Of a DNA stretch of 26,302 bases, positions 1 to 26,302 are shown piece by piece. Numbering within the stretch: the first letter of the stretch is position 1; every line of letters begins with the position of its first letter. The notes under the pieces were generated by a model. That model did not search any database and was not told the origin of the DNA. It saw nothing but the letters and a program-made list of their open reading frames with translations. Origin of the DNA: a virus (lineage: Duplodnaviria; Caudoviricetes); IMG/VR virus record IMGVR_UViG_3300015050_000883, positions 1 through 26,302 of that record; one strand, 5' to 3'. Position numbers and translations under genes: made by a program.

Positions 1-1
1 G

Positions 2-58
2 CTTGCAGGGGATGATACAATTAAAAATGCAGAGAAATATATGCTTGGAAAGTTGTAA
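2..58 (+). CDS. Possible 3' end of an upstream gene (partial: LAGDDTIKNAEKYMLGKL*)
   Basis: Frame 2 is open from the window edge to TAA at 56-58, on the same strand as all other genes. Too short to identify. Confidence 0.35.
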   Translation, partial: LAGDDTIKNAEKYMLGKL

Positions 59-85
59 ATTTTTTTGTATATTATAATATAAGAG
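47..85 (+). promoter_or_regulatory. Putative phage-specific (late) promoter, copy 1: GGAAA-N9-TTTTT-N-GTA-W-ATTATAATATAAGAG
   Basis: 31/39 ungapped identity with 9522-9560 by manual alignment, including an identical 15-mer ATTATAATATAAGAG. Both copies lie upstream of structural gene blocks. Confidence 0.65.
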
Positions 86-175
86 TACTGCTTTTAGCAT
101 ACTATTTTAATCATTTAAAAAATCAAAAACACCTATAAGACACTCTTATAATTACCTATAAACAAAGATAATAAT

Positions 176-1690
176 ATGAAACCATATAAATCAAGTTCTG
201 ATAAAGAAAATTGTTCTCCTGTATCATCCAATTGTGTGATATGGCAGGGACCAGATATTTCTTGTATTAATATCTGTAAAGGAGATAGTATATCTGATAT
301 AACATATAAAATAGCTACTCAACTGTGTGACTTGCAAAACACAACATCACTTGATAATTTACAGCTTGATTGTATATTGAATATTTGTACAAATAGCCCA
401 GAACCAGAATTAACATTGGCTGCTGTTTTGCAACTTATTATAGACAAAATTTGTTGCTCTTTTGGAACACTTAATACAGCTATAGATAATATAATTACAG
501 AAGGTTTTGGTGGTTCTTCTGATGAACCAATTTTAAATTTACCTCCTTGTTTACAATATACAGATCCTTCTACAGGTTTACTAGTTACATCTTTAGTACT
601 GAGTTCTTATGTTGTTCATTTAGCAAATCAATTTTGTCTTTTAAAAGCAACAGTTACCACTCATACAGCACAGATTACAAGTCTTGATACACGAGTTACT
701 GATTTAGAAGATGCTCCATGTTGTTATATTCCTCCACTTGTTACTTCAAATTGTTCATACGGAAATATTGTAGCAGGGATTCCTACAGCTATGAATGTTT
801 TACTAGATAATTTAGATGATCAGTATTGTCAACTTAGAGATGTTTTAGGTACAAATAATCAATTAACTTCTGCAACAGCTTCACAGTGTACTAACTTAGG
901 TAGTCTAACTGCTTTAAGTCAACCTGGAACTATGTCTAGTTTAGCTGGTTGGAATAACACTATAAATAGTTTTGCTCAATCAATGCAAAACTTATGGATT
1001 ACAGTTTGTGATATGAGAGGAGTAATTGATGATCTTAGAGATTGTTGTGGTGCTTCAGACTGTTCATCTTTCTTTTTAGGATTTACAGTGGGAACAACAA
1101 CTAGTACTAATATTTTCTTGTTATTTAATTCACTTACTGTTATTCCTTCTGGATATTCAAATTGTCCAACTTTATCATCTGTAACAATTAATGATGGTAA
1201 TGGTCATTTATATACTAGTACTTTTGATTTAGTTGCTGCATCTACAAATCCTTCTGGAGTTAATTTTGATATTAGTGCTTCTGGATTAGATGTTTCTCTT
1301 CCTTGGACAATAGTGGTAACTGGTTGTATTGTAAATACTGCTGGAACGTGTACTAAAATAGTTACAAATACTATTCCTGCTCCAATACCTGTTACAACCA
1401 CTACAACTACAGCAGCTCCTTGTAATAATTATAATGTTTATATAGAAGCTGCAGATATAACTAATGCTGCAAATAATACAAATCCAGCACAAGATGGAAA
1501 TGTATATCTGTCATATATAGCTTGTGGAGACGTTGTAACATCTACAACTATTTATTCTACAAGTGGTGCTCAATCAGCAATATGTATTGATCCTATTTAT
1601 ACACCTTATTTCTTTTATTTTGATGCTGATGTATTAATAACTGGAACATCATATGTAACATTAGTAGGAACTTGTACACCACCATTATAA
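176..1690 (+). CDS. Cys-rich putative virion fibre/decoration protein (504 aa)
   Basis: N-terminal CV.W.GPD..C..I..G module shared with 1707, 3561 and 5268. Heptad-like helical stretches (e.g. VTTHTAQITSLDTRVTDLE) suggest a coiled coil. Has a poly-Thr linker and a C-terminal domain resembling that of 2024. No signal peptide. Confidence 0.6.
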   Translation: MKPYKSSSDKENCSPVSSNCVIWQGPDISCINICKGDSISDITYKIATQLCDLQNTTSLDNLQLDCILNICTNSPEPELTLAAVLQLIIDKICCSFGTLNTAIDNIITEGFGGSSDEPILNLPPCLQYTDPSTGLLVTSLVLSSYVVHLANQFCLLKATVTTHTAQITSLDTRVTDLEDAPCCYIPPLVTSNCSYGNIVAGIPTAMNVLLDNLDDQYCQLRDVLGTNNQLTSATASQCTNLGSLTALSQPGTMSSLAGWNNTINSFAQSMQNLWITVCDMRGVIDDLRDCCGASDCSSFFLGFTVGTTTSTNIFLLFNSLTVIPSGYSNCPTLSSVTINDGNGHLYTSTFDLVAASTNPSGVNFDISASGLDVSLPWTIVVTGCIVNTAGTCTKIVTNTIPAPIPVTTTTTTAAPCNNYNVYIEAADITNAANNTNPAQDGNVYLSYIACGDVVTSTTIYSTSGAQSAICIDPIYTPYFFYFDADVLITGTSYVTLVGTCTPPL

Positions 1691-1706
1691 TAAATTAAAT
1701 TAGAAT

Positions 1707-1994
1707 ATGTCTTGTAACTGTAAATTATCTTCTTCTTCATGTGAACCGTGTGCATTTTGCTCACCTCCAGGAGTTACATGTTTAACCACATGTGAACCTA
1801 TAGATCCGTGTGATGGAAAAAAAATTGATTTATGTTGTGTATTATATTCTGGTCCAGATCATGAATGTTCTGATATAATTACTGGGGATCCATTGTGTGA
1901 AATAATTATTCAAGTTTTAGAAATATTGTTTCCTCTTGATTATTGTTGTGCATTAACAGGAGAACTCACTGTAATTACTACTGCTGCTCCTTAA
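1707..1994 (+). CDS. Small Cys-rich protein consisting almost only of the shared N-terminal fibre module (95 aa)
   Basis: MSCNC start and CVLYSGPDHECSDIITGDPLCEII module. First 17 nt (ATGTCTTGTAACTGTAA) are identical to the start of 5268. Confidence 0.65.
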   Translation: MSCNCKLSSSSCEPCAFCSPPGVTCLTTCEPIDPCDGKKIDLCCVLYSGPDHECSDIITGDPLCEIIIQVLEILFPLDYCCALTGELTVITTAAP

Positions 1995-2023
1995 CTTTAG
2001 TAACTTGTACAATATAAATATAA

Positions 2024-3523
2024 ATGTCACAACTTATAAATATAACAATCACTAGCTCAGGTCCAGATCTTGGCCCCTATGATTTATTTTTAGTAGATAA
2101 CTTAAATAATGTTTCTGCTGGGCCAACTAGTATTCCAAAGTCATTATTGCTTTCACCGGGATATACTTTTATTGTAAATGATAATATTGTAAAAGTTAGA
2201 TTGCAATCAGTTAACGCAGGATGTCCATATGTTGAATTTGATGTACCTCCTCCACCCCCTATTACTACAACTACTACTGCTAGCCTTCTTCCTACATGTC
2301 CTTGTTATTATGTACAAGCCATGGAAGGATCTTCAGTATTTTGGACTGATTGTGATGGAGTTGATCAAGAAGATATATATGCAGCAATACAACCAAGGTA
2401 TTGTGCTTTACTTGGCACATTATCATGTGACGATGTTGATGCAATAATCTACGGAGGAACAATTGCTTGTATTGATGATTCTTGTCCAACCCCTCCTTGT
2501 CAATGTATGACAGTAACTAGTGTAGATGGAGTTAATATACTAATAAACTATTTTGACTGTGATGGGGCTTTTATTTCAGATGTTCCTGTATATACTATAT
2601 ATCCATTACAAGTTTGTGGTAGTAATGTAAGTTCTATAGATCCTATTGAAGTATTTTATAGTGATGACTGTGAACCTACAGGAGAAGGTGATTCAATGGA
2701 ATGCCCTACTATACCAAACTGTACAGATAACTGTAATTGTATAACATTTACAAGTAATACAGTTGCTGGTGATATTGTTAGTTGGTTTGATTGTGATTTA
2801 GGTTATCATAGTTATATGATGGAAGATTATGAAATATTAAGTGTATGTGGATCTAATCCTACATCACCAACAGAAAACATAATTATTAGTATTGGAGGCC
2901 AATGCATTGAAGAAGAAGGATGTATTTGTACAACTACAACTACTTCTACAACTACGACTACTACAACAGCTCCTCCTTGTAAGTGTTACACTGTTAACGG
3001 AATTCTTGAAAGTCCAACTGCATTAACTTATATAAATTGTGAAGGACTAAGCATTTCTTTTACAATACGAGAATCAACTATATTAGTTCCAACTGTTGTT
3101 AATTTTTGTGCACAAGAAGGAACTATAGATATTCTTCCAGATACTAATATACCAATTGATAATGGATTATGTTTATATGGTACTCCATGTTTTGCTACAA
3201 CAACTACAACAACTCCTCCTTGTGAATCCACTTTATGGGAATACACTATAACAGGAGGTGATGTAGAAAATGCAACTGGAAATACAGGTGAGCCACTCAC
3301 TGTAAATGTTCCTGAACCACTTGAAGTTACAGCATATGATGCTTTTGGTGGAGAACAACAAAGTAATTGTCCTAGTGGTAATACTGGTGGAGGAGTTGCC
3401 TTTAATGCAGGATCTATAGGAACTCATACTATATGTTCAGTTAATGAACCATATTTTTGGTATTATAGTAACGATGTTGCTGTTTTTCTAACAATGACTA
3501 ATACATTGGTTCCTTGTCCTTAA
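2024..3523 (+). CDS. Acidic Cys/Thr-rich repeat protein, putative fibre/decoration protein (499 aa)
   Basis: Four ~60-aa CxC...[W/Y]xxCxG...C[G/A]...C repeats separated by Thr/Pro linkers; very few Lys/Arg. Confidence 0.6.
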   Translation: MSQLINITITSSGPDLGPYDLFLVDNLNNVSAGPTSIPKSLLLSPGYTFIVNDNIVKVRLQSVNAGCPYVEFDVPPPPPITTTTTASLLPTCPCYYVQAMEGSSVFWTDCDGVDQEDIYAAIQPRYCALLGTLSCDDVDAIIYGGTIACIDDSCPTPPCQCMTVTSVDGVNILINYFDCDGAFISDVPVYTIYPLQVCGSNVSSIDPIEVFYSDDCEPTGEGDSMECPTIPNCTDNCNCITFTSNTVAGDIVSWFDCDLGYHSYMMEDYEILSVCGSNPTSPTENIIISIGGQCIEEEGCICTTTTTSTTTTTTTAPPCKCYTVNGILESPTALTYINCEGLSISFTIRESTILVPTVVNFCAQEGTIDILPDTNIPIDNGLCLYGTPCFATTTTTTPPCESTLWEYTITGGDVENATGNTGEPLTVNVPEPLEVTAYDAFGGEQQSNCPSGNTGGGVAFNAGSIGTHTICSVNEPYFWYYSNDVAVFLTMTNTLVPCP

Positions 3524-3560
3524 AATAAAAATAAAATGTCAATTATTTAAAATATTAAAA

Positions 3561-5228
3561 ATGTATTATTCATCAGGATGTAATTGTGGGTGTGACTATG
3601 ATTGTGGATGTAACACGGTTCCATCTACTTGTTGTACTACATGTAGTCCAATTATTACTACTACCACTATACCTTGTATAGGGGAGCTTTGTGATGAATT
3701 ATATAATTGTGAATGTGTAACTTATAGTGGTCCTGATTTAACATGCTATGGTATAATAAATGGTACTTCTTTATGTGATATAATAGAAATTATTGCTACT
3801 CATCTTCCTAATTGTGTTTCTACAGATATTTGTTTTACAATATCAGAAAATTCACTTCCTTCAACAAGTTGTGTTACTCAACCTTCTTTACTTTTATGGA
3901 ATGGTAAAGTTTACTATCAACCTAAAATTGGAAATTGTTCTACAACATTAGGATATGTATATTGGACTGGTTCACAATGGGAGTATGCTAATGGTTTAGG
4001 AGGAGGCACTCAAATATATGCTTATCTACCTATTCCTAGTGAATATCCTATTACATCTCCATCAGGACCATGGATTAATTTTGGTACTACAGTAATAATG
4101 GAAAGTTCTACAGAAGGAGTATGTCCTGTTATTACAACTACTACCACTTCGTACCCATGTCCATGCTCATGTATAACCTTTAATAATGTTGGATCAGATC
4201 CAGCTGTAGTAACATGGTTAAGTTGTGGAACCCTTATTTTTAATAGTTACACTGTTCCTGGTCTAACCACTCATCAAGTTTGTGGTACAAATTCTACAGG
4301 TGCTAGTCAAAAATTACTAATTACAATAGGAGATAGTTGTGTTCCAAGTCAAGGAGATTGTGTATGCAATGTTCCAACAACTACCACTACTAGTGCACCA
4401 ACAACAACCACTACTACTATTGCACCTTGTAAATGCTATACTATTATATATCCAACTAGCATCTTGATTCCTGTTAAATCATTTAGCTACAGAACTTGTA
4501 CTGGAATTCTTGTAGGTGGAAGTATAGTTGTAAACACATCTGTAAACATATGTGCTCAAGAAGGATCTGTAACAGCATCTGGACTTTTACTTTTTGATAA
4601 TGGTCTTTGTACAAATGGTTGTACAACTACAACAACAACAATAGCTCCAACTACAATTGCTCCATCTACATCTACAACAACATCTACAACAACTACCACT
4701 ACAGTTGCACCTACAACTACTACAACAATTCTTCCTATAGTATGTAATTGTATATTATTTTCTAATATAAGTGACGTTAGTCAATCTATTAGTTATAGAA
4801 ACTGTTCTGGTGTAATTGTTTCTACATCAATTCCTGCAAATAGTCAAGCTCAGTATTGTGGATCAAATGGAGCTGCTTCAAATCCGGCATCTGTTATTAT
4901 TATTACTGGAGGAACTTGCATAGATGGAGCATGTTTGTCACCACTAACAACTAGTACAACAACAACTACCACAACAATTGCACCACCGGCAGACAATTAT
5001 TATTTTGCTAGAGCATATGTTTGTTCAGATGATGATACTAGTTGTAATTATGCATTTGATACATATGTTAAAATGTCTGGAGCAGGTGTAATTGGAAAGT
5101 TTTACAGAGAGCCTGGGCCAGCATTACAATTGTGGTCATATAAATTAGTAAATACAACACTAATAACAACAGGAACATATTTAACAAACATACCATTTGA
5201 TACTTGTGCATTAGCATGTACTGGGTAA
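3561..5228 (+). CDS. Cys/Thr-rich mucin-like repeat protein, putative fibre (555 aa)
   Basis: Cys-rich N-terminus, shared CVTYSGPDLTC module, three CxC repeats and long Thr/Ser/Pro tracts (e.g. 4623-4727). Confidence 0.6.
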   Translation: MYYSSGCNCGCDYDCGCNTVPSTCCTTCSPIITTTTIPCIGELCDELYNCECVTYSGPDLTCYGIINGTSLCDIIEIIATHLPNCVSTDICFTISENSLPSTSCVTQPSLLLWNGKVYYQPKIGNCSTTLGYVYWTGSQWEYANGLGGGTQIYAYLPIPSEYPITSPSGPWINFGTTVIMESSTEGVCPVITTTTTSYPCPCSCITFNNVGSDPAVVTWLSCGTLIFNSYTVPGLTTHQVCGTNSTGASQKLLITIGDSCVPSQGDCVCNVPTTTTTSAPTTTTTTIAPCKCYTIIYPTSILIPVKSFSYRTCTGILVGGSIVVNTSVNICAQEGSVTASGLLLFDNGLCTNGCTTTTTTIAPTTIAPSTSTTTSTTTTTTVAPTTTTTILPIVCNCILFSNISDVSQSISYRNCSGVIVSTSIPANSQAQYCGSNGAASNPASVIIITGGTCIDGACLSPLTTSTTTTTTTIAPPADNYYFARAYVCSDDDTSCNYAFDTYVKMSGAGVIGKFYREPGPALQLWSYKLVNTTLITTGTYLTNIPFDTCALACTG

Positions 5229-5267
5229 AAATAAAATAAACCTGTTTAATAATTAAATATTTAAAAA

Positions 5268-5966
5268 ATGTCTTGTAACTGTAATGCTAAATATGATAAT
5301 AAAGTACCTTGTTGTTGCTCAATAGGGGAACCTGTTATTTGTACAACTACAGTGTGCCCAGACTCACAACCTTGTTATGACACAGTTGAAACGGATTGTG
5401 TAATATATACAGGCATTGATTATGATTGTGCCGGTATTAGTAACGGTATGACAATCACTCAGGTGATGACTGCAATACTTACTGCAGTAAATTTAGTAGA
5501 ATGTACTACAACAACTACTGCTGCTCCTAGTTGTAGTTGCTATTTAGTAATTAATACTAGTCCTACTATTTCATATGATTTTACAACAACTATTTGTTTT
5601 GGTGATCCAGAACCACAAGAATTTAGTTTACTAGCAAATCAAAGAGTATACACTTGTAGCCTTGGTCCTATAACAGTAAGTAATCCAGCTGTAACTGTTC
5701 AACTATTACCATTTACTCAGTATCAGTGTTTAGATAGAGGAGGTAATTGTTTTAATCCTGTTACGTATTGTCATACTGTTACTGTTACAGGATCTGTTAA
5801 TATAGAATATATAAATATTGATGGAATTCTTACTTATACTGGAGTAATCACTACAAGTACATTTTTGTGTGCTTGGGCAGGTAGTATTGCACAAGTTGCT
5901 GGTGCTGGTAGTATTGTAATTACACCATCAACTGTACTTTGTTTAGATAATAATGATTGTGTATAA
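5268..5966 (+). CDS. Cys/Thr-rich putative fibre/decoration protein (232 aa)
   Basis: MSCNC start, CVIYTGIDYDC module, TTTTTAAP linker and two degenerate CxC repeats. Confidence 0.6.
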   Translation: MSCNCNAKYDNKVPCCCSIGEPVICTTTVCPDSQPCYDTVETDCVIYTGIDYDCAGISNGMTITQVMTAILTAVNLVECTTTTTAAPSCSCYLVINTSPTISYDFTTTICFGDPEPQEFSLLANQRVYTCSLGPITVSNPAVTVQLLPFTQYQCLDRGGNCFNPVTYCHTVTVTGSVNIEYINIDGILTYTGVITTSTFLCAWAGSIAQVAGAGSIVITPSTVLCLDNNDCV

Positions 5967-5993
5967 ATATTAAGAACTTAATATTTTTATAAC

Positions 5994-6001
5994 TAATTTT
6001 G
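5994..6001 (+). promoter_or_regulatory. Possible Bacteroidota housekeeping-sigma -7 element (TAATTTTG)
   Basis: Exact match to the TAnnTTTG consensus, about 45 nt upstream of the GT start. No clear -33 TTTG, and AT-rich DNA makes chance matches likely. Confidence 0.3.
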
Positions 6002-6044
6002 AATTATTTATAAAAAATACCGTAATAAACCAAAAATCAACAAA

Positions 6045-6959
6045 ATGAAATTTATTTGTGCACAACCTGCCATAGATTACTATACTTGGCAAGTAGAAGT
6101 TATGATAAATAACTTTATTCGAAATGGAGTAGATCCTAATGATATACATATTGTATGTGCTCATTATGGAGAAATTTCTAAAAAATGGAATAAATTAAAA
6201 CAAACGTATTCAAAAGTTAACTTTTTCTTTTATAAAGATGACAGAATTAAACCAAGTTATATTTCTAGTGTTAGGCCTTACATCTTACATAAACATTGGA
6301 TTAGTAATCCAGAACTAGAAAAAGAAATAATATTTTATCATGATTGTGATATAGTATTATCTAAAGAAGTTGATTTTACTGATCTTCTTTCTGATACTGT
6401 ATCTTATGTTAGTGATACTGTAAGTTATATAGGAGCTGACTATATAAGATCAAAAGGAGAACACTATCTAGATCTAATGACTAGAATAGTAAACGTTGAT
6501 AAGAATTTAGTAATATCTCAAGAAAAAAATAGTGGGGGTGCTCAGTATATTTTAAAACAAGTATCTGCTGCTTTCTGGAATAAAGTATATTGGGATGCTG
6601 AAAACTTATTTAGACTTGTAAACGATCAGATTGTGAAAGACAATCCTCCACATGCTATCCAAATATGGTGTGCTGATATGTGGGCAGTTCTTTGGAATTT
6701 ATGGTTTTTTGAAAAAGAAGTTAAGGTGAGTGATAAACTTCATTTCTCTTGGGCTACTTCTCCAATTGCAGAGTGGGACAAATGTCTCATCTATCATAAT
6801 GCTGGAGTAGTAGATGGCAATAGTAAATTATTTTATAAAGGAGCATATATTAATAGACTTCCTTTTGATATAAAAATTGAATCTTTTACAGATAAACAAT
6901 GCTCTTATAACTATGCTAAGGAAATCTTAAAAACAAAGGAGGTAACATGTCTATTGTAA
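6045..6959 (+). CDS. GT-A fold glycosyltransferase, HPAT/SERGT1-like (304 aa)
   Basis: DxD motif after a hydrophobic strand (IIFYHDCD, D at 6342/6348). Colinear motifs YTWQ, YISSVRP, SYIG, SGG and WCADMW resemble YFDWQ, YPAINKP, GYLVG, VGG and WISEMY of plant peptidyl-serine galactosyltransferase (recalled, not searched). Confidence 0.7.
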   Translation: MKFICAQPAIDYYTWQVEVMINNFIRNGVDPNDIHIVCAHYGEISKKWNKLKQTYSKVNFFFYKDDRIKPSYISSVRPYILHKHWISNPELEKEIIFYHDCDIVLSKEVDFTDLLSDTVSYVSDTVSYIGADYIRSKGEHYLDLMTRIVNVDKNLVISQEKNSGGAQYILKQVSAAFWNKVYWDAENLFRLVNDQIVKDNPPHAIQIWCADMWAVLWNLWFFEKEVKVSDKLHFSWATSPIAEWDKCLIYHNAGVVDGNSKLFYKGAYINRLPFDIKIESFTDKQCSYNYAKEILKTKEVTCLL

Positions 6960-8155
6960 AAACTAAAATAGTTCATTCCGAAAATCCTTTAGAGCATTGG
7001 TCAGATATTACAGATCTTAAAAATAAATGTGTTCTTGATTTAGGATGTGGCTGGATTAATCAAGGTTTTCAATCTACTCCAGAATATTTTTTATCAAGAG
7101 GAGCTTCTAAAATAATAGGAGTTGATGAAACATGTACTGAAATAAATAGTCTTACTGAAATATATCCATCACATACATTTCTTTGTGGAAAAATTGATAC
7201 AGCAGATGATTTATCAAATCTTATTAAAACTTATAAACCTGAGTTTATTAAAATGGATATAGAAGGATTTGAAGTTTTAATAAAAGATATACCAGTTGAA
7301 GTATTTAGTAGTGTAGAAGAAATGGCTGTTGAATATCATAACCCAGAATGTAAAGAAGTTCTTATTAATAAATTTAAAGAATTAAACTTTGAAGTATTTG
7401 CTTCAAATAGTTTTGGATGGTATTGTACAGATCCTAATATAATGGGTATAATACATGCTAAAAAGAAAAAATTAAAAGTATTAGTTTTTACATCTGCTTA
7501 TTATAAGAGAGCATATATGATGAGACAAAGTATATTAAGTTGTTTAAATCAGACATATAAAAATTTAGTTCATTCTGTTAATATCACTTTAGATTCAACA
7601 TCTACAACTAAAAATCTTTCACCTCTTTATGATGATTTAGTTAATAATAATGTGGTAATTAATTATAGTGATAATTATAAACATTATGGATTTTCACATT
7701 TCAATAATATGAATTGTATAAAGTTTATACCTGATTATGAAAGTTATGACTTATTTATAAAGATGGATGATGATGATATCCATAAAAGTAAATACGTAAA
7801 AAATATAGTAAAAGCTTTTGAAGAAAATCCTGATGTTGATATAGTCTCTTCATTTATAAATGTTCAATTAAATGGACATGATTTATATCGAGCTTCCCCA
7901 ACTCCTTTTGATAATCTAGGAGGAAATCCTGGAGGAAGTGATTACCACATGCCAATGACTTTTGCTTTTAATAAAAAAGCTTTAGATCTTATTCTTCCTT
8001 TAACAGAAGCAGATGTTTGTGGACATGATGATATGATGTGGAGAGTGGCTTGGGTGAAGGCTGGTTTAAAACATGCAACTGTAAATAACAATGATGAAAT
8101 TATATGGAACATACATGGAGAAAATGCATCAGTTGCAGATTTTCTTAAAAAATAA
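6947..8155 (+). CDS. Class I SAM methyltransferase (FkbM-like) fused to a GT2-like glycosyltransferase (402 aa)
   Basis: N-half has VLDLGCG motif I and FIKMDIEGFE. C-half has VLVFTSAY..R, SCLNQTY, YDLFIKMDDDD and HDDMMW. Overlaps the upstream GT by 13 nt. Confidence 0.8.
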   Translation: MSIVKTKIVHSENPLEHWSDITDLKNKCVLDLGCGWINQGFQSTPEYFLSRGASKIIGVDETCTEINSLTEIYPSHTFLCGKIDTADDLSNLIKTYKPEFIKMDIEGFEVLIKDIPVEVFSSVEEMAVEYHNPECKEVLINKFKELNFEVFASNSFGWYCTDPNIMGIIHAKKKKLKVLVFTSAYYKRAYMMRQSILSCLNQTYKNLVHSVNITLDSTSTTKNLSPLYDDLVNNNVVINYSDNYKHYGFSHFNNMNCIKFIPDYESYDLFIKMDDDDIHKSKYVKNIVKAFEENPDVDIVSSFINVQLNGHDLYRASPTPFDNLGGNPGGSDYHMPMTFAFNKKALDLILPLTEADVCGHDDMMWRVAWVKAGLKHATVNNNDEIIWNIHGENASVADFLKK

Positions 8156-8190
8156 AAGTCAGGTTTTGTTGGTTTAATCCTGACAAACAA

Positions 8191-8225
8191 AGCCCCGGTG
8201 TTTCTACACTGGGGCTCAATTTTTT
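8191..8225 (+). terminator. Rho-independent terminator after the glycosylation cassette
   Basis: 11-bp stem AGCCCCGGTGT/ACACTGGGGCT (one G-U), TTCT loop, then CAATTTTTT. A weaker GTCAGG/CCTGAC hairpin (8158-8184) precedes it. Confidence 0.8.
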
Positions 8226-8300
8226 AAATATGTTTATATAATGTTAATAATTTAAATTAAAAGTCCTTACCTTTATATATTATAACTAATTCTTAATAAT

Positions 8301-9503
8301 ATGAATCTAATTGATAAAGTTAAACACTCATTAAAATGGAAACGGTCTAATGCATTCTGTGCTACAAAATTAGGTATTTCTATTGAGAAATACAAACAAT
8401 TAAAAAGACAAATTAATTTTAAATTTGGAGAAACTATAGAACATCCAAGAACAAATAAAATATTAGAGTTTAAAGAAGACCTTGATAAAGGTACTGCAGA
8501 AATAAAAGGACTGTCTCTTACAGAACCTAGAACTGCAGAAGAGATTATAGAACTATTAAAGATAGATGTTACTAAATGGAAGCTTAGTTCATATTGGAAT
8601 AAAGAAAGACATGATGGTTGGTTTATATCAGCCATGGTAACAGCTCTTAAACATGAACCTAAAGATATATTAGCTGATGTAATAGCTAACTTTAATCCAC
8701 GTTATGAACAAATTGGAGAAGTATTTGTAAATGAGAAGTTTACAAATGATTCTGTAGGTATTATATCTACACAAGACTTACATTTTGGAAAAGAAGATAA
8801 TACTAATATACTAGTTCACTTTAAAGAAGCTATTACTAATCTGGTAGGTAGGGCATATATGTCCCATAAACTTACTAAGATAGTTTACGTTATAGGGGGA
8901 GATCTTCTTAATATGGATACTTTCTCTGGTACAACAACAGGTGGTACTCCGGTGGATAATGCTCAGAGGGCACAGGATGCTTATGCAGAGGCTTTTGATG
9001 CATTGTATTGGTCAATAGCTTACCTTAAACAATTCTGTGACAATTTGCATGTAGTTTATGTCCCAGGAAACCATGATAGACTTAGTTCATTTCATATAGC
9101 TCATGCACTATCTAAGTGTTTTGATTTAGAAGAAAATAATATTTATTTTGATGTAGAGTATGCAGAAAGAAAAGTTGTGGTTTATGGTCATAACTTTTTT
9201 GCTTTTGAGCATGGAGATGTTACAAAAAAGAATACAGCTTTAGTGTATGCTACAGAATTTCCAGTATCTTGGGGAGCCACTAAATATCGTACCTGTTACA
9301 CTGGTCATTTTCATTCTAAAAAAACTGTTGAGTTTGTCACTGAAAATGAATATAATGGTTTTGCTGTTAAACATCTACCTAGTCTGTGTTCTACAGATTA
9401 TTGGCATTATCATAACAAATTTGTAGGAGCCAAACGTCAGGCTATTATGGAAATTCATGATGTTGAGAAAGGTAAAATATCTGAATTTATATACACTGTT
9501 TAA
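8301..9503 (+). CDS. Calcineurin-like metallophosphoesterase with basic N-terminal extension (400 aa)
   Basis: All five motifs in order: DLH, GGD, GNHD, HGD, GHFH. Confidence 0.85.
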   Translation: MNLIDKVKHSLKWKRSNAFCATKLGISIEKYKQLKRQINFKFGETIEHPRTNKILEFKEDLDKGTAEIKGLSLTEPRTAEEIIELLKIDVTKWKLSSYWNKERHDGWFISAMVTALKHEPKDILADVIANFNPRYEQIGEVFVNEKFTNDSVGIISTQDLHFGKEDNTNILVHFKEAITNLVGRAYMSHKLTKIVYVIGGDLLNMDTFSGTTTGGTPVDNAQRAQDAYAEAFDALYWSIAYLKQFCDNLHVVYVPGNHDRLSSFHIAHALSKCFDLEENNIYFDVEYAERKVVVYGHNFFAFEHGDVTKKNTALVYATEFPVSWGATKYRTCYTGHFHSKKTVEFVTENEYNGFAVKHLPSLCSTDYWHYHNKFVGAKRQAIMEIHDVEKGKISEFIYTV

Positions 9504-9521
9504 ACTATTAAAGTTTAACTA

Positions 9522-9560
9522 GGAAACCTCAAAGATTTTTCGTAAATTATAATATAAGAG
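9522..9560 (+). promoter_or_regulatory. Putative phage-specific (late) promoter, copy 2
   Basis: Same spacing as, and 31/39 identity with, 47-85. Directly precedes the IHF-ring-muzzle-cargo operon. Confidence 0.65.
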
Positions 9561-9563
9561 ATT

Positions 9564-10151
9564 GTGGCAAAACAATATAAAAAACCAGACCTTAATGCAC
9601 CAAGATTTAGACCTAAAAAATTAAATCTTACAAATATGGAATTCTATAACAAATTTATAGAAGAAAATCCAAAGTATAACACCCTTACTTTAAATCAGTT
9701 TAAAGATGTTATTAAAACTTTTAATGGTTTAATATGGAATGGTATAATAAATGAGAGAGATGGTGTGCAACTTCCTGAGCAACTAGGATATATATTTATA
9801 GGAAGTTGCCCAAGAAAAATTACTGATAATGTGGATTATCATAAAAGTCTACATTATGGGGTCAAACTTCAAAATAGAAATTGGGAATCTGACCAGTATG
9901 TAGCTAAGATTTTTTATACAAACTATGAAACTAAATATAGATTTAAAAATCATGACTTATGGGGATTCACTGCACTAAGAGATTTTAAAAGATCGGTTGC
10001 TAAAACCTACCCTAGTGAATGGAAAAAATATATTCAAGTTGATAATAAGCTTAAAATAAGCAGGTTGTTTAGATTGGAAAAGTTTAAGCAATCAAAGACA
10101 GATGAAACAAAAGAACTGTTAAAAAATTATGATGAATTTAATTTAGATTAA
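9564..10151 (+). CDS. crAss-type IHF/HU-like DNA-binding protein (195 aa, GTG start)
   Basis: Basic protein; helical N-half then GVQLPEQLGYIFI (HU/IHF-like strand-turn) and FTALRDFKRSVAK. Its position before the ring and muzzle genes matches crAss-like gene order. Confidence 0.6.
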   Translation: MAKQYKKPDLNAPRFRPKKLNLTNMEFYNKFIEENPKYNTLTLNQFKDVIKTFNGLIWNGIINERDGVQLPEQLGYIFIGSCPRKITDNVDYHKSLHYGVKLQNRNWESDQYVAKIFYTNYETKYRFKNHDLWGFTALRDFKRSVAKTYPSEWKKYIQVDNKLKISRLFRLEKFKQSKTDETKELLKNYDEFNLD

Positions 10152-10152
10152 A

Positions 10153-10827
10153 ATGGCTAAAAATACTATTGGAGATGTTGTATCAAGACTACGTGATCAG
10201 CTTAAAGGTAACAAACAAGATGCTTTTATGACTGATCGTATGATATATACATTTGTTTTAAAAACAGCTAAGTTTCTAATGAAACGTGAGGATAGCAAAA
10301 ATAAACTTTTGGTTTTCTCATCTGTAATTCAAACAATGGATTATGTAGAGCTTATAACAGTAGATAGAGTAGAGGCATGCTGTACAGGAGTATCATCTGA
10401 TTGTACTATTAAACGTACTAAAGATAAACTTCCTGTATTCTTACAGGGATATTTTGGACCTCTTATTCGTACTATAAGTTCACTTGATGGTTCAGAAGAA
10501 ATGCAACCTATTCTTCCTAGTACTTATAATGGTGTTGTAAAATCTAAATCATTTAAATATAACAAAACTAGATATTTTTGGTTTCTAGATGATTATATAT
10601 ATTTCCCTGATTTAGAATGGGAAGCTGTGCGTATAGAGGGAATATTTGAAGATGATATAAGTGCTTGGACTTGTGAAGAGGACAATTGTATTGTTAAACA
10701 AAATCAATCATTTAATGTTCCTGATTATTTACTAGCTGAGTTAGAAGCTCAAGTATTTAAAGATTTTATGGGCCTTTACCAAATTCCAGCAGATGCTGCT
10801 AATGATAAACAAAATATTGCAAGATAA
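10153..10827 (+). CDS. Tail ring/tubular structural protein (224 aa)
   Basis: Size and layout fit crAss-like ring proteins: N-terminal helices, beta-rich middle (YFWFLDDYIYF, VRIEGIFED) and C-terminal PADAAND. Coupled to the next gene by TAATG. Confidence 0.6.
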   Translation: MAKNTIGDVVSRLRDQLKGNKQDAFMTDRMIYTFVLKTAKFLMKREDSKNKLLVFSSVIQTMDYVELITVDRVEACCTGVSSDCTIKRTKDKLPVFLQGYFGPLIRTISSLDGSEEMQPILPSTYNGVVKSKSFKYNKTRYFWFLDDYIYFPDLEWEAVRIEGIFEDDISAWTCEEDNCIVKQNQSFNVPDYLLAELEAQVFKDFMGLYQIPADAANDKQNIAR

Positions 10828-11690
10828 TGAATACAGAACTTAAATATAAAACATTTGATGAATTACTTGGTGATGTAGGTATTGACTTTGCTATTTATAA
10901 TAATGAAGGTCTTATTGAACCAGCTCAACTTATTAAAGTTGCTCAACGAGTAAACTATGATTTAGGTTTAAGAATTAATGGAACAAAAGAAAAAGTTTTA
11001 GATATAGAGAATAGGAAAGTAAAACTTCCTGATGACTTTTATGTTCTTAACTATGCTTATTTAACAGGTACGTATACAGTTAACTATAGAGCTAATGCTG
11101 GAAGAGAAACTGAAAATGTAATTGTTGGCAATTGTTCTAGATGTCATAGAGCTGAATCAGACTGTTGCTGTGAAGCTACTTATGTACAAGAGTGTCAGAA
11201 TGGAGAAAAGATATTTGTACAAGTAGTTGAAAAAAGAAAAACTGAAACTAGAACATATGAATCATTTGAACGTATTAGAATGTCTACGGATGGAGGAAGA
11301 GCAGATGCTCTTAACAATCATGATGGACATACTGCTTTTATAAAAAATGGTTTTATATATACTAACATAGAACATGGTAAATTATTTATTTCTTATCAAG
11401 GAGCATTGGAAGATGATCTAGGTAACTTACTTGTATTAGATCATCCTATGATTAATGAATACTATGAGTATGCTATTAAACAACGTATTCTAGAAAATCT
11501 ATTTATTAATGGGGAAGATGTTGCTCAGAAAATACAGTTGATTGAACCAAAGTTACGATCAGCTCGTAATAATGCTCTTACTATAGTTAATACTCCTGAC
11601 TTTGCAGAAATGTATCAGGTGTGGAAAATGAATAGAAAAGCAATGTATGCTAGATATTATGATATGTTTAAAAGCTTTGACAGCTATTAA
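10827..11690 (+). CDS. Tail ring/tubular protein, P22 gp4-like (287 aa)
   Basis: KVKLPDDF, IKNGFIYTN..GKLFISY and YYEYAIK layout recalled from crAss-like tail tubular proteins; lies just upstream of the muzzle-like gene. Confidence 0.65.
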   Translation: MNTELKYKTFDELLGDVGIDFAIYNNEGLIEPAQLIKVAQRVNYDLGLRINGTKEKVLDIENRKVKLPDDFYVLNYAYLTGTYTVNYRANAGRETENVIVGNCSRCHRAESDCCCEATYVQECQNGEKIFVQVVEKRKTETRTYESFERIRMSTDGGRADALNNHDGHTAFIKNGFIYTNIEHGKLFISYQGALEDDLGNLLVLDHPMINEYYEYAIKQRILENLFINGEDVAQKIQLIEPKLRSARNNALTIVNTPDFAEMYQVWKMNRKAMYARYYDMFKSFDSY

Positions 11691-12052
11691 TGAAAATAAT
11701 AAAAACTATAAAAGTTCCTACGTACAGTTGTGAACTGTTACTTATTATAACAGATCAGTTAAAAGCTGAATCAGAGAAAATATATAAAAAATATAAGTTA
11801 ACTTTAGAAGATGATGGTGGTGAAAGTGAAGGAATATTATTAAGTCCAGATATCGATAAATACTTTTTAATTATAGACACTAAGTATTTATCACATAACA
11901 CTATAGCTCATGAAACATATCATGCTGTTGTAAGAGTCACTGAAGATAGAGGAGTTTCTGATGAAGAAGCTCAAGCTTGGTTATGTGGTCATTTAACAGG
12001 AGTGATGTATAAATTTTTAGAAAAAAAGAAGTTTGATATAAAACATGGCTGA
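11690..12052 (+). CDS. Small HExxH zincin-like metallopeptidase (120 aa)
   Basis: TIAHETYH followed by EEAQAW, the candidate third-ligand Glu helix. Overlaps both neighbours. Confidence 0.65.
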   Translation: MKIIKTIKVPTYSCELLLIITDQLKAESEKIYKKYKLTLEDDGGESEGILLSPDIDKYFLIIDTKYLSHNTIAHETYHAVVRVTEDRGVSDEEAQAWLCGHLTGVMYKFLEKKKFDIKHG

Positions 12053-15000
12053 TCAACAACAAGGAAACCCTGGAGCAACAACTAATACCTTTAGTAAAGG
12101 TATGCTCAAAGACTACAATGATACATTTGTAGGGGAAGGGTTATATACACATGCACGTAATGCAGTGAATAACTCCCATGATGGTCAAGTTGGTGTTATA
12201 GGTAATGAGCCATCTAATTTATTTTGTATAAAACTTCCATATACTCTTATAGGATGTATACATCTTACAGATGATCAATGGGCAGTATATTTAACAGATG
12301 ATACTAATTGTGAGATAGGAATCTTTGATGAATCAGCTTGCACTTATTCAACGTTATTAAATGATCCTTGTTTGGGTTTTAAACTTAGTAATTTAATTAC
12401 TGGGACTTATCGTAAAAGATATGACTGTGAACGTTTAGTTTATTGGGATGATGGAATAAACCCAACAAGATCAATGGATGTTGATAACACACAACAGTAT
12501 TACAATTATATTGATAGCTATGTAAACAATTGTAGAGTAAGAACTTACCTTACAACTGTAAATTGTGAGACTCTTAGAATTGCTCCGTTAATTACTCATC
12601 CTTGTATTTCAATTGAAAGAGGTTTAATAGCTGGTAGTATGCCTAACGGATCTTACCAAGCTTGCATAGCTTACACTATAAATCAAGTGAAGATTACTGA
12701 TTATATTGGATTAACTGCTGTACAACCATTATGGACACATGAAAATGTAAGTAGTTCTTTAGTAATTAAAATTAGTGAAATTGATAAAGACTTTGATGAA
12801 TTTGAATTAGTAATACTATCAACTGTAAATGCTCAAACTGTAGCTAAAAGAATTGGATACTATTCTACTTCTCAAGGAACAATTTATGTTGATAGATGGA
12901 GTACAGAATATGTTTCAGTAAGTGTTGGAGACGTAGTATTTAGATCTGAACCTATTGAGAAGACAGATGCTATGTATCAAACTAATGACTATTTATTACG
13001 AATAGGTACATATAGTAAATTTAAATTTAACTATCAACCAATAGCTAATAACATTAGAACTAAATGGACAGCTGTTCAGTATCCTGCAGATTACTATATA
13101 AAAGGTAATAATAATGCAGGCTACATGAGAGATGAAGTTTATGCATTTTTTATACGTTGGATTTATAATACTGGTGAGTTTAGTGAGTCATATCATATAC
13201 CAGGTAGACCAGCTCTTCCATCTGATAGAGCAAACATTACAGGTGATGATGCATTTGAAACTCAAGTTGCTCCAGTAGTAACTAGACAAACATGGCAAGT
13301 TGAAAACACGGGTAGTATAGGTGGTTTACCTTTTGTTTTAAATCCATCATATTTAAATGGAGGAATAATAGTTGCTAGAGGTGATATGTCATATTGGGAA
13401 TCTACTGAGTTATATCCAGATAATCGTCTAGATATATGGGGTAATTTATGTGGTCTTCCTATAAGACATCATAAATTTCCTGATGAAACAGTTACATCTG
13501 TTGCAAATAATCCACTAAGTATTTTTAATAATAATGGAACCACTATAACTATATTAGGAGTTCAATTTGAAAATATACAACCCCCTCTTGATAATAGTGG
13601 TAATCTTATTCCAGGTGTAGTAGGTTATGAAATTCTTCGTGGTTCACGAGAAGGAAACAAATCTATTATTGCAAAAGGGCTTTTTAATAATATGAGGAAG
13701 TTTGACACAAAAAGCTCAAGTCAAGGTTTGTTTCAAAACTATCCATATAATGATTTACGTACTGATCCTTTTTTAACAGGACAAGGACATACAGATGATA
13801 TTTTTTCTTTTCATAGTCCAGACACAACATTTAGTAATCCTTTTTTAAATCAAGGAGAAATAAAATTATACCAAGAATTTACAGGTACTGCTAATGGCTA
13901 TTTTGAAGATTCATGGAAACATCCAAGATTTAAATTAGCATCAGGACTAGTAAAAATTGTAGGAGATATTTTATATTTAATGTCTGCTGCTGAAGCAATG
14001 CAAACTATAGGAGGTGCAATATTTAAAAAAGCTGGTGGTGCAGCTGGTGGAGCAATAAAATTTACAGGAACAGAAGACAACCCAATAGAATTTACATATC
14101 AACTATCTCCTTTTCCCTCTTCTCCAGCTGCAGCTGGAGGAAATATTACAGGAACAATTATGACAGTTTTATCATGGGCATATTATGTTTTGCAAATAAT
14201 AACTTGGGCAATAACAACAGCTGCTGTAATTGCTTTAATTGTTGCAATGTTATCTTCTAAACAACAAAAAGTATATGATGTATTTATGTATTTAGTTGGA
14301 AGAGTACAGTTTGCAGTTCAGTATAACTCACATGCTTTTTATAATACGTATAAAAGTAATTTTATAAATAACAGAAGAAGAAAAGTTCTTGAGTCGGCTT
14401 ATGGTGGAAACAATTTACAGCAGTTTGCAGGAAACTATCTTATTCAAAATATAATGAGATCTAAAGCTGTTTTTATTCAAGTCAATAAAAATATAGTACC
14501 AACTGGAAACGATCAAAGTAGATTTTTATTAGGTAATCGTAGTAAGAATACTAATATTTCTTCTCCTGTTGCTTCTTATTATGGGGCTCTTAAAATACCT
14601 ATTGCATCTCAGTATGGTCAATTAGAATCTATTAAGCAAATTCCAATAAGCACTTGTATAACACCCACTGCTAATATAATACCCACTGCTAATACAACTA
14701 CTAATATATTTTTTGGAGGAGATGTTTATGTAAATAGATTCACTGAAAAAAATACAATGCCATTTTTTACATCATGGCTTATGGGAGAACCTGATGAGTT
14801 TGAATGGAACTATCAATTATATTATAATATTCCAGATCCGGTATATTGGATAAATAATTTTAAATATAAACACAATATTTTTGGGGATTCTTTTTCATCA
14901 TATAGAAATCTTGATAATCAAAATCCTGGACTTTTTGGTGTTAATGGTGGACAGTTTTATTTATTTTGTAATGGTGTACGTGATTTTTTTGTAGAGAGTG

Positions 15001-16613
15001 AAGTGAATGTAGCATATAGAGATTGGGAAGAGGATATACCAAGAAGACATTATGATGATAGAACATTTTCTGATCTTAAAGCAATGTTTAGAAGTGACAT
15101 TGTAATTAGTGGAAACTATTACAAGTATGATTATAACTTAAGTATATCTAAATTATTTAGTAGTCATATATCATGGGGTAATCTATTACCTAGAGATTAT
15201 AGTCCTATTAAAGCTGCAAGTTGTTATACATATAGACCTAATCGTGTAATTTATTCTTTACCACAACAAGTTGGATCTAAGAAAGATAGTTGGAAAATAT
15301 TTTTAACTAATAACTACAAAGATTTTCTATCTAGAGTTTCTTGTATTAAACCTATTAATAAAACAGGTTCTCTTTTTATGATGGCTAATCAAAGTCCTAT
15401 GTCATTTATGGGAGTTGAGGAACTTAAAGTTGATGGAACAGGAGCTAAAATAACAATTGGTGATGGTGGATTATTTCAACAAGCAATGCAGTCTGTGGTA
15501 AATGTTGATGAGTCATTTGAATATGCATCTAATCAAGGAAGGTATTGTTCAATAAATACAGTGCATGGTGTATTTTGGGTGAGTCAAAACCAAGGTAAAA
15601 TATTTTTGTATGCTGGTCAGTTAAAAGAAATATCTGCAGCAGCTGGGATGAGGTGGTGGTTTGCTAAATATTTACCTTCACAACTTCTTACACAATTTCC
15701 AACATATACTTTATATGATAATCCTGTAAGTGGTGTGGGTGTTCAAATGATGTATGATAATACTTATGACATAATATATATAACTAAAAAAGATTATTTT
15801 CCATTAACAGCTGGCTTACAACTTAATACTGCAAATAATGGGTTTACCTTAAATGGAACACCAATTGCACTAACAAATACTAATCATTTTAAACCAGCTA
15901 ACTTTACAGTGAGTTATGATTGTAAATCACAAAGTTGGATTAGTTTTCATGATTGGGTTCCTACATTCTTAATTCCAGGAAGATCCCACTTTATGAGTGT
16001 AGATAAAGATAATGTTTGGAAACATAATATACGTTGTGACTCTTATTGTAACTACTATGGTATAGATTATCCATTTGAGATAGAATTTGTATCTGCTACA
16101 GGACAGACCGTAAATACAATGAGAAGTATAGAGTACTTACTTGAAGTTTATAATATGTATAATGATTGCAGAGATAAGTCTCATGTATTAGACCAAAACT
16201 TTGACCAGGCTATTATTTATAATTCTGAGCAAATTAGTGGAATGCTACAACTTAATCTTAAGACAAAGAATGATCCTTTGAATATGTTAAATTATCCAAA
16301 GATAAATTTGAGTCCAGATTATATTGATATTCAATTTTCTAAAGAAGAACAAAAATATAGATTTAATCAATTCTGGGATATTACAAATGATAGAGGAGAA
16401 TATAGTGGTATATTTAGGCCCATGTTTAATACTGAACCTAATGGTTATATTTATCCAATTAATCCTCAGTATGTAAATTATAATAAACCAGTTTTACAAC
16501 GTAAGAAGTTTAGACATAATGTTAATAGAGTATTTTTAAGAAAAGTAAAAAGTACAAATAACAAGTTCTTATTTAAAGTATCTAATCAAAAATTATTACA
16601 ATCACCAAGATAA
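12045..16613 (+). CDS. Muzzle / tail stabilization protein, crAss-like (1522 aa)
   Basis: N-terminal NTFSKGMLKD...ARNA, LVYWDDGINP, GYMRDEVYAFFIRW, FFGGDVYVNRF and C-terminal WISFHDW motifs; beta-rich; size and position between ring and cargo genes. Confidence 0.75.
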   Translation: MADQQQGNPGATTNTFSKGMLKDYNDTFVGEGLYTHARNAVNNSHDGQVGVIGNEPSNLFCIKLPYTLIGCIHLTDDQWAVYLTDDTNCEIGIFDESACTYSTLLNDPCLGFKLSNLITGTYRKRYDCERLVYWDDGINPTRSMDVDNTQQYYNYIDSYVNNCRVRTYLTTVNCETLRIAPLITHPCISIERGLIAGSMPNGSYQACIAYTINQVKITDYIGLTAVQPLWTHENVSSSLVIKISEIDKDFDEFELVILSTVNAQTVAKRIGYYSTSQGTIYVDRWSTEYVSVSVGDVVFRSEPIEKTDAMYQTNDYLLRIGTYSKFKFNYQPIANNIRTKWTAVQYPADYYIKGNNNAGYMRDEVYAFFIRWIYNTGEFSESYHIPGRPALPSDRANITGDDAFETQVAPVVTRQTWQVENTGSIGGLPFVLNPSYLNGGIIVARGDMSYWESTELYPDNRLDIWGNLCGLPIRHHKFPDETVTSVANNPLSIFNNNGTTITILGVQFENIQPPLDNSGNLIPGVVGYEILRGSREGNKSIIAKGLFNNMRKFDTKSSSQGLFQNYPYNDLRTDPFLTGQGHTDDIFSFHSPDTTFSNPFLNQGEIKLYQEFTGTANGYFEDSWKHPRFKLASGLVKIVGDILYLMSAAEAMQTIGGAIFKKAGGAAGGAIKFTGTEDNPIEFTYQLSPFPSSPAAAGGNITGTIMTVLSWAYYVLQIITWAITTAAVIALIVAMLSSKQQKVYDVFMYLVGRVQFAVQYNSHAFYNTYKSNFINNRRRKVLESAYGGNNLQQFAGNYLIQNIMRSKAVFIQVNKNIVPTGNDQSRFLLGNRSKNTNISSPVASYYGALKIPIASQYGQLESIKQIPISTCITPTANIIPTANTTTNIFFGGDVYVNRFTEKNTMPFFTSWLMGEPDEFEWNYQLYYNIPDPVYWINNFKYKHNIFGDSFSSYRNLDNQNPGLFGVNGGQFYLFCNGVRDFFVESEVNVAYRDWEEDIPRRHYDDRTFSDLKAMFRSDIVISGNYYKYDYNLSISKLFSSHISWGNLLPRDYSPIKAASCYTYRPNRVIYSLPQQVGSKKDSWKIFLTNNYKDFLSRVSCIKPINKTGSLFMMANQSPMSFMGVEELKVDGTGAKITIGDGGLFQQAMQSVVNVDESFEYASNQGRYCSINTVHGVFWVSQNQGKIFLYAGQLKEISAAAGMRWWFAKYLPSQLLTQFPTYTLYDNPVSGVGVQMMYDNTYDIIYITKKDYFPLTAGLQLNTANNGFTLNGTPIALTNTNHFKPANFTVSYDCKSQSWISFHDWVPTFLIPGRSHFMSVDKDNVWKHNIRCDSYCNYYGIDYPFEIEFVSATGQTVNTMRSIEYLLEVYNMYNDCRDKSHVLDQNFDQAIIYNSEQISGMLQLNLKTKNDPLNMLNYPKINLSPDYIDIQFSKEEQKYRFNQFWDITNDRGEYSGIFRPMFNTEPNGYIYPINPQYVNYNKPVLQRKKFRHNVNRVFLRKVKSTNNKFLFKVSNQKLLQSPR
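14663..14694 (+). repeat. In-frame 18-nt-period duplication (ACCCACTGCTAATA x2)
   Basis: Direct reading; encodes TPTANI-IPTANT. Confidence 0.8.
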
Positions 16614-19600
16614 TGAAGAAGCCTAATTTAAATACAATTATAGCTAACAACTTAAACAAAACTGCACATGTTCCTAATAAAGGAATGAGTGGGTTGCCTA
16701 ATAAAAAAGCAACTGTTCCTTTTGTTTCTAATGAGGGTTATAAGAATGGGTTGCCTCCAGTTGGAAGTCATTATAGAATTCCATCTGATACATTATATAA
16801 TCCAACCCCGTATAGAATTAAAGCCACTCCTAATAATGGACCTTCTAAATGGTTAGAAGCATATGATACAAGTAACACTCAATTTCCAGGAGCTGACTAT
16901 GTAGATGAACAACATTATGATACGGGTGGTTATATTTCAGATAAAGCTAAAGCTACACAATTTGGTCAGTATGCTGAGGGAGGCTCTTCATGGATGTTAA
17001 CTAATCCTAATAGAATATCTACATACTTTCCTAGAATGGCTAATGGTGGAGGTCTTCTTAGTAGAACAGTGACATGTTCTAATTGTGGATGGTCTTGGAA
17101 AGCAGTAGATGGTGGAATAGATCCTATGACATGTCATAAGTGTGGTGGTACTATTAAAATGAAGAATGGTGGAGATATATCTATACCAGATTTACAATAT
17201 GGAGGATTAAATAATATTTCTAAACTTATTTCTATAGATATAGAACCTAAACCTATAGAACCTAAACCTACAGAAGGAACTAATAAACAAAAAGATTGGT
17301 TACTATCTTATATTAAGTCCCCTATGTATAGAGAAAGACTTAAAAAAGAATTTCCTGATCAAAACAATGCTTTTATAACTAATGAGGTTAATGAAAGATT
17401 TAACAATGTACTTAATGAAAAAGTTGATTATGTTAAGTCTATAGCAAAAGAACCTGAATATATATCTGGTATAACTATACCTAAGCAATATGAAGGTGAA
17501 TGGTATGATTACAAACAAGATAAATTCTTACCTGGTAAATGGGGTCCTGATTCTTATGGTAGAGGAAATGATAAACCAGGTCATATTTATTTAGAAAATG
17601 AATATAGACCTAATGCATGGAATCCTACAAAAGGATTTGAAACAACTCCTTTACATGAGTTTGGTCATGCAGCAGATGATGGAGGTGTAAGAATTCCTAC
17701 ATCTACTAAAAAGAAAATTTTTAATTATACTAAGTCTGATGCTAGTGCACCTAGATATAGAAGTAAAGGTATGACATTTAATTACTATAATACTCCTACA
17801 GAATTTATAAATAGAATTCAACCTATAAGATATTTACTAGATAAGAATAATATATACGATGCAAAGACTAATGTTTTTGGAGAGAAAGAATATAATAAAA
17901 TGTTTAAGAATTCTGAAATAATAAAAAATGTACATTTTCAGGATGTAATGAATACTCTTAAAGGAACAGCTGAACAAAAGAAAGCTGCCTTTATAGATAT
18001 AATGAATAGTGTTGCTCAGAATGATCAACCTCAAAATGAGGATATGCAGTATGCTGAAGATGGAGTTATTGTAACAAAAACCACTACTAGAAAAATTTTA
18101 GAATCATCTAGTGAATTAAAAGATTTCATGAAAGACTGGAACAACTCTCCTATGGCTACACAAATGTTACAAAATAGTGTAGACAAAGATGATCCAGCTG
18201 GTATTAATTCTATTTATGCTAGAAAAATAAGAGATCAAAGAAATAATTTAATTTCTACTGCACCTATGTATGTTATGGGAGAAAAAGAACTTTTAAAAAA
18301 ATATGCAAATTTAACTAAGAAAGAAGCTGATCCTGGTTTAGGTGGGTATGCTGTATACAATGAAACAGATTACAATTTAATTCGTGATTTTCCAAAAATA
18401 TTTGCAAATCCAGGAGCTTTTGTTAGATTTTTTGGTAATAATGCAAAACATGATGTTTACACTAAAGCAGCTACAAGAAGTCCTAAAAATTACAAATACG
18501 AAGTAAATTCAAAGGATTTTAATGGAAATAAAGAAGAAACTGATGAAGTATTTATTCATGAGTTATCACATGCTGGTGATTATGGTGGATTTTTTATGCC
18601 TGATTCTGATAAAAGAAAAATTGATAGATATGCATATTCTGCTCCTAAATTTAGTCCTCCTGAAGCTGAAGTTAAACCAGCTCCTTTTAATATGCTGAAG
18701 AATACAATGGGTAAAAATGCAGCATCATCTACATATCTTGCAAAACCATTTGTACTAAATAATAATAGAAAACTGTTAAGTGATTATAAGGCCTATGTAG
18801 CAGTACCAACTGAGACTAGAGCTAGATTAATGAACTTTAGATATAATGCAAAAAATCAAAAACTCTATAATCCATTTACTCAGAAAGCAACTAAAAAAGT
18901 ATTAGATCAATACGATAAGGGTGATATTAAATTTCGAGGATATGATCCATTATTTCAACTTAGAGAGGTTTATACTGATGATCAAATAGTAGATCTTCTT
19001 AATACTATTTCTAAGACTAAAACAATACCTTTTCAAAATACTGATACAGGTAAATATGGTGGAATATTTGAGAACGGTGGTTCATTAAATCAATATGATG
19101 TAGGTGGATTAACATGTCCACCAGGGTTTTTTCCTAAGCCTCCATACAATGGATGTTTTAATGCACAAGGACAAACCCCTGAACAAGTACAAGCTGAAGT
19201 AGGAAAAAAAGGAATATATCATGCTATTACTAATCCTAATGGAGTTAGACCTAGCTTATCCCCAAATTTATTTTCTAGTGTAACTAAACAAACTACTCAG
19301 TCTCCTCTTACTAAAAATACTATTTTAAATGAACCATTAGCTAACAGTAACAGTTACATTCAACAACAACAACTGCAGAAAATAAACAATACAGAACGTG
19401 TAGAAAATAATAAATTAAAAAATAAAATATCAAATCAACCACAACTAAGACAAGCTAGAGGTTATGAAACACCTTATGAAAGAGAAAGAAGAACAGCACT
19501 AAATAGTAGTTATGTAGGAAGTAATCAACATGCAGGATTAGATGATAATGGTAACATTGTAGAAAAATATTCAGATACAGATTTATCTGGTAAAATAATA

Positions 19601-21097
19601 GATCGAAATGCTAACCGTCAAAGACGTATATTAAGTACAGTGGGAGGTTTAGCAGCACCATTTGCAGTAGGGACAGCAGTAGCTTCAGCTCCATTTGTTG
19701 CAGCAGCAGCTACACCTTATGTAGCAGCTACAAGTGCTGCATTTAATGCTCCTATTGCAGGAGTTGCTGGACTTACTCCTAGTAGTTTATTAAGTGCTTA
19801 CACCGGATATAAAGGTATTGAACACCTTCCTCATCTTGCTCATTCATATGAAGAAGTTTATCATGACCCTACTAATTGGAAAAATTGGGGAGACGCTGCT
19901 GCACAAACCTTAAATACTGCATTACATTTATATCCTTTAGCTAGTGAAATAAAGGCAGGTATTAATACTTATAGAGGAGTTAATCATATTGCCCATGAAA
20001 GTCTTGGTAAAGTTGTATTGGATAAAACAGCAGAAGAAGGTCTTAAACAAACTTCTAATTTCTTAAAACCAATAGAAACTCCTGTTTTAAATACAACACC
20101 TGTTTTTGCTAGTCCTGGTCCAAAAAGTAAAAAATCAAGTCCTGAAACTTCAAGAACTACAATTCCTGCACATAAGTATGGTGGTTATACAAGAGGATGG
20201 GTAGATAAATATGCAACAGGAGGTTTGACAACAAATACTACAACAATATCACCGCATATACAAAATTATTCAGATAATACAAGAACAAATCTTGCAACTC
20301 AATTATCTTTGAGAGCTGCTCTTGAAAATAATAGAGATCGTGAAGTTAATAGTGATGCTACAGAAGCTAAGAAATTTATGATGGATTATTATAACTCACC
20401 AATGTTTAAAGAGTTATATAGTAATAGTGTAGCTGCCGATAAAAAAATGGGGAAGAATCCAATAGACTTACATACAGATTTAAGTGATATTGAGTTTAGT
20501 CGTGCACCTATACTTTCAAACAATCCCAATATAGGGGGTATTTCTTATTTTAAAAATAGAGTTCCTCATATAGATCAAAAAAATTCTATGTTATTCCGTC
20601 CATGGAATGACATTGCTGTTCATGAAGTAAGTCATCAACTTGATTATAATGGACATGCTATACCACAAACTGATATTGATTTAATTAATAAAAATAAAAA
20701 AATAGCACCTAAACCATACTATGGACAATTACCTTCAATAAAACAATGGTTTATAGATTCTAAAGAATATAACGAAAAGGTAAAACGTAACTTAGAATTT
20801 CAAAGATATGTTGCTGATCCTACAGAAACATTAGCAAGACTTAGAACTGCTAAATATTTAGCAAAGAAAAATGGTATATATGATCCTTTTAAACAAAAGG
20901 TAAATAAAGAACAATATAAAAAAATAAAAAATGTAATGGGTTCGGATGGGTTTAATCCAATTGATCAATTGGAGATGATTTATACACCAGAACAGATTAT
21001 AGAAATGATGAATAAAATAGCTCAAAATAAAACTAAAAATTCAGATGTAGCTAAATACGGTGGTACATCAGGTGAATGGCTAAATAGATATCTATAA
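16613..21097 (+). CDS. Virion cargo/ejection-like polyvalent protein with three zincin domains, Zn ribbon and hydrophobic segment (1494 aa)
   Basis: HEFGH (17654), HELSH (18557) and HEVSH (20621), each followed by a PTE..[A/N]R helix. CxxC..CxxC at about 17075-17152; Ala-rich hydrophobic tract at 19628-19810. Directly after the muzzle (TAATG overlap). Confidence 0.7.
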   Translation: MKKPNLNTIIANNLNKTAHVPNKGMSGLPNKKATVPFVSNEGYKNGLPPVGSHYRIPSDTLYNPTPYRIKATPNNGPSKWLEAYDTSNTQFPGADYVDEQHYDTGGYISDKAKATQFGQYAEGGSSWMLTNPNRISTYFPRMANGGGLLSRTVTCSNCGWSWKAVDGGIDPMTCHKCGGTIKMKNGGDISIPDLQYGGLNNISKLISIDIEPKPIEPKPTEGTNKQKDWLLSYIKSPMYRERLKKEFPDQNNAFITNEVNERFNNVLNEKVDYVKSIAKEPEYISGITIPKQYEGEWYDYKQDKFLPGKWGPDSYGRGNDKPGHIYLENEYRPNAWNPTKGFETTPLHEFGHAADDGGVRIPTSTKKKIFNYTKSDASAPRYRSKGMTFNYYNTPTEFINRIQPIRYLLDKNNIYDAKTNVFGEKEYNKMFKNSEIIKNVHFQDVMNTLKGTAEQKKAAFIDIMNSVAQNDQPQNEDMQYAEDGVIVTKTTTRKILESSSELKDFMKDWNNSPMATQMLQNSVDKDDPAGINSIYARKIRDQRNNLISTAPMYVMGEKELLKKYANLTKKEADPGLGGYAVYNETDYNLIRDFPKIFANPGAFVRFFGNNAKHDVYTKAATRSPKNYKYEVNSKDFNGNKEETDEVFIHELSHAGDYGGFFMPDSDKRKIDRYAYSAPKFSPPEAEVKPAPFNMLKNTMGKNAASSTYLAKPFVLNNNRKLLSDYKAYVAVPTETRARLMNFRYNAKNQKLYNPFTQKATKKVLDQYDKGDIKFRGYDPLFQLREVYTDDQIVDLLNTISKTKTIPFQNTDTGKYGGIFENGGSLNQYDVGGLTCPPGFFPKPPYNGCFNAQGQTPEQVQAEVGKKGIYHAITNPNGVRPSLSPNLFSSVTKQTTQSPLTKNTILNEPLANSNSYIQQQQLQKINNTERVENNKLKNKISNQPQLRQARGYETPYERERRTALNSSYVGSNQHAGLDDNGNIVEKYSDTDLSGKIIDRNANRQRRILSTVGGLAAPFAVGTAVASAPFVAAAATPYVAATSAAFNAPIAGVAGLTPSSLLSAYTGYKGIEHLPHLAHSYEEVYHDPTNWKNWGDAAAQTLNTALHLYPLASEIKAGINTYRGVNHIAHESLGKVVLDKTAEEGLKQTSNFLKPIETPVLNTTPVFASPGPKSKKSSPETSRTTIPAHKYGGYTRGWVDKYATGGLTTNTTTISPHIQNYSDNTRTNLATQLSLRAALENNRDREVNSDATEAKKFMMDYYNSPMFKELYSNSVAADKKMGKNPIDLHTDLSDIEFSRAPILSNNPNIGGISYFKNRVPHIDQKNSMLFRPWNDIAVHEVSHQLDYNGHAIPQTDIDLINKNKKIAPKPYYGQLPSIKQWFIDSKEYNEKVKRNLEFQRYVADPTETLARLRTAKYLAKKNGIYDPFKQKVNKEQYKKIKNVMGSDGFNPIDQLEMIYTPEQIIEMMNKIAQNKTKNSDVAKYGGTSGEWLNRYL
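17240..17269 (+). repeat. 15-nt tandem repeat ATAGAACCTAAACCT x2 (IEPKP)
   Basis: Direct reading. Confidence 0.85.
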
Positions 21098-21126
21098 ATA
21101 ATTATAAATTAAATAAATTAAAAACA

Positions 21127-23334
21127 ATGATTAATCAATTTTTAAAATTAGGTGGAGTTAATACAATAGAAGAGTTCTATAGTAAATTTCCAACAGAATC
21201 TCATTTTGATAACCATGTTTACCAGATGAAATATGGTGGTGGTGTGGATGTATATAATGATGGAGGTTCTTATCGTAGCTATCAAGAGGGAAGTACTGTA
21301 ACTGCTGATCCAAAACCTTATGGAGGTGTAAGTATAGTGGATTTATTAGTTTCTAAAGGTAAAGCTTCAAACTATGCATCAAGAAAAAAGTTTGCTGAAT
21401 CTTTAGGTATGACTGGATATACTGGTAGAGCAGGAGAAAATAATAAACTTATAAATATGATTAACAGTAAACCAGATATTTTAAATAACTATGAAGTTGT
21501 TAAAGAATCTGCTAAGTCTGTTACTAAAGCTAAAACTAAAGCTTCTAAAGAATATCAGCCTACACAGGAAGAAATTAATGCTTTTATAGCTTCAGAAAAA
21601 TCAAGACAAGCTAAAGAAAACCCTTATATAACGGCTCCAGCAAATAATGGTTTTAAATCATATTCTTCAGATAAAAGTAATTTTGGTGTGTTTCCATTTG
21701 ATAATAATAGTTATTTAGCACAACCTACTAAACAAAGTAATCCTACTAAACAAAGTAATCCTGCTGATTGGAAAGGTAGAAATCAAAAAGGTCAATTACT
21801 ATCTAATTTTAAAAAAGCAGAACAAATTGCAACTCCACAAACACCAAGTGAGTTGTTTAATTATCCTTGGATGAAAGATATAATAAAAAATTATAATCTT
21901 CCTAAGTCAACTAAACCAGTAATTGGCACAGAAGCTGATGCTAGATATTTAGAATCTGGAATGATTACAGATAAAAATAAAGGTGTTATGTATGTTGTAA
22001 TAGATGGTAAGGTTGTTAAAACTTTTCCTGTAATGACTGGTTTAAATAAAGATGGAGAAATAAATGATACAGGAGTAGGACAGATAGACCAATTATTTAA
22101 AACTGACCCAAAAAAAGCAAATAAAGCTAAAGCTACTCCAACAGGTACTTATTTATCAGTTCCTGTTCCTCATGTATATGGTAAAAAAGGATTTGCAATG
22201 AATCCTATACCTGCATTTGGAGAAGCTGCTCCTAAAGTTACAGATCTGTATCAACATACTATATACGGAACTAATCCTCGTGTTGGAGATTCTGGTTATG
22301 ATCCTAAAGAAGGTGCTAGAAGACTTAAAATTATGAAAGGACCTGGTGAAAAAAGAAATGCTAGCTATGGTTGTACTAACTTATATGGACAAGATATAGA
22401 CTGTTTAACAGGACAATTATTTCCTAAAGGAGATACAACCATAGTAGTTGATAGTAGAAGAGCTAAAGATCAAAATTTTTTAAAGAACAAATATGGTATA
22501 AAAGAATATGGTGGAGATGCTTATGCTAATGTACCTCAACATGGTAATCCAGGTGTATATGCAGATGGATATAGTGGTACATCTAGTGGTGGTCAATACT
22601 TTGATTATGGTGGTTCTTATATTCCTGATTATAGTGAGTCAGCATATAACCTTCCTCAATATGAAATGGGTATGGCGGAAGGTGGTCCTATATACAGTGA
22701 TATGACACAATATAATCATCAAGGAATAGTACCAGCTTTTGATTGGATGCAAGATGGTGGTTCTCCTTTGTACAGTACACAAGGTCAACAATTACGTAAC
22801 TTTATGAATACTGTAGGATATACTCCAGATGGTTGGATGCCTAATCATATACAACTTCCTCCTGTAGGTCCTAGAAGGTATGATGATGGTGGTATGTCTC
22901 CTGATCAAGCTGCAATGATGGCTCAACAACAAGAACAACAAGTTTCTCCACAGGGAGCACCAGAACAAAATGGTGGTGGAATTGATCCACAACAAATTAT
23001 GCAAGAAGTTGCCCAGATGTTACAGCAAGGTGCTCAACCTGAACAAATAATGCAACAACTTATACAAGAAGGTGTACCACAAGAAATGGCACAACAAATT
23101 ATACAACAAGTTATACAACAAATGCAAGTTGGACAAGAGCAAGAACAAGCTCTACAACAAGAAGCTATGGAAGGAGCACCACAAGCAATGTATGGTATGG
23201 GAATGAAATATGGTGGAAGTAATGATAAAAAAGGTAAATTTGCTAATCAATATAAAGTTGGTGGTGAATATAATATGAATGATACTGATATTAAAAAATT
23301 AATAGATCAAGGTTATAAAATTCAATATATATAA
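21127..23334 (+). CDS. Virion cargo-like protein with DUF3597-like putative cell-wall-binding domain and YkuD-like L,D-transpeptidase domain (735 aa)
   Basis: SIVDLL..KG..SNYASRKKFA..LG..GYTG....N..L at 21331-21462. YVVIDGKVVKTFPVMTG, TPTG.Y, His (22255) and ASYGCTN (Cys 22372). Gln/Met-rich helical block near the C-terminus. Confidence 0.75.
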   Translation: MINQFLKLGGVNTIEEFYSKFPTESHFDNHVYQMKYGGGVDVYNDGGSYRSYQEGSTVTADPKPYGGVSIVDLLVSKGKASNYASRKKFAESLGMTGYTGRAGENNKLINMINSKPDILNNYEVVKESAKSVTKAKTKASKEYQPTQEEINAFIASEKSRQAKENPYITAPANNGFKSYSSDKSNFGVFPFDNNSYLAQPTKQSNPTKQSNPADWKGRNQKGQLLSNFKKAEQIATPQTPSELFNYPWMKDIIKNYNLPKSTKPVIGTEADARYLESGMITDKNKGVMYVVIDGKVVKTFPVMTGLNKDGEINDTGVGQIDQLFKTDPKKANKAKATPTGTYLSVPVPHVYGKKGFAMNPIPAFGEAAPKVTDLYQHTIYGTNPRVGDSGYDPKEGARRLKIMKGPGEKRNASYGCTNLYGQDIDCLTGQLFPKGDTTIVVDSRRAKDQNFLKNKYGIKEYGGDAYANVPQHGNPGVYADGYSGTSSGGQYFDYGGSYIPDYSESAYNLPQYEMGMAEGGPIYSDMTQYNHQGIVPAFDWMQDGGSPLYSTQGQQLRNFMNTVGYTPDGWMPNHIQLPPVGPRRYDDGGMSPDQAAMMAQQQEQQVSPQGAPEQNGGGIDPQQIMQEVAQMLQQGAQPEQIMQQLIQEGVPQEMAQQIIQQVIQQMQVGQEQEQALQQEAMEGAPQAMYGMGMKYGGSNDKKGKFANQYKVGGEYNMNDTDIKKLIDQGYKIQYI
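21724..21759 (+). repeat. 18-nt tandem repeat CCTACTAAACAAAGTAAT x2 (PTKQSN)
   Basis: Direct reading. Confidence 0.85.
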
Positions 23335-23336
23335 TT

Positions 23337-26302
23337 ATGCCTAGAATTAAAATTATAAGTAAAGGATTACCTAAAGCTTTAGCAGGATTAAATATCCCTA
23401 TGCTTACTACTACTACTACTAAAGATCCATTGAGTGGTATGTCGTTATCTATTGCTGACAATGCAAATAATAAGCAAGCTGTAAATAGTTCTACTTTAAC
23501 ACAATCTTCTGTAGCACCTTTACGGTATGGAGAATTAGATGAGGATGGTAATAATATATTTGATTCTGCTACAGAATATTCTGTTTCTAAATCAAAAAAT
23601 CCAATAAAAACCACTACAACTAATTCATCAGCATTAACTAATTCATCAGCATTAGGTAAATTTAATAAGGGTATAGATCAAGCTTTTACAATGGCTAATA
23701 TGGCTCTTAGCTATTTTGATAAACAAAAAAAACAAAAAGAATATAATAAGTGGATGGCTCAAAGTATGCAACCACATAATTCTTATAGTGTAGATACTTT
23801 TACTAATAGAGGAGACTATGATATTAATGATGGTATGTTTAAACCTGATGAAATGGGCTATAAAAGTAAAGGAACTCAAGCTAATCCTTTTGGAGCAAGT
23901 TCTACTTTTCAAAAGTATGGTGGTATGTTTAAAGCTGCAGATGGTATAACAGTTCCTGGTGATCAAATTGTACAAAGAGCATTTCTTCCTGATGTTTCTA
24001 CAGATGTAGTAGGTCCAGTTAGAACAGCTGCTCCTGTAAGTGCTCCTGTAAGTGCTCCTGTTTCTGAAAATGTTTCAACAAAATCTTATAAGTCTTCAGG
24101 TGCAAATCCAATGGCTTCTCAAACTTGGAATGATTATTCAAAAGAATTTAAAGGAGTAACAAATCTAGGAATATGGGGGGATGAGAAACATAAAAAAACT
24201 ACAAGTGATCATAATACAGGGGATGCATTAGATCTTGGAATTACTGATTTAAATCAAGGATCTGCAGTTGCTCAACAAATACTTGCAGATGCTAAAAATA
24301 GAAATGTTAAATACGTTATCTTTAATAAACAAATATGGAACCCATCTGTATCAAATGAATGGAGACCATATACAGGTCCAGATCCTCATACAGGGCATGT
24401 TCATATAAGTTTTAATAGAAGTGCTAAATCAAGTAATAATGGACAACAAATCTCTCTTAGTCATAATAACCCAATGAATGTACACTATGGTAACTTTGCT
24501 GCAAAATATGGAGCTAAACCTGGTGCTGATGATAATGGAGGTAAAGTGGCTATATTTCCAGATTTAGAAACTGGTATTCAGGCTAATAAAGATTTAATGT
24601 TTGGTTCAGGATATAATAACCTCACTATAGCAGAAGCTAGAAATAAATGGGTATCTGGTAATTCAGGTCAACATAATAATTCTACTGATGAAATAGTAAA
24701 AGCTATGGGTGGGAATAAAAGATTATCTGCATTATCTCTTGAAGAAAAAGATAAACTATTTAAACAGTTTACAAAATGGGAAGGTAAAGAATCTTATAAC
24801 ATAATTAAAGATAGAAAAATTTTTAATGAAGGTGGTCAATCCACTGATAATACTACTAATATGAAAATACGTATCGTTGGTGGTCCTACTAACATGGCCC
24901 AGGGTGGTGAATCTCAGTATAGTGGACAAAGTGATTATGGTCTTTATATAGGCCAACGTAATCTGTATAACACAATGGCTAAAAATCCATACACTGAAGC
25001 TGAAGATAAAGTAAAAGAACAAGATGAAACTAAAAATAATCCTTATGTGCTTGAGGCAGAAGGTGGAGAAACTATTCTTCGTCCTGATGGAACACATATG
25101 AAAATAAGTGGTTCTAGTCATGCTAATGGTGGTGTTAAACTTACTAAACAACAAGCACCTCAAGGATCTTTTATTTATTCTGATACACAGAAAATGAAGA
25201 TTAAAAATCCTCAAGTTTTAAATTATTTTGGTAAAAGCCCTAAAAAATCTGGAATTACTCCAGCTGATGTTGCTAAACAATATGATGTAAATAAATACAT
25301 AGGAATTATTCAAAATCCTTATGCTGATCCTATAGCTAAAAAAACAGCTACAAAAATGATAGAAAACTATCAAAGAAAATTAGCTGAACTTGCTTTAGTT
25401 CAAGAAAGTATTAAAGGATTTCCACAAGGTATTCCTGAAGTAGCTAAAGGATTAGTTTCTAAAGAACAAGGACAACAACAAGGAGAAGAACAATCTCAAG
25501 CTGCCTATGGTGGTTATTTTGCTAATGGTGGTATGCCTGATTATGCTATGGGTGGAGGATGTCCTCCAGGAGAATTATTTGATGAAGAACTTCAAATGTG
25601 TGTAAAATTTCCTAGAAGTTTAAAAAATAATTTTCAAAATAATAATAATAGATATTATCAACAATATGGAAATCGTAAACCAGTAGGATTAGATTTTAAT
25701 TTTAACAATGATAAAAAAACATATAACATAGGTGTTGGAGCTAACTCAGTTATTAATAATGGTAAAGTAGGTAATATTAACTATAATGCTTCTGCTGCAT
25801 TTCCTAGACTATTTGGTAATAATAAAGGATTATCTGTAACAGGTAATTATGCTGGTGGTAATTTAAGAATTGGTGCAAATACTAAATTTCCATTATTACG
25901 TGGGACTCTTGGAATTAATGGAGGATACACTCAAAACTTTAATGATCAAAATTCTGATTCTCAAAGTATGATGATGTCAAGACCAAATACATCACAGTCT
26001 AATTTAAATGTAGGGGCTGAATGGAATGGTAAGATAGGAAAAACAAATGTTAAAATATCTGGTAATTATGGTAATCCTTCAGGTAGGTTTGCTCAAGGTG
26101 GTGTACCACAATATCAAATAGCTGGTGAAGCTCCTGCCGATGAAGGTAAGTTTGATCCTAATGATATATTTGGTATTAAACGAATGTTATTTAATGCTGG
26201 CAGTGCTAATAATGCAAATGGAGTTGCTAAACAAGCAGGACCTTACCCTAATGCTTTTAATACATATGTTCCTGCTTGGTTTAAACCATGGCTTAAGTCT
26301 AA
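23337..26302 (+). CDS. Large virion cargo-like protein, 3'-truncated (at least 988 aa): M15/LAS-type peptidase, NNPxN lysozyme-like domain, EAEGGE/SHxxGG domain, beta-barrel-like region
   Basis: Translated by hand: ATG at 23337, two nt after the previous TAA, with no stop to the window end (MPRIKIISKG...FKPWLKS). H-x6-D (24210/24231) and HxH (24396/24402); NNPMN (24465) ... KWEG (24774). Absent from the supplied track, presumably because it lacks a stop. Confidence 0.85.
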   Translation, partial: MPRIKIISKGLPKALAGLNIPMLTTTTTKDPLSGMSLSIADNANNKQAVNSSTLTQSSVAPLRYGELDEDGNNIFDSATEYSVSKSKNPIKTTTTNSSALTNSSALGKFNKGIDQAFTMANMALSYFDKQKKQKEYNKWMAQSMQPHNSYSVDTFTNRGDYDINDGMFKPDEMGYKSKGTQANPFGASSTFQKYGGMFKAADGITVPGDQIVQRAFLPDVSTDVVGPVRTAAPVSAPVSAPVSENVSTKSYKSSGANPMASQTWNDYSKEFKGVTNLGIWGDEKHKKTTSDHNTGDALDLGITDLNQGSAVAQQILADAKNRNVKYVIFNKQIWNPSVSNEWRPYTGPDPHTGHVHISFNRSAKSSNNGQQISLSHNNPMNVHYGNFAAKYGAKPGADDNGGKVAIFPDLETGIQANKDLMFGSGYNNLTIAEARNKWVSGNSGQHNNSTDEIVKAMGGNKRLSALSLEEKDKLFKQFTKWEGKESYNIIKDRKIFNEGGQSTDNTTNMKIRIVGGPTNMAQGGESQYSGQSDYGLYIGQRNLYNTMAKNPYTEAEDKVKEQDETKNNPYVLEAEGGETILRPDGTHMKISGSSHANGGVKLTKQQAPQGSFIYSDTQKMKIKNPQVLNYFGKSPKKSGITPADVAKQYDVNKYIGIIQNPYADPIAKKTATKMIENYQRKLAELALVQESIKGFPQGIPEVAKGLVSKEQGQQQGEEQSQAAYGGYFANGGMPDYAMGGGCPPGELFDEELQMCVKFPRSLKNNFQNNNNRYYQQYGNRKPVGLDFNFNNDKKTYNIGVGANSVINNGKVGNINYNASAAFPRLFGNNKGLSVTGNYAGGNLRIGANTKFPLLRGTLGINGGYTQNFNDQNSDSQSMMMSRPNTSQSNLNVGAEWNGKIGKTNVKISGNYGNPSGRFAQGGVPQYQIAGEAPADEGKFDPNDIFGIKRMLFNAGSANNANGVAKQAGPYPNAFNTYVPAWFKPWLKS
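23619..23654 (+). repeat. 18-nt tandem repeat ACTAATTCATCAGCATTA x2 (TNSSAL)
   Basis: Direct reading. Confidence 0.85.
24030..24061 (+). repeat. 12-nt tandem repeat GCTCCTGTAAGT, about 2.7 copies (APVS)
   Basis: Direct reading; lies in the linker before the M15-like domain. Confidence 0.85.

Follow-up and report, generated by a model that had tools for sequence, protein, structure and literature searches.

Enzymes at a poly-threonine gene block

What is the function of a phage gene block in which cysteine-rich proteins carrying long threonine runs are followed directly by predicted sugar-transferring enzymes? The block lies near the start of the window (the whole 26,302-nt stretch of DNA that was analysed), and its genes, all on the + strand, are separated by AT-rich spacers of 16–78 nt or, for 6045 and 6947, overlap by 13 nt (Table 1). 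A sequence-only reading of this DNA had placed a GT-A enzyme, a methyltransferase–glycosyltransferase fusion and a strong terminator after the Cys-rich genes, and this order was confirmed. A second hairpin is found at ∼8158–8184, just upstream of the terminator, and the stretch 8150–8235, which includes it, has a folding z of −5.2. The sole other match in a terminator scan of the + strand inside the block was a weak 6-pair site within gene 176.

Table 1. Coordinates of the block's genes, domains, tracts and terminator
Feature	Position	Strand	Remarks
Gene 176	176–1690	+	504-aa fibre-type protein
Gene 1707	1707–1994	+	95-aa Cys-rich protein, mostly shared N-terminal module; no Thr run of 4 or more
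Gene 2024	2024–3523	+	499-aa bead-on-string protein; four Cys-bracketed modules (∼65 aa; three significant)
Poly-Thr tracts of gene 2024	2264–2278, 2930–2968, 3197–3214	+	
Gene 3561	3561–5228	+	555-aa bead-on-string protein; shared N-module, three Cys modules, five poly-Thr tracts
Poly-Thr tracts of gene 3561	3657–3668, 4134–4148, 4377–4418, 4623–4727, 4956–4976	+	
Longest tract	4623–4727	+	35 residues, Thr/Ser with IAP/VAP spacers; candidate acceptor (from sequence)
Gene 5268	5268–5966	+	232-aa protein; shared N-module, Thr5 linker (5505–5519), two Cys-rich segments
Gene 6045	6045–6959	+	apparently soluble GT-A glycosyltransferase, unnamed phage family phrog_4417; proposed priming enzyme
Gene 6947	6947–8155	+	402-aa fusion
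Methyltransferase domain	6947–7462	+	Class-I SAM, aa 1–172 of the fusion
GT2-like domain	7463–8155	+	aa 173–402 of the fusion; candidate chain extender; PF00535 E 7e-5
Terminator	8191–8216	+	intrinsic terminator-like hairpin with T tail, end of block; 11 pairs

The carrier is an uncultured freshwater crAss-like phage, represented by a 26-kb fragment that is 22% complete. Tail ring proteins and a muzzle-like protein mark it as crAss-like (PF25702, E 9e-20; PF24228, E 2e-14). Gene 12045 matches Cellulophaga phi17:2 and Leptolyngbya phage Lbo-JY46, on the latter of which we found no publication; genes 176 and 10827 had no match in cultured phages. RNA-library contigs from lake and freshwater runs span most of the block (29 of 30 bins in X1), although contigs can demonstrate neither transcription nor a single transcript and were therefore set aside.

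Cys-rich proteins and their threonine tracts

The five upstream proteins contain 5.4–14.7% cysteine, compared with 0.2–2.3% in the other 11 genes of the window. Between them they have 14 runs of four or more threonines, which merge into 10 tracts (one in 176, three in 2024, five in 3561 and one in 5268). The earlier estimate of about ten tracts therefore stands, but they are spread over four of the five genes rather than all of them, because gene 1707 has no such run. The tract of about 35 residues described in gene 3561 is present as a 35-residue Thr/Ser/Pro stretch. Runs of five or more threonines occur 13 times; 5000 residue shuffles gave 0.13 on average and never more than 3. The tract Thr codons are mixed (ACA 35, ACT 35, ACC 7, ACG 1), with identical neighbours in 24 of 64 cases versus an expected fraction of 0.41; the tracts are therefore not DNA microsatellites, and an origin by DNA slippage was ruled out.

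In leave-one-out HMM searches the module copies of gene 2024 score 30–42 bits, where shuffles reach no more than 10, except that the first copy is not significant; the two Cys-rich segments of gene 5268 did not score as the repeated module. Gene 3561 matched no Pfam, PHROG or NCBIfam family, and its Atlas hits, with scores of at most 0.82, were to unnamed viral clusters that assign no family.

Gene 176 begins with a Cys-rich N-terminal module and a segmented trimeric coiled coil (aa 14–340), followed by an FN3/Ig-like sandwich (aa 293–405), a Thr6 linker (nt 1394–1411) and a C-terminal tip domain. It is predicted to form a parallel homotrimeric coiled coil, with a score of 0.83 against 0.00 for the best control, a pLDDT of at least 77 and at least 75% of contacts agreeing between runs. 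In calibration, 20 of 30 true pairs and 1 of 23 monomers scored at or above the mark used for such calls; this calibration holds only roughly for three copies. A search of the PDB with the 176 alignment gave nothing meaningful. The sequence-only reading had put the tracts on fibres; this fits gene 176, as a predicted trimer, and may extend to the other four proteins. The N-module of the block proteins is also found in an annotated tail-fibre gene, and the block lies upstream of the crAss ring genes; in this context all five Cys-rich proteins are candidate virion components.

The enzymes behind the tracts

The 304-aa product of gene 6045 consists of one domain and lacks an attached lectin domain. 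It had no Pfam match, GT8 included, and searches of the PDB with the sequence and its alignment returned nothing meaningful. The AF2 model has a pLDDT of 95.9, and its best matches in both Foldseek and VIA are GT-A enzymes; the model places 6045 among the GT-A enzymes, in the GT8/GT24/GT6-like fold group. In a 38-row family alignment, D100-x-D102, H251-N-A-G and W208-C-x-D211-M212 are invariant, and the DxD and metal-binding His motifs are present in 125 and 148 of 150 loci, respectively. The GT-A fold alone does not name the acceptor: several of the best fold matches act on sugars and not peptides, and GT27 is absent among the fold matches listed. It is the gene context that suggests threonine as acceptor. 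One apparent fusion of a Thr tract to the enzyme (P0252) was set aside, being a single sequence with signs of frameshifts at its joint and end.

For the fusion protein 6947, a PDB sequence search gave nothing meaningful. Its methyltransferase domain has motif I and is 34% identical (E 3e-23) to a stand-alone protein in a related locus (L206) that matches Methyltransf_31 (E 1e-6). The domain had been called FkbM-like. It is a methyltransferase, but it scores 16.5 bits against FkbM TIGR01444, below the cut-off of 37.7, and does not match PF05050, so the FkbM label is weak; true FkbM domains occupy the same slot in four relatives. The GT2 domain scores 23.2 against a PF00535 cut-off of 23.3, and many of its homologues carry PF00535. 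Of these homologues, 62 in total, most either stand alone or are joined to a GT6, GT25 or methyltransferase domain. The GT2 domain itself has no match in phages.

Enzyme and tracts are gained and lost together

Relatives of this locus were chosen by an unrelated exonuclease gene, 8301, giving 80 loci. All 15 loci with the enzyme had at least three Thr5 runs. Among the 65 without it, 53 had no Thr5 run and 12 had one. Where the full 10 kb upstream was available, the same comparison gave 13 of 13 enzyme-positive loci, while 45 of the 53 enzyme-negative loci had none and 8 had one. The enzyme was missing from the whole record in all 47 of the 65 negatives that were searched genome-wide, 19 of them at least 90% complete, and this search detected three of three positive controls. 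A quick tree, from which 13 identical rows were dropped, places only ∼3 independent changes behind the lineage pattern. The set chosen by the ring gene (14 positive, 66 negative) consists largely of the same contigs.

When viral loci were instead chosen by the enzyme, 4 of 80 had no Thr5 run. Two of these (L032 and L010) were resolved and a third (L020) has an internal stop in the enzyme; the remaining exception, L019, is a 24-kb fragment with the enzyme and no nearby tract. A separate locus, L291, has tracts but is uninformative because its contig ends before the enzyme slot; a putative capsid gene upstream in it was not confirmed.

The genes behind 6045 follow the same pattern. In 13 relatives, 21 of 26 genes in this position are glycosyltransferases or methyltransferases, compared with 0 of 122 in the same slot of 23 enzyme-negative relatives; such extra genes fill the slot only where 6045 is present. 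The slot of the enzyme-negative relatives contains FN3 arrays in 23 of 122 proteins (16 of 23 loci), and Pfam found FN3 in 0 of 84 proteins from 15 enzyme-positive loci. One enzyme-negative relative (L209) has an unrelated GT4–GT9 gene upstream of the block, so glycosyltransferases here are not always tied to tracts.

The sequence-only reading had placed the system in crAss-like phages; it is far wider. By tblastn, the 6045 family is present in 77 cultured-phage records, and in each of the nine that were opened the tracts adjoin the enzyme. In the eight Firmicutes phages of this set, the tracts are located in or next to genes for the capsid, tail tube, portal or decoration protein; the ninth, MA9V-3, has them on two genes beside the enzyme that carry no annotation. 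Within the genus Coetzeevirus, R3.3 combines the enzyme with Thr-tailed capsid and tail-tube proteins, whereas in the fetched stretches of the congeneric Bassarid and phiJL-1 neither is present. All 31 prophage loci with the enzyme have a Thr run; for 28 of them, such a run closes the gene immediately before the enzyme. Of 12 loci chosen by structural genes, 11 had neither feature and one had both. In two Firmicutes phages the Thr tail is in a shifted frame and follows slippery-looking sites where the capsid or tail-tube gene ends; other phages add Ig/FN3 domains there.

Therefore, the 6045-type enzyme and the poly-Thr tracts are gained and lost together. Co-occurrence of the glycosyltransferase with Thr-rich genes was the test on which the earlier proposal had staked itself, and the two are correlated both in this lineage and in unrelated Firmicutes phages. 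A literature search found nothing on this coupling, but most subscription papers were outside it, so absence from print is uncertain. Neither glycosylation nor threonine turned up in word searches of the papers on MA9V-3 (PMC13120357) and on a Lactobacillus myovirus (PMC6669764).

A proposed pathway and its alternatives

A sugar-adding enzyme comes and goes with Thr runs across many unrelated phages, and this phage therefore very probably coats its own particle with sugar. We consider it likely that the block as a whole encodes a viral system for protein O-glycosylation, complete with dedicated acceptor tags. The 6045 enzyme would act in the infected cytoplasm, priming the tracts by transferring the first sugar onto their Thr/Ser hydroxyls from a host nucleotide sugar with a divalent metal; the configuration would probably be retained. 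As parts of a variable downstream cassette, the GT2 domain would then lengthen the glycan and the methyltransferase would O-methylate it. Glycosylated linkers would stay extended and protease-resistant, holding the small Cys-stabilised modules and tip domains off the particle and lending it a variable sugar surface. The prime–extend–methyl-cap order, the sugar's identity and the stiffening or shielding role are putative.

The role of the fusion could be different. None of the eight Firmicutes phages has a second annotated glycosyltransferase directly beside the enzyme, so one enzyme seems to suffice, and the methyltransferase–GT2 order of 6947 is rare among the 62 homologues. Moreover, phage glycosyltransferases often modify DNA or host serotype (PMC12619734, in the part available). 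It is thus conceivable, though unlikely, that only 6045 acts on the tracts, adding one sugar, and that the fusion targets DNA, a host surface polymer or a free nucleotide sugar. However, the slot enzymes disappear together with 6045 and the tracts, and in many proteins the 6045-family domain is directly fused to GT2, GT6, GT7, GT25, GT29, GT32-type or methyltransferase domains, which points to one pathway.

We find it improbable that the enzyme, although coupled to the tracts, transfers a sugar-phosphate or other group or binds them as a chaperone or structural partner. Slightly less probable still is that the tracts are unmodified flexible linkers, the enzymes acting on DNA or the host envelope within a co-inherited module. 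The few independent changes in this lineage would fit such a module, since linked genes are inherited together, as would the tract-less L019. Against it, the tracts are on unrelated proteins (capsid, tail tube, portal and fibres) of siphoviruses, myoviruses and crAss-like phages, nearly always by the same enzyme family, and congeneric phages without the enzyme have orthologous proteins without tails.

If the glycosylation reading is correct, a large family so far without a name (3361 proteins at 90% clustering, 999 at 50%) gains a function, the poly-Thr runs in many phage structural proteins are accounted for, and virion glycosylation extends to crAss-like, dairy and gut-Firmicutes phages. More tentatively, and with somewhat less than even confidence, poly-Thr plus a 6045-type enzyme may form a portable ‘tag and writer’ module that phages can attach to any surface protein in place of Ig/FN3 decoration; the hypervariable glycosyltransferase/methyltransferase cassette would then give particle glycan ‘serotypes’ and the enzyme would represent a new family of cytoplasmic polypeptide-Thr glycosyltransferases. 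The cultured carriers (R3.3, iLp84 and bIL285) and tail-less congeners (Bassarid and phiJL-1) make the reading directly testable, and an enzyme that is soluble and adds sugar to a short Thr tag would be useful for glyco-engineering.

Comparison with known systems

The retaining GT-A enzymes of GT8, GT24 and GT6 (LgtC, glycogenin, the UGGT catalytic domain and WbbM) are 8–12% identical to 6045, and their acceptors are not transferable to it from fold matches. Plant HPAT1-3 (GT95) and SGT1 (GT96), which add the first sugar onto runs of hydroxy-amino acids, are GT8-related (PMC4908140, in the part available), as is the fold of 6045. In one ESM Atlas look-alike cluster (score 0.98), 10% of the members belong to PF23452, but this HPAT domain was found in 0 of 101 members of the 6045 family scanned, and HPAT membership by Pfam was rejected. 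No plant HPAT or SGT1 is present among the PDB matches listed. HPAT and SGT1 are ER/Golgi enzymes acting on Ser or hydroxyproline, whereas the phage enzyme is apparently soluble and is paired with Thr tracts.

The sequence-only reading had called the fibres mucin-like. The architecture, with Thr/Ser/Pro tracts between Cys-rich domains, is present, as an analogy and not as membership. Cellulase- and mucin-type linkers between folded domains are likewise disordered and Thr-rich, and their glycans should keep them stretched and ward off proteases; bacterial cellulosome linkers are also glycosylated. For O-glycosylated linkers, protection from proteases by the glycans is described in the available part of PMC5939190. 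Cellulases and mucins are secreted and modified by host pathways, whereas here both substrate and enzymes are viral, presumably meeting in the cytoplasm.

To our knowledge, phage-made virion glycosylation is established for few phages. Freeman et al. 2023 reportedly described virion O-glycosylation of mycobacteriophages (Che8 and relatives). The available parts of PMC11256854 and PMC12619734 cite O-glycosylation of the virion, with capsid glycans, in this group. The mycobacteriophages are alike in having phage-encoded glycosyltransferases and structural-protein glycans at capsid and tail-tube C-termini, the same positions at which the Thr tails of the Firmicutes relatives sit. None of the 77 records with the 6045 family is a Mycobacterium phage. 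The present system, known from its genes, differs in having many long Thr tracts on fibre-type proteins, with the enzymes encoded directly behind their proposed targets.

Thr tracts and the proteins that carry them

The Thr-tract/glycosyltransferase (GT) block of the window is a real feature. The seven ORFs, the Thr tracts and the terminator described in the sequence-only reading were all recovered, except that gene 1707, one of the five Cys-rich genes said to carry tracts, has no Thr run. We counted 13 runs of at least five threonines (Thr5 runs), where chance predicts 0.13 and no shuffle out of 5000 exceeded 3, and the tract codons are mixed, so the repeat is maintained at the protein level. 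Genes 176, 1707, 3561 and 5268 share, as judged by eye, a Cys-rich N-terminal module, and a module of ∼65 aa is repeated in genes 2024 and 3561 (six of nine candidate copies at 30–61 bits; shuffles reached no more than 10). Modules of this kind flank most of the tracts.

The model of gene 176 predicts, in order, long helices, an FN3/Ig-like sandwich (aa 293–405) and a disordered Thr linker. Residues 14–340 were modelled as a parallel homotrimer (score 0.83, best control 0.00; pLDDT at least 77; contact agreement at least 75%). Of 30 true pairs used for calibration, 20 reached the mark set for such models, as did 1 of 23 monomers; these counts are only rough for a three-copy job. The gene 176 profile matched two genes of Leptolyngbya phage Lbo-JY46 (E 3e-10 and 2e-4), one annotated as a tail fibre. 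Together, the predicted trimer and these matches make a virion location likely for the five Cys-rich proteins, most weakly for 1707–5268.

The window is an entire virus record of 26.3 kb (genome completeness 22%); related contigs extend to 120–130 kb. The top cultured matches of the virion protein downstream of the block were Lbo-JY46, a gut phage and Cellulophaga phi17:2/phi4:1. The best of these, Lbo-JY46 (125 kb), has a recorded cyanobacterial host and identical gene order, and a Bacteroidota host should therefore not be assumed for the window phage.

Features of the window and of related or comparison loci (L-numbers)
Feature	Position	Context
Metallophosphoesterase/exonuclease gene	8301	Downstream of Thr-tract/GT block
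Two crAss tail-ring genes (PF25702, PF24228; Pfam)		Downstream of Thr-tract/GT block
Virion protein, 1522 aa	12045-16613	Downstream of block
Weak YkuD L,D-transpeptidase match (E 7e-4); Gln-rich C-terminus	21127-23334	
Large putative cargo protein, possibly a further acceptor	23337-26300	Thr5 and Thr4 run near N-terminus, outside block
LCIB/C-type carbonic anhydrase domain gene; gene matching PHROG 'starvation-inducible transcriptional regulator' family	L291:2-919 and 2118-2585	Close relative; upstream of structural block
Tip domains tethered by Thr tracts, such as papain-like proteases behind Ig domain, or Fib_succ_major domains	L008:7287-8405, 8863-9921; L003:2859-7658; L201:1707-4742	
GT4-GT9 fusion	L209:998-3736	Upstream of fibre block
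Enzyme-family member with internal stop codon	L020:3574-4545	9-kb contig
Intact enzyme	L019:7804-8724	24-kb fragment
Poly-Thr reading frames overlapping gene end	L083:7742-7885; L086:7611-7928	Frame -1 at major capsid gene, or +1 at major tail gene

Co-occurrence of the enzyme and the tracts

Gene 6045 encodes a predicted GT-A glycosyltransferase (the enzyme). We fetched 80 loci via the exonuclease gene, that is, chosen without use of 6045. All 15 loci with the enzyme had at least three Thr5 runs, whereas the 65 without it had none (53 loci) or one (12); GT presence thus tracked the Thr-rich genes, a correlation whose absence would have counted against the sequence-only reading. Among the 66 loci whose upstream 10 kb was complete, all 13 positives kept the pattern, and negatives had no run (45) or one (8). 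The enzyme was missing from the entire record in all 47 of the 65 negatives that were searched, 19 of them at least 90% complete (controls positive, 3/3), and the 176 orthologues of negative phages had no tract. A set picked by ring genes, which overlaps the same contigs, gave 14 positives with at least two runs each and 66 negatives with none or one.

The enzyme family was found in 77 cultured-phage records, mostly from phages of Lactobacillus, Enterococcus, Staphylococcus, Lactococcus and Clostridium, plus a Chryseobacterium myovirus; tracts adjoined the enzyme in all nine records opened. In the Firmicutes phages opened, the tracts were typically at the C-terminus of a major capsid, tail tube, portal or small decoration gene. 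Within Coetzeevirus, R3.3 combines the enzyme with Thr-tailed capsid and tail-tube proteins; Bassarid and phiJL-1 have neither within the stretch fetched. Every prophage locus with the enzyme (n = 31) had a Thr run, at the end of the directly upstream gene in 28, and selection by capsid or tail-tube genes gave 12 loci, 11 with neither enzyme nor run (two of them short) and one with both.

A Thr run was present in 76 of 80 enzyme-picked viral loci. Two of the other four have tracts elsewhere on a complete genome (L032) or a Thr/Ser tract in a convergent neighbour gene (L010). The L020 contig has no tract and no Thr6 run, and the internal stop of its enzyme reflects either decay after acceptor loss or a sequencing error. 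The L019 fragment, with an intact enzyme and no tract, is an exception; in L010, the similar gene next to the enzyme does carry a Thr/Ser tract.

Thr tracts and FN3 arrays

In the negative relatives (L204–L278), FN3 arrays fill the slot before the exonuclease gene, in 23 of its 122 proteins and at 16 of the 23 loci, and stand where positives have Cys modules with Thr linkers. Pfam FN3 occurred in none of 84 proteins from 15 positive loci, although 176 still has one FN3-like fold missed by Pfam. Where a capsid or tail-tube gene ends, phages Planchet and RQ1 have a slippery-looking site followed by a Thr tract in the −1 or +1 frame (the Planchet frame is unannotated). The poly-Thr frames listed for L083 and L086 lie behind such sites and suggest Thr tails added by programmed frameshift. 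In other phages, slippery sites at such gene ends add Ig/FN3 domains. This phylogenetically thin pattern suggests that glycosylated Thr tags may be an alternative surface decoration to FN3.

A proposed glycosylation pathway and its alternatives

Gene 6947, behind the enzyme, joins a class-I methyltransferase domain to a GT2-like domain; the methyltransferase domain missed the FkbM cut-off, so its earlier description as 'FkbM-like' is weak. Beyond the computed fold, gene coupling and trimer, the most likely reading infers a chemistry, step order and biological role: 6045 would prime Thr/Ser within the tracts, the GT2 domain would then extend the glycan and the methyltransferase domain would cap it, giving linkers that may be extended and protease-resistant.

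That the methyltransferase-GT2 fusion works elsewhere and not on the tracts is unlikely. In 13 positive relatives, 21 of the 26 genes between enzyme and exonuclease were GT2, GT6, GT7, GT11, GT31/Fringe, GT34 or methyltransferases in varying combinations, versus none of 122 slot genes in 23 negative relatives, and the enzyme family also occurs fused to such domains. Both results support a single pathway whose first step is constant and whose later steps vary, a reading to be taken with caution given the unrelated GT4-GT9 gene of L209. Among the fusion proteins P0142 and P0131, one has a GT29 sialyltransferase-like domain and another radical SAM/SPASM.

We consider it improbable that the enzyme is coupled to the tracts non-glycosidically, and slightly less probable still that the two are merely co-inherited. 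Only three changes of the enzyme label were required on a quick 68-row tree, so this lineage contributes few independent events; in one clean event, L207 has both enzyme and tracts and its sister L209 neither.

Comparison with known systems

Our literature searches returned no description of the poly-Thr/GT coupling. In its proposed working the system matches mycobacteriophage virion glycosylation, going by the excerpts available, but its enzyme family is a different one. The system also resembles plant extensin priming, as far as an excerpt of PMC4908140 describes it, although the phage family failed the HPAT Pfam test. For the role of the Thr linkers, the analogue on which we draw is the O-glycosylated cellulase linker, as presented in part of PMC5939190.
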